NCBI GenBank assembly: GCA_964590435.1 | Contig: CAZPWT010000008.1 | Coordinates: 83,880-147,879 of the forward strand | Direction: 5' to 3' | DNA from: an uncultured Planctomycetia bacterium | GTDB lineage: Bacteria; Planctomycetota; MHYJ01; WSZJ01 | Length of the DNA stretch: 64,000 nt | Program-made: the position numbers and the translations under genes | Shown: positions 1 to 64,000 of the stretch, one piece after another | Layout: every line of letters starts with the position of its first letter | Position numbering within the stretch: the first letter of the stretch is position 1 | Notes under the pieces: generated by a model | Told to the model about the DNA's origin: nothing | The model's database searches: none | The model's input: the letters and a program-made list of their open reading frames with translations, nothing else

Positions 1-105
1 ATCACCCAGCGCGTCCGGAGCTTCGCGAAGGCGCGCGCCATCCAGCGCGGCATCCAGCCGACGAGGCGGGTGAGCCCGTTGAAGCGCCGGATCTGGCGCG
101 CAATG

Positions 106-1212
106 TCAGCGTCCGAGCTCACCGCGCGCCTCCCGGGATTCGAGGTCCTTGCGCCGTTCCTCCCACTCCGGCAGCGGGATGCCCAGTTCTTTCCAACGCT
201 GGAGATGCCGCAGCAGTTCCCGGTCGTCTCCGCGTTTCTTGATGAGAATCGCCTGGTTGTGCCCGAGTTCCGGCCCACGAAATCCGGCATCCATCGCAAG
301 CGAATAGAAGGCTGCCGCCACCTTCTCTCGACCTTCCTTGTGTTCAGCCGCGCCGTACGCGAAGAACTCCTCAGGGTCGCGTGCAAAGGGCGCGTGGCGC
401 GCCTTCTCGACGAGTTCGAGGGCGCGGCGCTCATGGCCATGGACGGAGGCGGCAAAGGCGGCGGCGGCCAGGTCCCCCGCGTTCCACCGGTTGAAGACGC
501 TGACCGAGGCCAGCCCGGCGAGGGCCGCCAGGAAGGCCGCGAGCTTGAGGGGAGAAGGGCGGTCGGCGAACTGTCCGCGCTGGAACCCGCCGAGCGCCGG
601 AAGTACGGCGGCGGAAATGGCCCAGCCGCCGAACAGACCTCCGAGGTGCGCCGCATTCGAAATGCCGGGCCCGCCGGCCGCGGCCGTCACCTGGTTGATT
701 CCGAGTCCCAGGAAGATGTTGATCAGGACCCAGGTGACCAGCTGCTTCGACCCGGGATCCCGCATCACGGCCTTGAACGACCCCAGTTTCACGCGCTCGA
801 ACCGGATGTAGCAGCCGACGACCCCGAAGATCGCCCCCGACGCCCCGACGCTGCCCCGGTCGAAGATCATGCTGGCGAGCGAGGCCGCAATCCCGGCGCC
901 GAAGTAGATCGCGGCGAACCGCGCGGAACCGATGTTCCTCTCGAGAAGCGGGCAGAGCTGCCAGAGCGCGTACATGTTGAGCGCCACGTGCAGCAGGCTT
1001 CCGTGCATGAAGATCGACGTGACCGGCCGCCAGTACTCCCCGAGTACGAAGGCCATCGACCGGTTCGCGGCCCAGTCCTTCAGCGCGGCCCCTCTTCCGT
1101 CGGGCATCGCAAAATCGGTGGCAACGAACAGGACCAGGCATGCGCCGAGCAGCCCGATCGAAACCGGGAACGCCTCGAGCGGCGAGCGACCCTGCCAGCG
1201 CTCGAACCTCAT
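106..1212 (-). CDS. Rhomboid family intramembrane serine protease with C-terminal soluble extension
   Basis: Motifs HGSLLHVALNMYALW, GASGAIFG and AHLGGLFGG typical of rhomboid/GlpG; start placed at internal ATG (1210-1212) that overlaps upstream stop by 4 bp; the longer ORF to 1608 is an Arg-rich upstream extension. Confidence 0.8.
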   Translation of the reverse strand: MRFERWQGRSPLEAFPVSIGLLGACLVLFVATDFAMPDGRGAALKDWAANRSMAFVLGEYWRPVTSIFMHGSLLHVALNMYALWQLCPLLERNIGSARFAAIYFGAGIAASLASMIFDRGSVGASGAIFGVVGCYIRFERVKLGSFKAVMRDPGSKQLVTWVLINIFLGLGINQVTAAAGGPGISNAAHLGGLFGGWAISAAVLPALGGFQRGQFADRPSPLKLAAFLAALAGLASVSVFNRWNAGDLAAAAFAASVHGHERRALELVEKARHAPFARDPEEFFAYGAAEHKEGREKVAAAFYSLAMDAGFRGPELGHNQAILIKKRGDDRELLRHLQRWKELGIPLPEWEERRKDLESREARGELGR

Positions 1213-1631
1213 GCCGGCGCCGCCGAAAGCACCAGCTCTCCCTCGGCCGCCACCACGCCGCCGGCCAGCACCCGCACCGCGACCTTGCAGAGCGCGCCGA
1301 AGACGCCGGCGACCGTGATCTCGAAGACGACGTCGACGGGCGGCAGGACCGGCACCTTCAAGCGGAACTTCGAGACGTCCGCCAGGAACCCGCCGCCGCC
1401 CTTCCCTTTCGCGGCCAGCAGCACGATCGCCGCGGACTGCGCCGCGCCCTCGATCAGCGCGACCCCGGGAACCACCGGATTGCCCGGGAAATGCCCGGTG
1501 AGCCACGCGTCGCCTCGCTCGAACCGCTTCAGCCCCCGCCCTTTTACTCCAGGCTCGTCGACCTCGACGGCGTCGACCGTCAGGATCGGGGGCCTGTGGG
1601 GGATCCACGCAGAGGGATCGTCGATGCGCAT
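1209..1631 (-). CDS. FabZ/FabA-like 3-hydroxyacyl-ACP dehydratase (hotdog fold)
   Basis: GHFPGNPVVPGVALIEGAAQ matches the FabZ active-site region; stop overlaps rhomboid start (ATGA). Confidence 0.7.
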   Translation of the reverse strand: MRIDDPSAWIPHRPPILTVDAVEVDEPGVKGRGLKRFERGDAWLTGHFPGNPVVPGVALIEGAAQSAAIVLLAAKGKGGGGFLADVSKFRLKVPVLPPVDVVFEITVAGVFGALCKVAVRVLAGGVVAAEGELVLSAAPA

Positions 1632-1655
1632 CGCCGGCGCATTCTACCCGTCGCC

Positions 1656-1916
1656 CTACAGCGCGGCGCGCTTCTCCCGGACGAACTCCGCCAGCGCGTT
1701 GACGCTCGCGAACGCCTTCTTGCCGACCTCGGCGTCGGCGATGCGGATGCCGTAGAGGCGCTCGATGCCGACGACGAGCTCCAGCGCGTCGATCGAGTCG
1801 AGGCCGAGCCCTTCGCCGAACAGCGGCGCGGCGGGATCGATCGCCGCGGGCGCGAGGTCCAGCTTGAGCCGCGTGATGATCAGGTTCTTCAGGTCCGCGA
1901 TCATGTCTTCAGCCAT
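1656..1916 (-). CDS. Acyl carrier protein
   Basis: 86 aa with LGLDSIDALELV phosphopantetheine-attachment motif. Confidence 0.8.
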   Translation of the reverse strand: MAEDMIADLKNLIITRLKLDLAPAAIDPAAPLFGEGLGLDSIDALELVVGIERLYGIRIADAEVGKKAFASVNALAEFVREKRAAL

Positions 1917-1962
1917 GGGGCGGGGAGTGGACCAAACGAACGGGGGGGAGTCAATGAAGGGG

Positions 1963-3054
1963 TCACTCGCCGAACGGCAGCGCGGCGGGGGCGCGGCCGA
2001 AGGCTTCGCTGAAATCGAGCGCGCCGGCGGTGGCGCCGGGGGGAAGGGCGATGCGGGCCTCGACTTTTTCGCCGGGGCGGATGTGACCGAGGGCGGCGAC
2101 GCGGCCGTCCGCGGCGGCGTCGGCGCTGGCCACGATCGCGGCGACCTGCCAGGCGTCGCCTTCGCCGCGGTTCAGGACGGTGAGGACGAGGGTCGAGCCG
2201 GAGACGCGCGCCGTCGCCGCGAGGTCCGGCGCCGCGCCACCCGAGGGGGCGCGCCAGTCGACGCGGGTCCCGTCGGGGCCGTTGAGGACCGCGCCGGGGA
2301 CGACTTTCGCCGCGGCGGTCTTGCCGCCGGCCGCGGTCTCGAACACGAGGTCGGCGCCGCTCCCCCGGGTCCACGCGACGAGTTCGCGCAACGAAGCGAG
2401 CGCCGTGCCGTCGGCGCCGCACGAAAGCCGGGCGACCGCTTCCCCGCGCCCCGAAAGCCGGACGACGACCTCGGCGCCGGCCAGCGGGCCGTCGCGGGCG
2501 AGCGCCTCGTCGCGCTCCGCCGTCGACTCGCCAGCATCGTGCTGTTCCGCGACGTAATCGCACGGCCCGTTCCAGTCGTGCCCCGCGATCCACCACGGGA
2601 TGAACGTGACCACGTCGACCGCGAGCGGCACGACCCCCAGCGCGATGAACGCCAGCACGATCGGGTCGTCGATGCTCCCGTCGTAGTGCGTGAACAGGAA
2701 CGCCCCCACGAACGACAACGCCACCCACACGTCGTCGCAGACCGCCCAGAACGAGTCCGGCGCCTCGAAAATCCCCGCCACCGCCCGCCGCGCGCACCGC
2801 TCCTCGATCCGCACCCGCTCCCTCACCCGCTCATGCCGCGTCCCCGTCTCGTGCCCCGTCGCCACCAGCCGCACCCCCTCCGGCCGCGGCTCCGCCTCGA
2901 GCGCCACCGCCTCCGGCGCGTTCCACGACTCCGAGAGCGTCTCCCGCTCCAACACCTCGTGGTGCTCCAGCGTCACCCGCTCGCACGAATGCGCCATCAC
3001 CCGGCACCCCGCCAGCGGCGCGCACAGCACCGTCACAAGGAGCAGTCGCTTCAT
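1963..3054 (-). CDS. Hypothetical lipoprotein / membrane protein
   Basis: MKRLLLVTVLCAPLAGC lipobox followed by two hydrophobic helices; start chosen at the signal-peptide Met inside ORF 1963..3117. Confidence 0.5.
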   Translation of the reverse strand: MKRLLLVTVLCAPLAGCRVMAHSCERVTLEHHEVLERETLSESWNAPEAVALEAEPRPEGVRLVATGHETGTRHERVRERVRIEERCARRAVAGIFEAPDSFWAVCDDVWVALSFVGAFLFTHYDGSIDDPIVLAFIALGVVPLAVDVVTFIPWWIAGHDWNGPCDYVAEQHDAGESTAERDEALARDGPLAGAEVVVRLSGRGEAVARLSCGADGTALASLRELVAWTRGSGADLVFETAAGGKTAAAKVVPGAVLNGPDGTRVDWRAPSGGAAPDLAATARVSGSTLVLTVLNRGEGDAWQVAAIVASADAAADGRVAALGHIRPGEKVEARIALPPGATAGALDFSEAFGRAPAALPFGE

Positions 3055-3144
3055 CCCGGTCACAATAACAGGTTCCCCCACCCGTTTCCCCGCCTCACCT
3101 CGACCCTTCCCCTCCACGCCCTCCCTCTCTTATCCTCCCCACCC

Positions 3145-3891
3145 ATGCGCCGCGTCCTCACCATCGGGCTCTTCCTCGTCGCCGCCGCTGCGCTCTTCAT
3201 CACCGCCGCCTACGTCCTCGAGAGCTTCCGCCAGAAGGGCGACGTCCTGCTCAAGCCGCGCGAGAAGCCGGGGATGAAGTTCGCGGTGAATGAGACGCTC
3301 ACGCACGGCGACAAGACCGAGGCCCGCCGCTGGTCCGCCGATTACATGGACGAGATCGTCAACGTCGCGGGCGGCGTCCCCTCCGGCGTACGCCGCACTT
3401 ACGTCTCCTTCGAGATGGACGCCTCCGGCCCCCCGCGCCCCACCCCGCTCTCCTCCGTCGTCCTCCTCGACTCCCACGGCGCCCGCCTCGAAACCAGCGG
3501 CCAGCCCTTCACCACGGCCCCCACCTCCTGGCCCGACCCGTTCTACGGCGCCCTCCCCGACAAGCCCGTCCACCATTTCTCCGAGTGGGAAGCGCCCCAG
3601 GCGCAGGCCGTCGCTCTCGCCTCGCTGCTCGCCCGCGCCCCCGCCACCTCCGCCCGGCTCCTCTCGAAGCTGGAGCCCGACGACGTGAAGCTCGACGAGT
3701 TCGAGTGCTGGCGCATCCGCGCCGGGCTCGAGGCCAGGCTCGAGGACGGCCGCACGCTCAAGGTCGTCGGCGACCTCTTCCTCGACAAGAAGTCCGGCCG
3801 CCTGCTCGACATGGAATGGCGCGGGTGGTTCGACTCGGAAAAGGGCGAGGAGCGCGTCGGCTACATCCGCCAGCGCCGCCCGCGCAAGTAG
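3145..3891 (+). CDS. Hypothetical membrane-anchored protein
   Basis: Start at ATG 3145 (MRRVLTIGLFLVAAAALFITAAYVL, N-terminal TM anchor); upstream part of ORF 1765..3891 is Arg/Pro-rich with no protein-like character. Confidence 0.5.
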   Translation: MRRVLTIGLFLVAAAALFITAAYVLESFRQKGDVLLKPREKPGMKFAVNETLTHGDKTEARRWSADYMDEIVNVAGGVPSGVRRTYVSFEMDASGPPRPTPLSSVVLLDSHGARLETSGQPFTTAPTSWPDPFYGALPDKPVHHFSEWEAPQAQAVALASLLARAPATSARLLSKLEPDDVKLDEFECWRIRAGLEARLEDGRTLKVVGDLFLDKKSGRLLDMEWRGWFDSEKGEERVGYIRQRRPRK

Positions 3892-3963
3892 CCCTTCGGA
3901 ATCCCCGCCCCCTCCCGTAATATTCCGCCCCTTCCAAAACCACCACTCTTCTCAGGAGGTTCC

Positions 3964-4872
3964 ATGCGCCGTTTCGCCATCGCCGCGCTCGTCGCGGCGC
4001 TTGCCCTTCCCGTTCTCGCCGACCCGGTCGAGATCAAGATGGGGCAGAAGCAGGGGGACAAGATCACGCGGACGACGGAGTTCGGCGGTGAGGGAACGCT
4101 GACGATCGGGAAGGGCGAGGGGGCGCAGGAGCTCCCGTGCGGGATGAACGACGCCGAGGTCGTGGCGGAGGAGGTGCTGGAAGCGAAGGACGGGAAGCCG
4201 GTGAAGATCAAGAAGTACTACACGGTGAACCGGAACGCCTTCACGATCGAGGCGGCGGGAGTGAACCAGGTGAAGAGGAACTCGCTGGTCGGGCACATCG
4301 TGACGGTGGAGATGAAGGATGGGAAGCCGGTCGCGACGTGCGAGGCGGGGACGGAGAAGGAGCTGAAGAAGGAGAAGATGGGGGAGGAAATCGACGAGGC
4401 GCTGATCCCGGGCAAGCCGGTGAACGTCGGCGACACGTGGGAAGGCGACCCGGCGCAGGTGAAGAAGGCGTTCGCGCCGGACGACGGCGAGGTCGAGGAA
4501 GCCTCAGTGACGTGCAAGCTGGAGGCGGTCGAGGAGAAGTTCGGGCAGAAGTGCGCGAAGGTGACGGTGAAGATCTCGATGAAGGCGACGGGGAAGGACG
4601 ACGCGGGACAGAAGACCAAGACGAAGATCACGCTGGAGGGCCCGGTGTGGTTCGGGCTGACGGCGGGGCGGTCGCTAGGGATGGAGCTGGAGGGCAAGCT
4701 GCAGGTGAACGGCAGCCTGCCGAATGGCCAGCCGATGAAGATGGACATCGACCTGAAGGCGAAGGGGGAATCGAAGCCGGGCGTGGCGGACTTCGAGGCG
4801 AAGGCGGAGGAGGGCGACGAAGAGGAAGGCGAAGGGGACGAGGGCGAGGAAGAAGAAGGCGGCATGAAGTAG
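3964..4872 (+). CDS. Secreted hypothetical protein with acidic Glu/Asp-rich C-terminus (paralog A)
   Basis: Signal peptide MRRFAIAALVAALALPVLA; clear sequence similarity to the next ORF. Confidence 0.6.
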   Translation: MRRFAIAALVAALALPVLADPVEIKMGQKQGDKITRTTEFGGEGTLTIGKGEGAQELPCGMNDAEVVAEEVLEAKDGKPVKIKKYYTVNRNAFTIEAAGVNQVKRNSLVGHIVTVEMKDGKPVATCEAGTEKELKKEKMGEEIDEALIPGKPVNVGDTWEGDPAQVKKAFAPDDGEVEEASVTCKLEAVEEKFGQKCAKVTVKISMKATGKDDAGQKTKTKITLEGPVWFGLTAGRSLGMELEGKLQVNGSLPNGQPMKMDIDLKAKGESKPGVADFEAKAEEGDEEEGEGDEGEEEEGGMK

Positions 4873-4951
4873 CGGATGCGGTTGATCCCAAGCGCGGGGG
4901 CGGCGACGCCTCCGCGCTTTTTTCGTTTCCGGGCCGCGCGGCGACTACACT

Positions 4952-5851
4952 TTGCGGATGCGCGCTTCCCTCCCCGCGGCCCTGATCCTGCTGGCGGCCT
5001 CGTTCTGCGCCGCCGAGGACGCCGCGACGATCGAGATCAGGCCGGGCGTGCAGGCTGGTGCGAAGATCACGCGGACGATGCGGACCTCGGGGAAAGGGAC
5101 GATCACCGTCGAGGCCGGCGGCGACCCGAAGGAGTTCGAGTGCCGGATGGACGGGGTCGAGGAGGTCGCGGAGGAGGCGCTCGAGGCGAAGGACGGGCGC
5201 GCTTCCAAGGTGAAACGCCGCTACGACCGCAAGGAGTCGACGTTCGAGGTGCCGGCGGTCGGGAAGAAGGAAGAGAAGGCGAGCAGCCTGCCGGGGCTGG
5301 TGCTGACGCTCGAGCGCAAGGACGGGAAGACGTCGGCGACGTGCGCGGAGAAGAACGTCGAGCCGAAGGAGCTGGCGTCCGAGACGCTGGACGACGAATG
5401 GAGCGTGCCGCTGTCGCCGAAAGGGCCGGTGGCGAAGGGCGACGAGTGGAAGCCGGACGCCGCGGCCGTGAAGGCCTGGGCCTCGGCGCGCGGCCGGAAA
5501 GTCGAGGAGGCGGCGCTGTCGTGCCGGCTGGCGGAAATCGAAACGCGCGGCGGCCGGAAGTGCGCGCGGATCGAGGTCGATTTCGCCGCGAAAGGGACGA
5601 CGAAACCCGGGGAGAAGCAGCCGGAGCAGAAGCTCGCGTGGACGCTCAAGGGCGACGTCTGGTGGAGCCTCGACGACGCGCGGGTCGTGGCGTTCGAGCT
5701 GAAGGGCGACCTGACGCTCGAGTGGGACGTGCCGGCGGCCGCGGGGAAAGCGGCGGAGCACTGGAAGAGCGCGATGAAGATTGAGCTGGGGGGCGAGGGC
5801 AAGCCGGGAGAGGCGAAGTTCGGGGCGGAGCCGGCGGGGAACGGGAAATAG
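4952..5851 (+). CDS. Secreted hypothetical protein (paralog B of 3964..4872)
   Basis: Signal peptide; shared blocks with paralog A (KITRT, EAKDG, conserved Cys positions). Confidence 0.6.
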   Translation: MRMRASLPAALILLAASFCAAEDAATIEIRPGVQAGAKITRTMRTSGKGTITVEAGGDPKEFECRMDGVEEVAEEALEAKDGRASKVKRRYDRKESTFEVPAVGKKEEKASSLPGLVLTLERKDGKTSATCAEKNVEPKELASETLDDEWSVPLSPKGPVAKGDEWKPDAAAVKAWASARGRKVEEAALSCRLAEIETRGGRKCARIEVDFAAKGTTKPGEKQPEQKLAWTLKGDVWWSLDDARVVAFELKGDLTLEWDVPAAAGKAAEHWKSAMKIELGGEGKPGEAKFGAEPAGNGK

Positions 5852-6373
5852 TCAGCGAGAGCTCCGCCCAGACTTGGCCGGTGGGGTGCCAGTCCACCAC
5901 CGTGCACAAGCAGTCACCTCGTCATAGATTTCGGCGATCGACTTCCCCGAGCGGTCGTCCAACCACTCGCGCCACGGCTTGTCCGGACCGCCCGGCTTCT
6001 GGTTGAGATCGAAGAATCCGAATAGCTCCTGCAACACCTCGTGACACCGCGAACGCACGGAGCATGGATGCGTCTGGCCAGGCATTTCCGAGGAGAAAGA
6101 TGAGGCCTCTGGGTCGCAGATCCTGAGATCCTCAAGCGAGTCAACCATTGCGAGCACAACGGCCGGATCTTCTGTTCGTTCGAAGCGTTCGAAAATCTCT
6201 CTCCGGCTCTCAAGACTTCGCGTTCCGTCCGTCGACGCATCAATTTCCATCCGGGCCATCCAGTACGCCTGCTCGTCGACGGGATGCCCGGGCCAGTGAT
6301 CGGAACCCGGAGCTGTCGCGCAACCTGTTACCGCGGACAGCATGAGAGAGAGCATCGAACAGCGCCTCTTCAT
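5852..6373 (-). CDS. Hypothetical lipoprotein
   Basis: MKRRCSMLSLMLSAVTGC lipobox; ATG overlaps malQ stop (ATGA); longer ORF 5852..7450 is an out-of-frame overlap with malQ. Confidence 0.55.
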   Translation of the reverse strand: MKRRCSMLSLMLSAVTGCATAPGSDHWPGHPVDEQAYWMARMEIDASTDGTRSLESRREIFERFERTEDPAVVLAMVDSLEDLRICDPEASSFSSEMPGQTHPCSVRSRCHEVLQELFGFFDLNQKPGGPDKPWREWLDDRSGKSIAEIYDEVTACARWWTGTPPAKSGRSSR

Positions 6374-7860
6374 CGTCCCGGGTCCCTTCCGCACTCCTCC
6401 GTCACCGCCCTCAACCCCGCCAGCCTCTCCCCCACCGGGTGCTTCCCCGTGAACCGCCACCGCCAGTTTCCTTTCGCCAGCCCCGGCGTGTTCATCCGCG
6501 CTTCGCTCCCGAGGATCAGCACGTCCTGCAGCGGCGCGATCGCCAGCGCGGCGACGCTCGACCACGCGAGCTTGATGAACCTCCACGCCACGTCGCTCCC
6601 GTCGAACTTCAGGTAGAGCCTCACGGGGTGCCGTTCGACGTCGGGGAGCGCTTCCCACCACCCCGTCGTCGTGTCGTTGTCGTGGGTGCCGGTGTAGACG
6701 GCGGTGTTGGGGTCGTAATTCTCCGGGAGGAACGGGTTCTTCGGGTCGCCGTCGAAGGCGAACTGGAGGACGCGCATGCCGGGGAGGCCGACCTGCTCGC
6801 GGAGGTGGCGCACGGAGTCCGTGATGATCCCCAGGTCCTCCGCGAGGAACGGCAGCCCGCCCAGGGCTTTGCGGAGGGCCTCGAAGAACGGCGCTCGCGG
6901 CCCGGGCACCCACTTCCCTTCCTTCGCGGATTTCGCGCCGGCGGGGACGTGCCATGCGTCCTGGAAGCCGCGGAAGTGGTCGATGCGGGTGAGGTCGAAG
7001 AGGCGCGCGGCGTGCTTCGCGCGGCGGATCCACCAGTCGTAGCCGGTGCGGCGGAGGGCATCCCAGTCGTAGAGCGGGTTCCCCCAGAGCTGGCCGTCCT
7101 TGGCGAAGTAGTCCGGCGGGACGCCGGCGACGACGGTCGAGCGGCGGTTCGCGTCGAAAAGAAAAACATCGGTCGCGGACCAGGCTTCGCAGGAGTCCCC
7201 CGCGACGAAGATCGGCATGTCCCCCAGCAGCCGGACGCCCCGCGCCGCGGCGTACGCCCGCAACGCCGCCCACTGCCGGAACCACAGGAACTGCCGGAAC
7301 CGGTGCTCGTCGACCGCGGCCGCCAGTTCCTTCCGGGACCGCTCCAGCGCCGCCGGCTTCCGCAGCCGCAGCTCCTCGGGCCACTTCGTCCACGACTCGC
7401 CACCCCGCGCGTCCTTGATCGCCGCGTAGAGCGCCCAGTCGTCGAGCCACGAGGCTTCTTCCTTCGCGAACCGCTCCACCTCGACGCGCAACCGCGAGCC
7501 GCCCCTGAAATTCGCCCAGGCTTTGCGGAGAAGCGCTTCCCGTGCCGGACGGGCCGCGTCGTAGTCGGCGACGCCGTCGTCGAAGGAGCGCGCCGGGAGG
7601 TCGGCGGGGGCAAGAAGGCCATCGGCAACGAGATCCTCGGGGCTGACCAGCAGCGTCTCCCCCGCGAACGTCGAGTAGGCGGCGTAGGGCGAGTCACCCG
7701 CACCGAACGGTCCGACAGGGAGCATCTGCCACCAGGTCTGCCGCGCGGCGGCCAGCGCGTCGATCCACGAGCGTGCGGCGGGGCCGAGGTCGCCGACGCC
7801 GAAGCGCGACGGGAGCGAGGTGACGGAGAGGAGGAGGCCGGAGGAGCGTGGGAGGGGCAT
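6370..7860 (-). CDS. malQ: 4-alpha-glucanotransferase (amylomaltase)
   Basis: Motifs SGLLLSVTSLPS, MPIFVAGDS, NPFLPENY, YTGTHDNDT; start placed at internal ATG (ORF extends to 7947). Confidence 0.85.
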   Translation of the reverse strand: MPLPRSSGLLLSVTSLPSRFGVGDLGPAARSWIDALAAARQTWWQMLPVGPFGAGDSPYAAYSTFAGETLLVSPEDLVADGLLAPADLPARSFDDGVADYDAARPAREALLRKAWANFRGGSRLRVEVERFAKEEASWLDDWALYAAIKDARGGESWTKWPEELRLRKPAALERSRKELAAAVDEHRFRQFLWFRQWAALRAYAAARGVRLLGDMPIFVAGDSCEAWSATDVFLFDANRRSTVVAGVPPDYFAKDGQLWGNPLYDWDALRRTGYDWWIRRAKHAARLFDLTRIDHFRGFQDAWHVPAGAKSAKEGKWVPGPRAPFFEALRKALGGLPFLAEDLGIITDSVRHLREQVGLPGMRVLQFAFDGDPKNPFLPENYDPNTAVYTGTHDNDTTTGWWEALPDVERHPVRLYLKFDGSDVAWRFIKLAWSSVAALAIAPLQDVLILGSEARMNTPGLAKGNWRWRFTGKHPVGERLAGLRAVTEECGRDPGR

Positions 7861-8085
7861 GGCGTGGAAGTGTAGCAGCGCGGCGGGCAGTGTGGCGCAG
7901 TAGCCCTCGGCCTGGGAGAAGGCCGTGTTCAGGCCGTTTGCCTCCAACGAAAAACGGCATGAACACGGAAAGCACAGAGGGACGGAAAGACACGGAACGG
8001 TCAGTCTTAGGATAGAAGCGGATGGGATGGACTTCCGGCAGGTAGGCAGGAGACCTCGCAGGCCTGAGGCAAGTTACGGCCGCGC

Positions 8086-8430
8086 CTACGACCCGGCGGC
8101 GAACGATTCCCCTGAAGCGAGGCGCTTGACCACGGCGTTTGCGCAGATCTGGTACTGCGAAAACGCGGGTGTGTCGTCCTCAACGTACGCGATTTCGGCG
8201 ACATGCCACTCCGTCCCGCACTCGCGATTCGCAGCCTCGACTCCTGCCATGACCGCAATCTGCAGCTGAGCCTCGTCTATCGGATTGTGTCTGCCGGGAT
8301 GGACAGGCGGCAGCTTCACGATCATCACCCCGAACGCAGGCTGCTTGCTCAGGCGAAGCCCAAGGAGGTTGTGCGTCGGCCCGGTGATCCTCGAAACCTG
8401 GAAACGACCGTCAACGATGCTGAAAGTCAT
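8086..8430 (-). CDS. Hypothetical protein
   Basis: 114-aa ORF in a lower-GC patch, 4-bp overlap with upstream gene; no recognisable motif. Confidence 0.4.
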   Translation of the reverse strand: MTFSIVDGRFQVSRITGPTHNLLGLRLSKQPAFGVMIVKLPPVHPGRHNPIDEAQLQIAVMAGVEAANRECGTEWHVAEIAYVEDDTPAFSQYQICANAVVKRLASGESFAAGS

Positions 8431-8786
8431 CGGTCCTCCTGGGTCAGCTCCACCGCCCTCCCGTCCGGATCGCGCAACAGCGCCCTCAAGCCGTTCGGGC
8501 CGCTGTTGGGCTTATTCTCGACGCGCCAGCCCGAGTTCATCGCCGCATTGCAGCAGACCACGACGTCCGGCACGGCGAACCCGAGGCGCGTCGTTGCGTC
8601 CGCAACCTTGCCCTCGGGCAGCGGATGGATCTCCAGCGCCGCCTCACCGGCCTCCGCCGCGAGGTACGCCGGCCCCTTCCCCTTCTGTTCCTCTTCGAAA
8701 TCGAACCCGAGGCACTCGTAGAAATCCCGCAGGTCCTCGAGCTTGTGGGTCTTCAGCACGATCTTCGCGAATTCGGGCATCGTCAC
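8427..8786 (-). CDS. Glyoxalase/bleomycin-resistance (VOC) family protein
   Basis: Small VOC-like protein (EIHPLPEGK..GFAVPDV); overlaps downstream ORF by 4 bp. Confidence 0.55.
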   Translation of the reverse strand: MTMPEFAKIVLKTHKLEDLRDFYECLGFDFEEEQKGKGPAYLAAEAGEAALEIHPLPEGKVADATTRLGFAVPDVVVCCNAAMNSGWRVENKPNSGPNGLRALLRDPDGRAVELTQEDR

Positions 8787-9089
8787 TCCCTGAGGATCTC
8801 ATGGAAACGCTCGCGCCTCTATCTCGCCGTGATGCCCAGGTGGCGGAAATACCCAGTGAGACAGTCACGGGCGAGTTGCGATCTGGTGACCCCCCTGGGC
8901 TCGCGCCGTGCGGTCCAGCAACTTCAGGAGTGAGTCCGGAATCTGCGCCGAAACTGACTTCATTGGTCGCCGCTTCGCGGTCTTTGCTAGTCGCATTCCG
9001 CGATTCTATGCCAAGCGGAACACGACTTCGCGATTGACCATGCTTCCTGGCACGCCGCGCGCCGCCATGCAGCGACCCTTTCGGCTGAA

Positions 9090-9779
9090 GTGCTTACAAT
9101 GCCGGTCGAAATGGAACTCCGCGAACTGCGAGAGAAACTGGCCGACGCAAGAGCTCGCCTCGAATCGATCCTGCGACGCATGGCGTACTCGAGAGTCGAG
9201 CAAGCAGAGTACGACCGTGCGGCGGGCGAAGTTCATGAACTCGAACGGTCGCTCGCCCGGGTACTCGGCGAAGAGTTTGCGACGACGATCGACTTTCCCG
9301 TGGAGTGGGATCGAGGCGCGCCGCTGCCTCACGTCATCGCCGCCGAAGGCCGGACATTCCTGATATTCCTCGTCTCGGAGCCGGATCCGAACTGGGACGG
9401 CACCTACGTCAACGTGAAGGATCCCGCCGACCACCAAATCGAGCCTTACGCACTGGTGGAGTTCCTCCAGTGCACCTCGATGAAGCTGGGTTCACCCAAC
9501 GACGAAGTGTTTGCGGGGCACCCCCTCCGTGACCGCGGCATGGAACCCTACTGCGCGCAGGAGGTTCTGAATTCAAGATGGATTGCGGAGATCGAAGCGA
9601 TCAACCGGGTGCACGCCGGGTACAACCCCGCGCGCTGGAAAGACCTGAAGCACTACATCTTCTGGTTCCATGACTCCACGTTCGAATGCATCGCCGAAGG
9701 TTTTCGCGTGGAGACATTCCGAGAGTCGATGGCCGAGGTAGTCGCTCGCGCGTGCGATCGACTGATCGACAGGTCCTGA
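9090..9779 (+). CDS. Hypothetical protein
   Basis: 229-aa ORF with protein-like composition in a lower-GC region; no recognised domain. Confidence 0.45.
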   Translation: MLTMPVEMELRELREKLADARARLESILRRMAYSRVEQAEYDRAAGEVHELERSLARVLGEEFATTIDFPVEWDRGAPLPHVIAAEGRTFLIFLVSEPDPNWDGTYVNVKDPADHQIEPYALVEFLQCTSMKLGSPNDEVFAGHPLRDRGMEPYCAQEVLNSRWIAEIEAINRVHAGYNPARWKDLKHYIFWFHDSTFECIAEGFRVETFRESMAEVVARACDRLIDRS

Positions 9780-9786
9780 GTCGCTC

Positions 9787-10209
9787 CTACTCTCCGATCA
9801 CCTTCACGAGCACCCTCTTCGCCCGCCGCCCGTCGAACTCCCCGTAGAAGATCTGCTCCCACGGGCCGAAGTCGAGCTTTCCCTTCGTGATCGCGCACAC
9901 GACTTCGCGCCCCATGATCTGCCGCTTGTGGTGGGCGTCGGCATTGTCCTCGCCGGTGCGGTTGTGGTGGTAGCGATCGGGGGACGCGTCGAACGGCGCG
10001 AGCTGCTCGAGCCAGCGCTTGTAGTCCTCATGCAGGCCGCGCTCGTCGTCGTTGATGAAGACGCTCGCGGTGATGTGCATCGCGTTGACCAGGCAGAGGC
10101 CTTCCTTCACGCCGGATTTCGCGACGACCTGCTCGACCTGGGGAGTGATGTTCAGGAAGTCCATGCGGGCGGGGATGTTGAAAGTGAGGTACTCCGTGGT
10201 GGACTTCAT
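9787..10209 (-). CDS. YjbQ/UPF0047 family protein
   Basis: [65 protein letters not shown] matches UPF0047; start at internal ATG. Confidence 0.8.
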
Positions 10210-10365
10210 CGGCGTCCTGCCCTCCTTGCGAGTGGTCCTGGCTCCGCCATCGCGGCGGCTTGGGCGGCGGCGGCCGGTTCGCGAATCGCCGAGCTGACAT
10301 AGCATTTCGAACGCTGTCCCTGCCTCGATATACTCTCCCGATCGATTCTATCTCTGGAGTTCACG

Positions 10366-13300
10366 ATGCCGCGCATCTCAGCAGGTCTGCTCCTCGTGGC
10401 GGTCCTTTCACGCTCCGCTTTCGCCCAGCAGTCGCTTCCGGAGGCGAAGCTCAAAGAACTCAAGGAAGCGACCGTCTTCGTCAAGACGGACACTTCCCGG
10501 GTTCATGCCACGGGGTCGGGATTCCTGATCCTGAAGGACGGGGACACAGGTTACGTCGCGACCAATGCGCACGTCGTCGAGGCGCCGGCCGGGGCGAACC
10601 GCGCTGTCACGGTGGTATTCCTGAGCGGGACAAAGGACGAGTATTCCGTCACGGCAACGCCTGTCGGGGAGGACGCGGATCGCGACCTGGCGATCCTGAG
10701 GGTGCAGCGGGCCGGGTTGCCAAAGCCGCTCAGCCTTTCGGCGAAAGCAAAGCTGGTGGAGACCCTGCCGGTCTTCATCCTGGGATTCCCGTTCGGCGAG
10801 GCGCTGGCGACCAGCGAGAAGAGCCCCGCGATCACGATCGGCCGCGGATCGGTGTCGAGCCTCCGGAACGGGGACGACGGCGAGATCGCGATCGTGCAGA
10901 TCGACGGCGACATCAACCACGGCAACAGCGGCGGGCCCATCGTCGACTCTTCCGGCGCCCTCGTGGGGATTACGGTGGCCAAGGTGGAAGGAACCGGGAT
11001 CGGGTTCGCGATCCCGCCGCGGGAGCTGGACGGCATGCTCGCGGGACGGGTGATTTCCGTCGATTTCTCGGAACGATCGAACGGCGCAGGCTCCATCAAG
11101 CTGGAAGCAACCGTCAAGCTGATCGACCCGCTCGGGAAGTGCAAGGGAGTGTCGGTGCTTTTTGTCCCGAAGGCGAAGGCGAACCCGGTGGGAAAGCCGG
11201 ACAAGAACTGCTGGCCGCGGATCGGCCCCGATGCGCTGGAGTTCCAGCTCAAGGTGCAGGGATCGGTCGCGAAGGGCGAGGTCTCGCTGAAGGGGGAACC
11301 GGGAAGCCGCGTCGAGTACCTCCAGCAGCCCCGGTTCCTCGGGGCCGACAGCAAGCCGGTCTTCCTGCAGCCATCGGACTTCGTAGCGGATTTTTCGGGG
11401 GCGCCGGCGGCGGTCAAGCCGGAGAAGCCGGGGGACACGAAGCCGCCGGGAGATTCCGGCGGCGACTGGCTCGGGGGAGGCGACAAGCCGGGGGCCGACA
11501 AGCCGGTGGCCGAAAAGCCGTCCGCCTCGGGCAAGAACCTTGCGGGAAACCGGCGGACCATCCTCGACGCAACGGCAACCGAGATCGCGCTCAACTCCAA
11601 GGACGTCCTGCCGTGCCTCTTCTGGTCATCCGACGGCAAGTTCCTCTTCGCGACGGAGCGGAACGGCACCCTCCGGAAGATCTCATGGCCTGGGCTTGAC
11701 GAGGATCGGTCTCTATCCACGGGAGGGACCTGCGCCTGGGCGGGGCTGACGAAGGAAGGAGTCCTGGTGATCGTGGACTCAATCCAGGAAGGCTGGCTGC
11801 TGGACGCGGGAACGCTGGAAATCCGGCGCAAGTTCCCGGTCGCCGCCTCTCGCCGGTTCGCGTCCTCCCCCGCATCCTCCTACGCCTTCTTCCAGCGCGA
11901 ACGGGACAATCTGGACGCGTTCGACCTGAGGTCCGGGAAGCTCGCGAAGACCTACGTCGACCGTGATGTCGCGGCGCAGGCCCAGAAAATCCGGAAGCAC
12001 AAAGAAGGTGTCGTCCTCTCCGACTTCAATTTCCCCACGCTGACGCCGGACGGGAAGTACCTGTTCTGCATCGGATTTGAATGCATGCACCGCTTCAAGG
12101 TCGACGGCGCGAACCTGGTCTACGAGGAAATGGGGCCGCGGCTGGGCAACAACCCCCAGGGGATCCGGATCAGCAGCGATTCGAAGTACGTTTGCATGCT
12201 CTCGGGCGGGGGCAATTCGAATCCATCCGATCACCCGAAAGCCGGTGGCTACTCGACCTACATCTACAAGGTCTCGGACCTGCTCCAACCGGTAATGTTC
12301 ATCGCCTCCGGCGCCTATCCCCGCACTCTCGATTTCGACAAATCGACCGGCCTCATCTACGCACAGAACTACGAGTGCACCCTCATGACCTTCGGTGCCA
12401 AGGGTGCAAAGGAAAAGGAGTACGCCCTCAAGACGGGAGAGACGTCCCAGATGCTCTCGCACCCGTCCGGCTCCAAGGCGATCGCGCTGACGGAAGCCAA
12501 GCTCTGGGCGATCGAGCTGGGCTCCACCAACGCCCCGGTGGTCGGCGGCGCGAACGCCCCGCAGCCCGTCAAACCCGAGGTCACACCGCCGGCGGCCAAT
12601 GCGGGAGCATTCCTCGACATGCCGGATGCCCTGCAGCCGGCTGCGCGCCTCGCCCTCCGTGCTTCCGTCCCTGCGCTTCATCTCTCGCCCGACGGTGAGT
12701 TCCTCTTTGCCCTCGACATGTCAGAAGGGCGCGTCCTGAAGATCCGGGCCTCCGATCTCGGCATCGCGGCCTCCGCGGAGGTCTCCGCGGACTGCGCCGC
12801 GATGGCGGTCAGCGCGAAGGGCGATCGCCTCTACGTCGCCGCTCGCGGAGCCCGCGCGCAGAGCCAGGGCGACAACCCGAGGTGGAAAGGCCGCCTGACC
12901 GTGTTCGATGCGGCGCTCGCCAAACAGGGAGAGTTCGAGTTCGACGGCGACCCTTACGATCTTGCCGTGACGAATTCGGGCCTTGTCCTCGTCGTCGCCT
13001 ACTCGGATGCAAGCGCCTCGCTGCTGATCGACACGGCGCGCAAAGTGCCTCCCGTGAAGATCGGCTCCTCGCCCACCCACGGCTTCGTCCGCACCCACCC
13101 CGACCAGGCTCGATTCTACTTCGGGACCCTCGCCAGCTCCCCGCGCGACTTCGGCGCGCTCTACCTCACCGGGGACGCAAACACGCCGAACCCGGACCTG
13201 CCGAGCGTGCGGTACTCGAATCGCGGACGCCAGGAATTCGGAGGCCCGTTCGTGATTTCGCCGGACGGATCGCTGCTGTTCGGTTCCCACGGGGCCGTCC

Positions 13301-13626
13301 TCCGCATCGGCGCAGCCCCCGACAGCGGGTTCCAGCCCGCGGGCGTGACCGAACCGTGGCTCGGGGCCGCGAACGCAGCCGGATGGGACAACATGTTCGT
13401 TTCGACCGCCGAGGGATTCGTGAAGAGCATCTCAATGTCCACCCTCGCGACGCTGAAGGCCGTGAAACCCGGCGGAGTCATATCCGCGCTGGCCCTGGAT
13501 GCGAAGAAGCGGATGCTCTACGGGGTCGTGATCGACATCAAGCCGGGGACCGCGACTTTCCCGGAGTACCCTGTCCGTACCTGGCTGGCCGGCGACATCG
13601 TGGCCTGGCCACTGGAGAAAAAATGA
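10366..13626 (+). CDS. Secreted trypsin-like (S1) serine protease fused to a long repeat region
   Basis: Signal peptide; GYVATNAHVV (His), DLAILRV (Asp), NHGNSGGPIVD (Ser) catalytic-triad motifs; about 800 aa of repeat-rich C-terminal sequence (beta-propeller-like, inferred). Confidence 0.8.
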   Translation: MPRISAGLLLVAVLSRSAFAQQSLPEAKLKELKEATVFVKTDTSRVHATGSGFLILKDGDTGYVATNAHVVEAPAGANRAVTVVFLSGTKDEYSVTATPVGEDADRDLAILRVQRAGLPKPLSLSAKAKLVETLPVFILGFPFGEALATSEKSPAITIGRGSVSSLRNGDDGEIAIVQIDGDINHGNSGGPIVDSSGALVGITVAKVEGTGIGFAIPPRELDGMLAGRVISVDFSERSNGAGSIKLEATVKLIDPLGKCKGVSVLFVPKAKANPVGKPDKNCWPRIGPDALEFQLKVQGSVAKGEVSLKGEPGSRVEYLQQPRFLGADSKPVFLQPSDFVADFSGAPAAVKPEKPGDTKPPGDSGGDWLGGGDKPGADKPVAEKPSASGKNLAGNRRTILDATATEIALNSKDVLPCLFWSSDGKFLFATERNGTLRKISWPGLDEDRSLSTGGTCAWAGLTKEGVLVIVDSIQEGWLLDAGTLEIRRKFPVAASRRFASSPASSYAFFQRERDNLDAFDLRSGKLAKTYVDRDVAAQAQKIRKHKEGVVLSDFNFPTLTPDGKYLFCIGFECMHRFKVDGANLVYEEMGPRLGNNPQGIRISSDSKYVCMLSGGGNSNPSDHPKAGGYSTYIYKVSDLLQPVMFIASGAYPRTLDFDKSTGLIYAQNYECTLMTFGAKGAKEKEYALKTGETSQMLSHPSGSKAIALTEAKLWAIELGSTNAPVVGGANAPQPVKPEVTPPAANAGAFLDMPDALQPAARLALRASVPALHLSPDGEFLFALDMSEGRVLKIRASDLGIAASAEVSADCAAMAVSAKGDRLYVAARGARAQSQGDNPRWKGRLTVFDAALAKQGEFEFDGDPYDLAVTNSGLVLVVAYSDASASLLIDTARKVPPVKIGSSPTHGFVRTHPDQARFYFGTLASSPRDFGALYLTGDANTPNPDLPSVRYSNRGRQEFGGPFVISPDGSLLFGSHGAVLRIGAAPDSGFQPAGVTEPWLGAANAAGWDNMFVSTAEGFVKSISMSTLATLKAVKPGGVISALALDAKKRMLYGVVIDIKPGTATFPEYPVRTWLAGDIVAWPLEKK

Positions 13627-14999
13627 GAACACTCGCTGGCTGGCTCCTGCCGCTCCTCCTGTCCGCCTCGGTCGCCAACGCCGATTCCTGGTCGGTTACC
13701 GTCACGATCTCCGACGGGACCGAACTGCGCGGAACCCTGGACGTCGCTTCTTTCAAGGTCGAGGGCGCCCTGGGAGTCCTCGACGTCGACGCGAACAACG
13801 TCGAGATCATCACGGTCGAGGCCGGCAAGGCCCAGATCCGCACCCGGGACGGCTCCACCATCGCCGGAGTTCTCCGCTCCGGTCCCTGGAAGATCATGGC
13901 TTCCGTCGGTACCGTCGAAGTGTCCGCGGACAAGCTCAAGTCGCTTCGGTTCGACGGCATCGCTCCCGCGGGCCGCTCAGTGGAGAATCGTCCTCCCGGG
14001 GGCGCCACCGGCAAGCCGGAGTTGGTCTACAAACCGCCTGCGGAGACCGGGAAGGACATCGTCCTCCCTGCCGACTTCAAGGCGACCGCTTTGGAGGAAA
14101 CCGGCTCCTGGCACCGCGGGGCGGTGCTGTCGCGGAACGGCAGCACCCTCTTCGCCCTCGACGTCCGACTCCGGCGCCTCGTGCTCATTTCGACGTCGGA
14201 CATGAAAGTCACGGGCATCATTGATTCCGGTCTGCCCGACCTCTCCTCCTCGAATTCATCAGCGGATGCTTCCTGCTGGTGCCTTCTGCCCTCCGAGAGC
14301 AAAGCCGTCGTGGCCCAGGGAAGGCAGGTCGCCGTGCTCGACATTGCGAGCCGGAAGTGCGAACGCTCGTTTGGCGTCGAGAAGGAAATCCTGGACCTGG
14401 CGGGCGTCGCGGAGGACGCATGCATTGCGACGACGCCGGATTCGGCCGTTCTTATCGTCCCGTCACGCCAGGCCATCGTGCGCACCTGGAACGGGTCACC
14501 AGGCACTCTGAACATGACCCCGGATCGCGGGAGGATATTCGGCAAGGACGGCTGCTTCGTTGTTGCCTCAAACCCGGCCGACTCCTTCCACATACCCATC
14601 TCTGGGGGAGGTCGCTGGTACTTCCAGCTGGATTTCTCCGGAGACGGCCGCTTCGCGATCGCGTCCGCGGGAACCCTGTATCGCGTCGGGAAGGGAACCG
14701 TGGCCGATCTCGCGCTCGTCGCGGCCCTTCCCGCTCACAATGTCGCGGCGTTCGTGCCGGAGTCGCAGGCGTTTGTCCTGTTTCTTAAGGATGGCGTGGT
14801 GGAAATACGCGACCTCGGCACGTTCGAAGTGCGCAAGTCGCTTCAGGCCCCCTGCGGCGGTCTGGTCGCCGTGGCGGACCCCGCACAGCGATTCGTTTAC
14901 GCCGCCTTTGCCAAGAACTCCTACATCGGCAGCCGCTACTCGGGGTGCCAGAAGGCCTCGGGGCCGGGCAAGTGGTTCAAATTCGAAATCACGAAATAG
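13623..14999 (+). CDS. Secreted hypothetical protein, translationally coupled to the upstream protease
   Basis: ATG 13623 overlaps upstream stop (ATGA); signal peptide MRTLAGWLLPLLLSASVANA; repeat-like C-terminus. Confidence 0.65.
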   Translation: MRTLAGWLLPLLLSASVANADSWSVTVTISDGTELRGTLDVASFKVEGALGVLDVDANNVEIITVEAGKAQIRTRDGSTIAGVLRSGPWKIMASVGTVEVSADKLKSLRFDGIAPAGRSVENRPPGGATGKPELVYKPPAETGKDIVLPADFKATALEETGSWHRGAVLSRNGSTLFALDVRLRRLVLISTSDMKVTGIIDSGLPDLSSSNSSADASCWCLLPSESKAVVAQGRQVAVLDIASRKCERSFGVEKEILDLAGVAEDACIATTPDSAVLIVPSRQAIVRTWNGSPGTLNMTPDRGRIFGKDGCFVVASNPADSFHIPISGGGRWYFQLDFSGDGRFAIASAGTLYRVGKGTVADLALVAALPAHNVAAFVPESQAFVLFLKDGVVEIRDLGTFEVRKSLQAPCGGLVAVADPAQRFVYAAFAKNSYIGSRYSGCQKASGPGKWFKFEITK

Positions 15000-15032
15000 C
15001 GGGCGTCCCGAACCGCGATTTCGGCAGGACCG

Positions 15033-15749
15033 CTATTTCTTCGGCTCTTCCTCGCCTTTCTCTTCCGCGACAGCGAACGCCTCATCCTTGATCTCGCCGT
15101 CGACCGCCATCGCGCTGAACGTGTCCGTCACGCGGTTCTCGACGTCGCCCTTCCTGTCGAGCGTCTCGCGCTTGAGGAGCTCCAGTTTCTCGGCGTCGAT
15201 CCAGAGCGTCATCCGGAGCGCGCTCTTGCCGCGGCTCGCGGTGTAGGCCACGACCTTGACCGTGCGCTCGCCGATCTTCGCGTCCTCGAGGAACCTGAAC
15301 TCCGTGTACTTGCAGGGCGATTTCGACGGCCGGCCGCCGAGCGCCATCGTCAACTCCCGGAGCGGCGCCCGGACCGCAAGCTCGCGTCCCCGGGCCGCAA
15401 GGTCCTCCGGCGCGTCCTCCACCGCCGTCCCGTCCGGGTCGCCCCGCCGCACGCGCTTCCCGTCACAGACCGCCGACAACGAGTACGCGTCCTTGGAGGC
15501 CGGGTCGGCGTCGTCCACATGAAGCGCGACGCGGTTTCCCTCCTTGAACTGGAGCTTGATCGCGAACTTGCGCTTCTCCGCGGCGGAGTCGAGGTCCATC
15601 GTGAACTCCAGCGAGACCGTTTTCGCGGAAGCGATCTTCGCCTCGAGCTTCTTGACGAGCTCCTCGGCGGCGGAGTCGGATTTCGGCGGGGCGGCGTCTT
15701 CCGTGAAGGCGGCTGCGGAGAGGAGAAGGACGAGGCAGAAGGCGCGCAT
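15033..15749 (-). CDS. Secreted hypothetical protein
   Basis: Signal peptide MRAFCLVLLLSAAAF; convergent with upstream operon. Confidence 0.55.
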   Translation of the reverse strand: MRAFCLVLLLSAAAFTEDAAPPKSDSAAEELVKKLEAKIASAKTVSLEFTMDLDSAAEKRKFAIKLQFKEGNRVALHVDDADPASKDAYSLSAVCDGKRVRRGDPDGTAVEDAPEDLAARGRELAVRAPLRELTMALGGRPSKSPCKYTEFRFLEDAKIGERTVKVVAYTASRGKSALRMTLWIDAEKLELLKRETLDRKGDVENRVTDTFSAMAVDGEIKDEAFAVAEEKGEEEPKK

Positions 15750-15841
15750 GCTGGGCTCCATGTACCGGTGATGGCCTCGAACCTATCGAAATCCGCGGGT
15801 GGTGTCTTGCTTTCGGGAGAAGCGTTCGGTTTCCTGACCGG

Positions 15842-16336
15842 GTGACGAAGAAGCGACTCCGGTTCTACCTCGAAACCTCCTTCTGGAGGAGGCTGGCGGA
15901 CGACACATCTCCGCTGCGCCGAAGAGTCTCGTATCGCCTCTATCGCTTCCTCGCCGGTCGTCACGACGTGCTCGTGTCACCGCTCGTCTTCCGGGAACTG
16001 GAGCACACTACTTCCGCTGAGCTTCTCGGTCCGTTGATGCGGCGGCTCCGGAAAGCTCGCCCGGAAGGGCTTGCAGAGACGGCAGCGGTCCGCGAACGGG
16101 CCGCGGCCATCGTCGCCGAAGCGGGATGGGCAGGTGGCATGTGGACCGACGCTCTCCATATTGCTTTTGCTATGATCGGCGCCGCGGACGTGCTGGTGAC
16201 CTGGGACATCGCGGACATCGCCCGGAGGAAGACGCGAAATCTTGTCCGCCGCGTGGCGCGAATCCGCCACGTCGCAACGCCGGAACTCCTGACCCCGATG
16301 GAGACCCTGAAGTGGCTGCACCTCGCGACCCGATGA
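15842..16336 (+). CDS. PIN-like domain protein (putative toxin-like nuclease)
   Basis: GTG start; RFYLETSFW and DALHIAFAMIGAADVLVTWD resemble PIN motifs, but the first acidic residue is Glu rather than Asp. Confidence 0.5.
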   Translation: MTKKRLRFYLETSFWRRLADDTSPLRRRVSYRLYRFLAGRHDVLVSPLVFRELEHTTSAELLGPLMRRLRKARPEGLAETAAVRERAAAIVAEAGWAGGMWTDALHIAFAMIGAADVLVTWDIADIARRKTRNLVRRVARIRHVATPELLTPMETLKWLHLATR

Positions 16337-16584
16337 TGGCGGAACTGAAGGCATACCGCCGCAAGCTCGGCAGGCGCCTCGCGAATGCCGACCGCAATGG
16401 CCGCCTCGCGCAGGAACTTCGCAGCATCTGCCGGTCGGCGACGCGCTGGTACGACGCGCAGATCCAGCGGATGGAGCGCGAAGAGAGGGCGGCCCGGCGG
16501 AGCAGGCGCAGAGCCTCCGCCAGGAGCATCGAGCGACCGCGTCGCGCGCGGGCCGTGGCGCGAGCGCGGAAGAGCAAGGCGTAG
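16333..16584 (+). CDS. Small basic hypothetical protein coupled to the PIN-like gene
   Basis: ATG 16333 overlaps the PIN-like stop (ATGA); 83 aa, Arg-rich C-terminus; could be a spurious high-GC ORF. Confidence 0.35.
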   Translation: MMAELKAYRRKLGRRLANADRNGRLAQELRSICRSATRWYDAQIQRMEREERAARRSRRRASARSIERPRRARAVARARKSKA

Positions 16585-16743
16585 AGTCCCGCGGTGAAGT
16601 CTCCAACGCCATTGGATTTCATCGCGTTCTGGCAGCGCGGCCAGATCGTGGAAGGCGAGTTCCTGCTCCAGGTTTTCGCTGCCTTGAGACCCAGGAACGC
16701 GGTTTCCTTTCTCCGATCAGCGCCTGCTGAAGGCCTGGCGCTG

Positions 16744-18705
16744 ATGCGCACGGCCCTGTTGCTCTTGCTTGCGGTTTCAAACGGGCTTGCCCAGGCCCCC
16801 GCCCCGCTCAAGCTGAACGTCCCGAAGGACCACCCGCGCATCGGGATCTCGTCGGCCGACCTGGACAAGGTCCGCGCGAACATCGCGAACGAGCCGTGGG
16901 CGACGCTGTGGAAGACGGTCGTGGCGAAGTCGCAGGGGACGTGCCGAGGGGCGCTCGACCCGAAGGCGTGCTTCGGCGGCGCGAGCGGGCAGGGCGCGCG
17001 GTTCACGGTCACCGAGGCGCTGGAGTGCGTGGCGCTTCACGCGCTTGTCGGGAAGGACGCGGCGGCGGCGAAGGCGCTCTCGGACTTCTTCGAAGCGTGG
17101 GACCCGTCGTCGCTCGAGAAGGACATCGGCGACACGGACTTCATGTCGAGCGGGGAGTTCTTCGAAGGGCTCGCGGTGGTGCTCGACTGGACGTGGGACC
17201 TGCTCTCGGTAAAGGGCCGCGCCGGGCTCCGCGCGATCGTCGAGCGGCGCGCGAAGCACAACTACGACGGGTTCCTCGGCAAGAAGTCCTGGGAGGCCAC
17301 GACCGACGCGAACAATCACTCGATGGCGTCGATGGGGGCGCTCGGGCTCGCGGCGGTCGCGCTGTGGCACGAGAACCCGGACGCGCCGAAATGGGCCGGG
17401 CTCGTGAAGGCGAAGATGGACTCCTACCTCGCGTCCTCCTTCGACCCCGACGGCGCCTGCTACGAAGGCACGATGTACGGCCCCTTCGGCCTCTTCCGCA
17501 TCCTCCCCTTCTCCGATTGCTGCGCCCGATTCGGCGCCGGCGACGCGATGCAGGCCCTTCTCCCGAAGGTCATCACGCAGCTCGCAAACGAGCTGACCCC
17601 CGGCCGCGACCGCATGCTCCCGATCAACGACACCGACGGGAACTTCCTGCCGTGGGGCGGGACGCTCTTCCTGTATGACGCAGTGCGTCATGAATCCCCG
17701 CTCTCGCGCTGGATGTGGACGGACCTGTCGAGGCGCCAGGCCGGCAACGGCGGGCACACGTGGGCGTTCGCGGTGCTGTGGGAGGACGGCAAGGAGGGGG
17801 GCAAGCCGCCGGAGAAGAAGGTCGCGGTGACGAAGGGGCGCGGCACGCTCACCGTCCGCACCGGCTGGGAGAAAGCCGATTTCCTCGCGGCGTTCGAGTG
17901 CGGGAAGCGGATCCCGGGGTGTCACGGGCAGTCGGACGTCGGGCATTTCCTGCTTTACGCGAAGGGCCGCTGCCTCGCCGCGGACACGGGGTACTCGAAC
18001 GAGGCGGAGGAGGGGAAGCCGCAGCAGTCGATCGGGCACAACCTCGTGCTCGTGGACGGCAAGGGAGAGGTGCTGACGGGCGGCGGTCAGGTCACCGAGG
18101 GAAAGCTCGTCCAGTGGGAGGCGCGGAAGACCCTCGTCTGGGCGCAGGCCGACCTCACCGGCGCCTTCGCGCAGAAGGCGTACAACCCGATGGCCGTCGC
18201 GACGCGCTGCTTCATCGTCCTCACCGGCCCCGACCCGTACGTCGTCGTCGCAGACGCGTTCGTGAAGGACGCGAAGGACCACGAGTACACGTGGCTGATG
18301 CACGGCAACGCCGACTCGAAGTTCGACCTCGCAAAGGACCGGGCGACGCATCTCGCCGGCGACGCCGCCCTCGACGTGGTCCCGTGCCTGCTCGACAAGG
18401 AGACGCCCGCCTTCGAAACGAAGAAGTTCCCCAGCGGCAATTTCGGCGAGCACGACATGCTCCGAGTGACCGTGAAGGCCAAGCGATGGCTCGGGCTCAC
18501 CGTGCTCGCTCCGAGGTCTTCCGCGGATCCTGCCGCCGAAGTGAAGCGGGAAATCAAGAGCGGCAAACTCGTCGTCACGGTGACGCGGGGCGGGGCGAAG
18601 GACGAGGTCACGCTGACCGCGAACCCTAATGGCGGGATCGCTTCTATCCGGGTGGTCCGGACCCTCGACGGCAAGCCGATCGCGGAGGATCTGAAGCTGA
18701 AGTAG
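16744..18705 (+). CDS. Heparinase II/III-like family protein (putative polysaccharide lyase)
   Basis: Signal peptide at internal Met (MRTALLLLLAVSNGLAQA); HGQSDVGHFLLYAKG resembles the heparinase II/III His-rich motif; ORF opens at 16594. Confidence 0.55.
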   Translation: MRTALLLLLAVSNGLAQAPAPLKLNVPKDHPRIGISSADLDKVRANIANEPWATLWKTVVAKSQGTCRGALDPKACFGGASGQGARFTVTEALECVALHALVGKDAAAAKALSDFFEAWDPSSLEKDIGDTDFMSSGEFFEGLAVVLDWTWDLLSVKGRAGLRAIVERRAKHNYDGFLGKKSWEATTDANNHSMASMGALGLAAVALWHENPDAPKWAGLVKAKMDSYLASSFDPDGACYEGTMYGPFGLFRILPFSDCCARFGAGDAMQALLPKVITQLANELTPGRDRMLPINDTDGNFLPWGGTLFLYDAVRHESPLSRWMWTDLSRRQAGNGGHTWAFAVLWEDGKEGGKPPEKKVAVTKGRGTLTVRTGWEKADFLAAFECGKRIPGCHGQSDVGHFLLYAKGRCLAADTGYSNEAEEGKPQQSIGHNLVLVDGKGEVLTGGGQVTEGKLVQWEARKTLVWAQADLTGAFAQKAYNPMAVATRCFIVLTGPDPYVVVADAFVKDAKDHEYTWLMHGNADSKFDLAKDRATHLAGDAALDVVPCLLDKETPAFETKKFPSGNFGEHDMLRVTVKAKRWLGLTVLAPRSSADPAAEVKREIKSGKLVVTVTRGGAKDEVTLTANPNGGIASIRVVRTLDGKPIAEDLKLK

Positions 18706-18801
18706 CATTCGCCGCGCACGCCGCACCGCGAGGTATCCGGAATGCGGTGGAACTTCCCCTCGCCCGGCAGCGTCCCGGCGTGCCGTGAAATTCAAGACCG
18801 G

Positions 18802-19062
18802 TCATTCCTCTGTCCGGGTTCCGTTAGCATCTCGGGCCTGTCGCGCGGCCCATTCCAGCGCAACCCGAACGGCTTCTACTGATTTCAACGTCGGGTACGC
18901 GGCCACCACCTGCGTCATGCTCATCCCGCGGGCAATGGAATGCTGGATCAGCCGCACCTCGATTCGAGTCCCGTCCACACGAGGACGGCCGCCGCACGTT
19001 CCGCGCGTTGCGACAATCCCGATGGCAGCGACCGGTTTTTTTCCTGCTTCCATCCGCGTCAC
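18802..19062 (-). CDS. DUF433-like small protein
   Basis: GGRPRVDGTRIEV..YPTLK..ALEWA pattern; GTG at 19062 sits 1 nt after the TPR gene stop, alternative ATG at 19053. Confidence 0.55.
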   Translation of the reverse strand: MTRMEAGKKPVAAIGIVATRGTCGGRPRVDGTRIEVRLIQHSIARGMSMTQVVAAYPTLKSVEAVRVALEWAARQARDANGTRTEE

Positions 19063-19063
19063 T

Positions 19064-20038
19064 CTACTTCTTCTCCCGCAGCCCCTCGAGTTCTGCCTCG
19101 ACGCTCCGGATGATCTCCGTGTTCTTCATGCCCGAGGCCATCGCGGCCTCGAGGTGTCGCTGGGCGTCGTCCAGTCGACCTTCGCAGACTGCTTTCGACC
19201 CGGCCAGGAAGCGCCCCTCCGACTTGCGCAGGCTGTCGATGTTCTCGATCGACCCCTTCGCTTCCGCGAGCAGGGCCTCCTCCGTCACGTCCCCGAGGAG
19301 AAACAGCCCATAGGACTCCACCCGATCTCCCCGGGGTTTCCTCCCTTTCAACCACTCCCGCAGCTCCCCGTCCGCCGCCTCCTTCTTCCCAAGCCGCGCC
19401 TTGAGGATCCAGATCCGCAGCCGCGTGTAGTCCTGCCCCTCGCTCTCCAGCGAAACGCTCTTCTCCAGGTCCGCCAGCGCGTCTTCCCATTCGCGAAGGT
19501 TGTAGAGGCAGAGGCCGCGGTTGAGGTAGGCGCGGGCGTAATTCGGGTTGAGCTGAAGGGCCATCGTGGCGTCCTTGAGGGCGCCGTCGGCATCGCCGTT
19601 GAGGCGCTTCGCGAACGACCGGTTGTTCCACGCGAGCGCCAGGTCGGGGTCGAGGCGCAGCGCGGCGTCGTAGGAAGCGATGGCGCCGGCGAGGTCGCCG
19701 GAGTCGGCCTTGGCGAGGCCGAGGTCGTTGTGGAGGCCGGCGTTTTCGGGGGCGAGGGTGAGAGCCTTGTCGAAGTCCTCGAGAGCGCCCTTGAGATCCC
19801 CAAGGCGTCGGCGTATCAACGCGCGGTTGTGCCACGCTGTGTCATCCAGGGGATCGGATTCGATCAGCCGGGTGCAAGCCTGCTCGGCCCGCTTGAGTCC
19901 GTCCGTGGAACACCTTTCCCAACTGCGGAGGGTGTGCGGCTCAGGGAGCGGATCGTCCGCGAACGCAGGAATCACCAGGGCCAGGACCACGAGGGCACGA
20001 AGCATGTCCCCATCATCCCCCGTGCCGTCCCTTTTCAT
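19064..20038 (-). CDS. Secreted TPR-repeat protein
   Basis: Several TPR units (AWHNRALIRRRLGDLKGALEDFDKAL, YNLREWEDALADLEKS); ATG 20038 preceded by an AG-rich tract; alternative start 20005 (MLRALVVLALVIPAFA). Confidence 0.7.
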   Translation of the reverse strand: MKRDGTGDDGDMLRALVVLALVIPAFADDPLPEPHTLRSWERCSTDGLKRAEQACTRLIESDPLDDTAWHNRALIRRRLGDLKGALEDFDKALTLAPENAGLHNDLGLAKADSGDLAGAIASYDAALRLDPDLALAWNNRSFAKRLNGDADGALKDATMALQLNPNYARAYLNRGLCLYNLREWEDALADLEKSVSLESEGQDYTRLRIWILKARLGKKEAADGELREWLKGRKPRGDRVESYGLFLLGDVTEEALLAEAKGSIENIDSLRKSEGRFLAGSKAVCEGRLDDAQRHLEAAMASGMKNTEIIRSVEAELEGLREKK

Positions 20039-20070
20039 TTTTCCTTTTTCCTTTTTCGTTTTTCCTTTCC
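20033..20070. repeat. Pyrimidine-rich TTTTTCC-type tandem tract (AG-rich on the minus strand)
   Basis: tttcatttttcctttttcctttttcgtttttcctttcc, in the divergent region between the TPR and PDZ genes; read on the minus strand it gives repeated GGAAAAA units upstream of the TPR start. Confidence 0.6.
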
Positions 20071-20139
20071 CGGCCGGTCTCCCCCCCACGTTCTCCCCCC
20101 TCGCCCGTAGTACCATGCGCTCCCCTCACTGGAGGTCGC

Positions 20140-21600
20140 ATGCGCCTTCTCGCCGCGCTGTTTGCTGCCGCCGTGCTCGCCCTCCCCGCTTCAGCCCAGA
20201 TGCCCCCCATGCCCGGCCAGGAGGGGACGGATGCGTTCAACCTGGGCGTCCTCGGGGCCGAAGGGCTCCCGATCAAGAAGCCGGACGAATCGCTGAAACT
20301 CCCGCGCGGGGCCGTCGCCATCAAGGTGACGAAAATTCTCGAGGGTGGTCCCGCGCTCGAGGCCGGCCTGGCGGCGGACGACCTGATCGTGGCCGTCGGC
20401 GGGCAGCCGATGACGACGAAGCACATGCTGGCGGTCTACCAGCTGGTGGCGGCGATGGAAGCGGTGTCGTCGACGAAGAAGGGGGAGACGACGCTGACGG
20501 TGATGAGGGACGGGAAGCCGGTGAACCTCAAGCTCAAGCTGCCGGCGCTGGGGCCGCACGGCGCGAACTGCCCGGTCGGGTGCGGGCGGTGCGAGAAGCT
20601 GGTGGACGACTCGCTGAAGATCCTGACGGGGCTGCAGGAAGCGGACGGGGCGTTCCCGATCGGGATCGGCGGGCAGAACGGGCGGGTGGCGGTGACGAGC
20701 CTGGCGGGGCTGGCGTTCCTGGCAAATGGGAGCACGACGAAGGAAGGGACCTACGCGGACAACGTGGCGCGGGCGGCGAAGTGGGTCGCGGAGCGGTGCG
20801 GGAAGGAAGAAGTGAACCCGTGGGGGCAGGAGCGGCCGAAGGGTGGCGCGAACTGGAACCAGACGAACTGGTCGCTGGGGTATGGGTGCCTGTTCCTGAG
20901 CGAGATCTACCGGCTGGACCCGACGCCGGAGCTGGAGCAGCGGCTGACGGAACTGATGCAGACGATCGAGAAGAACCAGGAGACGTCGGGGGGCTGGGCG
21001 CACGGCCCGGGCGGCCCCAACGCCTTGAACTACGTGGAGTTGCAGATCGTCGGGAATCTCGAGCTCGCCGCGCTGGGAGCCCTTCGCAAGGCCGGGTTCA
21101 AGCCGTCGCAGGAGGTGATCGACAAGGGCGTCGCCTACATGATTTCGACGTCGGGCGGCGACGGCGGGATCGGGTACAGCGCGAACCCCGGCCAGCAGGG
21201 GATGGGCGACCCGGGGCGGACGGCGCTGGGCGCCTGGGCGTTCGGGATGCTCGGCATGCAGTCCCACCCCTTCTATGCCAAGATGGGCTCGTACTTCAAG
21301 CGCACGATGGAAGACCTGCCGGGGGGCCACGTTTCGCCGATCATGCACTACACGTCGGCGTCGTTTGCGTGCATGCACCTCGGGGCGGCGTACTGGAAGG
21401 ACTTCATGGCGCTGTTCCGGCTCGAAATCCTCGCGGCGCGGCGGCCGGACGGGACGTTCAGCGCGCGGCCGACGGAGGAAACGGTGGCGATGCACAACAA
21501 CACCGACCGGGAGCTCGGGCCGGGCTGGACGACGGCGAGCTATGCGCTGATCATGCAGGTCCCCCGGGGGAAGCTGAAGATTCTTACCGGAATGAAGTAA
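20140..21600 (+). CDS. Secreted PDZ-domain protein with alpha/alpha-toroid-like C-terminal region
   Basis: GGAGG before ATG; signal peptide; PDZ-like block (VAIKVTKILEGGPALEAGLAADDLIVAVGGQPM); C-terminal region not confidently assigned. Confidence 0.7.
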   Translation: MRLLAALFAAAVLALPASAQMPPMPGQEGTDAFNLGVLGAEGLPIKKPDESLKLPRGAVAIKVTKILEGGPALEAGLAADDLIVAVGGQPMTTKHMLAVYQLVAAMEAVSSTKKGETTLTVMRDGKPVNLKLKLPALGPHGANCPVGCGRCEKLVDDSLKILTGLQEADGAFPIGIGGQNGRVAVTSLAGLAFLANGSTTKEGTYADNVARAAKWVAERCGKEEVNPWGQERPKGGANWNQTNWSLGYGCLFLSEIYRLDPTPELEQRLTELMQTIEKNQETSGGWAHGPGGPNALNYVELQIVGNLELAALGALRKAGFKPSQEVIDKGVAYMISTSGGDGGIGYSANPGQQGMGDPGRTALGAWAFGMLGMQSHPFYAKMGSYFKRTMEDLPGGHVSPIMHYTSASFACMHLGAAYWKDFMALFRLEILAARRPDGTFSARPTEETVAMHNNTDRELGPGWTTASYALIMQVPRGKLKILTGMK

Positions 21601-21737
21601 CTCATTATCCTGAAGCACTTTCCGGCCCGGAGGAACCCCCCTCCGGGCTTTTTTTTCTTCCCTTAAGCTCCTTAATTCGCGATGTTGGGGGAATGTTCAC
21701 CCGCCCTTTTGCCGTTATACAGGGCAGGAGAGACTCC

Positions 21738-22058
21738 ATGAGAAACCTTCATCCGGTCCCCGACAGCATCGTCGCCAAGATCCAGACGTTCCTTCTCCAG
21801 CCCATTCCGCCGAACGGGTCGCAGTTCCGGCGTAAATGGGAAGACCAGTGCCGCTCCCTCCCTCCGGGAGCCGACGAGGTCCTCCTGGAGACGCTTCGTC
21901 GCGGAACCCCCGCCGAGCAGGACTCGGCGCTGATCGCGCTCCGCAGCCTCGGCTGGGACGTGATGGAACGCGGCGAGATCGGCGAGAAGACCTACATGCT
22001 CCGCCGCCGCGGCGAGAAGGAATGGCAGAGCATCCGCCCGATGCTGCAGCTCGACTGA
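21738..22058 (+). CDS. Small hypothetical protein
   Basis: ATG 21738 preceded by GGAGAG; 106 aa; alternative in-frame ATG at 21693. Confidence 0.4.
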   Translation: MRNLHPVPDSIVAKIQTFLLQPIPPNGSQFRRKWEDQCRSLPPGADEVLLETLRRGTPAEQDSALIALRSLGWDVMERGEIGEKTYMLRRRGEKEWQSIRPMLQLD

Positions 22059-22165
22059 TTCCGGAAGCGCGCTTCCACGAGGGCCGGGGCCGATGCTCCG
22101 GCCCTTTTCTTTTTGGCCGCCCGTTCCTGTAAGATGCGCTCCCCCTCGCCTTGCGGAGTTTCCAC

Positions 22166-23422
22166 GTGAAGCGCTTCTCATTCCTTGTCGCTTCCCTGTT
22201 CCTTCCGGCGGTTGTCTTTGCGCAGGCGGCCAAGCCCGTCGAGGCGCTGACGGCGGCGGAGTCGAAGGAGGCGGAGGCGGCGATCAAGGCGTATTTCGAG
22301 GGGAAGACGGATGCGGACCGCGACGCGGCGGTGGCGCGGATGGCGGCGATCGATCACCCGTCGAAGTCGGACCTCGGGAAGATGTCTGCGAAGGCGTTCC
22401 AGTGGACGAAGGCAGGGCCGCGGCTGGCGGAGAAACCGAAGGTGACGTGCACGGACCCGGAGCATGCGGGGGAGTTCGAGATCCAGGTGGCGTCGGGCGC
22501 GAAGAAAGGGACGCCGACGGGGGTGTGCATCATCCTGCACGGCGGCGGCGCGGGGGTCGGGGACAGCGGGCAGATCCGGTCGCTGCTGGGCGCGCCGGCG
22601 CCGGGGATGACGCACGTCTGGCCGACGGTGATCGAGAAGACGGACTCGGCGTGGAACACGGAGCGCGAGGAGCAGTACGTGCTCGCGATCCTGGAGGACC
22701 TGAAGCGCACGTATGCGGTGGATACGAATCGCGTGTACATCGCGGGGCACTCGATGGGCGGCTACGGGACGTGGTCGATCGGCCCGAGGCACGCGGACCT
22801 GTTCGCGGCCGGTGCGGCGATGGCGGGCGGGATTTTCGTCGGCGGCAAGGACGGCGACGGGAAGCTGATCATCCAGAGCGGGATCCTCCCGAACCTGAAG
22901 AACCTCCCGTTCTGGTTCTACAACTCGACGGACGACCAGCAGGTGCGGCCGGACAGCTCGATCCGCGCGGCGGAACTCCTCGAGGGGATGAAGAAGGACT
23001 ATGGCGCCTTCGATTTCGTGTTCAAGAAGTACGACAACATCGGGCACGGGCTCCCGAAGGAAGGGTGCTCCGAGATCTGGAAGTTCATGTTCGCGAAGAA
23101 GCGCGACCCGCTGCCCAAGCGCGTGATGTGGGAGCCGTCGCGGACCTACAAGACCGACTTCTACTGGATCCATGCCTCGGGTGGCGGCACCTTCGACGTG
23201 GAGCGCGACGGGAACAAGTTCACGGTGCGTGGCAGCACGGCGGTCTCGATCTACGTGAATGAGAAGATGATCAAGTTCGACCAGCCGGTGATCGTCGTGG
23301 ACGGAAGCGGGAAGGAACTCTTCAACGGCACGGTCAAGCCCTCCCTGGCCGTGATGCTCGACTCGATCGGCAAGCGCAAGGACCCGGAGATGTGGTTCAC
23401 CGCAAAGGTCGACCTTAAATAA
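22166..23422 (+). CDS. Secreted alpha/beta-hydrolase fold esterase
   Basis: GTG start after GGAG; signal peptide; nucleophile elbow GHSMGGYG; ILHGGG block. Confidence 0.7.
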   Translation: MKRFSFLVASLFLPAVVFAQAAKPVEALTAAESKEAEAAIKAYFEGKTDADRDAAVARMAAIDHPSKSDLGKMSAKAFQWTKAGPRLAEKPKVTCTDPEHAGEFEIQVASGAKKGTPTGVCIILHGGGAGVGDSGQIRSLLGAPAPGMTHVWPTVIEKTDSAWNTEREEQYVLAILEDLKRTYAVDTNRVYIAGHSMGGYGTWSIGPRHADLFAAGAAMAGGIFVGGKDGDGKLIIQSGILPNLKNLPFWFYNSTDDQQVRPDSSIRAAELLEGMKKDYGAFDFVFKKYDNIGHGLPKEGCSEIWKFMFAKKRDPLPKRVMWEPSRTYKTDFYWIHASGGGTFDVERDGNKFTVRGSTAVSIYVNEKMIKFDQPVIVVDGSGKELFNGTVKPSLAVMLDSIGKRKDPEMWFTAKVDLK

Positions 23423-23424
23423 CG

Positions 23425-23485
23425 CCCTTTCCCTTTCCCTTTCCCTTGCCCTCCCTCGCAACCCGCAACCCGCAACTCGCAACTC
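23425..23485. repeat. Microsatellite-like tandem repeats (CCCTTT)n and (CNCGCAA)4
   Basis: ccctttccctttcccttgccctccctcgcaacccgcaacccgcaactcgcaactccccc in the intergenic region between the two esterase genes. Confidence 0.6.
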
Positions 23486-23515
23486 CCCCCCGCACGCGCC
23501 AGCTACCATACCCTC

Positions 23516-25117
23516 ATGCTCCGCACCTTCTTCACGCTGGCCGCTCTCGCCAACCTTGCTCTCGCGCAGGACCCGGGTCCGAAAATCACCGAGCCGATCG
23601 CCGTCGACGGCGGTCAAATCGGCGGCGGCGAAGAATCGCCGATGGGCGGCTCGCGGGCGTGGAAAGGAATCCCCTACGCCGCTCCCCCCGTCGGCCCGTT
23701 GCGCTGGAAGCCGCCGCAGCCCGTCCCGCCCTGGCAGGGCCTTCTCATCTGCTCCGACCTCGGCCCCGCCTGCCCCCAGCCCGCCACCGCCCTCGCGCTT
23801 CCCCTCCAGCTCAACACCCAGGCCGAGGACTGCCTGCGCCTGAACATCTGGAGCCCGGCGAAGCGCGTGACGGACCGGGTGCCGGTGCTCGTCTGGATCC
23901 ACGGGACGTGCGGCGGATTCGCGCGCGGGTCGGCGGGTGAGCCGGTGTACGAGGGCGAAGTCCTCGCGCGGCGCGGCGTGGTCGTCGTGACGTTCAACTA
24001 CAGGCTCGGCGTGCTGGGCTGGCTCGCGCACCCGGCGCTGTCGAAGGAATCCCCCGACAAGCTCTCCGGCAACTACGGCCTGCAGGACCAGATCGCGGCG
24101 CTGGAGTGGGTGAAGCGGAACATCGCGAAGTTCGGCGGGGACCCGGACCGGGTGACGCTCGGCGGACAGTCGGGCGGCGCGGCGTGCGTCGCGGCACTCA
24201 TGGTGTCCCCTCGCGCGAAGGGACTGTTCCACCGGGCGATCCTGCAGGGCGGCGGCCCGAGCTGGGTCCGCCGCCGCCTCCGCGGCGACGCGGCCTCGGG
24301 CGAGGCCCAGGGAGAGGCGCTTCTTGCCGCGCTGAACGTCGCGAGCGGCCCGGCCAACGCGCTCGATATCCTGAGGTCGCGCTCCCTCGAGGAGCTGTTC
24401 GCGGCGGCGAAGACGGCGGAAGGGCCGTTCTCGGAGGGAGAGCAGTGGGGGCCGCTGGTCGACGGCGCGTTCCTCACGGACGACCCGTGGACGCTCTGGC
24501 ATTCGGGGAAGCAGGCCGACGTGCCCGTGCTCTGCGGCGGCAACGCCGAGGACGGGTCGATCTTTCCGCTTCCCAGGGGCGTGGTCGACGTGTGGCAGTA
24601 CAAGGACTGGCTCAAGGCGGCGTTCCCGGGCGACCCGGCGGCGATCGCGGCGGCGTACGCGCCGAAGCTGCGCGACGACGTCCCGCGGACCGTCTCCGAC
24701 CTGACCTCCGACGCGCTCGCCGTGGAGCCCGCGCGCTTCGCCGCCCGCGCCCAGACGGCGCTCGGCCGGAAGGCGTTCCTCTACGTCTTCACGCGCGTGT
24801 CGCCGGGGGCGGAGAAGCGGAAGATCGGCGCGTTCCACGGCGCGGAGACGGCGTACGTGTTCGGCAACATGGCGGGCGCCGTCGGGCTCGACGAGGTGGA
24901 CCGGCAGCTCGCGCAGAAGCTGTGCGACGCGTGGGCGCAGTTCGTGAAGACCGGCGACCCAAACGTCCCCGACCGCGTCGACTGGCCGGCGTACGACCCG
25001 AAGACCGACGCCTGGCTCGAGGCCGGCGACGACCTGCGCGTCACGAAGGAGTACCGCAAGGCGCGGCTCGACGCGCTCGCCGCGGCGCACGAGAAGGAGG
25101 CGGCGCCGCCCAAGTAG
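23516..25117 (+). CDS. Carboxylesterase type B family (para-nitrobenzyl esterase-like)
   Basis: Signal peptide; GGESPMGG..WKGIPYAAPPVGPLRW, CLRLNIWSP and GGQSGGAA are carboxylesterase-B hallmarks. Confidence 0.8.
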   Translation: MLRTFFTLAALANLALAQDPGPKITEPIAVDGGQIGGGEESPMGGSRAWKGIPYAAPPVGPLRWKPPQPVPPWQGLLICSDLGPACPQPATALALPLQLNTQAEDCLRLNIWSPAKRVTDRVPVLVWIHGTCGGFARGSAGEPVYEGEVLARRGVVVVTFNYRLGVLGWLAHPALSKESPDKLSGNYGLQDQIAALEWVKRNIAKFGGDPDRVTLGGQSGGAACVAALMVSPRAKGLFHRAILQGGGPSWVRRRLRGDAASGEAQGEALLAALNVASGPANALDILRSRSLEELFAAAKTAEGPFSEGEQWGPLVDGAFLTDDPWTLWHSGKQADVPVLCGGNAEDGSIFPLPRGVVDVWQYKDWLKAAFPGDPAAIAAAYAPKLRDDVPRTVSDLTSDALAVEPARFAARAQTALGRKAFLYVFTRVSPGAEKRKIGAFHGAETAYVFGNMAGAVGLDEVDRQLAQKLCDAWAQFVKTGDPNVPDRVDWPAYDPKTDAWLEAGDDLRVTKEYRKARLDALAAAHEKEAAPPK

Positions 25118-25130
25118 CGGCCCGGACCCC

Positions 25131-26735
25131 ATGCGACTGCGCCTCGCCCTCCTGCTCTTCCTCGCCTCCACGACCGCCGCCGAGGAGCCGTTGCGCGACC
25201 GCTGGATCTACGTCTCGCGCAACCTCTGGGTCGACAAGAACGTCGACGAGGTGGAAGCGCTGTTCCGGCGCGCGGCGGCGGCGGGCTACAACGGCGTGCT
25301 GCTGTCGGACTCGAAGTTCTCGCGGCTGGAGGACATGGACAAGCGGTACTTCGCGAACGTCGACCGCCTGAAGAAGGTGGCGGCGGAGCTGAAGCTGGAG
25401 ATCGTGCCGGCGGTGTTCCCGATCGGGTACTCCGAGGGACTGCTGTCGCGAGACCCCGATCTCGCCGAGGGGCTGCCGGTGCGGGACGCGCTGTTCGTGG
25501 TAAAGAACGGCGAGGCGCGGGTGGAAGCGGACCCGGCCCTGGCGCTGAAGGGCGGCGACATGGCCGACCTGAAGGCCTGGGACTGGAAGGACGAGACGGT
25601 CGTGGCGGAAGACGGCGAGGCGAGAGTGACGGACCCGAAGGGAAAGAACGCGCGGATCGTGCAGAAGGTCAAGGTCGCGCCGTGGCGCCAGTACCACATC
25701 TCGGTGCGCGTGAAGACCGAGAACTTCCGCGGCGAGCCGCGCGTCGCCGTGCTCGCGGGCGAGCGGTCGCTCAACCACGCAAACCTCGGCGCCAAGCCGA
25801 CGCAGGACTGGACGACGCACCACGTCGTCTTCAACTCGCTCGACGCGACCGAAGTCGGCGTCTACCTCGGCGCCTGGGGCGCGGATACCGGCTCGCTCTG
25901 GTGGGACGACGCGACGATCGAGGAAGCGGGCCCGGTGAATCTCGTCCGCCGCGAAGGCGCCCCGCTCATCGTCACCGCCGACGGCGGCCTCCCCCTCGCC
26001 GAGGGCAAGGACTTCGAGCCGCTCACCGACCCGAAGATGGGCACGGTCCCCTGGCGCGGCGGCTTCGAGGTCTGGCACGAGCCCCCCGCCCTCAAGACCA
26101 GCCTCAAGGAAGGCACCCGCCTCCGCGTCTCGTACTTCCACGCCCTCACCGTCCACGACGGCCAGGTCATGGTCTGCCCTTCAGAGCCCAAAACCCTCGA
26201 TCTCCTCCGCGACCAGATGAAGCGCGTCCACGCCGCGTTCGGAGCGAAGGCCTACTTCATGTCCCACGACGAGATCCGCGTCATGGGCTGGGACGACTCC
26301 TGCGCCAAGCGCGGCCTCGACGCCGGCGCGATCCTCGCGGACAACGTGAAGGCCTGCACGAAGATCGTCCGCGACGTCGCCCCCGGCGCCCGCATTTTCG
26401 TCTGGAGCGACATGTTCGACCCGCACCACAACGCCCACGCGAACTACTACCTCGTGAAGGGCGACCTCAAGGGCTCCTGGGAGGGCCTCGACAAGGACGT
26501 GATCGTCGCCTGCTGGTATTTCGACAAGCGCGCCGAGAGTCTCAAGTTCTTCGCCGACCGCGGGCACAAGACGCTCATCGCCGGCTACTACGACGCGAAC
26601 CCGAAGCAGATCCTGAAATGGCTGGAGGCGGGCAAGGCCGCCGGCGGAGTCGAAGGCGCGATGTACACGACGTGGGAGAACAAGTACGAGGACATGGAGG
26701 AGTTCGGGGCGCTGCTCGGTAAGTCGGGTCGGTAG
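25131..26735 (+). CDS. Secreted hypothetical protein, possibly glycoside-hydrolase-like
   Basis: Signal peptide MRLRLALLLFLASTTAA; 534 aa; function inferred only from context next to hydrolases. Confidence 0.55.
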   Translation: MRLRLALLLFLASTTAAEEPLRDRWIYVSRNLWVDKNVDEVEALFRRAAAAGYNGVLLSDSKFSRLEDMDKRYFANVDRLKKVAAELKLEIVPAVFPIGYSEGLLSRDPDLAEGLPVRDALFVVKNGEARVEADPALALKGGDMADLKAWDWKDETVVAEDGEARVTDPKGKNARIVQKVKVAPWRQYHISVRVKTENFRGEPRVAVLAGERSLNHANLGAKPTQDWTTHHVVFNSLDATEVGVYLGAWGADTGSLWWDDATIEEAGPVNLVRREGAPLIVTADGGLPLAEGKDFEPLTDPKMGTVPWRGGFEVWHEPPALKTSLKEGTRLRVSYFHALTVHDGQVMVCPSEPKTLDLLRDQMKRVHAAFGAKAYFMSHDEIRVMGWDDSCAKRGLDAGAILADNVKACTKIVRDVAPGARIFVWSDMFDPHHNAHANYYLVKGDLKGSWEGLDKDVIVACWYFDKRAESLKFFADRGHKTLIAGYYDANPKQILKWLEAGKAAGGVEGAMYTTWENKYEDMEEFGALLGKSGR

Positions 26736-26776
26736 CTGGTGGTCAGTGGTTGGTGGTCAGTGGTAACGACGACGAA

Positions 26777-26805
26777 AACGGCCACGAGGAGCCCTCGTGG
26801 CCGTT
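26777..26805. terminator. Hairpin, probable bidirectional intrinsic terminator
   Basis: Perfect 13-bp stem AACGGCCACGAGG / CCTCGTGGCCGTT with 3-nt loop, T-rich flank on both strands, at a convergent gene junction. Confidence 0.5.
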
Positions 26806-26862
26806 CTTGTCTCGCGTTTGGATCGGGCCTTGCCCGTCCACCAACCACCGACCACCGACTCC

Positions 26863-27162
26863 CTACCCCTTTTCCGGCCCTCTCGACCCGAGCTCGCGAT
26901 CGATCTCGAGCAGCGCCACGGGATCGTTCTTGATGAGATTGAACTTCGCGACAATGTCCCTCGCCGACTTCTCTTCCTCCACCTGCTCCGTCAGGAACCA
27001 CTGCAGCTCGACCATCAGCGAGAGCGCCTTTTCCTTCTGCGCCAGCTCGTACAGCGCGTCGATCCGCTTCGAAACGCTCAGTTCCTGCGCCAGCGCCGCT
27101 TCGAAGACTTCCTGCATCCCCTTGAACTTCACCTTCGGCTCCGGGATCGCGTTCAGCTTCAC
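26863..27162 (-). pseudogene. Truncated 3-prime copy of the ferritin gene (about 100 C-terminal codons, diverged)
   Basis: About 95% identical at DNA level to 28123..28435 (ferritin C-terminus) with a few amino-acid substitutions; lacks the N-terminal half of ferritin. Confidence 0.6.
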
Positions 27163-27175
27163 GCCGCCGCCGCGG

Positions 27176-27871
27176 TTATGGTCTGAGTTGCCTCTGGCAC
27201 CATCGGAGCGTCTCCCTCAGGCTCTCCACATAGTGGTCCGAGTCAGGAGACTCCGCCCGCGGGCAAGTCTCCGAGGTCTCCCATTTCAGGTCCTTCAGAA
27301 TCTCCTCGAGAACCCCGCAATACAGCCCGATCCAGTCCGGGTCCTTCCACGCATCCAGTACTTCGAGCGCCTTCTCCACCAGGACATCGAGCAACTGCCG
27401 GTGCCGGTCCACATCCACGACGAAGCCTTCAACCATCAGGCATGTCGTGCACTCGTGGCCGAATTGGTCGATCTGGATGTCCGTCATCGGAATCTCGAAG
27501 TTGCGGGCCCTACCGACGTAGTCGAGCAGGAAGACTTCGAACCGAGCAGGTCCTTCCTTTCGATTCCCCAGAAGCCAAAGCATGTGGGTACAGACGCGCT
27601 GGATATGGAAGATCTCCGAGCCTTCATCGAGAGCTTCGATCAGGCGGCGCCCGGACTTGAAATCCACGTCGTTCTCGCCCTGCAACTGCGGCTCGAGCGC
27701 AGCCAGCTCCAGCAGAAGCCTCTGAATTCGCTGGTCTTGTTCGAACTGGAAGTGCGTTTCGCGATAGTCGCCCCACGCATCGGACTTCGTAGGAGTGCGC
27801 TGAATGTCCGCGCAACCGGCAGATACCAGCGAGATTGCAACCAGGAACAGTCGTGTTGAGCACACGTTCAT
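27176..27871 (-). CDS. Hypothetical lipoprotein encoded in a low-GC island
   Basis: MNVCSTRLFLVAISLVSAGC lipobox; perfect AAGGAGG Shine-Dalgarno 6 nt before ATG; GC visibly lower than flanking DNA. Confidence 0.65.
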   Translation of the reverse strand: MNVCSTRLFLVAISLVSAGCADIQRTPTKSDAWGDYRETHFQFEQDQRIQRLLLELAALEPQLQGENDVDFKSGRRLIEALDEGSEIFHIQRVCTHMLWLLGNRKEGPARFEVFLLDYVGRARNFEIPMTDIQIDQFGHECTTCLMVEGFVVDVDRHRQLLDVLVEKALEVLDAWKDPDWIGLYCGVLEEILKDLKWETSETCPRAESPDSDHYVESLRETLRWCQRQLRP

Positions 27872-28033
27872 CCGTTGCCTCCTTGGGAACTCCCACAGTG
27901 GGAGAGACCGCCAAGTAGCCCGTTAGTGGCGTTCGACGCGGAGGGCGCCGCAAGTACCTCCTCCGGCGTCAGCCGCTCGATTCGGATCTGCCGGGACATG
28001 TCTAGTCTCCCCACGCACCGCCGAACAGAGAAA

Positions 28034-28064
28034 CGGCCACGAGGTTCACTCGTGGCCGAATTTT
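28034..28064. terminator. Hairpin terminator downstream of ferritin
   Basis: 10-bp stem CGGCCACGAG / CTCGTGGCCG with 5-nt loop, followed by AATTTT on plus and TTTCTCTGTT on minus. Confidence 0.5.
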
Positions 28065-28116
28065 CCGTGCGTGTTGTCTTGGCCTTTCCTGGCCGCCGGC
28101 CGCTGGCAACTCGCCA

Positions 28117-29205
28117 TTACCCCTTCTCCGGCCCTCTCGACCCGAGCTCGCGATCGATCTCGAGCAGCGCCACGGGATCGTTCTTGATGAGATTGAACTT
28201 CGCGACGATGTCCCGCGCCTGCTTCTCCTCTTCCACCTGCTCCGTCAGGAACCACTGCAGCTCGACCATGAGCGAGAAGGCCTTCTCCTTCTGGGCCAGC
28301 TCGTACAGCGCGTCGATCCGCTTCGAAACGCTCAGCTCCTGCGCCAGCGCCGCCTCGAAGACCTCCTGCATGCTCTTGAACTTCACCTTCGGCTCCGGGA
28401 TCGCGTTCAGCTTCACGCCGCCTCCACGGTTCTGGAGGAAGTCGAGCAGCTTCATGGCGTGCCCGTATTCCTCGGAGCTCTGGATCCGGAGCCACTTCGC
28501 AAATCCGTGAAAGTGGTTCGCGGAGCAGTGGGCGGACATCGCGAGGTAGGTGTAGGAAGAGACGAGCTCGTTGTTGATCTGCTCGTTGACGGCTTCGAGG
28601 ACGTTGGCGGTGACCATGGCGGCTCCTTTGGAGTGGGAGGGTCGGGACGGCGGCGCATTCTGCGTATGGAGGGCGGGAAGCGCAACTCCTTGTAGCGTGG
28701 AGATTTCTGGCCAGCCGTAGCCGGCGTGGGGGAGGTCCTGGGAACCGAAGCGGGAGGACTTCTCGCCGGCGGGGCGGCCGCCGAGGGACTCGTAGAAGCG
28801 GCGGGAGGGGGCGTTGTCGCGGAGGACCCAGAGGACCATGGCGCGGTGGCCGGCGGCAGCCAGGTCGCGGGCGAGGGCGGCGACGAGGGCGCTTCCCAGG
28901 CCTTTTCCTGCAAAGGCTTTGCGGATGTAAATCGCGTACAGCTCGGCGTCGTATTCGGTGTCGAGATCGCGGTTGGGGCCCCCCGTCGCGAACCCCACGA
29001 CTTTGCCGCGCACCTCCGCCACGAACGTGATCGTCCCGGGCGTCGCCAGCCGCTGGCGGCGGCGCTTCTCGAAGTCCGCGTACGACAGCGATTTCAGGTA
29101 AGCGGCGTCGACGATGCCGCGGTAGGCGGTGCGCCACGTGTCGACGTGGACGCGGGCGATCGCCGGCGCGTCGGATTCGGTCGCGGGTCGGATGCGCGGG
29201 GTCAT
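28117..29205 (-). CDS. GNAT N-acetyltransferase and ferritin in one uninterrupted frame (ferritin domain 28117..28617 has its own ATG and RBS)
   Basis: GNAT N-terminus (MTPRIRPATESDAPAIARVHVDTW..GKGLGSALVAAL..RFYESLGG), Pro/Ala linker, then ferritin (VLEAVNEQINNELVSSYTYLAMSAHC..EEYGHAMKLLDFL) with no stop between; AAGGAG 5 nt before the internal ferritin ATG; GNAT ATG overlaps upstream stop. Confidence 0.6.
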   Translation of the reverse strand: MTPRIRPATESDAPAIARVHVDTWRTAYRGIVDAAYLKSLSYADFEKRRRQRLATPGTITFVAEVRGKVVGFATGGPNRDLDTEYDAELYAIYIRKAFAGKGLGSALVAALARDLAAAGHRAMVLWVLRDNAPSRRFYESLGGRPAGEKSSRFGSQDLPHAGYGWPEISTLQGVALPALHTQNAPPSRPSHSKGAAMVTANVLEAVNEQINNELVSSYTYLAMSAHCSANHFHGFAKWLRIQSSEEYGHAMKLLDFLQNRGGGVKLNAIPEPKVKFKSMQEVFEAALAQELSVSKRIDALYELAQKEKAFSLMVELQWFLTEQVEEEKQARDIVAKFNLIKNDPVALLEIDRELGSRGPEKG

Positions 29206-30197
29206 GCGGGGACGGCGCTTCGACTGAGGAAGCGTCCCATCGCGAGGAACCACGGGCAAAGGAGGACGGTGAGGAGGGCGGTGGTGACCTTGATGGCGGC
29301 GAGGGAGTCGGCGAGGCCGGCGGCGGTCATGGCGAAGCCGGTGAGCCAGAGGGCCCAGGTCCAGGCGCGGAGCCAGCGCGGGAGGGCGGGGGTGGCGAGC
29401 GTGAGGACGACGCCGGCGACGCAATAGAGGCCGTTGGCGAAGATCGTGGTGATGAGGCCGAGGGCATGGGGCCAGTGGCGCGGGACTTCGGAAGTGCCGA
29501 ACGCGAGGACCGCTTCGCAGCCGAGGTCGAACGTGGCACCGATGCAGGCGAGCGCGAAGGCGGCGCGACTGGCGCGGGACGACGGGAGGAAGGAGCCCCA
29601 CCAGCCGTAGAACGCGATGAGGGTGAGTGCGCCGAGCATCCAGAGGCCCCAGCTGGCGGCCCAGCGGGGCTCGACGCCCTGGAACCACACGAACCTTTCG
29701 CGGCCGAGGGGGTCCTTCTCGAAGTACGGCGCGATCACGAACGCCATCGCGAACGCCGCGGCCGTGTGGACGACCGCGGCGGCCCACGGCGCGGCGCGGC
29801 GGATCGACGTCCCGATGTCGTGTCCGTCGAGCAGCCGCAGACCGAATGGCAGGAAGCGCGCGAGGGACGTGAACACGGGGACGACCAGCAGCAGCGGGGA
29901 CGCGCCGCGGGAGACGAGAAGCGCCCAGAGCCCCGCGTCGGCGGCGGACGCGACGAACCCGGCGAGCGCCGCGACGCCGTGCCACTTCGGGCGGAACGCG
30001 GCGAGACAGAAAACCGCCGCCAGGGAGACATGGAAGCCGCCGTAAACGCGCGCCCCAAGCTCGAGCCCGGCGTCGCGCCAAAGCAGCTGCCGCACGCCCT
30101 CGAACGCCAGGATCGCCACCAGGGCAAGACAGGCGCTGATCGCGGCCGCATGCGCGAACACGAACGCATGGCATTCCTCGCGCCGCGGATGGCTCAT
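29202..30197 (-). CDS. Multi-pass membrane protein, hypothetical
   Basis: Several hydrophobic helices; stop overlaps GNAT start (ATGA); start chosen at internal Met (ORF extends to 30320). Confidence 0.55.
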   Translation of the reverse strand: MSHPRREECHAFVFAHAAAISACLALVAILAFEGVRQLLWRDAGLELGARVYGGFHVSLAAVFCLAAFRPKWHGVAALAGFVASAADAGLWALLVSRGASPLLLVVPVFTSLARFLPFGLRLLDGHDIGTSIRRAAPWAAAVVHTAAAFAMAFVIAPYFEKDPLGRERFVWFQGVEPRWAASWGLWMLGALTLIAFYGWWGSFLPSSRASRAAFALACIGATFDLGCEAVLAFGTSEVPRHWPHALGLITTIFANGLYCVAGVVLTLATPALPRWLRAWTWALWLTGFAMTAAGLADSLAAIKVTTALLTVLLCPWFLAMGRFLSRSAVPA

Positions 30198-30598
30198 GGC
30201 CGGGCGGCTACTTCCGCCCTTCCTTCCGCTTTGCGAACTCCCCCGAGCGCGCGACTGCCTCGTCGAGCGCCTCTGCCCGGAGGACGTTTCCGCCGCGCCG
30301 TTCGCAGAGGGGCGCGGCATGTGCGGTGCGCATAGAAGTTCCTCAAGGAGTCCTGGGCCGGCGACGATAGCACGGGCACAAACGCCTCCACAAAGTCGAG
30401 CTGCATGTCTCGTTCCACGGGGTCCTTCGCGGAAGCGCGAGAGGCGGACCGGGGGGTCGAGCGGTCGGGGCGAGCGCAGCGACGCCGCCCGCCGTTCGGC
30501 GGCGTCGCGCAGCGAGGTCCGACCGCCGACCCCCCGGTTCGCCTCTCGCGCTTCCGGTGGATTGACATGCGCGCCCCCGGTCCCTCAGACTCCGCCGC

Positions 30599-33100
30599 AT
30601 GGCAACGCCGCTCATGGAGCAGTACCTCGCGATCAAGCGACAGCATCCCGACGACCTGCTGTTCTTCCGCCTCGGCGACTTCTACGAAATGTTCTACGAG
30701 GACGCGAAGACGGCGGCGCGGGCGCTGGGGATCACGCTGACGTCGCGGTTCAAGGGCGAGCAGGCGGTGCCGATGGCGGGCGTGCCCGTCGTCTCGTACG
30801 AGAACTACGTCGCGAAGCTGCTGCGCGCCGGGTTCCGGGTGGCGGTGTGCGAGCAGACGCAGGACGCGGAGGAGGCGGAAGGGCTGGTCGAGCGCGGCGT
30901 CGTGCGCGTCATGACCCCCGGGACGCTGACGGAGCAGAACCTGCTCCACGCAAAGTCCGCGAACTTCCTCGCGGCGGCGTGCCCCACGAAGGGCGGCGTG
31001 TTCTCGCTGGCGTGGGCGGATCTTTCGACGGGGCAGTTTTACGCCGAAGGGCTTCCGGAGCGGGAGCTGCTCGACGAACTGACGCGGCTGGCCCCGACGG
31101 AACTGCTCGTGCCCGAGAATCTGCGCGAGGCAGAGTGGCTCGCACCCGTGAAAGACGCGCTCAAGGTCTGCGTGACCCCGGCGCCGGAGTGGGACTTCGA
31201 ACCCGCGCGGAGCGACGAGATCCTCGGGAAGCACTTCGGCACCGCCGGCACCGGCGGCTTCGGGCTCGAGGGGATCCCGCTTCCCGCCGCGGCCGCGATC
31301 GTCGAGTACCTGCGGCGGACGCAGCGGACGGAGCTGCGGCACCTCGCGCGGCTGCTGCCGTTCTCGCGGGACGGCCGCGTGTTCCTCGACCGGGCGACGC
31401 AGCTCGGGCTCGAGCTGACGCGGACGATGCGCGGTGGCGACGACGGCGAGACGCTGCTCGGCGTCCTCGACCGCACCTCGACCGCGATGGGCGCGCGGCT
31501 CCTGCGCGACTGGCTCCTCTGCCCGCTCCGCGACGTCCCCGCCATCCGCCGCCGCCACGACGCCGTCCAGGAACTCGCCGAGCAGCACCTCTTCCGACAG
31601 GAACTCCAGGCCGCCATGCGCCGCATGGGCGACCTCGAGCGCCTCGCCGCCCGCCTCGGCTCCGGCCGCGCCAACGCCCGCGACCTCGCCGGCGTCGCTG
31701 TCACGCTGCTCCAGGTCCCTGAGCTGAAGGAAGCGCTCGCCACGGCGAAGACCGCGCTCGTCGGCGACGTCGCCGCTTCCCTCGACCCGCAGGAAGACCT
31801 CGCCGCGACGCTGACCCGCGCCCTCACGGAAGATCCGCCGATGACGCTCAAGGAGGGCGGGCTCATCCGCGACGGCTTCGACGAGGAACTCGACCGACTC
31901 CGCTCGCTCCAGCGTGACGGCCAGTCGTGGATCGCGCGGTTCCAGGCGGACGAGCAGAAGCGCACCGGGATCCCGGTGAAGGTCGGGTTCAACCAGGTGT
32001 TCGGGTATTACATCGAGATCACGCACGCGCAGGCCGGGAAGGGCGAAGTGCCGCCGGAGTACATCCGCAAGCAGACGACGAAGAACGCGGAGCGGTACAT
32101 CACGCCGGCGCTGAAGGAACACGAGACGGAGGTCCTGAACGCGGACACGGCGGGGAAGAAGCGGGAGTACGAAGTGCTGCTCGAGCTGCGCGAGCGGGCG
32201 GCGAAGGGCGTGGCGACGCTGCTGCGGACGGCCGCGGCGATCGCGGAGCTCGACGTGGTCGCTTCGATGGCGCAGGTGGCGGTCGAGCACCGCTACGCGC
32301 GCCCCGTCGTCGACGAGTCCGGCGCGCTGGAGATCAAGGACGGGCGCCACCCGGTGCTGGAGAGGTTCACGCAGGACCGCTTCGTCCCGAACGACGCTGC
32401 TCTCGACACCGACGGCGCGCGCATCGGCCTGATCACGGGGCCGAACATGGCGGGGAAATCGACGTACATCCGGCAGGTGGCGCTGATCGCGCTGATGGCG
32501 CAGGCCGGGAGTTTCGTGCCGGCCGCCGCGGCCCGGATCGGCGTCGTGGACCGCATCTTCACCCGCGTCGGCGCCGGCGACGAGCTCACGCGCGGGAACT
32601 CGACGTTCATGGTCGAGATGAACGAAACCGCCGCGATCCTGCACAACGCCACGGCGCGGTCGCTCGTCATCCTCGACGAGATCGGCCGCGGCACTTCCAC
32701 TTTCGACGGCCTCTCCATCGCCTGGGCCGTCACCGAGTACCTCCACGACCGCGTCGGCGCCCGCACGCTCTTCGCCACCCACTACCACGAGCTCACTGCG
32801 CTCGCCCGCGCGCTCCCCGGCCTCCGCAACCTCCACCTCCACGTCCGCGAGCACCAGGGGCGCATCGTCTTCACGCACCGCATCGGCCAGGGCGCGACCG
32901 ACAAGTCCTACGGCGTCCACGTCGCGCAGCTCGCCGGGCTGCCCAAGCCCGTCGTCGAACGGGCGGGGCAGATCCTGAAGCGCCTCGAGGACCAGGAGCT
33001 GGAGGTCGCGGACCGGCCGAAGTTCGCGCGGCAGGCGAGCGCGGCGAAGGCGCTGCAGCGGTCGCTGTTCGGGGAGGACAGCGCGCGGGAGAAGCCATAG
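30599..33100 (+). CDS. mutS: DNA mismatch repair protein MutS
   Basis: N-terminus MATPLMEQYLAIKRQHPDDLLFFRLGDFYEMFYEDA; Walker A GPNMAGKSTYIRQ; 833 aa. Confidence 0.9.
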   Translation: MATPLMEQYLAIKRQHPDDLLFFRLGDFYEMFYEDAKTAARALGITLTSRFKGEQAVPMAGVPVVSYENYVAKLLRAGFRVAVCEQTQDAEEAEGLVERGVVRVMTPGTLTEQNLLHAKSANFLAAACPTKGGVFSLAWADLSTGQFYAEGLPERELLDELTRLAPTELLVPENLREAEWLAPVKDALKVCVTPAPEWDFEPARSDEILGKHFGTAGTGGFGLEGIPLPAAAAIVEYLRRTQRTELRHLARLLPFSRDGRVFLDRATQLGLELTRTMRGGDDGETLLGVLDRTSTAMGARLLRDWLLCPLRDVPAIRRRHDAVQELAEQHLFRQELQAAMRRMGDLERLAARLGSGRANARDLAGVAVTLLQVPELKEALATAKTALVGDVAASLDPQEDLAATLTRALTEDPPMTLKEGGLIRDGFDEELDRLRSLQRDGQSWIARFQADEQKRTGIPVKVGFNQVFGYYIEITHAQAGKGEVPPEYIRKQTTKNAERYITPALKEHETEVLNADTAGKKREYEVLLELRERAAKGVATLLRTAAAIAELDVVASMAQVAVEHRYARPVVDESGALEIKDGRHPVLERFTQDRFVPNDAALDTDGARIGLITGPNMAGKSTYIRQVALIALMAQAGSFVPAAAARIGVVDRIFTRVGAGDELTRGNSTFMVEMNETAAILHNATARSLVILDEIGRGTSTFDGLSIAWAVTEYLHDRVGARTLFATHYHELTALARALPGLRNLHLHVREHQGRIVFTHRIGQGATDKSYGVHVAQLAGLPKPVVERAGQILKRLEDQELEVADRPKFARQASAAKALQRSLFGEDSAREKP

Positions 33101-33183
33101 TCGTTGCCTGCCGGCCGTTTGCACTTCTCGCCTCGCCCCCGCCTCAAGCTATACTCCCCGCCTCATCCTCCGGAGAACGCCCC

Positions 33184-33585
33184 ATGGAAATGCGCGAACT
33201 GCTGAAGAAGACCGTCGAGCAGGGAAAGTGGATCAACATCCGCGAGTCCGGCGGAAGCTGGACCGTGACGCTGGACCTCAAGGGCGGCCGGAAACAGACC
33301 GTGCTGGTGTCGACGTTCGAGGAGGGCGGGCATGCGTACGGCCGCCTCAAGTCGAAGGTCGGCCCCGCCGCGGCGCTGTCGAGCCAGCGGCCGACGATGG
33401 CGCTGCGCATGAACGCCGGCCTCACGCACGGGTCGCTCTGCATCGACGGGGAGGACCTCGTCATCCAGGAGACGCTGATGCTCTCCGAGACGACGCCGAC
33501 GCACCTGCTCGCGTCCCTTCAGTACATCGGCGAAGCGGCGGACCGGTACGAGAAGACGATGGCGGGCGGCTCGGACAAACATTAG
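33184..33585 (+). CDS. Small hypothetical protein
   Basis: ATG 33184; 133 aa with globular-looking composition; the longer ORF upstream is Arg-rich. Confidence 0.5.
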   Translation: MEMRELLKKTVEQGKWINIRESGGSWTVTLDLKGGRKQTVLVSTFEEGGHAYGRLKSKVGPAAALSSQRPTMALRMNAGLTHGSLCIDGEDLVIQETLMLSETTPTHLLASLQYIGEAADRYEKTMAGGSDKH

Positions 33586-33591
33586 GTCTGC

Positions 33592-34800
33592 CTAGAGGCG
33601 CTGCCAGCCGGCATCCAGAAGGTCTTTCGTCTCCGCAGGCCACCGGCTCGGGTCCGGCGCGGAATCTTCGAGCGCCTCGAGGATGTCGCGCAGGCGCCGC
33701 CTGGCTTCGGGCGAAGCGGACTTCAGCGCTTCCCGCATCGCGGTGAGGGCTTTGCGCCCGAGGGATCGCAGTTTCGCATCGGCGGCCTCGCGCGTTTGCA
33801 GCGCCTCGGCTCCCAGGTCGGCCAGCGCGGCGGCGATCGCGGTGGATTCGTCGGCGGTCGGCGCGCCCGACGCCGACTCGCGGCCCGTGGCGTCGCCGAG
33901 ATCTCTTCCCCAGACCTGCCCGTCTTCGCTCACGACGAGCGTCAGCCAGCCGGTCACGCCGTGCTCGGCGGGAATCGCGAGGAACGCGAACTTTCCCGGG
34001 TTCTCCCAGGCATTCGTGTCGGGGTCCGCGCCATCAGTCGGGAGCGGATGGCCGGCCTCGTCGGACGCGAGCGCGGCGAACCGGTAGCCGTTCCACGGCG
34101 CGGCGGGCGCTGCGGCGGTGAGCTGCGGCCTGGCGGCGCCGGAAGCCGGAAGCGGCCTGAGATCGGCGGCGGCGGCTTCGGGCGGAATCAGGGTGAGAGG
34201 CTTGCCGTCGCCGTCCGCCAGGCGCGCGAGCCCCGACCAGTCCCCCGTCCAGAAGTCCGCGGCGCCGTTGCCGTCGAGGTCGCCGTCGCGCAGCTTCGTC
34301 TCCGCCGCAACCGCCGCCTTCAGCACCCGCAGCGCTTCCCCCTGGTTCCGCAGCGGACGGTGCGCCTCGCGCCCCGGCTGGAACTTGCCCTTCGACCAGG
34401 TCATGACCAGCACGGTGCCGCGGTCGATCGCGACGGCGACAACGCGCTCGCCGCCTTCGACGGGGGAAGATCGCTCGAAGCTCATCAGCGGGGCGATCGC
34501 CAGCGCCCGCTCGTTTTCCTCCGCGTCCCCCTCGACAAGCGCGCCGATGAACTCGCGGTCTTTCCGCGCGATCGCCGTCGCCAGGAACCTCCACGCCTCG
34601 CGGCTGTCCGCCGGCGCCCCCGGCAGCGCCCAGTCGACCTTCGCCTGGCAGGAGTAGCACTGGCTCGCGCCCCACCCGAGCGTCGATTCGCAGTACGGGC
34701 ACGCCGCCGACACCGTCTCCCGGTCCCACTCGGGGGGAAGCGCGGCTGCGGGAAGCGCCGTGAGGAGCACGGCCGTCAGGAGCCCGCGCGCCGCCCGCAT
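33592..34800 (-). CDS. Secreted hypothetical protein
   Basis: Signal peptide MRAARGLLTAVLLTALPAAALP at an internal ATG of ORF 33592..36039; stop 2 nt from upstream gene. Confidence 0.6.
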   Translation of the reverse strand: MRAARGLLTAVLLTALPAAALPPEWDRETVSAACPYCESTLGWGASQCYSCQAKVDWALPGAPADSREAWRFLATAIARKDREFIGALVEGDAEENERALAIAPLMSFERSSPVEGGERVVAVAIDRGTVLVMTWSKGKFQPGREAHRPLRNQGEALRVLKAAVAAETKLRDGDLDGNGAADFWTGDWSGLARLADGDGKPLTLIPPEAAAADLRPLPASGAARPQLTAAAPAAPWNGYRFAALASDEAGHPLPTDGADPDTNAWENPGKFAFLAIPAEHGVTGWLTLVVSEDGQVWGRDLGDATGRESASGAPTADESTAIAAALADLGAEALQTREAADAKLRSLGRKALTAMREALKSASPEARRRLRDILEALEDSAPDPSRWPAETKDLLDAGWQRL

Positions 34801-34802
34801 CG

Positions 34803-36788
34803 CTACACGCCGGCCGCAAGCAGCTCGAACACCTGCGCGCCGTGCCGCTTGATCGCCGGGACCAGCCCCTGCTCGCGCATCAGCGACTTCACGATCGGCG
34901 TCAGGGCCTCCGCCCGGAATTTCTTCCCCGTGGACGGCAGCACGATCTCGCCGGTGTTCACATTCACCGACAGCTCCGTGTCGTCGTTGACCGCGGCGTA
35001 GAACGCGTCGTCGCTCACGAGCAGGAACGGAAGCGCCTCGTTGACGAGGTTGCGCTTGTGGATGAAGGCGTAGCTCCGCGCGATGACGAGCTTGATGCCG
35101 GCGCCCTGAAGCGCCCAGACGGCTTGCTCGCGCGAGGAGCCGCTTCCCCATCCCGAGCCGGCCACGACGATGTTCTGCCCTTTGCGGACCCGCTCGGCGA
35201 ACCCCGGCTTGACGAAGTGGAAGCACTTCTCGCCCAGGTCCTCGAGCTTCGTCAGGTGGCAGAACTCGCCGGGGATGATGGCGTCGGTGTCGATGTTGTC
35301 GCCGAACTTCTGGGCGCGGCCGCGGACGATCCAGGCCTCGACGACGGCGCTGTCGCCCGAGGCGGCCTGGGCGGGGACGACGTCGAGTTCGGGCTCGGTG
35401 GTGACGACGTTGGGGAGCGGGGCCTTGCGGTCGCGGCCGAGGAGTTTCTCGAAGCGGTCGCGGTCGACGCGGGCGAGGAGGGCGCGCGGATCGGCGACTT
35501 TCATGAGGACGGCGGAGGCGGCGACGGTGGCGCCGGAGGCCAGCCACGCGAGCGAGCCTTCGCCCATGCGGTTCGGGAAGTTGCGGTTCTGCGACGAGAG
35601 CCACGTCTCGCCCTTGCCGGCCTTTTCGCTCGCGATGCCGAGGCACATCGAGCAGCCGGGGACGGAGACGCGGAAGCCGGCCTGCTCGTAGATCTTCCAG
35701 AGGCCGGCGGCGGCGAGGTTGCGCTGGATGGCGAGGTCGCCGGGGACGACGATGCGCTTGTTCGAGGCGACGGGCTTCTGATCCTTGAGCGCCTGCTCCA
35801 GGACGAGCGCGGACAGCACGAGCTCCTCTTCCGTCGTCGTGCACGCGCCGATGAACGCGCCGTCGAGGTGCATCCCCGCGTTCTGCTCCGCCGTGAACAC
35901 GTTGTCCGGGCTGAACGGCTTCGCGACCAGCGGCACGATCTTCGACAGGTCGATCGGGTACTTCGCGACGTACGGCGCCCCGGCGTCCGCCCGGAACCAC
36001 CGCGCGCCGTCCTTGTGCGACTTGCGCTTCGAAAGCCACGCCGCCACCTGTCCGTCGGCCTCAAAGATCCCGTTGAGCCCGCCGAACTCGGCGGTCATGT
36101 TGGCGATCGTGAAGCGTGCGTCGGTGGTGAGCTCGCGGACGCCTTCGCCGCGGTACTCGACGGAGCGTTCCATGGCGACGCTGTTGCGGCCGAGGTCGCC
36201 GAGCGTCTTGAGGATGACGTCCTTGCCGCCGATCCCGAACTGCGGTTTGCCGGAATACACGACCTCGATCGCCTCGGGGACCTCGATCCAGCTCGTCCCG
36301 AGCACCATCGCGGCCGTGATGTCCGCGCCTCCGAGGCCGATGGCAAACGCGCCCATCCCGCCGTGCGACGACGTGTGCGAATCCGCGCCCAGCACGATCT
36401 CGCCGGGCTGCACCAGCTCGCGGTAGAACTTCGTGTGCAGGATCGTCTCGTTCGCGTCGTAGAAGTGCGTGATCCCCGCTTCCTTGGCGAAGTCGCGCGA
36501 CAGCTGCGTCAGCTTCTGGGCGCGCTTGTCGGACGCCAGCGTGATCGGGTCGACGGTGTGGTCGACGGCGAGGAAGAACCGGTCCTTGTCGTGAACCGGG
36601 GGGCGGCCGAGCATTTCGTAGGTGCGGTCCATCCCGTTCCAGGCGAGTTCGCTGGCGATGGTCCAGTCGACCTTGACCTGGAGGATGTCGCCGGTCTCGA
36701 CGGTGGGCTTGGTGAGGCCGATCGCGTGCGCTGCGAGGATCTTCTGGGTGAGCGTCATGGGTTTGGAACTGTTCATAGGGGCGATCAT
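34803..36788 (-). CDS. Aconitase-family dehydratase with fused large and small subunits (3-isopropylmalate dehydratase LeuC/LeuD-like)
   Basis: Catalytic domain motifs (GACTTTEE, VPGCSMCLGI, SQNRNFPNRMG) and C-terminal swivel domain (GDNIDTDAIIPGEF, IVVAGSGWGSGSSREQA). Confidence 0.8.
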   Translation of the reverse strand: MIAPMNSSKPMTLTQKILAAHAIGLTKPTVETGDILQVKVDWTIASELAWNGMDRTYEMLGRPPVHDKDRFFLAVDHTVDPITLASDKRAQKLTQLSRDFAKEAGITHFYDANETILHTKFYRELVQPGEIVLGADSHTSSHGGMGAFAIGLGGADITAAMVLGTSWIEVPEAIEVVYSGKPQFGIGGKDVILKTLGDLGRNSVAMERSVEYRGEGVRELTTDARFTIANMTAEFGGLNGIFEADGQVAAWLSKRKSHKDGARWFRADAGAPYVAKYPIDLSKIVPLVAKPFSPDNVFTAEQNAGMHLDGAFIGACTTTEEELVLSALVLEQALKDQKPVASNKRIVVPGDLAIQRNLAAAGLWKIYEQAGFRVSVPGCSMCLGIASEKAGKGETWLSSQNRNFPNRMGEGSLAWLASGATVAASAVLMKVADPRALLARVDRDRFEKLLGRDRKAPLPNVVTTEPELDVVPAQAASGDSAVVEAWIVRGRAQKFGDNIDTDAIIPGEFCHLTKLEDLGEKCFHFVKPGFAERVRKGQNIVVAGSGWGSGSSREQAVWALQGAGIKLVIARSYAFIHKRNLVNEALPFLLVSDDAFYAAVNDDTELSVNVNTGEIVLPSTGKKFRAEALTPIVKSLMREQGLVPAIKRHGAQVFELLAAGV

Positions 36789-36834
36789 AGAAGGGGTCCG
36801 GGGGGATGCGAAGCGATAATCCCGGGCGAAAAAG

Positions 36835-36871
36835 CCGGCGCCGCCCGGCCGTGGAAGGCGGGCGGCGCCGG
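36835..36871. terminator. Hairpin terminator downstream of the large lipoprotein gene
   Basis: Perfect 13-bp stem CCGGCGCCGCCCG / CGGGCGGCGCCGG with 11-nt loop; A-run on plus gives a U-run after the hairpin on the minus-strand transcript. Confidence 0.5.
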
Positions 36872-36882
36872 GGAGAAATCGG

Positions 36883-39552
36883 CTATTCCCTGACCCGGAC
36901 CTGCAGCCGCGGGTGGCCGTTGGCCGCGTCGAGCACCTTGACCCAGAACGTCATCGCCCCGTGCAGCGTCTCGCACCCGCAGGTCGGCGCGAAGACGGCC
37001 GTGCGAGCGAAGGGCTGCTCGAGCTCGACGACCGAATCGTCGTCCACGAGGGCGGGGTCGGACACGCCGTCGCTCTCGATCCACCCCGACGCGCCGTCGT
37101 CGCGGCGGTCGTCCGTGTATTCCTGGTAGTAGACGTGCCCCTGCTCCGTGAACCACACGCCCGCCATATCGCCGGCCTTCGCGAATCCGCGGAGTTCCGC
37201 GTCGAAGTTCACGTCGGGGTCGCCGTACGGAAGGCTGATCTCGGCCGGCACGGCGAAAGCCGCGCCGGCGGACGGGGAAAAGCGGTCGCCCATCGCCGTC
37301 GAAGCATCGCTGTCGGCGAGATAGACGCGGGTCCGCAGCGCGTACCCCTGCCCCGAATTCTCCGACGTGTTGCTCTCGAAGAACATCACGTGCACCCTCG
37401 ACCAGCCGTGGGGCCGCGCTTCGCTGTCCTCGCCGCTGGCCGGATCGTACGTGCCGATCTCCTCCCCCGCCGGCGTCCCGACCAGCCGGATGCTCGCCGG
37501 AATCACCTGCTTCTCCGCCGTCGCGCTGTCGATCTCGACCGCCGCGGATCCCGAGCCCGTCACGCGGGCGAACGCCCTGTAGTCCGTCCCCGCCGTCCCG
37601 TCGATGTCCTTCCGGTATGCGCAGAGCGCTTCCCCGCCCTCCCCCGCGTCCGTCGCCGCAAACCTCTTCCCTTCACCCGGCTGCTCGAACCCGGACATCG
37701 CCATCTCGCCGTCCTCGAACGTCTCGAGCGTGGTCACGACGACCGTGGGGCTCACCGGTGAACCGAAATCAGCCGTGAGCCGCGCGTGGCGGACGACGTC
37801 GCCCGTCCCGTCGCTGTGCTCGAAGAAGAGGTTCATGACATCGGGGTCGGACTGGGCCCCGCACACGTAGTCGAGCCCCGCCTGGAACATGATCCAGCTC
37901 ACGTCGAACCCGTCGATGTCCGTCGACAGCGTGGTCGTCAGGGAGAACCGGCTGCTCACCGCGGGAATCGTCGCCGGGATGGACCCGTCCGGCTCCAGCC
38001 GCGTCGTCGCGAACTGCGCCGCTCGCAGGGCGAGGTCGTCGGAAGCGCCGGCCGAATCGTCCTCGGCCCAGACGACCCAGATGTAATCGCCGTTCCGGCT
38101 CAGGCGCGTGTCCACGAGGCTGGGGAGCACCGTGTCGAATGCAAACGGATCCTCCGGGTCGATGATGCACGACCCCGTCGGCGCGCCTGTCTGCAGGTCG
38201 ACCCCCGTTGCGAAGAGCGACCCGTCCGAGACGCCGCTCCCGAAATCCGTCACGGCGTCGGCATCCGCAAGAAGGATCGTGTGGAAGACGATGATCTGGG
38301 CGAGGCCTTCGTCGTCGCCGTAGATCTCGTGCTGGAACGAGCCGATGAACTCGTCGTTGCACTCCCACGCGTCGGTGGAGTCCGGCGTGTTCGCGAGCGA
38401 GCTCGCCCCCGACATCGCCCCGGTCGCGAGGTCGAACCGGACCACCTGGATCGTGATGTCGTCGCCGTCGTCCACCATCGGGTTGCCGTACGACACCATC
38501 GGGCCCGACAGGCTGAGCGGCGGGTCGTTGATCATGATCACCTCCGCGCCGACCTCGTTGTCGGAAGCCACCCGGAAGAACAAGGTGTTGTTGTAGACGC
38601 GGAAGCCGGGGCTCACGAGCGTCTCTTCGCTGTCCAGCCCCGAGTCGGACGCGCCAAACCCGAGGACCGGGACGCGGGCCTCGGCGCCGGGGGCGAGCGG
38701 CAGCTCCGGATCGCCGTTCTGGCCGAAGTCGAACGCCACGGCGCGCAGGGAAATGTCCTCCGTCCCCGGCGTGAGGGAGTCGTTGTTCTCCTCCTGCGCC
38801 CAGACCAGGCTGAGCCCGGTCGTGCTGTCGCCGTACAGGTAGTTGAACTGCCCCAGCGTGGCCGCCGCTTCCCCGCACAGCCCGTCGCTGACGAGTCCGA
38901 CGCCGTAGACGCCCTCGGAGTCCTCGTCCTCGGTGCTGATGCGGTCGGCGAGCAACTGGAAGCCGTGGTTCAGGGCGGGGATGTCGCGCTCGCTCGCGTT
39001 GAAGTACGTCGTATAGATGCCGGTGTTCACGCCGTCCGCCGTGCCGGCCCCGTCCTGGTCCGCGTCGCGGCCGATCCACGCGATGATCGCGTCGCCGTCC
39101 CGCTCCCGCGCGTCGGGGTCCGCATGGTCCGCGGTGTTCAGGAACGCCACGACCGCGTCCATCCCGAACTTGAACTCCACCGGCGTCCCGTCCGCCGCCG
39201 CCAGCGACACCGGCGGCGTCCACGTCTCGCCGTCATAGTGCGTCGCGTAGAGGTGCGGCGGATCGCCCGGCACCGTCGGGTCGGTGAAGAAGAGCAGGAT
39301 GGCCGTCCCGCGGCTCCCGTTAAAGAAGCACCCCAGCTGCGAGTAGTCCTCCGCCGCCGGGCTCATCGCCCTTCCGTCGTCCGCAATGTTCCCGTCCTGC
39401 ACGGGAGCGCCCGGGAAATCGTCCGTGGTGAAAATGTCGTCGTCGCGGTTCGCGGTCGCGTGATGCGACCGGCGGCGGCACCCCGCAAACACCACCGCGA
39501 GGACCACCAGCGCTGCCCAGCAACACACCGTCCGTCGTGTGGCGGATGACAT
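36883..39552 (-). CDS. Large acidic secreted lipoprotein (889 aa), hypothetical
   Basis: Lipobox LAVVFAGC; Asp/Gly/Thr-rich throughout; the antisense ORFs over the same span are Arg-rich. Confidence 0.7.
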   Translation of the reverse strand: MSSATRRTVCCWAALVVLAVVFAGCRRRSHHATANRDDDIFTTDDFPGAPVQDGNIADDGRAMSPAAEDYSQLGCFFNGSRGTAILLFFTDPTVPGDPPHLYATHYDGETWTPPVSLAAADGTPVEFKFGMDAVVAFLNTADHADPDARERDGDAIIAWIGRDADQDGAGTADGVNTGIYTTYFNASERDIPALNHGFQLLADRISTEDEDSEGVYGVGLVSDGLCGEAAATLGQFNYLYGDSTTGLSLVWAQEENNDSLTPGTEDISLRAVAFDFGQNGDPELPLAPGAEARVPVLGFGASDSGLDSEETLVSPGFRVYNNTLFFRVASDNEVGAEVIMINDPPLSLSGPMVSYGNPMVDDGDDITIQVVRFDLATGAMSGASSLANTPDSTDAWECNDEFIGSFQHEIYGDDEGLAQIIVFHTILLADADAVTDFGSGVSDGSLFATGVDLQTGAPTGSCIIDPEDPFAFDTVLPSLVDTRLSRNGDYIWVVWAEDDSAGASDDLALRAAQFATTRLEPDGSIPATIPAVSSRFSLTTTLSTDIDGFDVSWIMFQAGLDYVCGAQSDPDVMNLFFEHSDGTGDVVRHARLTADFGSPVSPTVVVTTLETFEDGEMAMSGFEQPGEGKRFAATDAGEGGEALCAYRKDIDGTAGTDYRAFARVTGSGSAAVEIDSATAEKQVIPASIRLVGTPAGEEIGTYDPASGEDSEARPHGWSRVHVMFFESNTSENSGQGYALRTRVYLADSDASTAMGDRFSPSAGAAFAVPAEISLPYGDPDVNFDAELRGFAKAGDMAGVWFTEQGHVYYQEYTDDRRDDGASGWIESDGVSDPALVDDDSVVELEQPFARTAVFAPTCGCETLHGAMTFWVKVLDAANGHPRLQVRVRE

Positions 39553-39822
39553 TCGCTTCTCCCGAAAACGTGGCGCGTTTCCCTGGCGATGGAAGGCGGC
39601 CCGCGGCCGCCGACGCCTTTCCCCCCTGTATCCATTCCGGCGGGCGGCGTTTTGAGAAACCGGGCCCCGGTCGCCACCAGGGCCCGGCCGGGAGAAGCGG
39701 GAAGGGCCGACCTCGCGGGGAGGACAGACCGCTTCCCGGCATCACGTAACCGGCCCGCCGGGATCTGTCTTCCGTCGCGGAGGCTTGTGGCCGCACCCGG
39801 CGCTGCGTAGGCTCCCGGCCCC

Positions 39823-41805
39823 ATGAGCCCTCCGGAAAGCGCCACCGAGTCCCCGATCTCCGCCTCCGGCGTCTTCCGCCAGGGGGGATTGCTCGCGCAG
39901 GCGTTCCCCGGCCACGAGTGGCGCCCGCAGCAGCTCGAGATGGCGGAGGCCGTCGAGCGCGCCCTCGCGGCGGGGACGCACCTGATCTCGGAAGCGGGGA
40001 CCGGCGTCGGCAAGAGCTTCGCCTACCTCGTCCCGGCGATTCTCCATGCGCTCCGGAAAGAGCAGCCTGTCATCGTCGCCACGAACACGATCGTGCTGCA
40101 GGAGCAGCTCACCGGGAAAGACATCCCGGCGCTCCAAAAGATCCTGCCCCTGAAATTCACGGCGGCGCTGGCGAAAGGACGCGGGCAATACGTCTGCGGC
40201 CCGCGGCTGCGGCTGGCGGTGGAGTCGCCGGAGCTGGCGTTCGAGGACGACCCGGGCCCGGTGACGGCGCAGATCGCGGCGTGGGCCCGCGAGGGAAGCG
40301 TCTGCGACCGGACGTCGGCGCCCTTCCCGATCCCGGAGGACGTCTGGGCCAAGGTCTGCTGCGACGACTCGTGCACGCCGGCGTCTCGCAAGGAGCGGCC
40401 GTGCCACTACCACCTCGCGCGGCAGAAGCTCCGCGCGGTGCAGATCGTCGTCGCCAACCACGCGCTGCTCGCCATCGACCTGAAGGTCCGCGCCGGCGGC
40501 GGCAAGCTCCTTCCCGACGCGTCCGCGGTGGTGGTCGACGAAGCGCACGCGTTCGAGAAAGTGGCGCTCGACCAGATGGGGCTCGAGTTCCGGCGCCGGC
40601 CGGGAGCGCGGCTGCTCGCCGAGATCCTGAGCGACCGCCGGCAGACCGGGATCCTCCACAAGTTCCCCGACGCCCGGCTCGCTTCGAGGCTCGTGGGCGA
40701 GGTCCGGGAGCTGGAAGCCGCGTTCTTCCGCGAGCTGGACCGCTGGGCCGCCGCGAACGGCCGCCGCAACGAATCGGGGGATCCCCTCGAGGCCGTGCTG
40801 CGCGTGAGGGAGCCCGGCGGGTGGACCGACGCCGCCGCGCAGCCGCTCGAGAACCTCGGGCAGGAGCTGCGGGAGCTGATCCCCGAGGCGAAGTTCGCGG
40901 AGATCGCGGAGGAACTCACGCGGCTGTCGAAGCGTTGCGACCAGCGCGCCGAGGAGCTGCGCGGGCTGATGGAGCCCGCGAGCGAAACCGTGACGTGGGT
41001 CGAGCGCGCCGGCCGCGGCGGCTGGGAGCTGAGGCGCGTCCCCGTCGAGGCGGGACCGACGCTGGAGAAGACCCTGTTCGCCGCCGACCGCCCCGCGATC
41101 CTCACGAGTGCCACGCTGAGCACCGGCCACGGCGACTTCACCGGAATCCGCGCGCGGCTCGGCGCGAAGGAAACCGAGTGCGTCTCCGTCGGCAGCCCCT
41201 TCGATTTCGAGAAACAGGCCACCCTCATCGTCGCCCGCGCCATGCCCTCCCCGCTCCAGGCCGCCGCGTGGACCGAGGCCCTTCCCGGAAAAATCCTGAA
41301 GTACCTCCGCCGCTCGGACGGCCGGGCGCTCGTGCTGTTCACGAGCTTCGTGACGATGCGCCGGGTGCACGAGCGCGTGGCGGCGGAGTGGGACCGGCCG
41401 ATCCTCGTGCAGGGCGCCGGGGTGCCGCGCGACCGGATGATCGCGGAGATGAAGGCCGCGCCCGGCACGGTCGTCTTCGGCGTCGAGTCGTTCTGGCACG
41501 GCGTGGACGTCCCCGGCGAGGCGCTTGAGAACGTCATCGTCACCAAGCTGCCCTTCGCGAGCCCGGGCGAGCCGCTGAACGAGGCCCGCCACGAGCTCAT
41601 CCGCTCCCGCGGCGGAAACCCGTTCAAGGAGCTCGACCTCCCCGCCGCCGTCCTCATGTTCCGCCAGGGTTTCGGCCGCCTCATCCGCACCCGCACCGAC
41701 CGCGGCATCGTCGTCGTCCTCGACTCCCGCATCGCGACAAAGAGCTACGGGAAGCGCTTCCTCGAGGCCCTCCCCCCGTGCCGGGTGGAATGGGACGACG
41801 ATTAA
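39823..41805 (+). CDS. dinG: ATP-dependent DNA helicase, DinG/Rad3-like
   Basis: Walker A EAGTGVGKSFAYLVPA, DEAH-type VVVDEAHAFE, and C-terminal helicase motifs (ILTSATLS, VLDSR). Confidence 0.8.
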   Translation: MSPPESATESPISASGVFRQGGLLAQAFPGHEWRPQQLEMAEAVERALAAGTHLISEAGTGVGKSFAYLVPAILHALRKEQPVIVATNTIVLQEQLTGKDIPALQKILPLKFTAALAKGRGQYVCGPRLRLAVESPELAFEDDPGPVTAQIAAWAREGSVCDRTSAPFPIPEDVWAKVCCDDSCTPASRKERPCHYHLARQKLRAVQIVVANHALLAIDLKVRAGGGKLLPDASAVVVDEAHAFEKVALDQMGLEFRRRPGARLLAEILSDRRQTGILHKFPDARLASRLVGEVRELEAAFFRELDRWAAANGRRNESGDPLEAVLRVREPGGWTDAAAQPLENLGQELRELIPEAKFAEIAEELTRLSKRCDQRAEELRGLMEPASETVTWVERAGRGGWELRRVPVEAGPTLEKTLFAADRPAILTSATLSTGHGDFTGIRARLGAKETECVSVGSPFDFEKQATLIVARAMPSPLQAAAWTEALPGKILKYLRRSDGRALVLFTSFVTMRRVHERVAAEWDRPILVQGAGVPRDRMIAEMKAAPGTVVFGVESFWHGVDVPGEALENVIVTKLPFASPGEPLNEARHELIRSRGGNPFKELDLPAAVLMFRQGFGRLIRTRTDRGIVVVLDSRIATKSYGKRFLEALPPCRVEWDDD

Positions 41806-41868
41806 CCCCATTCCCTTTTCAAAGCACCGTCCGGGACTACAATCGCCACCCCACGAGAGGAGACCCCC

Positions 41869-42993
41869 ATGGCGATCAAGATCGGCGTGCTCGGCGGCGA
41901 CGGGATCGGACCGGAAGTCTGCCGCGAAGGCCTGAAAGTCCTCGACACCGTCTGCGAACTCCGCGGCTTCGACGTGGAGCGCATCGAATGGCCGTACGGC
42001 GCCGACTACTGCATGGAGACCGGCGGCCCCGGCAAGGGGACGGTCCTCCCGGACTCGATCTGGAGCGAGATCAAGGAACTCGACGCCATCTTCCTCGGCG
42101 CGATCGGCGACCCGCGCTTCGAGGCCGGATTCCTCGAGTTCGGCATCGTCGGGAACCTCCGGTTCAAGCTCGACCTTTACGTGAACCTGCGCCCGATCAA
42201 GCTCTACAGCGAGGACCTGTGCCCGCTGAAGGGGAAGGGCGTGAAGGACCTGGACATGCTCGTGGTGCGCGAGAACACGGAGGACGCGTACGCCGGGATC
42301 ATGGGGCACCTCAAGAAAGGGACGCCGGACGAGGTGGCGATCCAGGAGATGATCTACACGCGGAAGGGCGTCGAGCGCGTGATCCGGTATGCGTACCAGA
42401 AGTGCATGGAGCGGAAGAAGGCGTTCAAGCTGTCGCTGGTGGACAAGGCGAACGCGATCCGCGCGCACGACATCTGGCGGCGGACGTTCGCGGAGGTGGG
42501 GAAGGAATTCCCGAAGGTGCAGCAGGACGCGATGTACGTCGACGCGTGCACGATGTGGATGGTGAAAAACCCGGAGAGTTTCGACACCGTGGTGACGACG
42601 AACCTCTTCGGCGACATCATCACCGACCTCGGCGCGATGCTGCAGGGCGGCCTGGGGATCGCGGCGGGCGGCAACATCCACCCGGGGCGGGTCTCGATGT
42701 TCGAGCCGATCCACGGGAGCGCGCCGAAGTACAAGGGGCAGAACAAGGCGAACCCCCTCGCGGCGATCAACGCGATGGGGATGCTGCTCGACCACGTCGG
42801 CCGGAAGGAAGAAGCGGCGCTGATCGAGAAGGCCGTCTCGGGGCTGCTCGCGACGAAGCGCGTGGCGAGCCTTCAGGCCGGCGCGATGCCGTGCGACAAG
42901 ATCGGTGACCTGGTTTCGAATGAAGTGCGTGTGCTGGCGGGGGACAAGCCGAGGAAGAGCGCAACAAAGGGGAAAGTCGGGGCGAAGCGGTAG
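41869..42993 (+). CDS. leuB: 3-isopropylmalate dehydrogenase-like (isocitrate/isopropylmalate dehydrogenase family)
   Basis: GAGAGGAG before ATG; NLFGDIITDL and IHGSAPKYKGQNKANPLAAI family motifs; tartrate dehydrogenase cannot be excluded. Confidence 0.8.
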   Translation: MAIKIGVLGGDGIGPEVCREGLKVLDTVCELRGFDVERIEWPYGADYCMETGGPGKGTVLPDSIWSEIKELDAIFLGAIGDPRFEAGFLEFGIVGNLRFKLDLYVNLRPIKLYSEDLCPLKGKGVKDLDMLVVRENTEDAYAGIMGHLKKGTPDEVAIQEMIYTRKGVERVIRYAYQKCMERKKAFKLSLVDKANAIRAHDIWRRTFAEVGKEFPKVQQDAMYVDACTMWMVKNPESFDTVVTTNLFGDIITDLGAMLQGGLGIAAGGNIHPGRVSMFEPIHGSAPKYKGQNKANPLAAINAMGMLLDHVGRKEEAALIEKAVSGLLATKRVASLQAGAMPCDKIGDLVSNEVRVLAGDKPRKSATKGKVGAKR

Positions 42994-43001
42994 GTGACGA
43001 C

Positions 43002-43026
43002 GTCGAAGGTCGAAGGTTGAAGGTCC
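43002..43026. repeat. GTCGAAG heptamer tandem array
   Basis: gtcgaaggtcgaaggttgaaggtcc, 9 nt after the leuB stop; same element in reverse complement at 52797..52828. Confidence 0.6.
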
Positions 43027-43168
43027 GGGGAAACCGGCAATGATGGACGACCGATTCCCCACCGACACCCCTACCCGATCCCGACACAACCTGCCTGCCC
43101 CCAACCTTCGACTTTCGACGTCCTTTCCTTCCGCAATCTCCTCCCCCACCCACCCCCCGGAGACCCCA

Positions 43169-44270
43169 ATGGCCGAAACACTGCGACGCGCCCAGGAACT
43201 GAAAGCCCGCCTCGATGCCCTCCGGGACTCTCTTTGACCTCCCTAAAAAGAGGCTCGAGCTCGACCGCATAGAGACGGAAATGGGCGCCGCGGACTTCTG
43301 GAACAACCAGGAGGCGGCGAAGAAGAAGGTCCTGCAGCTCAAGGCGCTCAAGGGACTCGTCGACCCCGTCGAAGCGCTCACCAAGGCGTTCACGGACGCC
43401 GCGGAGCTCGCCGAACTCGCCGAGGGCGAGAACGACGCCGCCACCGTCAAGCAGGTCGCCGCCGACCTCGTGAAACTCGAGGCCGAGCTCGCCGCCATCG
43501 AGCTCCGCACGCTCTTCAAGGACGACAACGACTCCCGCGACTGCTTCATGGCCATCCAGGCAGGCACGGGCGGCACCGACGCGTGCGACTGGGCCCAGAT
43601 CATCCTCCGCATGTACAAGGCCTACTGCGAGCGCATGGGGTTCGAGGCCAAGCTGATCGACGTGCAGGAGGCCGACGAGGCCGGCATCCGCTCCGCCACG
43701 CTCGAGGTCCGCGGCCCGTACGCCTACGGTTACCTCAAGGGCGAGCACGGCGTCCACCGGCTCGTCCGCATCTCCCCCTTCGACGCCAACCACCGCCGCC
43801 AGACCGCGTTCGCTTCCGTCGACGTCACGCCGGAGTTCGAGGAGGAGGACATCGAGATCAAGGAAGCGGATCTCAAGATCGACACGTACCGGTCAGGGGG
43901 CGCTGGGGGCCAGCACGTGAACGTGACCGACTCGGCCGTCCGGCTCACACACATCCCGACGGGGATCATCGTCGCGTGCCAGAACGAGCGCTCGCAGCCG
44001 CTCAACAAGAAGATGGCTCTGAAGTACCTCGCCGCGAAGCTCCTCGCGGCGCGCGAGGCCGAGCGCTCCGCCAAGATCGACGCCGCCCGCGGCGCCAAGG
44101 GGCGCATCGGCTTCGGCAGCTCCAGCCAGATCCGCAGCTACACCATGAACCCGTTCCAGCTCGTCAAGGACGCCCGCACCGATATGGAGTCCGGAAACAT
44201 CCAGGCGGTGCTGGACGGCCGGCTGGAGGAGTTCGTCGAGGCCTATCTCAAGTGGAATGCGAGGCAATAG
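43169..44270 (+). CDS. prfB: Peptide chain release factor 2, requires +1 programmed frameshift at 43232..43238
   Basis: ORF0 MAETLRRAQELKARLDALRDSL ends at CTT TGA C; the +1 frame continues DLPKKRLELDRIE through the SGGAGGQHVNVTDSAVRLTHIPTG (GGQ) motif. Confidence 0.85.
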
Positions 44271-44282
44271 CCCGCCCGCGAG

Positions 44283-44476
44283 GGGAAAGGGCAACTTCAA
44301 GACGACGAACTACAAGTAAATGGCGAACTTCAAGACTGCAACTTCAAGGGTTGCCGCGAAGCTGGTCCTCCCGATCCTGCGCGGAGACCGATCGCCGGCA
44401 CGAACGCATTCGCCGGCAGGCTTGAAATTGTCGTCTTGAAGTTGCCGTTTACTTGAGAATTGAAACGTTGTCGTTG
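44283..44476. repeat. Array of direct and inverted AACTTCAAG / CTTGAAGTT repeats
   Basis: Left arm has four spaced copies of (C/G)AACT(T/A)CAAG, right arm has three inverted copies; lower GC than flanks; only small spurious ORFs overlap. Confidence 0.5.
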
Positions 44477-44622
44477 CTGTTTCTCCGGGCCGTCCACGGC
44501 CACCCACGCTCGCACGATCGCCCCGGCGATGCCGGCCCAGCACCCTTCGACGCCTTTGCCCTTGATTACCCCCCCCTCACCACCGCACAATCCCCCCGGG
44601 GGCGGACATCAGGAGTCGTCGC

Positions 44623-45735
44623 ATGCGCACGCCGATCCTGTCACTTGCCGGCGCTTCTCTGCTCTTCTTCGCCGGCTGCAAGACACCCGTACCGACGCAT
44701 TTCGACCTCGGCATCGCCGCCGAAAAACGCGGCGACAAGGCCACGGCGCTCGCCGAATTCGAGACCTCGGTGAGCCTCGAGCCCGTCCACAAGCACGCGT
44801 GGCGGCACATCGGGTACCTCAAGTCCGAGAAGCAGGGCGGCAAGGACTACACCAAGGAAGTCCGCGACGCCATCCTCCTGTTCCTCATGCTCGAGACCTA
44901 TGAGGTCGGCAACGTCGCCGGCGACCCGGAACTCGGCATCCCCGAGTCCCCCGTCGAGCCCCACCTCGCCCGCCGCATGGTCCGCGCCTGCAACGCCGTC
45001 ATCCGCAAGATCGACGAGATCGAGGAAGAAGCGGACGTCTGCTACCGCGAGTTCATCCTCGACACGTCCGACGCCGACCTCAAGCAGATGGCCCTCGACG
45101 CGCAGGGCGCCGCCCTCGAGGCGAACATGGGCGTCTCCCCGAAGGCCCACTGGATGATGGGCGAAATCCTCCGCCGCTCCGGCGACGCCGCCGGCGCCAA
45201 GGGGCACTACGAAATCGCGCTTCAGCAGTCCAAGGACCTCAAGCGCACGAACCTCAAGGCGCAGGTCGGCCTCGCGCTCGTGGGCGGCAACCTCGACGAG
45301 GGATGGCTCGCGGTCAGCCAGCTCAAGAACCGCGACCTCTACGTCGAGTTCATCGAGGCGTGCCTGGAGCGCAACGAGCTCGACCGGGCCGTGATGGCGG
45401 CCACGGCGGCGCGCAAGAACCACGCCGACGCGCGCGTCTGGAGGCTGCTCGCCGAGGCCCACCTGCTCAAGGACGACACCGCGAACGCCGCCAGCGTGAT
45501 CTCGACGCTGGAGAAGTGGCCCGGCAAGGACAAGGACGCCGCGAACTTCCTGCGGCTCTGCTGGGCGGCGCTGACGGGCGGGAAGACGGCGGAGGTCGCG
45601 AAGAAGCTCGACGACGCCAGCGCGACGGGGAGCTTCGATCCCTCGCGGCTCGCGGCCCACGTCGAAGGCTCAAAGGCGGACGGCGCGGCAAAGGCGGCGG
45701 TCAAGAAGGCCGCGGACAAGATGACGGCGAAGTAA
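44623..45735 (+). CDS. Helical-repeat (TPR-like) lipoprotein, hypothetical
   Basis: AGGAG before ATG; lipobox LLFFAGC; helical repeat composition. Confidence 0.65.
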   Translation: MRTPILSLAGASLLFFAGCKTPVPTHFDLGIAAEKRGDKATALAEFETSVSLEPVHKHAWRHIGYLKSEKQGGKDYTKEVRDAILLFLMLETYEVGNVAGDPELGIPESPVEPHLARRMVRACNAVIRKIDEIEEEADVCYREFILDTSDADLKQMALDAQGAALEANMGVSPKAHWMMGEILRRSGDAAGAKGHYEIALQQSKDLKRTNLKAQVGLALVGGNLDEGWLAVSQLKNRDLYVEFIEACLERNELDRAVMAATAARKNHADARVWRLLAEAHLLKDDTANAASVISTLEKWPGKDKDAANFLRLCWAALTGGKTAEVAKKLDDASATGSFDPSRLAAHVEGSKADGAAKAAVKKAADKMTAK

Positions 45736-45736
45736 C

Positions 45737-46504
45737 TTGGCGGGCGACTCGACGCGGGCCGGCGTGATCTCAGCGCCGGCCCGCTTTCTTTTTGCGGCCG
45801 GCCGCGCCGCCGGCGAAACCGCCCTCGAGCTCCTCTATCCCCCGCTCTGCATGTCGTGCGGGAAGCGGCGCGCCGGGGGGTTCTGCGACGCGTGCCTGCT
45901 GGAGATCTTCTCCACGGCCGGCGCCACGTGCGGCGCCTGCGGGCGCTTCCTCCGGGCCCCCGGAATCGCCTGCAAGGACTGCCGGCAGACGACGTTCGCG
46001 TTCTCCAGGGCGCGCGGCGCGGCGCGCTACTCCGGGCTTCTCCGCGCCCTGCTGCGGCGCTTCAAGCTCGGCAACGAAATCCACCTCGCCCGCCCGCTGG
46101 GCGACCTCGCCGCCGACCTCGCCGAGCGCGAATGCCCGCGCCCCGACGCCGTCGTCCCCGTGCCGATCTCGCGGCGCAAACTCCTCTCCCGCGGCTTCAA
46201 CCAGGCCGAGCTCCTCGCCGAGTCCGTCGCCGCGCGCCTCGGCCGGCCGCTTTACCCCAAAGCCCTCGTCCGCCTCCGCAAGGCGGGCAAGCAGGCGTTC
46301 CTGACTCGCGCCGGCCGGATCGCCAACGCGGAGGGGCTGTTCGCGCCACGAAGGCCGTTGTTTGGAAGGGCGCCGGACTTCTCGGGAAAGCGCGTGCTCC
46401 TCGTGGACGACGTCATCACCACCGGGGCGACGGCCAGCGCGTGCGCTGCGGCGCTGAGGGCGATGGGCGCGGCGGACGTCGTGGCGATTGCGGTCGGAAG
46501 GTGA
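45737..46504 (+). CDS. comF: ComF family protein (phosphoribosyltransferase domain)
   Basis: N-terminal Cys-rich zinc-ribbon (CMSCG, CDAC, CGAC, CKDC) and C-terminal PRTase motif VLLVDDVITTGAT; annotated start is TTG, true start uncertain. Confidence 0.7.
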   Translation: MAGDSTRAGVISAPARFLFAAGRAAGETALELLYPPLCMSCGKRRAGGFCDACLLEIFSTAGATCGACGRFLRAPGIACKDCRQTTFAFSRARGAARYSGLLRALLRRFKLGNEIHLARPLGDLAADLAERECPRPDAVVPVPISRRKLLSRGFNQAELLAESVAARLGRPLYPKALVRLRKAGKQAFLTRAGRIANAEGLFAPRRPLFGRAPDFSGKRVLLVDDVITTGATASACAAALRAMGAADVVAIAVGR

Positions 46505-46510
46505 GGCGCC

Positions 46511-47092
46511 TTACGCCGGGCGATCCACGACTCGATTCCGAACTCGCAAGGTTCCCAAGTTCCGTTGCAGAGAGCGCAGCCGCCGTTTGCGCCGGAGACG
46601 AAGAAGTTCCATTCGGTGTTTGAGTGCAGCAGGATCGTCGAGTTCCGAAAGCCGGGCCGGATTTCGTGCGTAGAAGTCGAGAAGGCCGGGAATATCGTCC
46701 TCGGACTGGAGCTCGATTGGCGAGCGAAAGAGCACGGCTTCGGGAATCGTAGACCGCATCTTTGCGAGCAAAGCGGACTTCCGTTCCTCCCCGAGCTTCG
46801 GCCTCGGCGTCGAACGGATTTCGGGCCAGGAGAGCAGGGTCGTTTGCGGCCCGTTCTTCAATTCCAACCCAAGGCTCCCGATGCGCGCGACGATTCCGAA
46901 CTGCTGGGCGCGCAAGGCAGCACGGATGATCCAGGGCACGGCGAGGAGCCACAACCCGCCAGTCAGGCCAAATGTGACCGCGAACATGGGTGCCGGCTGA
47001 TTCCGGAGTCGATCGACTGCCGAAGCGGCGACGTACGCCGTCCAGAAAACGAGGATTACCCAGAGAGGGCCCGTCCGGTAACGGATGTTCAC
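46511..47092 (-). CDS. Small membrane protein (paralog 1)
   Basis: Two N-terminal TM helices then a soluble domain; resembles 48126..48674; lower GC. Confidence 0.5.
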   Translation of the reverse strand: MNIRYRTGPLWVILVFWTAYVAASAVDRLRNQPAPMFAVTFGLTGGLWLLAVPWIIRAALRAQQFGIVARIGSLGLELKNGPQTTLLSWPEIRSTPRPKLGEERKSALLAKMRSTIPEAVLFRSPIELQSEDDIPGLLDFYARNPARLSELDDPAALKHRMELLRLRRKRRLRSLQRNLGTLRVRNRVVDRPA

Positions 47093-47189
47093 ACCAACAA
47101 TCTAACCGGACTGAGGCTTCATCCGCGGAGGATCGGAACAATTCGGGAAGAACCCCGGCGCTGCCCGCGTACAGCATCGGGAGGGGAAG

Positions 47190-47903
47190 ATGAACGGAGA
47201 CCTTGCCATGCCATGCCGCACGATTGCCGCACTAGCACTCGCCGCTTCCATTGCCCTCGCTGGCGATCCGCCCCCGGGACCGACGGCGGAGGAAGCCAAG
47301 GTCAAAGTGGAAGCGCTGAGGGCCGCGAAGGACACGGACTCCAAGAAGAAGGCGATCGGCGAGTCGGCCTGCTGCCCGCACGCGACCGTCGCGGCGACGC
47401 TGGCGGCGTTCCTGGGCGACCCGGACGACGGGGTGCGCTCGGCGGCGGCGGAAGCGCTGGGCGGGATGAAAGGGTCGGCGGACGCGGCGAAGGCGCTCGC
47501 GGGCGGCGTGCCGGCGAATGCGAAGAAGCCGGCCGTGCTCACGGCGATCTTCGCTTCCATGGGCAAGGTCAACAGCGCCGCGGCGATCCCCGCGCTCAAG
47601 GAATTCGCTTCGAAGAACGTCCCGCTCAAGGACGAGAAGGCCTCCGACGCGACGGTCGCGGCGATCAACGCGCTCGGCGAGATCAAGTCGAAGGCGAGCG
47701 TCGAGGTGCTGCTGGAGTTCTACAAGAAGCAGGTCGGGATCGGCATGGGGTGCAGCGCGGGCATCCAGGCGCCCGTCTACTCCGCGATCTCCGGCGGCCT
47801 CAAGACGCTGACCGGCCAGACGTTCAACAGCATGCCCGGCGAGGCCGAGCTCTGGTGGCGCAAGCACAAGGACGAGTTCAAGGACGACATGACGAAGAAG
47901 TAG
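47190..47903 (+). CDS. Secreted HEAT-repeat protein
   Basis: GGGAGGGG before ATG; signal peptide; repeated DDGVRSAAAEALG-type HEAT-like units. Confidence 0.65.
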   Translation: MNGDLAMPCRTIAALALAASIALAGDPPPGPTAEEAKVKVEALRAAKDTDSKKKAIGESACCPHATVAATLAAFLGDPDDGVRSAAAEALGGMKGSADAAKALAGGVPANAKKPAVLTAIFASMGKVNSAAAIPALKEFASKNVPLKDEKASDATVAAINALGEIKSKASVEVLLEFYKKQVGIGMGCSAGIQAPVYSAISGGLKTLTGQTFNSMPGEAELWWRKHKDEFKDDMTKK

Positions 47904-48125
47904 CGTTATCGAGACGGCCGCCCGGCGGTATGGCTCCCCCCCGCCGACCGGGCGGCCGGCTCTCTCGCGACTCAGGCCCGATTCAGCGGCGGTGGCGACC
48001 CGGGTACCCCAGTGCATGATCCGGTCAGGGTCATAGGGGCGAAGGGACCGCCGGCGCTGGAGCGGGCCTGGCTCTGGCGAACGAAGCGCACGAGTGCGCG
48101 GGGCAGCGCACCCCTCTGAAGCAGG

Positions 48126-48674
48126 TCAGCCCCGGCGCTCTCGTTGGCCGTGCCCGAGAGCCGAAAGTCGATCCGAAATCCTTTGGGGATCCGATAACTC
48201 GGCCCGGAGCTCGGGATTCGCGAGGTAGAAATTGATGACCTGCGACACCTCGTCGAGCGGGACCTGAACGTCCTCGTCCGAGACGATGATGTCAAAGCCG
48301 GTCAGGTTGCGATCCACGCGCTCGAGGAGTCCGGAGCTGGCGCGCTTGAGCCGGAGCCGAAGCACTCGCATCTTCTCCACAGTGACGGAGTCCACTGTGT
48401 CAAGATTGTCCCACTTGATTCGCTCCATCCCTGGTCCCGTGCGCAGGCGGACTTCTTCCGGCTCAAGATCGATGCCGTCCTGCCTCAGGTATCGAAGAAT
48501 GCCCGCTGGAAACAGCCACAGGCCGAAAAGGCCGGCGCAGAACCCTCCAATGACCAGCGCGGCCGTGCGGTGCTCGTAGAGCCCGTAGCAGAGGATCGCA
48601 ACCCCGGCGACGGCCCAGCCGGCATTCTCCAGAAGCTTCTTGCGTTCGCCGGATTTCGAAGATTGAAATTGCAT
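48126..48674 (-). CDS. Small membrane protein (paralog 2)
   Basis: Same architecture as 46511..47092 (two TM helices, soluble domain ending in a FY..NPE.R.EL.DP block). Confidence 0.5.
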   Translation of the reverse strand: MQFQSSKSGERKKLLENAGWAVAGVAILCYGLYEHRTAALVIGGFCAGLFGLWLFPAGILRYLRQDGIDLEPEEVRLRTGPGMERIKWDNLDTVDSVTVEKMRVLRLRLKRASSGLLERVDRNLTGFDIIVSDEDVQVPLDEVSQVINFYLANPELRAELSDPQRISDRLSALGHGQRERRG

Positions 48675-48690
48675 CCGGACTCCCCCCCGC

Positions 48691-49119
48691 CTACTTCTTC
48701 CCCTTCACGCCCTCTTCGAACGCGCTCCACGCCAGCAGCGCGCATTTCACGCGCACCGGGAACTTCCTCACGCCCTCCAGCGCCACGATGTCGCCCAGCG
48801 GGTCGGCTTCGTGCTTTTTGGTCTCGCCGCGCATCATCTTCTTGAAGAGCGCCGCGCTGGACATGGCGTCGGCCATGGGCTTGCCCTTGAGGATTTCGGT
48901 CATGAGGGAAGCGGAAGCCTGGGAGATGGCGCAGCCGCGGCCGCGGAACTTGACGTCGGCGACCTTGCCGTCCTTGAGGGAGACGTGGAGGGTGATGTCG
49001 TCGCCGCAGAAGGGATTGTTCATGGAGATGGAGACGTCGGGCGAGGCGATTTCGCCGCGGTTCCGGGGAGCCTTGAAGTGCTCCATGATGATTTCCTGGT
49101 ACAGGCTTTCTAGCGACAT
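48691..49119 (-). CDS. sufU: SUF-type Fe-S cluster scaffold SufU/NifU-like (copy 1)
   Basis: NPFCGDDITL, GRGCAISQASAS and VKCALLAW conserved Cys motifs. Confidence 0.8.
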   Translation of the reverse strand: MSLESLYQEIIMEHFKAPRNRGEIASPDVSISMNNPFCGDDITLHVSLKDGKVADVKFRGRGCAISQASASLMTEILKGKPMADAMSSAALFKKMMRGETKKHEADPLGDIVALEGVRKFPVRVKCALLAWSAFEEGVKGKK

Positions 49120-50339
49120 CCGAAGAACTCCCGTGTGCGGTTGAGGGAATCGACCATCTGGTCGATCTCGGACGTGGAAGTATACACGTAGAAGCTGGCG
49201 CGCGCCGTAGCGACGACACCGAGGCGGCGCATGAGGGGCTGGGCGCAGTGGTGGCCGGCGCGGATGCAGAGGCCGTCCTGGTCGAGGCAGGTGGCGAGGT
49301 CGTGGGGGTGGATCGGCTCGAGGGTGAAGCAGGCGACGCCGCCGCGGGGGCCGGACTGGGGGCCGAAGAGGACGCAGCCGGGAATGGCGGCGAGTTTCTT
49401 CTGGGCGTAGTCGGCGAGGGCTTCCTCGTGGGCGTGGACGGCGTCGAGGCCGAGCCCTTCGAGGTAATCGATGGCGGCGCCGAGGCCGGCGACCTCGGCG
49501 ACGGCGGGGGTGCCGGGCTCGAAGCGGTGCGGCGGGTCGCGGAACGTGGACTTGTCGAGGTACACCTCGAGGATCGTCTCACCGCCGACCATGAACGGGT
49601 CCATCTCGCGCAGGATCTCCGGCCGCGCCCAGAGCACGCCAACCCCCGTCGGGCCGCACATCTTGTGCGCGCTGAACGCGTAGAAATCGCAGCCGAGCGC
49701 GCCGACGTCGACCTTCATGTGCGGCGCCGCCTGCGCCCCGTCGGCGAGGAGCAGCGCCCCGACCGCGTGCGCCTTCGCCGCGATCTGCGCGATCGGGTTG
49801 ATCGTGCCGAGGACGTTCGAGGCGTGGCAGAGGGCAACAAGCCTGGTTTTCCGGGTGAGAAGGGCGTCGAGCGTCGAGAGGTCGAGGCGGCCTTCGTCCG
49901 TAATCGGGATGTGCTTCAGCACGATCCCCCGGTCGCGCTTCAACAGGTGCCACGGGACGAGATTCGAATGGTGCTCCATCTCCGTCAGCAGCACCTCATC
50001 GCCCGCCTTCAGGAACTTCCGCCCCCACCCGTGCGCCACGAGATTCACGGCCTCGGTCGTATTGCGGACGTAGATCACGCCCTCGGCCGACGGCGCGCCG
50101 ATGAACTTCGCGATCTTCTCGCGCGTCCCCTCGAACATCGCCGTCGCTTCCTCGGAAAGCTTGTACGCCCCGCGGTGGACGTTCGCGTTCATCTCGCGAT
50201 AGAAGCGCGCCATCGCTTCGATCACGGCCTCGGGCTTCTGCGACGTCGCGGCGCTGTCGAGATAGACGAGCGGCTTGCCGCGGACCTGGCGTGAGAGGAT
50301 CGGGAAGTCGGCGCGCACGCGAGCGGGATCGAGGTGCAT
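49110..50339 (-). CDS. sufS: Cysteine desulfurase SufS (copy 1)
   Basis: RADFPILSRQVRGKPLVYLDSAATSQKP, PLP-lysine SAHKMCGPTG, active-site RAGHHCAQP; start at internal ATG 50339 preceded by GAGG. Confidence 0.85.
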   Translation of the reverse strand: MHLDPARVRADFPILSRQVRGKPLVYLDSAATSQKPEAVIEAMARFYREMNANVHRGAYKLSEEATAMFEGTREKIAKFIGAPSAEGVIYVRNTTEAVNLVAHGWGRKFLKAGDEVLLTEMEHHSNLVPWHLLKRDRGIVLKHIPITDEGRLDLSTLDALLTRKTRLVALCHASNVLGTINPIAQIAAKAHAVGALLLADGAQAAPHMKVDVGALGCDFYAFSAHKMCGPTGVGVLWARPEILREMDPFMVGGETILEVYLDKSTFRDPPHRFEPGTPAVAEVAGLGAAIDYLEGLGLDAVHAHEEALADYAQKKLAAIPGCVLFGPQSGPRGGVACFTLEPIHPHDLATCLDQDGLCIRAGHHCAQPLMRRLGVVATARASFYVYTSTSEIDQMVDSLNRTREFFGCR

Positions 50340-50423
50340 TTGAGCCTCATTAAACCGGCGCGGCGTGCGACTGCAGGAAAAAAGAGGCTCGACGGATTGA
50401 TTCGCTGCCCCCGGGCCGGTAGG

Positions 50424-50458
50424 ATTCCGATACACATTCGGAGTATCGGAATGTGTAT
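50424..50458. promoter_or_regulatory. Palindromic operator candidate upstream of vapB
   Basis: ATTCCGATAC-N9-GTATCGGAAT perfect 10-bp inverted repeat with overlapping ATACACATTCGG half-sites, ending 12 nt before the vapB Shine-Dalgarno. Confidence 0.45.
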
Positions 50459-50470
50459 AAGGAGGGATTG

Positions 50471-50683
50471 ATGCGCCGTACGAACATCGTCATCGACGAG
50501 ATCCTAGTCCGCCGGGTCATGAAGGCCTTCGGCGTGAATTCCATGAAAGAAGCGGTCCACAAGGCCCTTCAGCAGGCCGACGAGCGCTCGAAGACCTACG
50601 AGGCCATGCGGGAACTCCGGGGCAAGCTCCACTGGGAAGGCGACATCGACGCATGGCGGAGGAATCGGCTTGATCGTCGTTGA
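50471..50683 (+). CDS. vapB: Type II antitoxin VapB-like
   Basis: AAGGAGGG before ATG; 70 aa; overlaps the downstream PIN gene. Confidence 0.7.
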   Translation: MRRTNIVIDEILVRRVMKAFGVNSMKEAVHKALQQADERSKTYEAMRELRGKLHWEGDIDAWRRNRLDRR

Positions 50684-51065
50684 CTCCGCGGTCTGGGTCG
50701 CCTGGTTCAACGGCCGCGCGGACCCGCACGTGAGCCGCCTCGACCGTGGCCGCGCCCGGAAAGAGGATTTCGCCACCGCACCCCTGATCATCACCGAGGT
50801 GCTGCAGGGCTTTGCTGACGACCGCGAGTTCGAGCGAGCGCGCGACTTCATGATCCGCCTGCCGTCGCTGGCCCTCGACGAGAACGGTCATGTCGAGGCG
50901 GCGCGACTGTACCGGACCCTTCGGAAGCGGGGTTTGACGATCCGGGGCACGGTGGACTGCATCATCGCCCAGACGTGCATTTCCAACGCCTGCGAGCTCC
51001 TCAGCCCCGACCGCGATTTCGCCGCCATAGCGAAGCACTCTGCGCTGAAGTTGTGTGCGGTTTGA
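50670..51065 (+). CDS. vapC: PIN-domain toxin VapC
   Basis: IVVDSAVWVAWF, PLIITEVLQG and DCIIAQTCI PIN motifs; TTG start overlapping vapB by 14 nt. Confidence 0.75.
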   Translation: MIVVDSAVWVAWFNGRADPHVSRLDRGRARKEDFATAPLIITEVLQGFADDREFERARDFMIRLPSLALDENGHVEAARLYRTLRKRGLTIRGTVDCIIAQTCISNACELLSPDRDFAAIAKHSALKLCAV

Positions 51066-51110
51066 TCGACGCTGGACGGTTGCATGGACGTTCACGACAA
51101 ACCGACCCGG

Positions 51111-51563
51111 TCATTCCGTGCTGACCGTCTCCGCCTTCCCCTTCAGCGCCGCCTCCAGCGCGTGCCACGAGAGCGTCGCGCACTTCACGCGCACCGGGAA
51201 CTCGGCCACGCCGGCGAAGATCGCGAGCTTGCCCAGGTCTTCGCCCTCGTAGGGCTTGCCGGCGTCGCGCGTCACCATCGCGTGGTACTTGCGGAAGAGC
51301 GCTTCCGCGTCGGCCTTCGACTTGCCGATGAGCTCCTGGGTCATGATGGAGGCGGCGGCGCGGGAGATGGCGCAGCCGTTGCCGAGGAAGCCGATGTCGG
51401 CGATTTTCTCGCCGTCCATCTTGAGGAAGACCTGGATATGGTCGCCGCAGAGGGGGTTGGCGCCGGCGGCCTTGTGGGTGGCGTCGGGGATGAGCTTGAA
51501 ATTCCGGGGGCGCTTGTAGTGCTCGAGGATGACGTCGCCGTAGAGGTCGGTGAGGTCGCTCAT
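51111..51563 (-). CDS. sufU: SUF-type Fe-S cluster scaffold SufU/NifU-like (copy 2)
   Basis: NPLCGDHIQV, GNGCAISRAAAS, VKCATLSW; ATG overlaps sufS stop (ATGA). Confidence 0.8.
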   Translation of the reverse strand: MSDLTDLYGDVILEHYKRPRNFKLIPDATHKAAGANPLCGDHIQVFLKMDGEKIADIGFLGNGCAISRAAASIMTQELIGKSKADAEALFRKYHAMVTRDAGKPYEGEDLGKLAIFAGVAEFPVRVKCATLSWHALEAALKGKAETVSTE

Positions 51564-52843
51564 GACGTGAACACCTCCACGACCTTGCGGAGGGCGGCCT
51601 CGAGGGCGAGGGCTTCCTCCGGAGTGTTGTAGAACGCGACGGAAGCGCGGGCGGTGGCGGGGAGGCCGAGGCGGGTCATGACGGGCTGGGCACAGTGGTG
51701 GCCGGTGCGGATGGCGACGCCCTCGCGGTCGGCGATGGTGCCGATATCGTGGGGGTGGATGCCCTCGAGGACGAAGGAAGCGACGCCGGCCTTGTCCTTC
51801 GCGGTGCCGACGAGTTTCGCGCCGGGGACGCGGAGGATGGCGGCCTCGAAGGCGGCGAGGAGTTCCTTTTCGCGGGCGGCGATGCGGTCCATGCCGATCG
51901 CCGACAGGTAGTCGATCGCGGCGCCGAGTCCGACGACGCCCTCGATGTTCGGGGTGCCGGCTTCGAACTTCGCGGGGACCTCGGCCCAGGTGGACTTCTC
52001 GAAGCTGACGCTGGAGATCATGTCGCCGCCGCCCTGCCACGGGGGAAGCGAGTTCCAGAGGGCGAGCGGGGCCCAGGCGACGCCGATGCCGGTGGGGGCG
52101 CACATCTTGTGGCCGCTGAAGATATAGAAGTCGGCGCCGATGTCTTTCACGTTCACGGGCTGGTGCGGGACGGCCTGCGCGCCGTCGACGAGGACCGTCG
52201 CGCCGGCGGCCTTCGCCATCCGGGCGATCTCGCGGATCGGGGTGACGGTGCCGAGGGCGTTCGAGACGTGCGTGACGGCGACGAGCTTCGTCTTCGGCGA
52301 CAGGAGCTTCGCGTACTCCGCCATGTCCAGCTCGCCCGCGTCGTTCATGGGGATGACGCGGATCTTCGCGCCCTTCTCTTCGCACAGCAGCTGCCACGGG
52401 ACGATGTTCGAGTGGTGCTCGAGCGTCGAGAGCACGATCTCGTCGCCCTTCCCGATCCGCGTCCGCCCGAACGTCTGGGCGACGAGGTTGATCCCCTCGG
52501 TGGCGCCGCGGACGAAGACGCACTCGCGGGGATCGGCGGCATTGATGAAGCGGGCGACTTTCTTCCGGACGCCCTCGTACGCGATCGTCGCCTGCTCGGA
52601 GAGCCAGTGCACGCCGCGGTGGATGTTGGCGTTGTGCGATTCGTAGTACTCGCGCACCGCGTCGATGACGACCTGCGGCTTCTGGCTCGTCGCGGCGTTG
52701 TCGAGGTAGACGAGCGGCTTGTTGCGCACGGACTGCTTCAACGCCGGAAAGTCGGATCGCACGGCAGCCCAGTCGACCGGGCGGTCGGGGCCAGGCCCTT
52801 CAACCTTCGACCTTCGACCTTCGACGCCGTTCTCCGTCCTCAA
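51560..52843 (-). CDS. sufS: Cysteine desulfurase SufS (copy 2)
   Basis: RSDFPALKQSVRNKPLVYLDNAATSQKP, SGHKMCAPTG, RTGHHCAQP; TTG start placed to overlap the sufD stop (TTGA), a GTG about 75 nt downstream is an alternative; ORF 51560..53389 has an Arg-rich upstream extension. Confidence 0.75.
   Translation of the reverse strand: MRTENGVEGRRSKVEGPGPDRPVDWAAVRSDFPALKQSVRNKPLVYLDNAATSQKPQVVIDAVREYYESHNANIHRGVHWLSEQATIAYEGVRKKVARFINAADPRECVFVRGATEGINLVAQTFGRTRIGKGDEIVLSTLEHHSNIVPWQLLCEEKGAKIRVIPMNDAGELDMAEYAKLLSPKTKLVAVTHVSNALGTVTPIREIARMAKAAGATVLVDGAQAVPHQPVNVKDIGADFYIFSGHKMCAPTGIGVAWAPLALWNSLPPWQGGGDMISSVSFEKSTWAEVPAKFEAGTPNIEGVVGLGAAIDYLSAIGMDRIAAREKELLAAFEAAILRVPGAKLVGTAKDKAGVASFVLEGIHPHDIGTIADREGVAIRTGHHCAQPVMTRLGLPATARASVAFYNTPEEALALEAALRKVVEVFTS
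52797..52828. repeat. GTCGAAG heptamer tandem array (reverse-complement copy)
   Basis: Minus strand reads ggcgtcgaaggtcgaaggtcgaaggttgaagg, shortly after the sufD stop; same unit as 43002..43026 with one extra copy. Confidence 0.6.
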
Positions 52844-54186
52844 GCGTTCCTCCCCGCCTCCAGCAACCTCTGCACGATCGACCGGTCGAGCCACTCCCGC
52901 GTCTCCGGGATCGCGAACTGCACCAGCACGTCCCGCGCGAAAGCATACGTCAGGATCCCCCGCGCCAGCTCCGGCGCGATGCCGCGCGACCGGCAGTAGA
53001 ACACCATCTCCTCGTCCAGCTGCCCCACCGTCGCCCCGTGTGTGCACTTCACGTCGTCCGCGAAGATCTCCAGCTGCGGCTTCGTGTCGACGCGGGCGTC
53101 GTCGGAGAGGAGCAGGTTCTTGTTCGTCTGCTTCGCGTCCGTCTTCTGCGCGTCCTCCCTCACGAACACCTTCCCGTTGAACACCACGTGCGACCGCCCG
53201 TTCAGGATCGCCTTGTAGAACTCGCGGGAAGGGCAGTTCGGGACGGCGTGGTCGATGACGGTGTGGTGGTCGATGTGCTGGTGGCCGGACGCGATCGAAA
53301 GGCCAAGGAACTGCGCCTCTGCGCGCTGGCCGGCGAGGAAGGCGCCGAGGTCGTGGCGGAAGAACTCCGCGCCGGTGACGGCGCTGCACTCCTGGAAGAA
53401 TGCGCCTTCGCCGAGCCGGGCCTGCGTGTTGGCGACGTGGTACGCGTTGCCGCTCTCCGCCTCGAGCCGGATCGACACGAGGCGCGCTCCGGCGGCCAGG
53501 TCCACCTCGGTCACGGCGTTGGTGAAGTAGAGGTCGCAGGAGGGCGAAGCGTAGGCTTCGACGACCTGGACCTGCGCGCCGGCGCCGAGCACGAACAGGT
53601 GCCGCGGGTGGCTGGCGAGGTAGGACTCGTGCGACAGGTGCAGGACAAGGACCGGCTTCTCGACGACTTTCCCTTCAGGCACGTACACGAACGCCCCGTC
53701 CTGGAACAGCGCGGTGTTGAGCGCCGTGAACGCCGTCGCGCCCGGCTTCGCGAGCTTCCCGAGCCGCGGCTCGATGATCGCGCGGTGCTTCTCGAGCGCC
53801 TCCGCGAGGCTGCACACCACGACGCCCGCCGGGAGCCCGTCGAGCTTCGAGAGCTCCTTCGAGAAGAACCCGTCCACGACCACGATCCGCGGCGAATTCT
53901 CCAGCCCGAACGTGAACAGCTTCGCCGTGTTCGCGACCAGCGCGTCCTTCTTCGGCTCCAGCGACTGCCGGAACCCCGTCTTCACCAGCGTCTCGACGCT
54001 CGTGTACCGCCACTCCTCGTCCGCGGTCGTCGGGAACCCGCGCTCCCGGAACGCCGCCGCGCCGAGCTTCCGCAACTCCGCGAGCCACGGGAAGCGCTTC
54101 CAGCCCGCGCTCCGCTCCCCCGCCTCGAGGTGGGCGGGCCAGCAGCCGCCGAGGACGGCGGGCTTCTCGAGGGCGGCCGTGCTCAT
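52840..54186 (-). CDS. sufD: Fe-S cluster assembly protein SufD
   Basis: 448 aa SufD-like sequence; ATG overlaps sufC stop (ATGA). Confidence 0.85.
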
Positions 54187-54947
54187 CGCGCGGCTCCCGC
54201 GACCGCCGGCTCCTTGACCCAGTCGTAGCCGCGCTTCTCCAGCTCCAGCGCGAGATCCTTGCCGCCCGACTTCACGATCTTCCCGTCGGACAGCACGTGC
54301 ACGAAGTCCGGCACGATGTAGTTCAGGAGGCGCTGGTAGTGCGTCACGACGAGGAAGGCGCGGTCCTTCGAGCGCAGCTTGTTGACGCCGTCGGACACGG
54401 CGCGAAGGGCGTCGATGTCGAGGCCGGAGTCGGTCTCGTCGAGGATGGCGAGCTTCGGCTCGAGGACGGCGAGCTGGAAGATCTCGTTGCGCTTCTTTTC
54501 GCCGCCGGAGAAGCCCTCGTTCACGGGGCGGTTCAGGAGCGACTCGTCGATGTGGAGGATCTTGGACTTCTCCTTGAGGAGCTTGTTGAAGTCCATCGCG
54601 TCGAGCTCGGGCTCGCCGCGGTGCTTGCGGATCTCGTTGTAGCCGGCGCGGAGGAAGTACGCGTTGGAGACCCCGGGGATTTCGACGGGGTACTGGAACG
54701 CAAGGAAGATGCCCTCTTTGGCGCGGTCTTCGGGGGACTTGTCCGCGAGGTCTTCGCCCCTGTAGGAGATCGTGCCGCCCGTCACCGTGTAAGCGGGGTG
54801 CCCCGCCAGCACTTGCGCGAGCGTGCTCTTCCCCGACCCGTTGGGCCCCATGATGGCGTGGACTTCCCCCGCCTTCACGCTGAGCGAGAGCCCCTTGAGG
54901 ATTTCCTTCTTCCCGACCGTAGCGCGCAGGTCCTTGATCTCGAGCAT
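54183..54947 (-). CDS. sufC: Fe-S cluster assembly ATPase SufC
   Basis: Walker [14 protein letters not shown] signature FSGGEKKR, Walker [13 protein letters not shown]; start at internal ATG after an AG-rich RBS. Confidence 0.9.
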
Positions 54948-55011
54948 CTCAGTCCTTCCCTTTCCGTTTTTCTGTTGTCCTTCACTGGCCGCTGGCAACT
55001 GGCCGCTCGCC

Positions 55012-56445
<1,434 letters not shown>

Positions 56446-56467
56446 GGCGTTTCTCCTGACGGGCTAA

Positions 56468-56490
56468 AATAGGACTAAATTTGTCCTATT
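56468..56490. promoter_or_regulatory. Palindromic operator candidate upstream of sufB
   Basis: AATAGGAC-taaattt-GTCCTATT, perfect 8-bp inverted repeat with 7-nt AT-rich spacer, 23-45 nt upstream of the sufB start. Confidence 0.45.
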
Positions 56491-56613
56491 CCTGCTGCGA
56501 AATTTCGGGGGCACCTCCGTCGCCTGGCTCCAATCCTCTTCGATTCCGGGCGACAGGGATGCCCCCGCCGGACCCTCAATGCTAGTCGATCGCAGAAGAG
56601 TGTCAAGCGCGGC

Positions 56614-57558
56614 CTACGAGGCGGACTTGAGCCGGTTCTTCTCGGCGGAAGCGCGCTCCAGCGCGCCCTCCACGAGCCCCTGGAAGGCCGCGGCATCCGC
56701 CACGGGGGCCGGGAAGGCGCCCACTCCCACGCTGATGGAGATCTTCCCCCCCGGCATCTCCGCCCGGTTCGCGAACTGGGAGTTCGCGACCATCGACCGG
56801 ATCCAGTCCGCCACCTCGATCGCCTTCTCCTGGTCCGTCTCCGGCATCAGCACCGCGAACCGGTCCGGCCCGTACCGCACCAGCAGGTCCGTGTCCCTCA
56901 CCTGCTGCTGGAAGATCTTCGCGATCCCCTGAACCAGCTGGTCCGCCGACTGCCGCCCGAACGCCGACGCGTACTTGTCCAGGTAGTCCACCTGCGCCAG
57001 CGCCAGCGCCACCGGCCGCTCCGCGCGCTTGGCCCGCTTGAGCTCCCTCGCGAACATCTCGTCGAAGAGCTTCCGCGAGGCCAGCCCGGTCATCGCGTCC
57101 ACGGTCGCCGCCGCCTCGGCGCCCTTCTGGACCGCGGCGGCCTGCTGCCGCAGGTCGGCGACGGCGCCGACGAGCCCGCCCAGGTCGCGCTCGAGCTCCT
57201 TGATGCGCGTCCCCATCGCCGTCACCGCCGTGGCATCGCGGCGCGCCGACGCGATGAACAGCGCGACCACGCCGCAGCCGAGCGCCGCGGCGGACCGCAC
57301 GGCGTCGGCCAGTTCTCGCGGCCCGCCGCGCGGCGGACGGAACAGCGCCGGCACCGCCAGCGCCAGCGACAGCCCAAGCAGCGCCAGGCTCAGCCTCGAC
57401 ACGAACACCGCATGCGGGTCCGCCCCGCCGCGCCGCGCGATCACCCGCGACTGGATCGCCGCCCACGCCGCCATCACCACGAAGACGACGCTTCCGATCG
57501 CGTGCACCATCTGCGGCACGCTGAGCGACAGCGACCGGACCGAAGCGGGATCAGGCAT
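56614..57558 (-). CDS. Membrane-anchored GGDEF-domain protein with degenerate active site
   Basis: N-terminal TM helices; GGDEF fold (DAMTGLASRKLFDEMF) but signature reads RYGPDRF instead of RYGGEEF. Confidence 0.75.
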   Translation of the reverse strand: MPDPASVRSLSLSVPQMVHAIGSVVFVVMAAWAAIQSRVIARRGGADPHAVFVSRLSLALLGLSLALAVPALFRPPRGGPRELADAVRSAAALGCGVVALFIASARRDATAVTAMGTRIKELERDLGGLVGAVADLRQQAAAVQKGAEAAATVDAMTGLASRKLFDEMFARELKRAKRAERPVALALAQVDYLDKYASAFGRQSADQLVQGIAKIFQQQVRDTDLLVRYGPDRFAVLMPETDQEKAIEVADWIRSMVANSQFANRAEMPGGKISISVGVGAFPAPVADAAAFQGLVEGALERASAEKNRLKSAS

Positions 57559-57991
57559 CGGTCGCCTCCCCTCCCGCCGCGTGTTTCGCGTCGTGCAGCG
57601 CGAGAAGCGCGAACACCCCCGCCGCCACGAGCAGGATCACGTCGAACTGCAGGTAGTAGTAGATCTCCCCGCGCCCCCCGATCGGCGTGAACCGCGCCCC
57701 CTCCGCCAGCGGGTCCCCCTTCTCCGTCGCCGGGTAGTACGGCACCCACGCCATGTCGCCATTGGGCTGGCGCTGGAGCTGGAAGCGTGGGGTGCCCAGG
57801 ATCGGGTTGCCGCCGGCGTCGGTGATGGCGCCGACGTCGCTGGATTCGGGAAGGGCGATGGTGGCGAGGCGCGAGAGCGTCCAGAGGCAGAGGCAGAGGC
57901 ACGCGACCTGCCAGTAGCGCCACGACGGGCGGCTCACGAGCCCGTCGGCCTGCAGCCGCGCGGCGGCGTACAGCGCGCCGAGGAAGAACAT
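57551..57991 (-). CDS. Small membrane protein, hypothetical
   Basis: C-terminal part of ORF 57551..59656 with two hydrophobic helices; 8-bp overlap with GGDEF start; start uncertain. Confidence 0.35.
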   Translation of the reverse strand: MFFLGALYAAARLQADGLVSRPSWRYWQVACLCLCLWTLSRLATIALPESSDVGAITDAGGNPILGTPRFQLQRQPNGDMAWVPYYPATEKGDPLAEGARFTPIGGRGEIYYYLQFDVILLVAAGVFALLALHDAKHAAGGEATDA

Positions 57992-58081
57992 GCCGTAGCC
58001 GATCACCTGGAACCAGAACGGCCCGGTGTAGAAGACGGACGATTGATCGGCGAGCGGCGGCACGCCGGGTAGGATAACGGC

Positions 58082-59890
58082 ATGAAACCACGCCTCGTTT
58101 TGTTTTTCGCCGCGGCCGCCGCATTCGGGGTCGCGCTGCGGGCGGAGGATCCGCCGAAGGAAGCGCCCCCGGCGAAGGTCGAAGGGCCGGTTCTCGACGC
58201 AGCCGTGGAGAAACGCCTGAAGCAGGCGCTCGACTGCGTGAACCTGTCGGTCGAGGACCTCGGCTGGGACAAGCGCCCGCTCTCCGACGAGTGGCGGCTC
58301 AACTGCGTGAACGACACGCTCGACCACCCGATGAAGCTCGCGGACTGGGCGCAGCGGGCGGAAAAGGAATTCGCCGACGACCCTCAGGCCGCGGCGCGCA
58401 ACGGCGCCGCGTGGATGGACATCGACGCGGCAAAGATGACCGTGATGCGCGAAGGGAAATTCGGGATGCAGCTCGACGTCGAGCCGCCCGCCGCCCGCGA
58501 TCTCATCCTCACGGTCCTCAGCGGCTGGCGCTTCGCCGAATCCCAGCGCCGCGCGGCGATGGAGAAGCTCGACGACGCGGACGAAGCGGCGCTCGCGACG
58601 GACGGCGTGCGGCTGTACGCGGACACTTCCGAGCAGGAATGGGACAGCGCGGCGGTGCTGAAGACGGCGTCGAAGATCGACCTCGCGGGGCTGTTCCGGG
58701 CGGAGCTGGCGCTCGCCGACCTCGCGGCGCAACTGCGCAAGGCCGCGGTGGACGGCAAGGCCTGGAAGACGGGGAGCTGGAAGCCCGAGGGGATGGGCGC
58801 GTACCCGGAGCTGAAGGGGCTGTCGATCGGGATCGGCGGGCCGGGGCCGGACAGGCACACGGAGGACATCGTGATCGACGCGGGCGGCGACGACGAGTAC
58901 GTCGGGTGCCGCTTCGTGCTCGACCTCGGCGGCGACGACACGTATCGCGGCTGCGGGAAGGGGCTGGTCGCGTGCGGGCTGATCGTCGACATGGCCGGGA
59001 ACGATCGCTACATCGACGGGAATGTGGCGCAGGGCGGCGCGGCCTTCGGCGCTTCGCTGCTCGTGGACGTCGCGGGGGACGACCGGTACGAAGCGGACCA
59101 GGTGTCGCAGGGGTCGGGGTTTTTCGGGGTGGGGATGCTGTTCGACCTGGCGGGGGACGACGGGTACCGGGGGGCGCGGCACGTACAGGGGTTCGGGGGC
59201 GTGAAGGGGTTGGGGGTGCTGTCGGACGTCGCGGGCAACGACACCTACTACGCGGGCGGCAAGTATTCGCACGCACCGCTGTTGCCGGAGAACTTCCAGT
59301 CGCTGTCGCAGGGGTTCGGGTTCGGGCTGCGACCGAACGTGTCTGGCGGCGTGGGGATCCTGGCGGACCACGCGGGGAACGACCAGTACACGGCGGAAGT
59401 GTTCGGGCAGGGGGCGAGCTACTGGTTCGCGCTGGGGGTGCTGGTGGACTCGGCGGGACATGACAAGTACGACCTGTACCAGTACGGGCAGGGGTCCGGC
59501 ATCCACCTCTCGAGCGGCGTGCTGTTCGACCGCGCGGGGAACGACGCTTACTCGTGCAACAACGGCGTGGCGCAGGGGTGCGGCCACGACTGGGCCGCGG
59601 GGATGCTTCTCGACCTCGCCGGGAACGACTACTACCAGGGCGCCGGCATGACCCACGGCGGCGCGAACGCCAACGGCTTCGGCATCCTCATCGACCGCGC
59701 CGGCGACGACGCCTACTCGGGTGTCCGGCCGGAGTGCCAGGGCTGGTCGTTCCAGAGCCGCGGGACCTTCGGCCTCGGCGTGCTGCTGGATCTCGGCGGG
59801 AAGGATCGGTACTCGCAGGGCGGAAGGGACAACACGGCGTGGACGAAGAGCTGGCTGGGAGTTGGACTGGATTGCGAGGAGGGGAAATGA
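58082..59890 (+). CDS. Secreted repeat protein with about 12 DxAGNDxY units (beta-helix-like, inferred)
   Basis: Signal peptide MKPRLVLFFAAAAAFGVALRA; recurring 20-25 aa units (VDMAGNDRYIDG, VDVAGDDRYEAD, SDVAGNDTYYAG, LDLAGNDYYQGA). Confidence 0.7.
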   Translation: MKPRLVLFFAAAAAFGVALRAEDPPKEAPPAKVEGPVLDAAVEKRLKQALDCVNLSVEDLGWDKRPLSDEWRLNCVNDTLDHPMKLADWAQRAEKEFADDPQAAARNGAAWMDIDAAKMTVMREGKFGMQLDVEPPAARDLILTVLSGWRFAESQRRAAMEKLDDADEAALATDGVRLYADTSEQEWDSAAVLKTASKIDLAGLFRAELALADLAAQLRKAAVDGKAWKTGSWKPEGMGAYPELKGLSIGIGGPGPDRHTEDIVIDAGGDDEYVGCRFVLDLGGDDTYRGCGKGLVACGLIVDMAGNDRYIDGNVAQGGAAFGASLLVDVAGDDRYEADQVSQGSGFFGVGMLFDLAGDDGYRGARHVQGFGGVKGLGVLSDVAGNDTYYAGGKYSHAPLLPENFQSLSQGFGFGLRPNVSGGVGILADHAGNDQYTAEVFGQGASYWFALGVLVDSAGHDKYDLYQYGQGSGIHLSSGVLFDRAGNDAYSCNNGVAQGCGHDWAAGMLLDLAGNDYYQGAGMTHGGANANGFGILIDRAGDDAYSGVRPECQGWSFQSRGTFGLGVLLDLGGKDRYSQGGRDNTAWTKSWLGVGLDCEEGK

Positions 59891-60879
59891 GAGTTGCCAG
59901 CGGCCGGCGGCCAGCGGCCAGGGGCCTGGTCCTGATGGCGGTCCTGTCGATGTCGCTCCCCGCGGCGGCGGAGGAGCTCGACCTCGAGGGGTGGTGGAAG
60001 GACGCCTGCTTGTGGGAGGTCGGGTCGAACCTGGAGAAGGTGCCGGCCGCGCGGAAGAAGCTCATTGAAGCGGGTGCGCCTACGATCGAATTCCTCATCC
60101 CGGGGAAACTTGACGCGGCGGACACGATCATCACCCGCGCGCTCAGCATGGTCATCACCGGCATCGCGGGGACGGCTACGCAGAAGCCGCAGAGCCTGGA
60201 GATCCGCGAGAAGACCATCAAGGGGCTGATCGCCGCCATCGACTCGAACCTGCCCAACGTCCGCCGCAACGCCGCCGACCTCCTCGGCCAGCTCGGCGCC
60301 ACCGAGGCCGCTTCGAAAATCGCCGGCCTCCTCGCCGACAAGGACGCCCGCGGCGGCGCGCTCGCCGCCCTCGGCGCGCTCAAGGCCCAGTCCGCCGTGC
60401 CGGCCATCGCCGCCATGGCGCGCGACGCCTCCGTCTCCGAACGCGGGCGCTTCACCGCCGTCTCCACACTCGGCGCCATCGGCGGTCCCGACGCCCAGGC
60501 CGCCCTCCTCGAGTTCCTCGGCGACAAGCTCGCGACCGTGCGCTTCGCCGCCCAGTACGCGCTCGAAGCGATGCGTTCCACCGGGGCGTTCGTCAGCAGG
60601 CTCCGCGACGCCGACCGCCGCGTCCGCATCCACGCTCTCTCCGCCCTCGGCCACCTCGCCGAGCGCTCCACCCGCGCCGACATCCGCCCGCTCCTCGACG
60701 ATCCCGACGCGACCGTGCGCGGCTTCGCGGTGGAAGCGCTGGCGGCGATGCCGAAGCCGTCGGACCGGGCGTGGGTGGACGCGATGCTCGTGACGGAGAA
60801 GGACGAGTTCGTGCGCGGCAAGCTGCTCGAGGCGCGCGGGATCCTGCTCGACCCGCCTCGGCCGGACGGGACGAGGTAG
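59887..60879 (+). CDS. Secreted HEAT-repeat protein, translationally coupled to the upstream repeat protein
   Basis: ATG overlaps upstream stop (ATGA); signal peptide; repeated xxVRxxAAxALGxLG-type HEAT units. Confidence 0.7.
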   Translation: MRVASGRRPAARGLVLMAVLSMSLPAAAEELDLEGWWKDACLWEVGSNLEKVPAARKKLIEAGAPTIEFLIPGKLDAADTIITRALSMVITGIAGTATQKPQSLEIREKTIKGLIAAIDSNLPNVRRNAADLLGQLGATEAASKIAGLLADKDARGGALAALGALKAQSAVPAIAAMARDASVSERGRFTAVSTLGAIGGPDAQAALLEFLGDKLATVRFAAQYALEAMRSTGAFVSRLRDADRRVRIHALSALGHLAERSTRADIRPLLDDPDATVRGFAVEALAAMPKPSDRAWVDAMLVTEKDEFVRGKLLEARGILLDPPRPDGTR

Positions 60880-60891
60880 GAACGGTCGCGA

Positions 60892-62865
60892 TCAGGGCCG
60901 GCCGACGTCCAGGATCTCGATCCACGGCTCCGGCGACTCGAGCCGCTTCGCGCCGGCCGCGGCGAGCTTCGCGAGGTTATCGCGCGTCACTTCGGGGTCG
61001 AGGCCGTAAGTCTTCCGCAGGCGTTCGGCCTCGTCCCAGTTCGCGATGACGAGCGTCACGCCGGATTGACGCAGTGCGTCAAGAACGGCCGCGGGGTCGC
61101 CCTTCGCCGCGCGCCACGCCCGCGCGAACGGGCTCGTCTCGAACGGGTCGGCGTAGACGCACGCCCCGGGGACGTAGAACGCCCGCGCTTCGCCGATGAG
61201 AAGCGGCTTGCGGTCGCGGAGGCCCTCGAAGCGATCGGCGAGGAAGCGCGGGTCGGCGAGGGCCTCGGCGGCCGACGGCGGCGACGCGTTTTCCGCGCCG
61301 CGGTGGAGCAGGGCGCCGTGCCACAGGGCGTGCCCCGCGGCGAGCGCGGCGACGGCCGGCCACGCGAGCCGCGCGGGGAGCGCCGCGGCGCCGAGGCCGG
61401 CGCAGAGCGAGAGCGGGAGCGTGAGCGGTTGCAGGAAGCGCGGCTGGAGGTGGGTGGCGGAGAGCCAGAACAGGACCTGGAGGCCCGCGAAGACGGTAGC
61501 GCCGCCGGCGAGGGCGCGGGTCGGGCGCTTCGACAGCGCCAGGCCGAGCCCGGCGGCGGCGGCGGCGAGCCATGCCAGGCCGTAACCGGGGTCGCCGAAG
61601 CCGCGCGTCCAGACGGCGGCGACGCGTTCCCCGGCGGAGGCGCGCGGGAAGTGTCCGTTGATGAAGCGCCACTCCTCGGTTTCGCCCCAGTGCGCGCGGC
61701 CGAGGACGCGGGTCGCGAATGGGAACACGGGGTTGTGCGTCCAGGCGGCGTTGCGGGCGAGGTAGGGCACGTGGACGGCGAGCCCCGCGGCGCAGAAAAC
61801 CAGCGCGGCGAGCGCGAGGCGCTTCGGCGGAGTGCGCGCTGCCCCTTCTTCCCTGTCGCGGAATGCCGCGGCCGCCGCGAGCGCCGGCAGGAACAGGAAC
61901 CCGGCCGCGGTGAGCTTGGTCCCGACGGCGGCGCCGGCGCAGAGGCCCGCCGCCGCCATGACGCGGTGCGTCAACGGCCCTTCCCAGAGCACGACCAGTG
62001 CGCAGAGCCCGAGGAACGCCGCGGCCTGCTCGTTGTAGGCGAGCGAGCCGGTGACGAGGTTCCAGGGGACGGCGAGGTAGGCGCAGGCCGCGGCGGCGCC
62101 GGCGGCGCGCGAGCCGGTGCGGGCGCCGGCCCAGAGGCCGAGCAGGAGCGCCGTCCCGGCCGCAAACGACGCGTGCAGCCACTGCGCCCCGAGCATCCCT
62201 TCGTAGGCGCCGCCCCGAAGCGCGAAGACGCCGAGCGTCAGCATCTCGAAGTTCAGCGGCAGGTAGGAGTACAGGTTGTGCGGCAGGGCGCCGATCCCGC
62301 CGGACTCGAGCCACTCGCGCGGCACCTGCAGGTGGTACTCCAGCGCGTCGTACCCCTTGGCCTCCGACGGCCACAGCAGGCCGGGGGGAAACGAAGCGGC
62401 GACGGCGAGCACGGCGACGAGCGGCGCGGCGAGCGCGACGGCCGGGTGGGCGAAGAGTTCCCGGCCGCGGGCGAGCAGGCCCCGGAGGTCGCGCCCGGCG
62501 AGCGCCGCGACGACGCCGGCGAGGAGGAGGATCGCGACGACGGGAGCGCGGGCGAGCCCCGCGAGGCCGAGCAGGTGAAGGACGGTCATGAGCGCCGCGA
62601 ACCCGAGCCCGGCCTCGGCCGCAAACCGCGCGGCGACGGGCGCCCGGCCGCCCGCGAACGGATCCTCGCCGCGGCCCAGCACGGCCGAGGCCGCGAGCCG
62701 GCCGATTCCCAGCGCCGCCCCCCAGAACAGCGCCGCCGTCCCGCCCTCGAGCACCAGCGTGATCGCCCATGCCCCGGCGGCGGGAAGCGCCGAGAGCCTC
62801 GCCAGCACGGCCAGGACAGCCGCCAAGAACGCGGCAACCGGCACGAGAGGGAGGAAGCGGTTCAC
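60892..62865 (-). CDS. Polytopic membrane protein, possibly a PMT/ArnT-like glycosyltransferase
   Basis: 657 aa with more than 10 predicted hydrophobic helices; function is a guess from architecture. Confidence 0.65.
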   Translation of the reverse strand: MNRFLPLVPVAAFLAAVLAVLARLSALPAAGAWAITLVLEGGTAALFWGAALGIGRLAASAVLGRGEDPFAGGRAPVAARFAAEAGLGFAALMTVLHLLGLAGLARAPVVAILLLAGVVAALAGRDLRGLLARGRELFAHPAVALAAPLVAVLAVAASFPPGLLWPSEAKGYDALEYHLQVPREWLESGGIGALPHNLYSYLPLNFEMLTLGVFALRGGAYEGMLGAQWLHASFAAGTALLLGLWAGARTGSRAAGAAAACAYLAVPWNLVTGSLAYNEQAAAFLGLCALVVLWEGPLTHRVMAAAGLCAGAAVGTKLTAAGFLFLPALAAAAAFRDREEGAARTPPKRLALAALVFCAAGLAVHVPYLARNAAWTHNPVFPFATRVLGRAHWGETEEWRFINGHFPRASAGERVAAVWTRGFGDPGYGLAWLAAAAAGLGLALSKRPTRALAGGATVFAGLQVLFWLSATHLQPRFLQPLTLPLSLCAGLGAAALPARLAWPAVAALAAGHALWHGALLHRGAENASPPSAAEALADPRFLADRFEGLRDRKPLLIGEARAFYVPGACVYADPFETSPFARAWRAAKGDPAAVLDALRQSGVTLVIANWDEAERLRKTYGLDPEVTRDNLAKLAAAGAKRLESPEPWIEILDVGRP

Positions 62866-63222
62866 GGGCGGATGCTAACGGCGCGGCGGGCGGGCGGAAA
62901 GGACCGCGCGCCGGGGCCGGAAGGCGGCCGCAGGGACGTCATGACGCAGTGCGTCACCTCCCTCGGGAAGCGGGCATTTACGGGGTGCCCTGCGGACACT
63001 TCGGGGCGTTTAGAGGGGTTCTCCCTCGGAAACGTCGTCCGCAGGGTCGAATTGTGAAGAGTTTTCCCTTGGGCGGCCTGCAGGCGGATGGGGGGATTTT
63101 CTCATGTCCCACTTAACCCATTGCGCCACAAGGCTTTGTGCCATTTTCAGTCGGGCTCGCCCGCGATTCCGCCGCTTTCCCCCGCGTGTGGAAAACTCGT
63201 GGAAAGTCGACCAGCGACTCCC

Positions 63223-63993
63223 TTATTCCCTCTGCGGCACGGCGATCAGCACCTGCGTCCCGGGCACCGCCGCGAGCCCCGTCACGCTCGACCATCCCGT
63301 CATGCTTTCGGGCACATACGCCTTTTTCGCCGTCCCGCTCCGCACCGTGATCTTCGCACCGAATCCCTTCACCGCCTTAACCACCTCCCGCAACCCGTGC
63401 CCCCGCCCAGGATCGTCATGCCGCGACCGGTGCTCCTCGAACGCCGCTTCAATCGCCTCCCGGTCCGTGAGATATCGGTCCCCGTACGAGGCGCGCACGC
63501 CTCTTCCGGCATCCGCGACGGCGATCTTGAGGATATTGCGGCCGCGGAAGCGGTAGCGGTGGACGGCGACCCAGCCGGGGCCCTCGGCGTGCTCGGGGAT
63601 GTTGTGGCAAAGCTCGGCGAGGACGACGACGAAGCGACTGGACTGGGCGCGGTCGAAGCCGAGGTGGTCGCCGAGGAACGCGGGGGCGCGGTGGTGGAGG
63701 CGTTCGAGCATGGCGGAGACGTCGGCGTCGCGCTCGAGGCGCGTGAACGTCAGGAGCGAGTCGGAGTCGCCCTCGGGGGCGGGGGCGCGCTCGAGGGCGG
63801 CGTTGAAGCCGACGCGCCGGAGCCACGAGCGGACGACCAGCGGGCGCGGGGGCAACCACGACGCGCCGGCGCCGAGATGCGCGAGCAGCACCGCCGCCGC
63901 GGAAAGGTCGATGCGCTCGGCGGCTGAGAGATCGAGCGCGCGGCCCCGCGACTGGACCAGGAGACGGTCGAGATCGTCCTGATAGAGCTTCAT
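63223..63993 (-). CDS. Histidine-kinase-like ATPase protein (anti-sigma-factor-type kinase, inferred)
   Basis: LAELCHNIPEHAEGPGWVAV and IAVADAGRGV resemble the HATPase_c N and G boxes. Confidence 0.55.
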   Translation of the reverse strand: MKLYQDDLDRLLVQSRGRALDLSAAERIDLSAAAVLLAHLGAGASWLPPRPLVVRSWLRRVGFNAALERAPAPEGDSDSLLTFTRLERDADVSAMLERLHHRAPAFLGDHLGFDRAQSSRFVVVLAELCHNIPEHAEGPGWVAVHRYRFRGRNILKIAVADAGRGVRASYGDRYLTDREAIEAAFEEHRSRHDDPGRGHGLREVVKAVKGFGAKITVRSGTAKKAYVPESMTGWSSVTGLAAVPGTQVLIAVPQRE

Positions 63994-64000
63994 GCTCCCC

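Follow-up and report, generated by a model that had tools for sequence, protein, structure and literature searches.

HtrA proteases hold a central place in quality control and signalling in bacterial envelopes, and what is understood of their regulation concerns PDZ domains almost exclusively. Other periplasmic proteases have their substrate choice and activity set by a non-catalytic repeat-protein subunit, as in Prc-NlpI of E. coli and CtpA-LbcA of Pseudomonas. Prc and CtpA are S41 C-terminal processing peptidases, and their adaptors are TPR lipoproteins without kinship to the protease, and the two genes do not usually overlap. Beta-propellers and serine peptidases are combined in the prolyl oligopeptidase family (S9) and in tricorn, where, within a single chain, the propeller sits rigidly against the active site; the catalytic fold is an alpha/beta hydrolase in S9 and the tricorn core in tricorn. 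In the HtrA-like magnetosome proteins MamE and MamO, an active protease works beside a degenerate one. Here, we describe a gene pair in a 64,000-nucleotide stretch of DNA (the window, referring to its whole length) whose first gene encodes an HtrA-type S1C protease with beta-propellers in place of the usual PDZ domains (Table 1). A literature search returned no paper on this protease architecture or on the gene pair.

Table 1. Features of the protease-partner gene pair, given as window positions; residue numbers are those of the respective protein.
Feature	Position	Strand	Basis
Gene 1, secreted S1C (HtrA-like) protease, 1086 aa: signal peptide, S1C, mid, linker, propA, linker, propB-P	10366..13626	+	
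Gene 1 signal peptide, aa 1-21, AFA/QQ	10366..10428	+	Sequence reading; orthologues with same N-terminus
S1C trypsin-fold protease domain, aa 25-229	10438..11052	+	AF2 pLDDT above 90
Catalytic codons H69, D107 and S188	10570-10572, 10684-10686 and 10927-10929	+	Within S1C domain
Mid domain, aa 231-344, all-beta 8-strand sandwich, invariant L-I-D-P motif	11056..11397	+	AF2
Linker 1, disordered, Pro/Gly/Lys-rich, aa 345-392	11398..11541	+	AF2
propA, seven-bladed beta-propeller, aa 393-720	11542..12525	+	
Linker 2, disordered, Pro-rich, aa 721-760	12526..12645	+	AF2
propB-P, second, YVTN-type propeller, aa 761-1086, C-terminus GDIVAWPLEKK	12646..13623	+	
Coupling junction: GGAG (13614-13617), AAAAA spacer, ATGA (gene 2 start overlapping gene 1 stop)	13614..13626	+	
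Gene 2, secreted non-catalytic partner, 458 aa from ATG: signal peptide, Ndom, linker, propB-Q	13623..14999	+	
Ndom, aa 21-114, two tandem 5-strand small beta-barrels	13683..13964	+	
Partner linker, Pro-rich, low-confidence, about 40 aa, aa 115-154	13965..14084	+	
propB-Q, seven-bladed YVTN-type propeller, aa 155-458	14085..14996	+	1l0q match, E 3e-46

The catalytic domain is readily assigned. Pfam Trypsin_2 (PF13365) matches aa 50-202 of the protease with 92.7 bits (cut-off 27.6, E 4.6e-26), and the highest-ranking PDB and NCBIfam matches are to DegP-like, HhoA and HtrA1 proteins, with DegP-like 5y28 (E 4e-17) among those in the PDB. The best NCBIfam equivalog match, TIGR02037, reaches 85.8 bits against a cut-off of 416.2, and all others lie far below theirs. 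The triad is intact, with H69 in TNAHV, D107 in DRDLAIL and S188 in GNSGGP; among 66 homologues, S188 never varies and conservation of H69 and D107 is 90% or higher, and the triad is also intact in every partner-linked orthologue with an aligned S1C domain. No PDZ domain was matched at E values up to 0.1. An anti-phage defence reading was rejected: PADLOC matches to the protease cover only the trypsin-like domain (RT-Protease, LmuA and Avs1b, aa 26-222), and the partner gave none. Sec signal peptides were read by eye on both proteins, as MPRISAGLLLVAVLSRSAFA/QQ for gene 1 and MRTLAGWLLPLLLSASVANA/DS for gene 2. The initial annotation of a secreted S1 protease with an intact triad, followed by a 458-aa protein with a signal peptide, thus stands.

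The tail of the protease had been described as about 800 aa of repeat-rich sequence. Its content, according to the AF2 model, is a 115-aa beta-sandwich and two seven-bladed propellers rather than sequence repeats, and the sole tail repeat detected by TRF is a 15-nt tandem in three copies inside linker 1 (11472-11520). The mid domain occupies the position of PDZ1 in HtrA, lacks helices in the model and is an undescribed beta-sandwich, its profile retrieving no sequence relative from Pfam or the PDB. The first propeller, propA, is of the type found in abundant solo proteases of about 720 aa. The second, propB-P, is modelled with lower confidence because only three sequences cover that region. 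In the single-chain model, no confident inter-domain packing is seen (pTM 0.50). Foldseek searches of the PDB with the protease and partner models retrieved only generic single or tandem WD40/YVTN propellers, and no solved structure that pairs a trypsin fold with a propeller.

The partner carries no annotation other than hypothetical protein. Its AF2 model (pLDDT 86.6) has seven-bladed propellers as top Foldseek matches (target TM 0.64-0.70), and its profile matches the YVTN propeller of PDB 1l0q with E 3.1e-46 and hydrazine synthase beta with E 2.5e-19. Ndom, which is duplicated in some partners, shows a faint Sm/LSM-like (Sm/SH3-like) similarity in profile searches of the PDB and Pfam; at E about 0.02 this is too weak, and membership in the Sm/LSM family is not claimed. 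The partner has neither TPR repeats nor a lipobox cysteine after the signal peptide. A profile search with the partner alignment added a single new member to the family; the remaining matches were generic YVTN/WD40 proteins, including YncE/YVTN. A word-indexed homology search with the partner gave no match because the protein sits in a 90% cluster that is represented by a 161-aa fragment; an exhaustive search of representatives yielded 79 of the partner family.

Translation of gene 2 is probably coupled to that of gene 1. The ATG of gene 2 (13623-13625) overlaps the TGA of gene 1 (13624-13626) as ATGA, with GGAG placed 5 nt upstream of the ATG, and the overlap reported in the initial annotation is confirmed by both reading frames; public assemblies of this DNA, with gene calls made independently, list identical products of 1086 and 458 aa. 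Since 4-nt start/stop overlaps are common in bacterial operons, a single one carries little weight, and it does not prove stoichiometric assembly. Promoter and terminator scans, a tRNA search and an Rfam search returned nothing relevant. Two neighbouring genes were considered as further members and set aside: a LolA/RseB-like gene, which is convergent in the window and 5 kb away in L003, and a 409-aa gene upstream in L003, which has no homologue in the window. No LolA/RseB-like Pfam match occurs among the genes listed around the other pairs.

More weight lies in recurrence. Conservation of the pair across genomes had been named as a check, and the pairing is not unique to this genome: in all nine independent loci that were read, a propB protease is directly followed on the same strand, at most 10 nt apart, by an Ndom-propB partner. 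Starting from the partner family, an S1C protease gene lies directly upstream on the same strand in 7/7 genes whose context was read (window, L003, L005, L014, L015, L016 and L017); starting from the protease, 2/2 S1C-mid-propB proteases have an Ndom-Ndom-propB partner downstream. The genes overlap by 4 nt in six loci and are separated by 2-10 nt in three, and the junction layout is common to the window, L003 (GTGA), L005 (ATGA), L016, L018 and L019. Direct adjacency in 9/9 loci with a 4-nt overlap in six exceeds chance, and the unit of two genes is conserved within Planctomycetota. The pair also occurs in L020, closely related to L003, in addition to the nine loci. Pattern-based locus searches were limited by the absence of any conserved stretch of 7-10 residues in diverse alignments; with three close partners they returned L020 and otherwise only known loci.

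The presence of the partner tracks the propB type. The upstream protease ends in propB in each of the nine loci, including the truncated protease of L014, and the two propA-only solo proteases that were read (L008 and L010) lack a partner. Relatives of the protease number more than 500 among 8000 candidates scored, and propA-only proteases account for 72 of the 120 best matches to the window protease, a point against the two-subunit reading proposed below. The pair logic recurs with the other propeller type in the related cluster L011, where the gene for a propA-propA protease overlaps by 1 nt a downstream gene for a propA-only protein; dead protease paralogues are also present there.

The propB of the protease and the propeller of the partner are homologous over their whole length in hhalign (99.7%, E 1.1e-25, 303 columns), and propA is only distantly similar (70%, E 4e-5). 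The two propellers are thus paralogues of ancient origin, in lineages that were already distinct before the sampled loci diverged. Consequently, of the second secreted repeat protein reported initially, the secretion holds; it is not an unrelated repeat protein, being a paralogue of the protease's propB with an added Ndom. The window lineage itself is chimeric. In its S1C-mid-propA part it most resembles solo proteases (56% to L008; identity to propB-type proteases is 35-41%), and the propB that follows is an orthologue of the one propeller carried by the 700-aa proteases that have a partner (E 1e-37 to 1e-57). Therefore, propB and partner remained associated through an exchange of the catalytic module. 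Distance matrices of propB-P and partner are congruent across seven loci (Mantel r 0.82, p about 0.002), so that both were inherited together without partner swapping, although such congruence follows from co-inheritance alone. One metagenomic sequence, P0175, resembles a Rosetta-stone fusion, as it joins propB-P and propB-Q in one secreted chain in the same order as the genes, without a protease and without Ndom. The partner diverges fast, with 31-45% identity per domain against 74-78% for the S1C domain, which could reflect a co-evolving interface and equally relaxed constraint or target-driven diversification.

We propose, at just under even odds (about 0.45), that the pair forms a two-subunit extracytoplasmic protease in which the partner is a non-catalytic subunit, docking on propB as an adaptor or a regulator. 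The first subunit would be an HtrA-clan (S1C) endopeptidase whose PDZ domains are replaced by a beta-sandwich and YVTN-type propellers on flexible Pro-rich tethers; the second, a co-transcribed non-catalytic paralogue of propB, would contribute the tandem small beta-barrels. Sec signal peptides would export both to one compartment, where the partner would join the propB of the protease into a double-propeller platform and either select or present substrates or gate activity. That the two proteins touch, which way regulation runs and what is cleaved are what we infer here; the domain architecture, the intact triad, the homology of the propellers and the strict and ancient co-inheritance and adjacency of the two genes are observed.

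The best-surviving alternative, which we consider unlikely, is that the proteins are co-expressed and act in parallel rather than in a complex. In that case propB and the partner propeller would each bind one and the same extracellular or periplasmic ligand, which could be polymeric, part of the envelope or derived from prey, and the partner would work on its own as a binder or scaffold to enrich the target for the protease. Both propellers are of the YVTN type, a family known from surface-layer and ligand-binding proteins, they have motifs in common (e.g. SPDGR...G.V.RLG), both proteins are exported, and the long flexible tethers suggest reach rather than rigid assembly. However, parallel action leaves unexplained why the partner so strictly tracks propB and why a P-type and a Q-type propeller are fused in P0175, and the old split of the propeller lineages fits complementary better than redundant roles.

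The roles first suggested for the partner (substrate, inhibitor, chaperone or co-receptor) are conjectural, as is a fixed stoichiometry; substrate and inhibitor fit the evidence less well than an adaptor or regulator that docks on the protease. Protease-plus-substrate operons occur in bacteria, and the low-confidence linker of about 40 aa between the two domains of the partner would suit a dedicated substrate or pro-protein, in which cleavage in this Pro-rich segment frees the N-terminal barrels or matures the propeller. The linker is nevertheless the least conserved part of the partner (20-25% identity, with only P132 nearly invariant) and displays no conserved cleavage motif, homology to the protease's own domain would be unexpected for a substrate, and P0175 retains the fusion without any protease; a substrate role is therefore improbable. 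Slightly less probable still is a cognate inhibitor or immunity protein that would silence the protease in the periplasm ahead of secretion or a signal, in the way that AprI/Inh acts on serralysins and ecotin on trypsin-like proteases. Co-encoded periplasmic inhibitors are a known arrangement, and the partner is exported, predicted to be tightly co-expressed and non-catalytic. A 458-aa protein whose propeller is homologous to the protease tail is like no known inhibitor fold, no inhibitor family in Pfam, NCBIfam or PADLOC matches it, and the solo propA proteases that were read, with triads equally intact, lack any such gene in their vicinity. Neighbouring paralogues can be left behind by tandem duplication, and the two propellers are indeed paralogues in a large, modular protease family of many architectures that expanded in Planctomycetota, but a functionless leftover of this kind is very improbable given that adjacency is kept in 9/9 independent loci while partner identity drops to about 25%, the coupling junction persists, the pair outlasted a swap of the catalytic module, and both reading frames are intact with conserved domain boundaries.

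Returning to the two-subunit protease, a more far-reaching form of it is doubtful and is put forward tentatively: PDZ control would be replaced by a heterodimeric double propeller, composed of the propB-P ring on the protease and the propB-Q ring on an obligatory, translationally coupled paralogue with tandem Sm/SH3-like barrels, so that the propeller pair and not the protease forms the conserved core. The barrels may act as clamps on the Pro-rich tethers or on a ligand in the envelope, and the module swap in the window lineage together with the protease-less P-Q fusion suggests that the propeller pair could recruit different catalytic modules. A widespread planctomycetal branch of HtrA proteases has given up PDZ domains for propellers, and one sub-branch has kept a dedicated paralogous propeller subunit adjacent since before the sampled lineages diverged. 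If the complex exists, it would represent a new way to add substrate selection or gating to a trypsin-fold protease, and it would open a first functional route into two unannotated domain families (the mid sandwich and the N-terminal barrels of the partner) and into the envelope biology of Planctomycetota, which is poorly understood; if it does not, the pair is an ordinary operon of secreted paralogues.

Compared with known systems, the window protease shares with HtrA, DegP, DegQ and DegS (MEROPS S1C) the trypsin-fold S1C domain, the H/D/S triad, the GNSGGP motif, a Sec signal peptide and the extracytoplasmic location. Unlike these, it has no PDZ domain, carries a beta-sandwich and, in this type of protease, one or two YVTN-type propellers on long disordered tethers, and comes with a dedicated co-encoded partner. 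MamE and MamO give divergent S1C matches (NCBIfam E 9e-13 and 7e-10, far below cut-offs) and differ from the pair in their PDZ, magnetochrome and TauE accessory domains, their lack of propellers and their magnetosome gene context. Among propeller proteins, 1l0q (a Methanosarcina surface-layer protein), YncE and hydrazine synthase beta are seven-bladed and extracytoplasmic like the partner; to our knowledge, none of them is coupled to a protease, and the N-terminal tandem beta-barrel domain sets the partner family apart from other YVTN propellers. The likeness to S9 peptidases and tricorn lies in the propeller as a possible substrate filter or channel; in the window protease, the propellers are instead carried on disordered linkers of 40-50 aa and have no fixed packing in the AF2 model. 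Finally, Prc-NlpI and CtpA-LbcA provide a functional analogy only, as the window protease belongs to S1C and not S41 and its partner lacks TPR repeats and a lipobox, and here the candidate adaptor is a paralogue of the protease's own domain.

The protease gene (gene 1) and its partner (gene 2) form a strictly co-inherited, adjacent pair that is well supported as a conserved, unnamed module. The two open reading frames, the ATGA overlap and the His/Asp/Ser triad of the initial annotation were reproduced by ORF and motif inspection, Pfam Trypsin_2 and public gene calls for this DNA, which yield the identical two products. The gene 2 ATG at 13623 overlaps the gene 1 TGA at 13624-13626, with a GGAG 5 nt upstream of this ATG. 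By eye, both N-termini look like Sec signal peptides that carry AXA sites and lack a lipobox. Third-position GC of the two genes (0.84 and 0.81) is below that of most neighbours (0.88-0.96).

Trypsin_2 matches gene 1 aa 50-202 (E 4.6e-26), and the triad is intact within canonical motifs (H69 in TNAHV, D107 in DRDLAIL, S188 in GNSGGP). The closest PDB and NCBIfam relatives are the DegP, HhoA and HtrA1 proteases, with alignment limited to aa ~40-225. The tail, initially described as repeat-rich, consists of folded domains; at the DNA level, TRF detects nothing but a 15-nt repeat (x3) in a linker. This repeat encodes part of a disordered GDKPG-type linker and is a likely source of linker length variation, with ~26 residues missing there in L003 (a Planctomycetota MAG locus). 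The AlphaFold2 (AF2) model of gene 1 utilizes 66 aligned sequences (mean pLDDT 82.3); confidence is lower in propB because only three sequences cover it. Profile searches of the mid domain against Pfam and PDB sequences gave no match.

Features of the gene pair and its surroundings (nt, window positions; aa, protein positions; domains from AF2)
Feature	Position	Strand	Description
Gene 1 ORF	10366-13626	+	1086 aa
S1C domain	gene 1 aa 25-229		
Mid domain	gene 1 aa 231-344		all-beta, 8 strands, pLDDT about 95
Linker 1	gene 1 aa 345-392		disordered, Pro/Gly/Lys-rich
Tandem repeat	11472-11520		15 nt, about 3 copies, mid-propA linker
propA	gene 1 aa 393-720		seven-bladed propeller, 28 strands, pLDDT above 90
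Linker 2	gene 1 aa 721-760		disordered
propB (propB-P)	gene 1 aa 761-1086		second propeller
Gene 2 ORF	13623-14999	+	458 aa, counted from ATG
Ndom	gene 2 aa 21-114		ten strands as two 5-strand units
Linker	gene 2, between Ndom and propeller		Pro-rich, low-confidence
Propeller (propB-Q)	gene 2 aa 155-458		seven-bladed
YjbQ gene	upstream boundary of pair		divergent
LolA/RseB-like gene	15033-15761	-	secreted, convergent on gene 2; weak LolA_like, MucB_RseB, LolA1 matches
PIN-domain protein	15842-16336	+	
Overlapping ORF	16333-16584	+	about 83 aa
DUF6288 protein	20140-21600	+	PDZ-containing; candidate envelope proteolysis gene
Peptidase_S9 match	22151-23422	+	short, E 3.6e-07; candidate envelope proteolysis gene

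The gene 2 model (45 sequences, pLDDT 86.6, pTM 0.81) retrieves generic seven-bladed propellers in Foldseek, and sequence profiles place its propeller in the YVTN family (1l0q, E 3e-46; hydrazine synthase beta, 2.5e-19; YncE). Ndom presents only a faint Sm/LSM-like similarity (E about 0.02, profile against PDB and Pfam). Outside the window, this apparently mobile and undescribed domain also occurs alone, in two to three tandem copies or fused to a DnaJ-type CXXCXGXG zinc finger (P0174, P0183-P0198). A 161-aa fragment (P0121) stands for the 458-aa product (P0226) in the protein collection clustered at 90% identity; the initial lack of homologues is an artefact of this fragment and not an absence of relatives. 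An exhaustive search identified 79 partner-family representatives (50% identity level), of which 49 reach E <= 1e-10; HMMs assign 40 representatives to Ndom-propB and 12 to Ndom-Ndom-propB.

Every partner whose neighbourhood was readable is immediately preceded by a same-strand S1C protease gene (window, L003, L005 from a Planctomycetia MAG, and L014-L017); in L014 this upstream gene is truncated and is a propB-P. On the protease side, both of the S1C-mid-propB proteases looked up (L018, L019) have an Ndom-Ndom-propB gene next to them downstream. The pair, for which conservation across genomes had been proposed as a check, is thus not unique to this genome but adjacent in 9/9 independent loci, a count that leaves out L020, a close relative of L003. 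Six junctions are ATGA or GTGA overlaps and the other three have spacers of 2, 2 and 10 nt, most being preceded by a purine-rich GGAG-like element. S1C-mid-propA proteins, about 720 aa long, predominate among the relatives of the window protease (72/120 best hits); a partner gene was absent beside both solo examples examined, one from Singulisphaera acidiphila. Since the two propA-only proteases examined lack a partner and the propB proteases have one, partner presence tracks propB and not the protease as such. L018:5001-8836 encodes a 704-aa S1C-mid-propB and a 574-aa Ndom-Ndom-propB protein with an ATGA overlap; it shares sequencing run SRR13076506 with the window contig (GC 0.664 vs 0.679) and may be a paralogous pair of the same genome or community.

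The partner-family profile aligns to the protease propB over 303 columns (hhalign probability 99.7%, E 1.1e-25), up to a common C-terminal closing strand (GDIVAWPLEKK vs GDLYRFELPK), and to propA with distant similarity only (70%, E 4e-5). By these profiles, the gene 2 propeller is a paralogue of gene 1's own tail. BLAST separates two old lineages, protease-borne propB-P and partner-borne propB-Q, and the window propB-P matches propellers of the 700-aa proteases at E 1e-37 to 1e-57. Among the hits, only three proteins, the window's and two orthologues, have the order S1C-mid-propA-propB. This architecture is chimeric: its S1C-mid is nearest to solo propA proteases (56% to L008 vs 35-41% to propB-type proteases), while its propB falls within the partner-linked lineage. 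An exchange or fusion of the catalytic module has thus left propB-P and partner together. The catalytic domain evolves slower than both propB domains; identities of the window to L003 and L005 are 74-78% (S1C), 56-70% (propA), 40-48% (propB-P), 38-45% (Ndom) and 31-33% (propB-Q). The propB-P and partner distance matrices are congruent (Mantel r 0.82, p about 0.002, 7 loci). P0175, a single metagenomic protein outside the window (687 aa, from a 9147-nt Logan contig), joins signal peptide, propB-P, Pro-rich linker and propB-Q without protease or Ndom, a Rosetta-stone-type hint that both propeller types work together.

Each domain type of the pair is single-copy in the window. The flanking GH77, glyoxalase and YjbQ genes share synteny with L003, though in rearranged form; no flanking gene accompanies the pair in other loci, and the unit is therefore the two genes alone. 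No LolA/RseB-like Pfam match occurs among the listed genes around the other pairs, so this neighbour probably reflects synteny rather than function; in L003, a tandem-duplicated version of 446 aa lies 5 kb away from the pair. The PIN gene and its overlapping ORF look like a toxin-antitoxin-type pair, and PIN and PhdYeFM genes lie near the solo protease of L010.

The preferred reading, at a probability of roughly 0.45, takes the pair as an extracytoplasmic protease of two subunits. One would be an active HtrA-clan endopeptidase in which tethered propellers replace PDZ domains, and the co-translated partner would dock on its propB-P as adaptor or regulator. This function, inferred only from gene context and domain homology, includes a putative physical contact of the two products, a presumed direction of regulation and presumed substrates. 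As pure speculation, the Pro-rich tethers might be bound by the SH3/Sm-like Ndom. Among the alternatives, a common ligand to which both proteins bind in parallel, with no complex formed, is rather unlikely. A partner that is substrate or pro-protein of the protease is improbable, and one acting as periplasmic inhibitor slightly more so. A meaningless duplication remnant is highly improbable.

Existing source names are limited to "trypsin-like peptidase domain-containing protein" and "hypothetical protein", PADLOC returned generic protease-domain matches only, and a literature search on this protease architecture or gene pair found nothing. The logic of the pair recurs with the other propeller type in the related cluster L011, where the gene for a propA-only protein comes after that of a propA-propA protease and overlaps it by 1 nt. 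L011:843-13156 (ENA ERZ24794679 NODE_1181) contains three S1C-mid-propA(n) genes and a 453-aa propA-only protein. With H->Q, D->C and S->A in the first protease and H->Y plus D->G in the third, intact P0006 lies between two catalytically dead paralogues, recalling MamO beside MamE. Gene 1 belongs to peptidase family S1C by domain and triad, but differs from canonical HtrA in its defining features, with no PDZ domain in the Pfam search and a whole-protein score far under every NCBIfam HtrA equivalog cut-off (85.8 vs 416 bits). Since Prc-NlpI and CtpA-LbcA combine S41 proteases with unrelated TPR adaptors, the analogy with them is purely functional. The propellers of the pair are of the YVTN family. 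Prolyl oligopeptidases and tricorn also join a propeller to a peptidase, but rigidly and with other catalytic folds.

Follow-up and report, generated by a model that had tools for sequence, protein, structure and literature searches.

A putative lipoprotein gene of low GC content lies in the genome of an uncultured planctomycete between an intact ferritin gene and a second, partial copy of the ferritin 3' end, which raises the question of how one gene came to be enclosed by two copies of the tail of another. The locus was analyzed within a 64,000-nt stretch of a metagenomic contig (hereafter the window, to which all coordinates refer). The preferred answer, held with a probability of about 0.6, is capture of foreign DNA at a variable hot spot by recombination through ferritin homology, leaving behind a relic 3' fragment of the ferritin gene.

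Organization of the locus

The order on the minus strand is as follows: a GNAT-ferritin frame, terminator 1, the start of a displaced gene designated here geneX (~19 codons), the lipoprotein ORF, the second ferritin 3' copy and terminator 2, beyond which lies a convergent gene for a glycosidase-like protein (534 aa; 25131..26735, plus strand), the conserved boundary of the site on its right. Nearly all of the elements listed in the initial annotation were present in the sequence; the geneX remnant, the variable hot spot across relatives and the completeness of the lipoprotein ORF had been missed in it.

The ferritin frame, said to be intact and to reach 28117, was found at 28617..28117 (minus strand; 166 aa with its own RBS and ATG; PF00210, E=7e-39). 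It spans positions 2-141 of the 142 in the profile, i.e. the full four-helix-bundle domain, and matched the NCBIfam model NF007638 with E = 1.6e-28 and 99.7 bits, under the equivalog cut-off of 178 bits. Pfam matches and ORF reading place it together with a GNAT acetyltransferase in a single open frame of 362 aa (28117..29205, minus strand). An identical 362-aa product is recorded for the window's contig (P0015), and the fused frame is also stop-free in three related loci (L005, L006 and L093).

Hairpins had been reported behind both ferritin ends (28034..28064 and 26777..26805), and both are there, with identical stems, at 28057..28035 and 26802..26780. Hairpin 1 (GGCCACGAG-TGAAC-CTCGTGGCC, followed by a T-rich tail; stem 28058..28034) belongs to a spacer region with GCCAGCG-type heptamers (28034..28116, minus strand). 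It is identical, loop included, to the hairpin of L006 and L093, and terminator 1 is devoid of the 3' outer arm that the empty sites described below have. Terminator complex 2 (26722..26870) consists of an inner hairpin (26780..26802) and two 31-nt outer arms (26726-26756 and 26838-26868), which were found as inverted repeats and are made of GGTCGGT-type heptamers. The complex serves both convergent genes and has a folding energy of -95.5 kcal/mol (z = -9.4).

Of the DNA between terminator 1 and the lipoprotein gene, ~85 nt represent a promoter-proximal remnant of geneX (27945..28030, minus strand), comprising its upstream region and first codons with the ATG at 27999. The remnant is homologous to a 135-aa ORF which lies intact at the same position, downstream of ferritin, in L005; the match starts at terminator 1 and breaks off near 27945. 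A putative leader ORF of 43 codons (27868..27999, minus strand), read from the sequence, starts within the remnant, and its TGA stop overlaps the ATG of the lipoprotein gene (ATGA). A sigma-70 scan found no sigma-70-like promoter. The DNA without counterpart in the ferritin loci of relatives amounts to ~773 bp (27172..27944, minus strand), of which 73 nt are leader, including the RBS, and the rest is the lipoprotein ORF.

The window comes from a metagenome-assembled genome, and assemblers easily mis-thread repeats that are 94% identical, so the arrangement might be an assembly chimera of two strain haplotypes, with no single chromosome bearing the duplication. Such an origin is extremely improbable. 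One or both junctions of the lipoprotein gene recur in six contigs from six samples and two assemblers, which argues against an artefact of a single contig assembly; the recurring junctions are terminator 1-geneX remnant-lipoprotein, lipoprotein-second copy and second copy-terminator 2-convergent gene. Moreover, one k=141 MEGAHIT contig runs continuously from the lipoprotein gene through the second ferritin copy and terminator 2 into the convergent gene, spanning the 80-nt stretch in which the repeats are identical.

The absence of an integrase or transposase nearby, claimed previously, was borne out: Pfam searches covering the ORFs of the insert and its surroundings, along with the main neighbouring ORFs (about 15-37 kb), gave no integrase, transposase or recombinase domain. 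There are no tRNA genes within the window and no Rfam families in 25000-30500. The locus has thus no integrase in or beside the inserted DNA, as a site-specific integrative element or genomic island would, and in place of short near-exact att direct repeats it carries 309 nt with 19 mismatches. What it does have is the structure of an insertion scar: a direct duplication of a target segment flanks the foreign DNA and one target copy is intact, as judged also by comparison with the empty sites.

The lipoprotein gene and its relatives

The lipoprotein gene (27176..27871, minus strand; 231 aa) had attracted attention by its low GC and perfect RBS, and both features proved real: it has 58.5% GC and a GC3 of 0.74, against a GC3 of 0.88-0.94 in its neighbours and 67.9% GC in the window, and AAGGAGG is located at 27884..27878, 6 nt ahead of the ATG. 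The palindrome CTCCCACTGTGGGAG before the RBS, placed originally at 27893..27907, is present, albeit 3 nt away, at 27904..27890; it folded no better than shuffled sequence (z -0.6).

The ORF is complete at both ends, and its C-terminus aligns with the C-termini of its homologues. The putative lipobox at the end of the N-terminal signal peptide (...ISLVSAGC, recognized by eye) has a Ser at -3, which is non-canonical with respect to the pattern [LVI][ASTVI][GAS]C, and all three homologues compared have a canonical LAAC at the aligned position. The family has a conserved motif C-x-H-[MI]-[LV]-W. The product, an apparent orphan alpha-helical repeat protein, models as a generic alpha-solenoid, and it matched no known family in Pfam, NCBIfam, PADLOC, PHROGs or a PDB sequence profile.

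Relatives were few. A word-seeded search of 5.8 billion protein clusters returned only the protein itself, a full HMMER search of 1.84 billion representatives produced two remote relatives, and a scan of JGI metagenomes added two further short contigs. The distant homologues amounted to a handful, with 25-31% identity. Those in L085-L089 are tandem paralogues between proS and a glycosyltransferase gene. No relatives from phages, plasmids or defence systems were found in PADLOC, PHROGs, IMG/VR contigs, PLSDB plasmids or INPHARED phages.

The gene had also been proposed to be a ferritin-associated hitchhiker. This was rejected for the family as a whole: within the available flanks, ferritin was present at none of the eight homologous loci, and the homologues occupy other contexts. 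The analysis flags a very small, previously unannotated lipoprotein family.

A variable site downstream of ferritin

Comparison of the locus in related genomes, suggested at the outset as a check, revealed an empty site in four related species-level lineages (L006, L007, L009 and L093-L096), where ferritin, the terminator and the convergent gene are adjacent. Both the lipoprotein gene and the ferritin duplicate are absent there, and these loci align seamlessly to both sides of the insert. Other cargo occupies the same spot in L005 (the small 135-aa geneX) and in L008 (an AbiEi/AbiEii pair); no outer terminator arm was seen beyond the far side of the inserts in these two. A second ferritin was absent from all nine related loci inspected.

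In this planctomycete clade the region from ferritin to the convergent glycosidase-like gene is an accessory-DNA hot spot, and the terminator at its border is an unusual palindromic one. The lipoprotein gene is best explained as strain-specific and of foreign origin, and the earlier proposal of a cargo gene gained by recombination at the ferritin 3' end is supported by the empty sites, the atypical composition and the lack of a recombinase gene nearby. Lipoprotein alleles in other samples differ by up to 8 residues, which indicates that the insert is not brand new.

Comparison of the two ferritin copies

The repeat consists of copy F, the last 102 codons and stop of the intact ferritin gene (28117..28425, minus strand), and copy D, a relic ferritin 3' end of likewise 102 codons and stop (26863..27177, minus strand; the 309-nt repeat proper is 27171..26863). 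The second copy, as described initially at 27162..26863, was confirmed there as an ORF of 99 aa on the minus strand (PF00210, E=1e-13). It covers only profile positions 69-141, and not the full domain. Copy D is a fragment of a ferritin gene and represents no independent domain family. Its homology begins at AACCG (27177), overlapping the stop codon of the lipoprotein gene; the two ORFs are in different reading frames, with the ferritin frame starting 13 nt past that stop.

The identity had been put at about 95% over about 310 bp. The length was right (309 nt), but the 19 mismatches give 93.9%. The several amino-acid changes noted previously are exactly three (S/G, F/L and Q/S), and the other differing codons, 14 with the stop codon (TAA/TAG) included, are synonymous. 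There are no indels and no stop codons over the 309 nt at a dS of 0.22, and the differences comprise 13.5 synonymous versus 4.5 non-synonymous ones (binomial p = 1.4e-6), while neutral decay of one copy at this dS would be expected to yield ~13-26 non-synonymous changes (P <= 0.004). The resulting dN/dS of 0.088 is as low as that between true orthologues (0.15-0.19). The nearest relative of each repeat is the other one (94.3%), any other genome reaching at most 88%.

The spacers adjoining the two copies are only 59% identical, and their heptamer types differ: F is followed by the clade-typical spacer and hairpin (as in L006 and L093); the outer arms of D are both of a type of their own. The conclusion drawn originally from the amino-acid changes, that the duplication is not recent, is not supported, since the differences are overwhelmingly synonymous and the adjoining spacer is so dissimilar. 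Coding copies of ~94% identity with a low dN/dS, next to such spacers, look like two functional ferritin alleles brought together rather than a duplicate decayed in place. The divergence would mostly date the split of these alleles and not the rearrangement, and counts of amino-acid differences between such repeats misdate the event. Polarization of the F/D differences with six outgroups, intended to reveal the direction of transfer, placed derived changes in both copies, with 7 of 18 sites ambiguous. Those of the D lineage (5 synonymous and 2 non-synonymous, four of them GAG->GAA) could, taken alone, also fit relaxed selection with AT-biased mutation.

Origin of the arrangement

According to the preferred reading, ~0.77 kb of foreign DNA arrived along with, or linked to, another allele of the ferritin 3' end, and recombination would have used ferritin homology on one side. 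Two equivalent routes may be envisaged: a single (Campbell-type) crossover of a circularized fragment with the ferritin 3' end, terminator 1, the geneX remnant and the lipoprotein gene, or one homologous end combined with an illegitimate joint formed at AACCG, right where the lipoprotein ORF stops. The microhomology at this joint (5 nt AACCG, or 8/9 nt across CCA-AACCG) is compatible with illegitimate end-joining without being diagnostic of it, and the position of the joint exactly at the stop codon may reflect either coincidence or selection. The product would be an intact ferritin gene ending in copy F and a promoterless, N-terminally truncated tail, copy D, as a non-functional scar. No donor genome with the order ferritin-geneX remnant-lipoprotein was found from which the direction of transfer and the crossover point might be read. 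The lipoprotein may be expressed from the former geneX promoter and leader, its transcript presumably running through copy D to terminator 2, and through the two direct repeats the insert would probably be lost or amplified easily by homologous recombination of the host.

The duplication might instead have happened in place, by slippage or unequal crossing-over within the ferritin 3' end and its terminator, with the lipoprotein DNA coming later and the copies diverging in situ. The fact that F and D are each other's closest relatives, the identical hairpin stems and the lean of D-specific changes to AT, as expected of an unselected copy, are in line with this. It is nevertheless unlikely in view of the low dN/dS and the intact frame despite the accumulated synonymous divergence, the drop in identity from the coding part to the contiguous spacer, and the fact that F shares its spacer and hairpin loop with other species, while D has the other heptamer type on both arms. 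An ancestral tandem pair of complete ferritins under selection would explain the signature of purifying selection in both copies and, if the deletion-replacement that brought the lipoprotein took the 3' part of geneX and the second ferritin's 5' half with it, the truncation of geneX as well; it is improbable, demanding more steps than the capture reading and a ferritin pair of which the related loci gave no example. Selection might also act on copy D itself, as a 99-aa C-terminal ferritin fragment co-expressed with the lipoprotein. Its low dN/dS, its intact ORF with a GTG start and an identical 99-aa product in L091 and L092, whose shared lipoprotein allele differs from that of the window, are all compatible with a function, yet we consider one very improbable: there is no Shine-Dalgarno sequence before the GTG, the first two helices are missing from the fragment, the lipoprotein homologues have no ferritin partner, and divergence predating the event accounts for the selection signature. 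The N-terminal part of ferritin holds the ferroxidase ligands, which copy D would lack.

A further possibility is that the 1254-bp unit which runs from a ferritin tail through terminator 1 and the geneX remnant to the lipoprotein gene is a small mobile cassette, a circle entering and leaving the ferritin 3' end with a replacement tail, by means of host recombination or a recombinase encoded elsewhere. The Logan contig L001, with its 1284 nt (1254 plus a 30-nt terminal overlap, i.e. k-1), looks circular and carries a single hybrid repeat, D-type at the first 16 sites and F-type at the 3' end, which is exactly the repeat expected if crossover within the 80 identical nt had released a circle; a second sample, with a different strain, yielded a similar hybrid with SNPs of its own (L092). 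The target gene is intact, as with islands integrating into gene 3' ends. However, an identical stretch longer than k = 31 in a tandem repeat gives the same de Bruijn cycle, and contigs from three other samples break exactly at the branch points; L001 hints at excision or amplification, and both contigs may be assembly artefacts. Together with the lack of an integrase or transposase nearby, a homology of 309 nt at 6% divergence, unlike an att core, and lipoprotein homologues that never lie beside ferritin and have no plasmid or phage relatives, this leaves the cassette a slim chance. Equally slim are the prospects of a recombinase-free form, a mini-cassette that would persist in circular or tandemly arrayed state and move in and out of the ferritin 3' end by nothing but homologous recombination of the host. 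If true, a replacement ferritin tail would always be carried and the essential target never broken, and the silent tail would meet selection at each excision, making both tails look selected.

Comparison with known systems

Under the capture reading, the second ferritin tail is most likely a recombination scar and not a new kind of genetic system. The locus is a clean natural example of a single foreign gene fixed beside a core gene without mobile-element machinery, in which a diverged partial duplicate is left as a scar that preserves a record of the mechanism. Current understanding is left unchanged, and the value is mainly descriptive, with one lead, the 1254-bp unit as a circle or tandem array.

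Genomic islands and integrative elements inserted in gene 3' ends (tRNA, tmRNA and some protein genes) carry a substitute for the end that they displace. The present locus is similar in that the target remains intact, apparently by virtue of a new 3' end, the displaced original one forming a direct repeat on the far side; it differs in having no integrase, a diverged repeat of hundreds of bp instead of a short exact att core, and a single-gene cargo. The comparative genomics of bacterial pangenomes has given rise to the concept of chromosomal hot spots, sites of horizontal transfer flanked by conserved core genes, and here, too, the flanks are conserved and the cargo varies by lineage (none in four lineages, geneX in L005, AbiEi/AbiEii in L008 and the lipoprotein gene in the window). 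Usual hot-spot turnover leaves no duplication because both crossovers fall in the flanking core genes, in contrast to the duplication found here.

When circularized fragments integrate by single crossover, part of the homologous locus, 109-950 bp, is duplicated, as exemplified by the Campbell-type integrants with duplicated lacZ ends in E. coli conjugation experiments (PMC3240628). In common with these, a direct partial duplication (309 bp) flanks the insert, one target copy is complete and no dedicated recombinase is needed; the differences are that the event was a natural one in an uncultured planctomycete, that the copies are alleles diverged by 6% and not identical, and that for a circular intermediate there are only the hints from contigs L001 and L092. 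Homology-facilitated illegitimate recombination (HFIR), known from naturally transformable bacteria, was reportedly described originally in Acinetobacter, S. pneumoniae and P. stutzeri. Classically, its products combine an insertion with a deletion, and the joint shows 3-10 bp of microhomology (PMC3240628). The ferritin locus resembles it in having one homologous anchor, one putative illegitimate joint with short microhomology and a foreign insert of ~1 kb, and departs from it in the outcome, a duplication in place of the loss of recipient DNA.

Organization of the ferritin locus

Along the minus strand, from 29205 to 26700, a GNAT acetyltransferase domain (PF00583) continues in an open frame into ferritin (166 aa, 28617..28117; PF00210, E = 7e-39), which is followed by a 58-nt spacer of GCCAGCG-like heptamers, a terminator hairpin with a T-rich tail (hairpin 1, stem 28058..28034), an approximately 85-nt remnant of the start of another gene (geneX, recognized by homology), a strong AAGGAGG RBS (27884..27878) and a putative 231-aa lipoprotein gene (27871..27176), whose signal peptide ends with ...LVSAGC. 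Copy D begins four nucleotides beyond the stop of the lipoprotein gene, in another frame; it comprises the final 102 codons of ferritin with their stop (27171..26863) and repeats the 3' end of the intact gene (copy F). It is followed by hairpin 2 (26802..26780), faced by the stop codon of a convergent glycosidase-like gene on the plus strand (25131..26735, 534 aa). The initial annotation described this order accurately, apart from a palindrome placed 3 nt off (27904..27890) and its figure for the repeat identity.

The GNAT and ferritin parts form a single ORF of 362 aa in the window (28117..29205, minus strand) and of 368–372 aa in relatives (contigs L005, 7308-8501; L006; L093, 4331-5437), the frame being kept open in four species-level lineages despite in-frame linker indels. 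In L007–L009 an in-frame stop upstream of the ferritin ATG precludes such a fusion. Since the ferritin part retains its own RBS and ATG, the cell may produce ferritin both fused and free.

The ferritin-downstream site in relatives

A scan of the ferritin protein against GTDB species representatives yielded five Planctomycetia/Planctomycetota MAG loci with 88–92% protein identity, and exact look-ups added one further lineage (L093–L096). The site was empty in L006, L007, L009 and L093–L096, where some 80–125 nt separate the ferritin stop codon from that of the same convergent gene. Window positions 30227..28029 and 27177..25130 align to L006 6373-8589 and 8187-10237, respectively, so that the window has in excess solely 28029..27178 plus one repeat copy; this alignment of empty sites to both halves supports the earlier proposal that recombination at the 3' end of ferritin brought in the cargo. 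At the same spot L005 carries geneX, a 135-aa ORF without a family match (8624-9031), and L008 about 2.5 kb (8513-10961) with an AbiEi/AbiEii-like toxin-antitoxin pair (the AbiEii match, 18.7 bits, being below the Pfam cut-off) and a 105-aa ORF. Because the site is empty in some relatives and occupied by other cargo in these two, the interval between ferritin and the convergent gene is, judging from sequence comparison, a variable hot spot. The window is homologous to L005 from hairpin 1 to about 27945, that is, through the first ~19 geneX codons (27999..27945), and not beyond: the following ~773 bp (27944..27172) had no counterpart in any relative's locus examined.

Divergence of the two ferritin 3' copies

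Alignment of copies F (28425..28117) and D (27171..26863) confirmed a diverged duplicate, with 19 differences over 309 nt (93.9% identity), no indels or stop codons, and just three codons changed in amino acid. The Nei-Gojobori counts were 13.5 synonymous and 4.5 non-synonymous (dS 0.22, dN 0.019, dN/dS 0.088; binomial p = 1.4e-6 under neutrality), and each copy had dN/dS of 0.15–0.19 against the L005 and L006 orthologues. The spacer between stop codon and hairpin, contiguous with the repeat, was only 59% identical (36/61 aligned columns), and the hairpin loops also differ (TGAAC in hairpin 1, GGCTC in hairpin 2). With differences mainly synonymous and such a spacer, it does not follow that the amino-acid changes imply an old duplication, as had been argued.

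Polarisation with six outgroups assigned four derived changes to F, all synonymous, and seven to D, five of them synonymous, while seven sites were ambiguous. GAG->GAA accounts for four of the D-specific changes, and AT-biased mutation could therefore undermine the D-lineage test when that is taken by itself; the difference between coding and spacer divergence stands despite this caveat. From the low dN/dS, the few amino-acid changes and the intact frame next to a far more diverged spacer we conclude that F and D are probably two alleles joined together, not one duplicate ageing in place, and that most of their divergence would have accrued while both were 3' ends of working ferritin genes.

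Terminators and heptamer arms

Where the site is empty, ferritin and the convergent gene are separated by a large palindromic complex, in which an outer stem of ~30 bp, built of heptamer repeats 3' of each convergent gene, surrounds the terminator hairpin. The complex spans ~145 nt (window 26722..26870, L006 8498-8645; z about -9), with folds of -87.9 kcal/mol (z = -9.2) for L006 and -95.5 kcal/mol (z = -9.4) for the terminator-2 region of the window. The heptamers are wholly different, GGCGAGC/GCCAGCG in L006 and GGTCGGT in terminator 2, and the arms match each other within each genome; therefore, the arms change together. Copy F is followed by clade-typical heptamers and a hairpin that matches the L006 and L093 hairpins exactly, even in the loop; the 3' outer arm is missing (z = -2.4) because geneX-derived DNA stands in its place, while copy D is followed by a complete complex of the other heptamer type. 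Since a recent in-place copy would have the same type, the terminators argue for two origins of the F and D sides. Fragility of so long a palindrome could explain why the interval is a hot spot.

An exact 21-mer from the post-ferritin spacer, TTGCCAGCGGCCGGCGGCCAG, recurs 31 kb away (59894..59914, plus strand) within a GCCAGCG x4.4 array 3' of the stop codon of another gene. Further short heptamer arrays were listed by Tandem Repeats Finder at 23455..23485, 20028..20068 and 52797..52825, and such arrays may be a genome-wide feature.

The lipoprotein gene and its leader

The lipoprotein gene had been noted for low GC, which is borne out by its 58.5% GC and GC3 of 0.74, against 0.88–0.94 in the neighbouring genes. 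A word-seeded search matched nothing besides the protein itself, and Pfam, NCBIfam, PADLOC, PHROG, PDB, plasmids, phages and viral contigs gave no match. A HMMER search of 1.84 billion representatives recovered two relatives alignable end to end (P0013 and P0014, 31 and 27% identity), and a JGI scan two further short contigs with homologues. As the homologue alignment spans both termini, the ORF is complete, with a native stop codon. Conservation extends to the putative lipobox cysteine, a C-x-H-[MI]-[LV]-W motif and several positions with Leu or Trp; by analogy, we would guess at a periplasm-facing protein-binding scaffold. The sole sizeable loci with homologues, L085–L089, carry two tandem paralogues flanked by proS and a GT2/PMT glycosyltransferase; the paralogues have host-like GC (68–70%; genome ~68%) and have diverged to ~33% identity (224 and 241 aa; L085 5123-6542). 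Ferritin was absent from the available flanks of all eight homologous loci, and the notion of a ferritin-associated hitchhiker is thus not supported.

A 43-codon leader ORF starts at the geneX ATG (27999), and its TGA overlaps the lipoprotein ATG (ATGA, 27868..27871), a usual layout for translational coupling. This overlap suggests that the lipoprotein gene may use the geneX promoter and leader. A 19-nt stretch, AATTCGGCCACGAGTG(A/C)AC, is common to the left arm of terminator 1 (28044..28062) and the interior of the lipoprotein ORF (27447..27465), where it overlaps a 9-residue insertion found only in the window protein among the homologues; it may be due to chance (E about 0.04) or be a trace of template switching.

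Occurrence in other samples

One or both lipoprotein junctions were present in six contigs from six samples. Three Logan contigs (L002–L004, k = 31) begin and end exactly where the repeat copies turn indistinguishable, as they should where a sample contains both copies. A MEGAHIT contig (L091, k = 141) runs continuously from the lipoprotein through D and terminator 2 into the convergent gene at 99.4% identity, with two amino-acid changes relative to the window; the lipoprotein alleles on record differ by two (P0002) and eight (P0003) residues.

Logan contig L001 (1-1284) consists of 1254 nt plus a 30-nt terminal overlap (k-1), a closed cycle in graph terms, which joins the lipoprotein gene to a hybrid ferritin tail and terminator 1. 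The one repeat in it is D-type at variable sites 1 to 16, then F-type at its 3' end and in the spacer; a hybrid of this kind, with private SNPs, also came from another sample and strain (L092, 595-927). A circle excised by crossover in the 80-nt identical stretch would look like this, as would the internal repeat of a tandem amplification; it fits equally well with a k = 31 de Bruijn graph, which always forms a cycle of this sort at such a repeat.

Origin of the arrangement

We favor, with a probability of about 0.6, the view that one-sided homology allowed a DNA fragment of a related lineage to be captured. In the donor, the geneX remnant and the lipoprotein gene would have occupied the hot spot beforehand; the fragment would have entered at ferritin by homology, closing with a second, non-homologous joint at AACCG and leaving copy D as a relic. 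The sole putative non-homologous joint is at this AACCG (27177), common to mid-ferritin and the DNA at the lipoprotein stop codon. A two-step history is possible as well, with duplication first and one copy later replaced by an allele imported via homologous recombination. Duplication in place with later divergence is improbable: a recent copy would share its heptamer type, but those of F and D differ, and neutral decay of one copy over the dS time predicts ~13–26 non-synonymous changes (Poisson P <= 0.004) against the 4.5 counted.

Slightly less probable still are a former tandem ferritin pair and, on a par with it, a genuine circular or mobile cassette; the latter would account for the closed cycle and the hybrid repeat in two samples, but the k = 31 graph yields the same cycle. 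That copy D is a functional fragment seems very unlikely, and least credible is an assembly chimera, given the junctions in six samples and the k = 141 contig continuous through D.

We regard the feature as a recombination scar of an ordinary type, bearing an orphan cargo gene. Its geometry, an intact target followed by foreign DNA and a direct partial copy of the target 3' end, would arise if the chromosome underwent a single crossover with a circularised fragment that includes part of the target, which is why such an event is proposed. Classical homology-facilitated illegitimate recombination combines insertion and deletion, with 3–10 bp of microhomology at the joint, while single-crossover integration of circularised fragments in E. 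coli left duplications of 109–950 bp (PMC3240628). The locus resembles the latter events in that a partial target copy, here of 309 bp, flanks the foreign DNA.

Follow-up and report, generated by a model that had tools for sequence, protein, structure and literature searches.

Tandem repeats of heptanucleotides in bacteria have been on record since the STRR (short tandemly repeated repetitive) sequences of cyanobacteria, and their general over-representation since 2007; their function is a long-standing question. Cyanobacterial STRR units are CCCCAGT, TTGGTCA and CAACAGT. STRR heptamers were reported for Calothrix PCC 7601 (as cited in PMC4692102). Mrazek et al. (2007) are credited in later papers with describing a general excess of heptanucleotide repeats and long simple-sequence repeats (SSRs) of 5-11 nt, and with the idea that the approximately 7 nt held in the polymerase favour slippage (as cited in PMC4692102 and PMC4679880). 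Rehm et al. (2015) described the heptamers GGGAATC of Xanthomonas and GGGGAYT of Nostoc PCC 7120, which belong to these long SSRs and are over-represented in intergenic DNA (PMC4692102). These heptamers favour spacers between co-oriented ORFs and form many inverted pairs; they lie near or overlap stop codons on the sense strand, and take the antisense strand if they stand in front of an ORF; their position is conserved between species while their length is variable (PMC4692102). MacGregor (2015) reported TAACTGA direct repeats in marine Beggiatoaceae and in some Cyanobacteria and Bacteroidetes, in sets of 2-6 units that adjoin start codons, and proposed that they are bound by Csp, S1 or CsrA (PMC4679880).

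The arrays described here, found in a 64,000-nt stretch of planctomycete DNA that was analysed as a whole (the window), are members of this heptameric SSR class, with a new unit, CCAGYKG, in a new phylum. Every feature of the class that could be tested was found: tandem heptads, excess over expectation, variation between orthologues, placement at stop codons and inverted pairs. The arrays share with the Xanthomonas and Nostoc heptamers the 7-nt tandem unit, the non-coding excess, the co-oriented ORFs, the inverted pairs, and the variable length and sequence at a conserved position. They differ in their planctomycete host, in the mixing of units within one array (TTG, CGG, TGG), in the translation of some arrays as N-terminal tails, and in the unit CCAGYKG, which has no G3 tracts and therefore none of the G-quadruplexes proposed for those heptamers. 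As CCAGYKG cannot form G-quadruplexes, the G-quadruplex account of the Xanthomonas/Nostoc anatomy is not general, and the CCAGYKG family is a useful contrast case.

Like the cyanobacterial STRR, the present arrays are intergenic tandem heptamers with several unit families per genome, and a CAGT core is common to two of the three STRR units and to CCAGTTG and CCAGTGG; unlike them, they belong to another phylum with another G+C content, and STRR arrays are often far longer. The likeness to TAACTGA lies in the heptameric unit, the 2-6 copies per set, the intergenic position tight against a coding boundary and the patchy phylogenetic distribution. The reverse complement of TAACTGA, TCAGTTA, resembles CCAGTTG, and the orientation of TAACTGA directly 5' of starts matches the start-adjacent (CT-strand) mode of the present arrays. 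However, TAACTGA lies mostly upstream of starts and has a single dominant unit, whereas the present arrays lie mainly downstream of stops and have many unit families. No bacterial paper came up when the literature was searched for tandem GTTGCCA or GTGGCCA strings.

Results

The 24-nt repeat and its third copy

The 24-mer GAGTTGCCAGCGGCCGGCGGCCAG was present at two exact sites in the window, 28089-28112 (-) and 59891-59914 (+), as the original prediction had claimed. When up to three mismatches were allowed there was no third match in the window, and none of 100 dinucleotide shuffles gave any. A third copy had been described as shortened, but it proved to be a full 24-nt relative: positions 54985-55008 (-) read GAGCGGCCAGTTGCCAGCGGCCAG, the 24-nt frame of the other copies with two units swapped. 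The core AGTTGCCAGCGGCC lies there at 54987-55000 (-), between the sufB TAG and the sufC RBS, and copy 3 is followed on its 3' side by AGTGAAGGACA and then by the sufC RBS.

Read in phase (Table 1), copies 1-3 are tandem arrays of 3.4-5 units of the 7-nt CCAGYKG, with GAGYKG as the first unit. Copies 1 and 3, with 3.4 units each, fit the heptad pattern GAGYKGCCAGYKGCCRGYKGCCAG, and Tandem Repeats Finder (TRF) described copy 2 as period 7, with 4.4 copies and 87% matches. The degenerate pattern GAGYKGCCAGYKGCCRGYKGCCAG matched exactly three sites in the window, namely copies 1-3 (0 expected). A 14-nt two-unit pattern gave six matches in the window vs. 0.02 expected, and no further two-unit copies existed in the window beyond the known sites. 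The 24-mer is thus 3.4 units of a heptanucleotide simple-sequence repeat, one family among many in the genome. It had been proposed as a discrete REP-like element of 24 nt; what we found is a run of 7-nt tandem units without a secondary structure of its own.

Copy 1 lies just past the ferritin stop codon (TAA, 28117-28119) and copy 2 directly behind a TGA, and all three copies run in the direction of their flanking genes, in agreement with the original prediction. Copy 2 follows the TGA (59888-59890) of the 602-aa gene upstream without a gap, where that stop and the next start overlap as ATGA. Copy 2 also encodes, in frame, roughly residues 2-9 of the HEAT protein, as predicted, in the n-region of the signal peptide (MRVASGRRPAARG...). 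The prediction that each copy stands at a stop-codon boundary inside an operon held for the boundary but, for copy 1, not clearly for the operon: a terminator-like hairpin follows after a gap of 30 nt, so copy 1 appears to lie at the end of a transcription unit.

The folds of copy 2 (z = -0.33) and copy 3 (z = -0.06) were no better than those of shuffles, and the fold around copy 1 consisted of the separate terminator only. A REP-like hairpin was ruled out on this basis, as single copies have no structure apart from that terminator. Rfam 15, searched at the gathering threshold over the whole window, gave no matches.

Three further candidates were set aside. An ORF of 23 codons (MASCQRPAARKGQDNTHGKFGHE), whose ATG shares bases with the ferritin TAA, reads the array in another frame than copy 2, is unsupported and offers no explanation of the identity. 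The likeness upstream of copies 1 and 2 (AGGGGWAATG) mirrors the ferritin C-terminus, is present in the ferritin duplicate too, and was taken as chance. A stop codon in register with the unit (TAG for CAG/GAG) holds in some metagenome arrays but is not general, because it is untrue of copies 1-3.

Table 1. Heptamer arrays and associated features in the window.
Feature	Position	Strand	Description
Copy 1	28089..28112	-	Heptamer array, in phase TAA-TGGC GAGTTG CCAGCGG CCGGCGG CCAG-GAAAGG; 4 nt after ferritin TAA
Intrinsic-terminator-like hairpin	28034..28058	-	CGGCCACGAG-TGAAC-CTCGTGGCCG followed by TTTCTCTGTT; 10-bp stem, T-rich tail
Copy 2	59891..59926	+	Five-unit array GAGTTGC CAGCGGC CGGCGGC CAGCGGC CAGGGGC; in phase ATGA GAGTTG CCAGCGG CCGGCGG CCAGCGG CCAGGGG CC
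Copy 3	54985..55011	-	Array, in phase TAG-GGC GAGCGG CCAGTTG CCAGCGG CCAG-TGAAGG; 0-3 nt after sufB TAG
Intact ferritin gene (A)	28117..28617	-	166 aa; Pfam PF00210 (E 7e-39) and homologues; its stop precedes copy 1
Ferritin 3'-half duplicate (B)	26863..27170	-	Approximately 94% identical to A; post-stop spacer collinear, with a different heptamer array
Array (GTCGGTG)2 GTTGGTG	26834..26859	-	After TAG of the ferritin remnant; 5' arm of a long stem
Inverted partner ..GTCGGTA GCTGGTG GTCAGTG GTTGGTG GTCAGTG	26723..26764	+	Partner of the 26834 array
Array (GTCGAAG)3 GTTGAAG	52797..52826	-	14 nt after sufD TGA
Array (GTCGAAG)2 GTTGAAG	43002..43025	+	8 nt after TAG of the isocitrate/isopropylmalate dehydrogenase gene
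Inverted partner CCAACCTTCGACTTTCGACGTCC	43101..43123	+	Pairs with the 43002 array in a 21-bp stem across the icd-prfB spacer
Array GAGTTGC GAGTTGC GGGTTGC GGGTTGC	23455..23485	-	Antisense to both flanking genes
Hexamer array (CCCTTT)4	23425-23452		2 nt after the upstream TAA, beside the 23455 array
Array (TCCTTTT)~6	20028..20068	+	Divergent spacer; 22 nt separate it from the start of the minus-strand gene; different unit type
TRF period-7 arrays	59896-59926, 52797-52825, 43002-43025, 26739-26764, 26834-26859, 23455-23485, 20028-20068		TRF units (GTCGAAG)n at 43002 and 52797, (GTGGTCA/GTCGGTG)n at 26739 and 26834, (CTCGCAA)n at 23455, (TCCTTTT)n at 20028

Other heptamer arrays in the window

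At least eight further heptamer arrays with other units were found in the window, approximately 11 arrays altogether (Table 1). Under strict conditions, with three units and no more than one mismatch, there were six period-7 arrays vs. 0.1 in shuffles, all six of them outside called genes, and no array in the window at periods 8-12. Apart from the ferritin duplicate, the only exact repeats of at least 20 nt in the window were the 24-mer and a 23-mer common to the two GTCGAAG arrays, at 43002 and 52797. The window arrays that adjoin a stop codon begin 0-14 nt after it.

If SufS starts at the TTG that overlaps the TGA of sufD, the 52797 array is translated in frame, in the variable tail at the N-terminus of SufS. 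The convergent gene 25131-26735 ends within the array at 26723..26764, which runs over its TAG (26733-26735) and its final codons. The 23455 array has its GAG end approximately 31 nt away from the ATG downstream. Arrays on their own do not fold, while those that have an inverted partner pair into 20-bp stems that surround terminators. Folding of the paired arrays gave z = -4.1 for 42990-43135 and z = -9.8 for 26725-26870, where the long stem encloses a terminator hairpin (26775-26803).

Placement and strand of the arrays in metagenomes

The degenerate pattern matched at least 120 metagenome contigs. The pattern carries approximately 41 bits, which by a rough estimate corresponds to of the order of one chance match in the metagenome collection. 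Among the matches listed, most were clean arrays, between 3 and more than 18 units long, of GTTGCCA, GTGGCCA, GCGGCCA or GCTGCCA, contig G+C ranged from 0.34 to 0.72, and other heptamer arrays often adjoined; the GTTGCCA or GTGGCCA unit recurred over this whole G+C range. Seven viral contigs matched as well, vs. two matches in the reversed-sequence control, in which the reversed pattern is itself heptad-periodic and not a clean null; this comparison was given no weight.

At the metagenome loci, genes were called roughly, on the basis of GC3. Fifty-one of the pattern-selected arrays listed had a co-oriented gene on the GAG side, and in 35 of these 51 the array started -3 to +12 nt from the upstream stop. 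Eight of the 35 stop-abutting arrays overlapped the stop as T-GAG and three as TA-GAG. Among the matches listed, only three arrays abutted the stop of a convergent gene at their other end. An inverted partner 5-165 nt away, always on the distal side and giving long hairpins, accompanied 27 arrays (approximately one fifth) of the matches listed, and the GAG ends pointed outward in all 27 pairs.

Since the degenerate pattern fixes the GAG boundary, the placement test was repeated on unselected arrays, that is, on heptamer arrays not picked by the pattern in the same metagenome and related loci (796 kb) and in the window. Although 78% of this sequence is coding, 50 of the 54 unselected arrays lay outside called genes and only four inside. 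There were 15 of 37 arrays within 16 nt of a stop codon, compared to 5.3 expected (sd 1.9), and no excess near start codons (5 vs. 5.1 expected). The sense strand of the stop-adjacent arrays was AG-only in 12 cases and CT-only in none, which means that the AG-containing strand is the sense strand; start-adjacent arrays were mostly on the opposite strand. Nearly all sense-strand units held AG at a fixed heptad phase (CAGTTGC, GAGTCGG, CAGTGGG, GAGTGAC, AAGGTCG). The tie to stop codons and the co-orientation, both claimed from the three copies in the window, were present in these larger samples; an absence of such bias, which would have spoken against the original prediction, was therefore not observed.

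Orthologous loci in related genomes

We scanned 185,579 species genomes for the exact 24-mer. It was found in one Planctomycetia MAG only (L001), at the orthologous HEAT-gene junction. There is, therefore, no high-copy family of the 24-mer, and the suggestion of a dispersed repeat was not borne out by the genome search. L001 is syntenic with the window (approximately 90% nucleotide identity). The copy-2 array was identical in the two genomes (36/36), inside a 48-nt identical stretch, compared to 9-13% of positions differing in the flanking coding sequence of the junction. The hydrophobic part of the HEAT-protein signal peptide has diverged between the window and L001. The sufB-sufC array of L001 has one 7-nt unit more than that of the window.

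Four further relatives (L122-L125) were obtained via SufC homologues of 96-88% identity. The sufB-sufC spacer had only two units, GAGTTGC GAGTGAA, in L123, and GAGTTGC GAGCGGC GAGTCGC GAGTGAA in L122, with CGAG in place of the CCAG units; L124 had a longer mixed array. The spacer is thus graded across L122-L124, from two to approximately seven units, with CCAG vs. CGAG units. In L125 there was no array but a perfect GC palindrome instead. An odd 418-aa SufC match (P0001) proved to be a SufC with a partial duplication, not a product of reading through the array.

All relatives kept the ATGA start at the HEAT junction. In L123 there was no more than the seed ATGAGAGTTGC (M-R-V-A), in L122 an unrelated 16-nt duplication and in L125 nothing. 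As the relatives keep the start with a seed, an unrelated duplication or nothing, the copy-2 array of the window and L001 is an in-frame expansion in the n-region of the signal peptide. The sufD-sufS junction had no array in L122-L125, and the N-terminal tail of SufS is variable in relatives. The icd-prfB spacer is 7 nt long in L122, compared to 176 nt with the array hairpin in the window. Long hairpin modules follow the prfB stop in both the window and L122, but their sequences are unrelated. Most of the other arrays are lineage-specific, and these differences between relatives indicate that arrays are gained, lost and remodelled quickly, by 7-nt steps where the steps are visible.

The ferritin locus and the source of the 24-nt identity

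The intact ferritin gene (A) and its 3'-half duplicate (B) are approximately 0.95 kb apart, with a lower-GC3 ORF between them. Their post-stop spacers are collinear and of equal length (59 and 60 nt), with the conserved terminator at the end. The A spacer carries the 24-mer where the B spacer carries (GTCGGTG)2 GTTGGTG, and approximately five of the seven positions differ in every unit. Independent point mutation cannot give such differences in each unit, and one ferritin-spacer array was thus replaced wholesale. In three relatives (L126-L128) there was a single ferritin gene, without a CCAG array behind it.

Copy 2 is the older copy, since its array is common to L001 and the L001 genome lacks a second exact 24-mer. 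The simplest account of the exact 24-nt identity would be that a short patch of the HEAT-gene array was copied into the ferritin spacer, presumably by gene conversion or template switching; convergence within a small alphabet of units may be another source. Different loci within one genome shared a unit type, CCAG in the window and L001 and CGAG in L122. This is concerted evolution of the arrays across the loci of a genome, and short-patch copying fits it.

Discussion

On balance we consider it probable that these arrays are slippage-driven heptanucleotide repeats, seeded at gene boundaries, homogenised within and between arrays and kept where they are tolerated, with no specific 24-nt signal. 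From the comparisons above we infer slippage itself, copying between loci and the absence of a specific function. An array would start from a proto-repeat at a gene boundary, such as the two units of the L123 sufB-sufC spacer. Replication slippage in 7-nt steps would then make it grow, shrink and become homogeneous, and short patches would pass between arrays at different loci by gene conversion or template switching. Persistence would be expected only where the reading frame and signals are left undisturbed, that is, in the gap between a stop and the next signal and in tolerant N- or C-terminal tails. The arrays would be transcribed with the upstream gene. Any function would most likely be modest and in cis, through the spacing, 3'-end structure or stability of the mRNA, and the arrays are probably not a specific 24-nt signal.

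These arrays add to the heptanucleotide repeats a unit family that is common in environmental metagenomes. They also add the concerted evolution of arrays across the loci of a genome and the wholesale replacement of one of them behind a duplicated ferritin gene. Annotators of such genomes should read exact short repeats at the ends of genes as tandem-repeat arrays and not as discrete regulatory motifs, and heptamer arrays can also be translated as N-terminal tails.

Neutral slippage with tolerance does not predict the strand bias (12:0 in the unselected sample; 35 vs. 3 among the matches listed), nor does it predict the left-justification of the arrays against the stop with room remaining on the other side. 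That copy 2 does not vary between the window and L001 is likewise unexpected for a fast-slipping neutral array, and the recurrence of units across the G+C range of the listed contigs and in viral contigs hints at sequence-specific selection or spread. As neutral tolerance fails on the strand bias, the left-justification and the copy-2 invariance, a functional reading stays a live rival: the arrays could be RNA platforms, in which the heptad NAG(Y) on the mRNA after the stop is bound by a putative oligomeric protein that recognises single-stranded RNA. Such a protein could govern whether the terminator hairpin forms, how Rho gains access, how fast the mRNA decays or how translation is coupled. 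We regard this as possible but rather doubtful. The placement and strand rules hold in selected and unselected samples alike, the AG of the sense strand sits at a fixed heptad phase in nearly all units, one unit recurs in listed contigs of very different G+C, and arrays are often the 5' arm of hairpins around terminators. All of this is consistent with an RNA platform. However, arrays were gained or lost at four of the five loci examined between genomes whose SufC proteins are approximately 88-96% identical, units differ widely among the arrays of one genome, and a close relative has an unrelated GC palindrome for the sufB-sufC array.

HutP-like or TRAP-like rings, cold-shock-domain proteins (approximately 7 nt each) and ribosomal protein S1 are candidates for the binding protein of such a platform. 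In the Bacillus hut operon, HutP binds three NAG triplets at 4-nt spacing, with sites before and within the terminator. In copies 1-3 CAG or GAG occurs every 7 nt, and copy 1 lies near a terminator, a resemblance that is one of sequence pattern only. The likeness (heptad-spaced NAG motifs, 3-5 per cluster, on RNA beside terminator hairpins) is a lead only; HutP sites serve a single regulated operon, unlike the genome-wide pattern of the present arrays. To our knowledge, readings as G-quadruplexes, Rho rut sites (regularly spaced YC), Chi-like sites (AGCGG) or RNase E sites (AGUU) do not fit all unit families. The Csp, S1 or CsrA binding proposed for TAACTGA (PMC4679880) is in line with a bound platform.

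It is unlikely, though worth stating, that the strand-specific, stop-abutting heptad arrays form a widespread post-transcriptional system with a conserved oligomeric RNA-binding factor, or that they arise by templated writing from locus to locus and not by slippage. The post-transcriptional system might span CCAGYKG, the Xanthomonas GGGAATC, the cyanobacterial STRR and the Beggiatoaceae TAACTGA, and its factor would coat the first 20-35 nt past the stop and set hairpin read-through, Rho access or 3' decay. Either version, if true, would account for the strand rule, the left-justification, the recurrence of units across G+C and the concerted evolution within genomes.

Less likely than an RNA platform, and in our opinion distinctly improbable, is a mobile or templated element (REP/REPIN-like, MITE-like or written by an enzyme) that inserts at gene ends and so gives identical distant copies. 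The window does hold two distant array pairs with exact 24-mers and 23-mers, the order of variant units included. The arm-loop-arm modules are lineage-specific insertions, as in the icd-prfB spacer, and the outward GAG ends of all 27 inverted pairs recall terminal inverted repeats. Arrays are, moreover, more alike within one genome than orthologous arrays are between genomes. In the REP, BIME and REPIN elements of enterobacteria and pseudomonads, each REP is an imperfect palindrome that is present in hundreds of nearly identical copies, and a RAYT transposase is associated. The present arrays are likewise short dispersed extragenic repeats, often just past stops inside operons, and their paired forms are hairpins; unlike REP, single arrays are non-palindromic tandem heptads with few members per family. 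REP and REPIN were rejected on these grounds, as the 24-mer is not palindromic and has no high copy number. With respect to MITEs, inverted arms occur in the arm-loop-arm modules, while single arrays have neither an inverted repeat nor a fold. No target-site duplication was visible at the icd-prfB module, and no transposase is linked. L001 holds the orthologous exact copy only, and the 7-nt steps with the graded series of 2-7 units at one locus are what slippage in situ would give.

The position of copy 2 in the 5' coding region, with a unit length that is no multiple of three, raises the idea of a phase-variation switch, in which gain or loss of units behind the ATG would toggle the HEAT-protein gene; heptanucleotide repeats are described as driving phase variation in Haemophilus. 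We find this very hard to believe. Both genomes that have the array, the window and L001, carry the same in-frame number of units, copies 1 and 3 are non-coding, and the housekeeping enzyme SufS has a like array in its N-terminal tail.

Chance or a compositional artefact of a 68% G+C genome is, as the original prediction maintained of chance, practically excluded as the explanation: the 14-nt core with two mismatches allowed is not significant alone (3 matches vs. 0.93 expected), but no shuffle contained the 24-mer or the degenerate pattern, the counts of the degenerate and two-unit patterns exceeded expectation, period 7 alone stood out among periods 7-12, and the array is conserved in an orthologue.

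Variation in heptamer arrays

The tandem runs of 7-nt units reach more than 18 units in the metagenome contigs that match the degenerate heptamer pattern. At some of these loci, for instance in L013 (7650-7897), L039 (3073-3129), L050 (591-700) and L035 (1222-1323), an array of one heptamer family directly adjoins an array of another, with combinations such as (GTTGCCA)6 then (GTGGGCA)n, (GAGTTGC)4 then (CAGTTGC)4, and (GGATCGG)n then (GAGTTCG)n. (GTTGCCA)n was also found in contigs of 34-38% G+C (L010, L063, L100 and L113). In the window, two pyrimidine-rich arrays were present.

Coordinates of pyrimidine-rich arrays and genes in the window
Feature	Position	Strand	Location	Remark
(TCCTTTT)~6 pyrimidine-rich array	20028-20068		divergent spacer	start codon 22 nt away
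(CCCTTT)4-5 pyrimidine-rich array	23425-23452		2 nt downstream of TAA	followed directly by (CTCGCAA)n heptamer array
Lipoprotein-like ORF	27176-27871		between ferritin copies	GC3 0.74 vs ~0.9 in neighbours
prfB (release factor 2)	43170-44270	+	downstream of array hairpin

The signal-peptide n-region of the HEAT protein is a repeat-expansion hotspot. At the N-terminus of this protein in the Planctomycetia relative L122 (~5040-5087, minus strand), a 16-nt tandem duplication (GGAGGGCGGGTGCGCG, twice) replaces the heptamers. In the sufB-sufC spacer of L125 (9941-10000), the most distant among the relatives examined, there is a perfect 28-nt GC palindrome (GCGGGCGCGGGGCATGCCCCGCGCCCGC), whereas other relatives have a heptamer array there. 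The window also contains three copies of a 14-nt palindrome, GACGCAGTGCGTCA (at 17677, 61068 and 62943), which could be an operator-like site.

The ferritin locus

The 3' half of the ferritin gene is present twice at 26863-28617 (minus strand), with ~94% identity and an offset of 1254 nt; the gene is single in three relatives. The copies are separated by an insert of ~0.95 kb harbouring one short ORF and a lipoprotein-like ORF, which gave no Pfam match. The duplication appears to stem from an insertion or a recombination that came with its own ferritin 3' end and terminator. Beyond the terminator of the partial copy, a heptamer array (26723-26764, plus strand) overlaps the stop codon (TAG) of the convergent gene 25131-26735 together with its final 4-5 codons; the encoded protein ends in ...GKSGR*. 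The orthologue in L127, a relative from the ferritin-locus comparison, has a different tail (...KYIAPGK*), and therefore heptamer arrays can encroach on C-terminal coding sequence.

The prfB gene and its downstream module

prfB has a programmed +1 frameshift site of the classical type, CTT TGA C (slippery site at 43232-43238), preceded by a first frame of 22 codons (MAETLRRAQELKARLDALRDSL*); ctctttgacc is likewise present at the frameshift site of the L122 orthologue. A long inverted-repeat module with units of ~14 nt (AACTTCAAGAC...) lies 3' of the prfB stop (44288-44450) and includes an exact 16-mer inverted pair (positions 44290 and 44431). In L122 this place is taken by a hairpin that consists of (GTTGGTA)n heptamer arrays; the position of the two modules is shared, but their sequences are unrelated.

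Follow-up and report, generated by a model that had tools for sequence, protein, structure and literature searches.

Gene fusion through the loss of a stop codon is an established phenomenon. In stop-loss fusions of the "Rosetta-stone" kind, two adjacent genes on the same strand are joined when the stop of the upstream gene is lost, and the spacer between them becomes a linker. Ferritins have also been joined to other proteins by design. In the 24-mer cage the N-terminus of each ferritin subunit points outwards, and engineered display ferritins, such as the RSV F-ferritin (PDB 8w3g) and the MtrE-ferritin chimera (PDB 5u1b), carry a foreign domain on a flexible tether at this end, showing that a chain built in this way can still fold and assemble. 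These particles are man-made, and every one of their subunits is decorated. For the two protein families that concern us here, described relatives include the prokaryotic non-haem ferritins of A. fulgidus (PDB 1s3q and 3kx9), P. furiosus (2jd6), T. maritima (1vlg) and E. coli (FtnA, 1eum) and, among the GNAT acetyltransferases, the T. thermophilus protein TTK003001606 (1wk4/2cy2). The acetyl-CoA-binding motif A of GNAT proteins has the pattern Q/R-x-x-G-x-G/A.

Here we describe a natural GNAT-ferritin gene fusion in an uncultured Planctomycetia bacterium, encoded within a 64,000-nt stretch of contig CAZPWT010000008.1, hereafter the window. Like the engineered display ferritins, it attaches a foreign domain through a predicted flexible tether to the ferritin N-terminus; unlike them, it is natural, and it co-encodes an undecorated ferritin from an internal start. 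Like other stop-loss fusions, it joins adjacent same-strand genes across a former spacer, and it differs from them in that the downstream gene keeps a promoter-like element, a Shine-Dalgarno sequence and a start codon inside the new open reading frame (ORF). Comparison of orthologous loci places the fusion as a derived state confined to one shallow Planctomycetia clade. The explanation that we favour, and consider probable, is that the GNAT stop codon was lost in the ancestor of this clade, and that the resulting young fusion has been tolerated, not demonstrably selected.

The fused ORF extends from 29205 to 28117 on the minus strand as a single frame of 362 codons that is uninterrupted in translation up to a closing TAA, and Pfam locates both a GNAT and a ferritin domain in the same chain, as the preliminary description had proposed (Table 1). 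The same frame is open further upstream, to 30174, giving a 685-aa ORF; this extension of the GNAT frame is a high-GC artefact. The overlap of the GNAT start codon with the stop of the upstream membrane-protein ORF suggests that translation of the two may be coupled. The ferritin start codon and the AAGGAG ahead of it were correctly placed in the preliminary description, and its proposal that a GNAT-ferritin fusion and a free ferritin could both be made agrees with the sequence: chains with predicted masses of 40.0 kDa and 18.8 kDa, respectively, would be encoded, and the internal start is conserved together with its ribosome-binding site. A Pro/Ala-rich linker is indeed present; its length, first put at about 30 aa, becomes 24 codons once the ancestral end of the GNAT gene is mapped. 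The predicted junction-spanning peptides of the fused chain include FGSQDLPHAGYGWPEISTLQGVALPALHTQNAPPSR and GAAMVTANVLEAVNEQ..., whereas free ferritin would begin with (M)VTANVLEAV.... In the AlphaFold2 model of the fused chain, residues 1-171 and 200-355 form confident domains, and residues 176-195, with pLDDT below 50, are predicted to be a disordered tether; because of this low-pLDDT joining segment and a pTM of 0.51, the model does not fix the mutual orientation of the two domains. No terminator was found between the GNAT and ferritin domains, and an Rfam scan of positions 26500-30500 matched zero families. The terminator-like hairpin on the 3' side of ferritin is also present in two related loci, L001 and L008.

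Table 1. Features of the GNAT-ferritin locus, in window coordinates
Feature	Position	Strand	Basis or remark
ATGA overlap	29202..29205	-	GNAT start codon (29205..29203) shares letters with the stop of the 372-aa membrane-protein ORF lying upstream (29202..30320)
GNAT acetyltransferase domain, codons 1-171	28693..29205	-	Pfam, PDB match, AlphaFold2 model, dN/dS
Codon 172 (CAA, Gln)	28690..28692	-	Gapless alignment to the GNAT TGA of L010 and L011
24-codon "linker" GVALPALHTQNAPPSRPSHSKGAA, the former GNAT-ferritin intergenic region	28618..28689	-	Homology to outgroup spacers (74-88 nt)
Conserved 13-nt block GTTGCGCTTCCCG	28674..28686	-	Includes the -35-like TTGCGC (28685..28680)
-10-like hexamer CAGAAT	28657..28662	-	17 nt downstream of TTGCGC; assigned from conservation alone
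Shine-Dalgarno AAGGAG	28623..28628	-	5 nt before the ferritin ATG
Ferritin coding sequence, 166 aa and TAA	28117..28617	-	ATG 28617..28615 is Met197 of the long ORF
Intrinsic-terminator-like hairpin with T-rich tail	28034..28058	-	Downstream of ferritin

Both halves of the chain are ordinary members of their families. Residues 46-142 match the Pfam GNAT family PF00583 with 67 bits against a cutoff of 20.7, and the GNAT half also exceeds the cutoffs of PF08445, PF13508, PF13673 and PF13302. A PDB sequence search aligned residues 4-165 to residues 2-167 of the 174-aa T. thermophilus acetyltransferase 1wk4 (E 2.7e-33), and the AlphaFold2 model predicts a complete GNAT fold of beta-sheet and helices over residues 1-171, with pLDDT of 85-97. 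In the motif A region, residues 99-104 read A-G-K-G-L-G, so that G-x-G is kept and Ala replaces the Q/R; distant homologues read Q-G-R-G-I-G. All scores against the named GNAT subfamilies of NCBIfam (RimI, PAT/ArsN1, MshD, PaiA, AAC(6')) were far under their cutoffs, the best being ArsN1a with 42 against 170 bits. Among fused lineages the dN/dS of the GNAT part is 0.15-0.34, similar to that of ferritin and of a neighbouring gene, and from these ratios we regard it as a working gene under purifying selection. As this gene no longer has a stop codon of its own, every GNAT chain carries a ferritin domain unless it is processed.

In the ferritin half, residues 204-339 match PF00210 with 130.8 bits (cutoff 24.5), and residues 196-357 align to residues 2-163 of archaeal and bacterial ferritins (3kx9/1s3q) with E of about 1e-38 in the PDB sequence search. 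Since these ferritins align from their own N-terminus, Met197 is where native ferritin begins; over its last 166 aa the chain matches the prokaryotic non-haem ferritins end to end, and the gene differs from theirs in having no in-frame upstream stop, so that an N-terminally extended second product is encoded. Gene calls by JGI are also of 166-aa ferritins. Counted from Met197, E17, Y24, E49, E50, H53, E94, E126, Q127, E129 and E130 are all present; these ten are the ferroxidase and site-C residues of E. coli FtnA, with E17, Y24, E50, H53, E94, Q127 and E130 the ferroxidase-centre ligands in FtnA numbering. The model predicts helices at 200-229, 233-259, 279-306, 310-340 and 344-355 with pLDDT of about 90, that is, a four-helix bundle with a short fifth helix. 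The protein misses the cutoff of the NCBIfam equivalog NF007638 for the E. coli-type non-haem ferritin (99.7 against 178 bits) and is thus a member of the family and no equivalog. Upstream of the ferritin start, AAAGGAG is conserved in the inner clade defined below, and the outgroups have GGGGGGA.

The fused frame is not peculiar to one assembly. A homologue search returned the two-domain architecture in three 90% clusters, represented by the window protein, P0002 (368 aa, 86% identical) and P0003 (372 aa, 85%). Haplotypes of the junction were collected from the contigs of homologues, from further cluster members and from a scan of GTDB genomes; a metagenome scan added no close relatives. At least 17 independent short-read assemblies, made from different runs, and three Planctomycetia metagenome-assembled genomes (MAGs) in GenBank share this in-frame junction, in which five haplotypes can be told apart: the window, the L001 type, L008, L009 and the L005 type. 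It has to be said that frame errors do occur in such material: other long MAG "ferritin" ORFs among the homologues bear the Arg-rich junk that is typical of them. A sequencing or assembly artefact, in which an indel or a miscalled stop opened the frame, would nevertheless have to have produced the same in-frame junction in all of these assemblies and in five different haplotypes, and we consider it extremely improbable; the sequencing error contemplated in the preliminary description is not the source of the open frame. As regards the long "ferritin" ORFs themselves, P0010, P0011, P0030, P0032 and P0034 were ruled out as GNAT fusions, and at least P0010 resembles a MAG frame error.

Orthologous loci were recognised by synteny, in the order mutS, one or more variable genes, GNAT, ferritin and a convergent 530-aa gene. 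A functional link via the gene upstream of GNAT was ruled out, as this gene is not conserved within the clade, and a 231-aa ORF in the neighbouring insert was unmatched in Pfam, NCBIfam, PHROGs and plasmids. In four of the loci, from remoter Planctomycetota lineages, the two genes are separate: the GNAT ends in ...GWPDVA.LA.RLST (or LLSS, or ALAP) with TGA and is followed by a ferritin of 165-166 aa. The TGA of L010 and L011 aligns without gaps to codon 172 of the window ORF, and that of L183 and L184 lies in the same place, just upstream of a conserved block. The spacer from there to the ferritin ATG measures 76 nt in L010, 75 nt in L011, 74 nt in L183 and 88 nt in L184, which puts ferritin in frame +1, 0, +2 and +1, respectively, relative to GNAT. 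The L011 spacer contains no stop and sits in the ferritin frame as it is, so that here one change abolishing the TGA would be enough to produce the fusion a second time. Further stand-alone GNATs of the clade (P0230-P0234, P0083) are 173-177 aa long, are about 57-74% identical to the window GNAT, which is likewise full length, and terminate in ...GWPDVA.LA.RLST or LLSS; the window copy, with Gln in place of the stop, reads on.

Distance trees were made from the 530-aa neighbour (p534), from GNAT, from ferritin and from GNAT and ferritin joined. In these trees L010, L011, L183 and L184 fall outside a stop-less inner clade, composed of (window,(L001,L008)) and ((L005,L009),L006). The locus pair L006/L007 is nested within the inner clade as sister to the fused L005/L009. 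It has no GNAT stop either, and both genes are kept, but a 1-nt insertion in the former 5'UTR separates the two frames, and the GNAT frame therefore runs 35 nt into the ferritin gene, called separately as a 166-aa protein, before it stops. The stop between the genes in orthologous loci, which the preliminary description had named as telling against its reading, is thus present as the TGA of the four outgroup loci; in L006/L007 the two genes lie in different frames, and there is no retention of the fusion beyond close relatives. The most parsimonious history is one stop loss, which created the fusion, and later one frame-breaking insertion, which undid it in L006/L007. The fusion is recent and probably accidental.

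How much can be read into the open frame itself? Across the 68%-GC window, 77% of all 24-codon stretches in the six frames are free of stops, and 68% of shuffled versions of the spacer are open, which bears out the caution, voiced in the preliminary description, that an open linker frame can arise by chance at high GC. The real spacer is open in all three frames, and in eight of eight junction haplotypes tested, two of them non-coding, it is stop-free in every frame. As this openness is what chance would give, the absence of stops alone is uninformative for or against function; what goes beyond chance is the recurrence of the same in-frame junction in relatives.

The composition and conservation of the linker point to a different past. 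Its counterpart by homology is the intergenic spacer of 74-88 nt in the outgroups, and its GC content by codon position is 0.75/0.67/0.67, compared with a third-position GC of 0.88 in GNAT and 0.92 in ferritin (P<=0.005). The block GTTGCGCTTCCCG does not vary among the six stop-less haplotypes; in the four outgroups, in which the stretch is non-coding, it reads GTTGCCCTTT(C/T)CG. Furthermore, CA(G/A)AAT lies exactly 17 nt downstream of TTGC(G/C)C in all ten junction haplotypes. Between CA(G/A)AAT and the ribosome-binding site, the junction alignment contains about 25 nt that diverge freely. Because the blocks are equally conserved where the region is untranslated, the constraint is on the DNA and not on the peptide. 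Between fused haplotypes, an excess of third-position substitutions is not apparent (junction sequences judged by eye, uncounted). The linker, in short, does not evolve as coding sequence, given its third-position GC deficit and conserved positions that are DNA blocks shared with non-coding spacers. The element TTGCGC-17-CAGAAT resembles a sigma-70 -35/-10 pair in its spacing and in the TTG, A2 and T6 positions. A sigma-70 consensus scan did not call it (7/12 matches), and the conserved blocks are absent upstream of four more distant ferritin orthologues (L179-L182); because neither lends support, the promoter role is inferred from conservation. The "linker" is, by homology, the translated former intergenic region of ferritin, comprising a putative promoter and the 5'UTR. 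The notion of a designed GNAT-linker-ferritin protein finds no support in a spacer that lacks a coding signature, is predicted to be disordered and was formerly intergenic DNA.

From these observations the following scenario can be proposed. The ancestral locus would have had a GNAT gene ending in TGA, a spacer of 74-88 nt and a separate ferritin gene, the spacer carrying the promoter-like TTGC(G/C)C-17 nt-CA(G/A)AAT and the ribosome-binding site of ferritin and being stop-free in any frame. After loss of the GNAT stop, ribosomes starting at the GNAT ATG would traverse 24 former intergenic codons into ferritin and yield the 40.0-kDa chain. Ribosomes starting at the conserved AAGGAG/ATG on the same long transcript would yield the ordinary 18.8-kDa ferritin, and this would probably also come from a shorter transcript begun at the internal promoter-like element. 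In this scheme the 40-kDa chain, the internal promoter and the proportion of fused to free ferritin are predictions. Cages of the normal kind could tolerate a small share of subunits with a GNAT domain, built in or lying alongside; given the outward N-termini and the engineered N-terminal fusions in the PDB, cages of mixed subunits with a few GNAT domains on the outside are plausible by analogy.

Could the fusion instead have been selected? In such a case the ferritin cage would bear tethered GNAT domains on its outside, for instance to bring acetylation and iron storage to one place or to hold the enzyme on a multimeric scaffold, the frame would be under selection, and free ferritin would dilute the decorated subunits to a workable ratio. 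Several observations are compatible with this. The 72-nt spacer is unchanged in length in the five fused haplotypes, which span three sublineages at dS of about 0.4-0.55, whereas the unfused spacers vary (74, 75, 76 and 88 nt); GNAT is under purifying selection although it has no stop of its own; and the L006 branch, which has lost the fusion, shows relaxed GNAT constraint, with a dN/dS of 0.44-0.6 that exceeds the values in fused lineages. Also, the model has two confidently folded domains on a flexible tether, and display at the ferritin N-terminus is, by analogy with the engineered particles, structurally feasible. Set against these are the restriction of the fusion to a shallow clade, with the stop present in the wider clade; the nested lineage that dropped the fusion and retained both genes; and a linker made of pre-existing regulatory DNA, with neither codon bias nor, by eye, an excess of third-position substitutions. 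An open frame needs no selection where all three frames are stop-free even in non-coding versions. Moreover, within the former intergenic stretch a single indel was seen, which destroyed the frame, and none that would have preserved it; a rough estimate from tree branch lengths gives about 1.5-2 expected indels against the one observed, which fits neutrality. We therefore regard an adaptive fusion as unlikely, if worth keeping in mind. A more specific proposal, that ferritin cages bear a few outward GNAT domains, that the stop loss was useful, and that the ratio is set by an internal promoter and a ribosome-binding site lying inside the linker, is to us a slightly less likely one.

A separate question is whether the fusion is a fusion in more than name, since the long ORF might be translated and its disordered tether then cleaved, or GNAT translation might largely abort there, leaving GNAT and ferritin as separate proteins. 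The predicted disorder of residues 176-195 and the codon usage of the former intergenic segment, which is atypical for the genome, would suit this proposal. It is purely speculative, however: neither a protease site nor a frameshift signal, RNA structure or Rfam element was found, nor is there a terminator between the domains, and we judge it improbable. On the comparative sequence record, then, we rate a tolerated accident above a selected fusion.

The fusion appears in no other setting that was searched. At 156 other loci with GNAT homologues there was no nearby ferritin, and adjacency of the two genes was found only in the Planctomycetota clade. Among the best 150 matches from 1.84 billion representative sequences, ten that matched in two or three stretches were checked by Pfam, and none combined GNAT with ferritin; they were GNAT-GNAT proteins or GNAT with another domain, in a search that would miss remote fusions scoring below the best 150. 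In the literature on ferritin, GNAT and fusion, the titles and abstracts of the best-ranked papers held nothing relevant.

This lineage-specific fusion is new as an instance, and stop-loss fusion being a known phenomenon, it is not a new kind of system. It offers a clean and datable case of the birth of a bacterial gene fusion, in which a single stop was lost ahead of a stop-free, in-frame spacer in a GC-rich genome, and in which a putative promoter and 5'UTR were turned into a disordered peptide linker. It also calls for caution in "Rosetta-stone" inference from domain fusions and in annotation. Since the fusion is shallow and has been reversed once, it should not be read as a sign that GNAT and ferritin are functionally linked, and the name under which NCBI lists the 372-aa orthologue of L009 (MCC6738328.1), "GNAT family N-acetyltransferase" only, conceals the complete ferritin part. 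Should the 40-kDa chain indeed be produced and assemble, the engineered ferritin display particles would have a counterpart in nature, and if the stop loss was useful, this Planctomycetia clade would possess a natural enzyme-displaying ferritin nanocage.

The ferritin is accompanied in the window by a second, partial copy of its own 3' end, which lies 1254 nt from the real one. The two are 94% identical, with 18 differences, of which three are non-synonymous, and the native-like copy is the one joined to the full ferritin. Between them is a 231-aa ORF of lower GC content (58.5% vs 67.9%), which carries a lipoprotein-like signal, LVSAGC, and gave no match in Pfam, NCBIfam, PHROG or plasmid searches. 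The insert as a whole, ~1.25 kb beside the ferritin, is absent from all relatives, and the arrangement looks like the result of a recombination event, within the 3' end of the ferritin or within its terminator, that integrated DNA of a related organism.

The terminator hairpin of the partial copy is itself flanked by an inverted repeat (26726-26756 and 26838-26868; 31 nt, 84% complementary) with TGGT(C/T)(A/G)G-like units. Similar repeats, TGGCCAC, occur at the equivalent place in L008, one of the relatives' loci with a fused frame.

Features at the GNAT-ferritin locus (window positions unless a locus is named)
Feature	Position	Strand or orientation	Remarks
372-aa multi-pass ORF, upstream of GNAT	29202-30320	(-)	ATGA overlap with GNAT
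Short palindrome enclosing the -10-like hexamer	28652-28666	(-)	from junction sequences
231-aa ORF	27176-27871		between both ferritin 3'-end copies
Partial ferritin 3'-end copy	26864-27163	direct	300 nt; counterpart of 28118-28417
Terminator-like hairpin of the partial copy	26779-26805
GNAT of the fusion-broken lineage	L006 1309-1971; L007 1318-1980

At the junction itself, the -10-like hexamer is enclosed by a short palindrome, which reads ACGCA-GAA-TGCGC in the window and GCGCA-AAA-TGCGC in L001, L006 and L008; it is degenerate in the outgroups, where GNAT and ferritin are separate genes. This palindrome could be an operator for a regulator.

In the lineage where the fusion is broken by a 1-nt insertion (L006 and L007), the GNAT has a 48-aa tail beyond 'AYAWP', running over the first 35 nt of the ferritin, and the last ~30 residues of this tail, past the insertion, are unlike the fused sequences. 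The GNAT dN/dS there is 0.44-0.6, above the 0.15-0.34 found elsewhere, and this elevation suggests relaxed constraint or decay.

The immediate upstream neighbour of GNAT is not conserved within the clade (window and loci L001, L006 and L009). The window has the 372-aa ORF, for which there was no family match; the L001 type has a homologue of it plus an additional 379-aa gene; and the L005/L006/L009 type carries a 377-aa gene without detectable similarity to it.

In other MAGs of high GC content, gene calls for several homologues of the ferritin (P0010, P0011, P0030, P0032, P0034 and P0024; loci L180 and L181) are 279-465 aa long and include extensions that are Arg-rich and non-homologous. At L180, the true C-terminus of the upstream gene is visible in a different frame, which disfavours real fusions and points to assembly frame errors.

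The GNAT frame of the window also stays open for another 323 codons 5' of its real start codon; the resulting 685-aa ORF (28117-30174, minus strand) overlaps the 372-aa membrane-protein gene in a different frame. This is a high-GC over-extension, and it could mislead gene callers.
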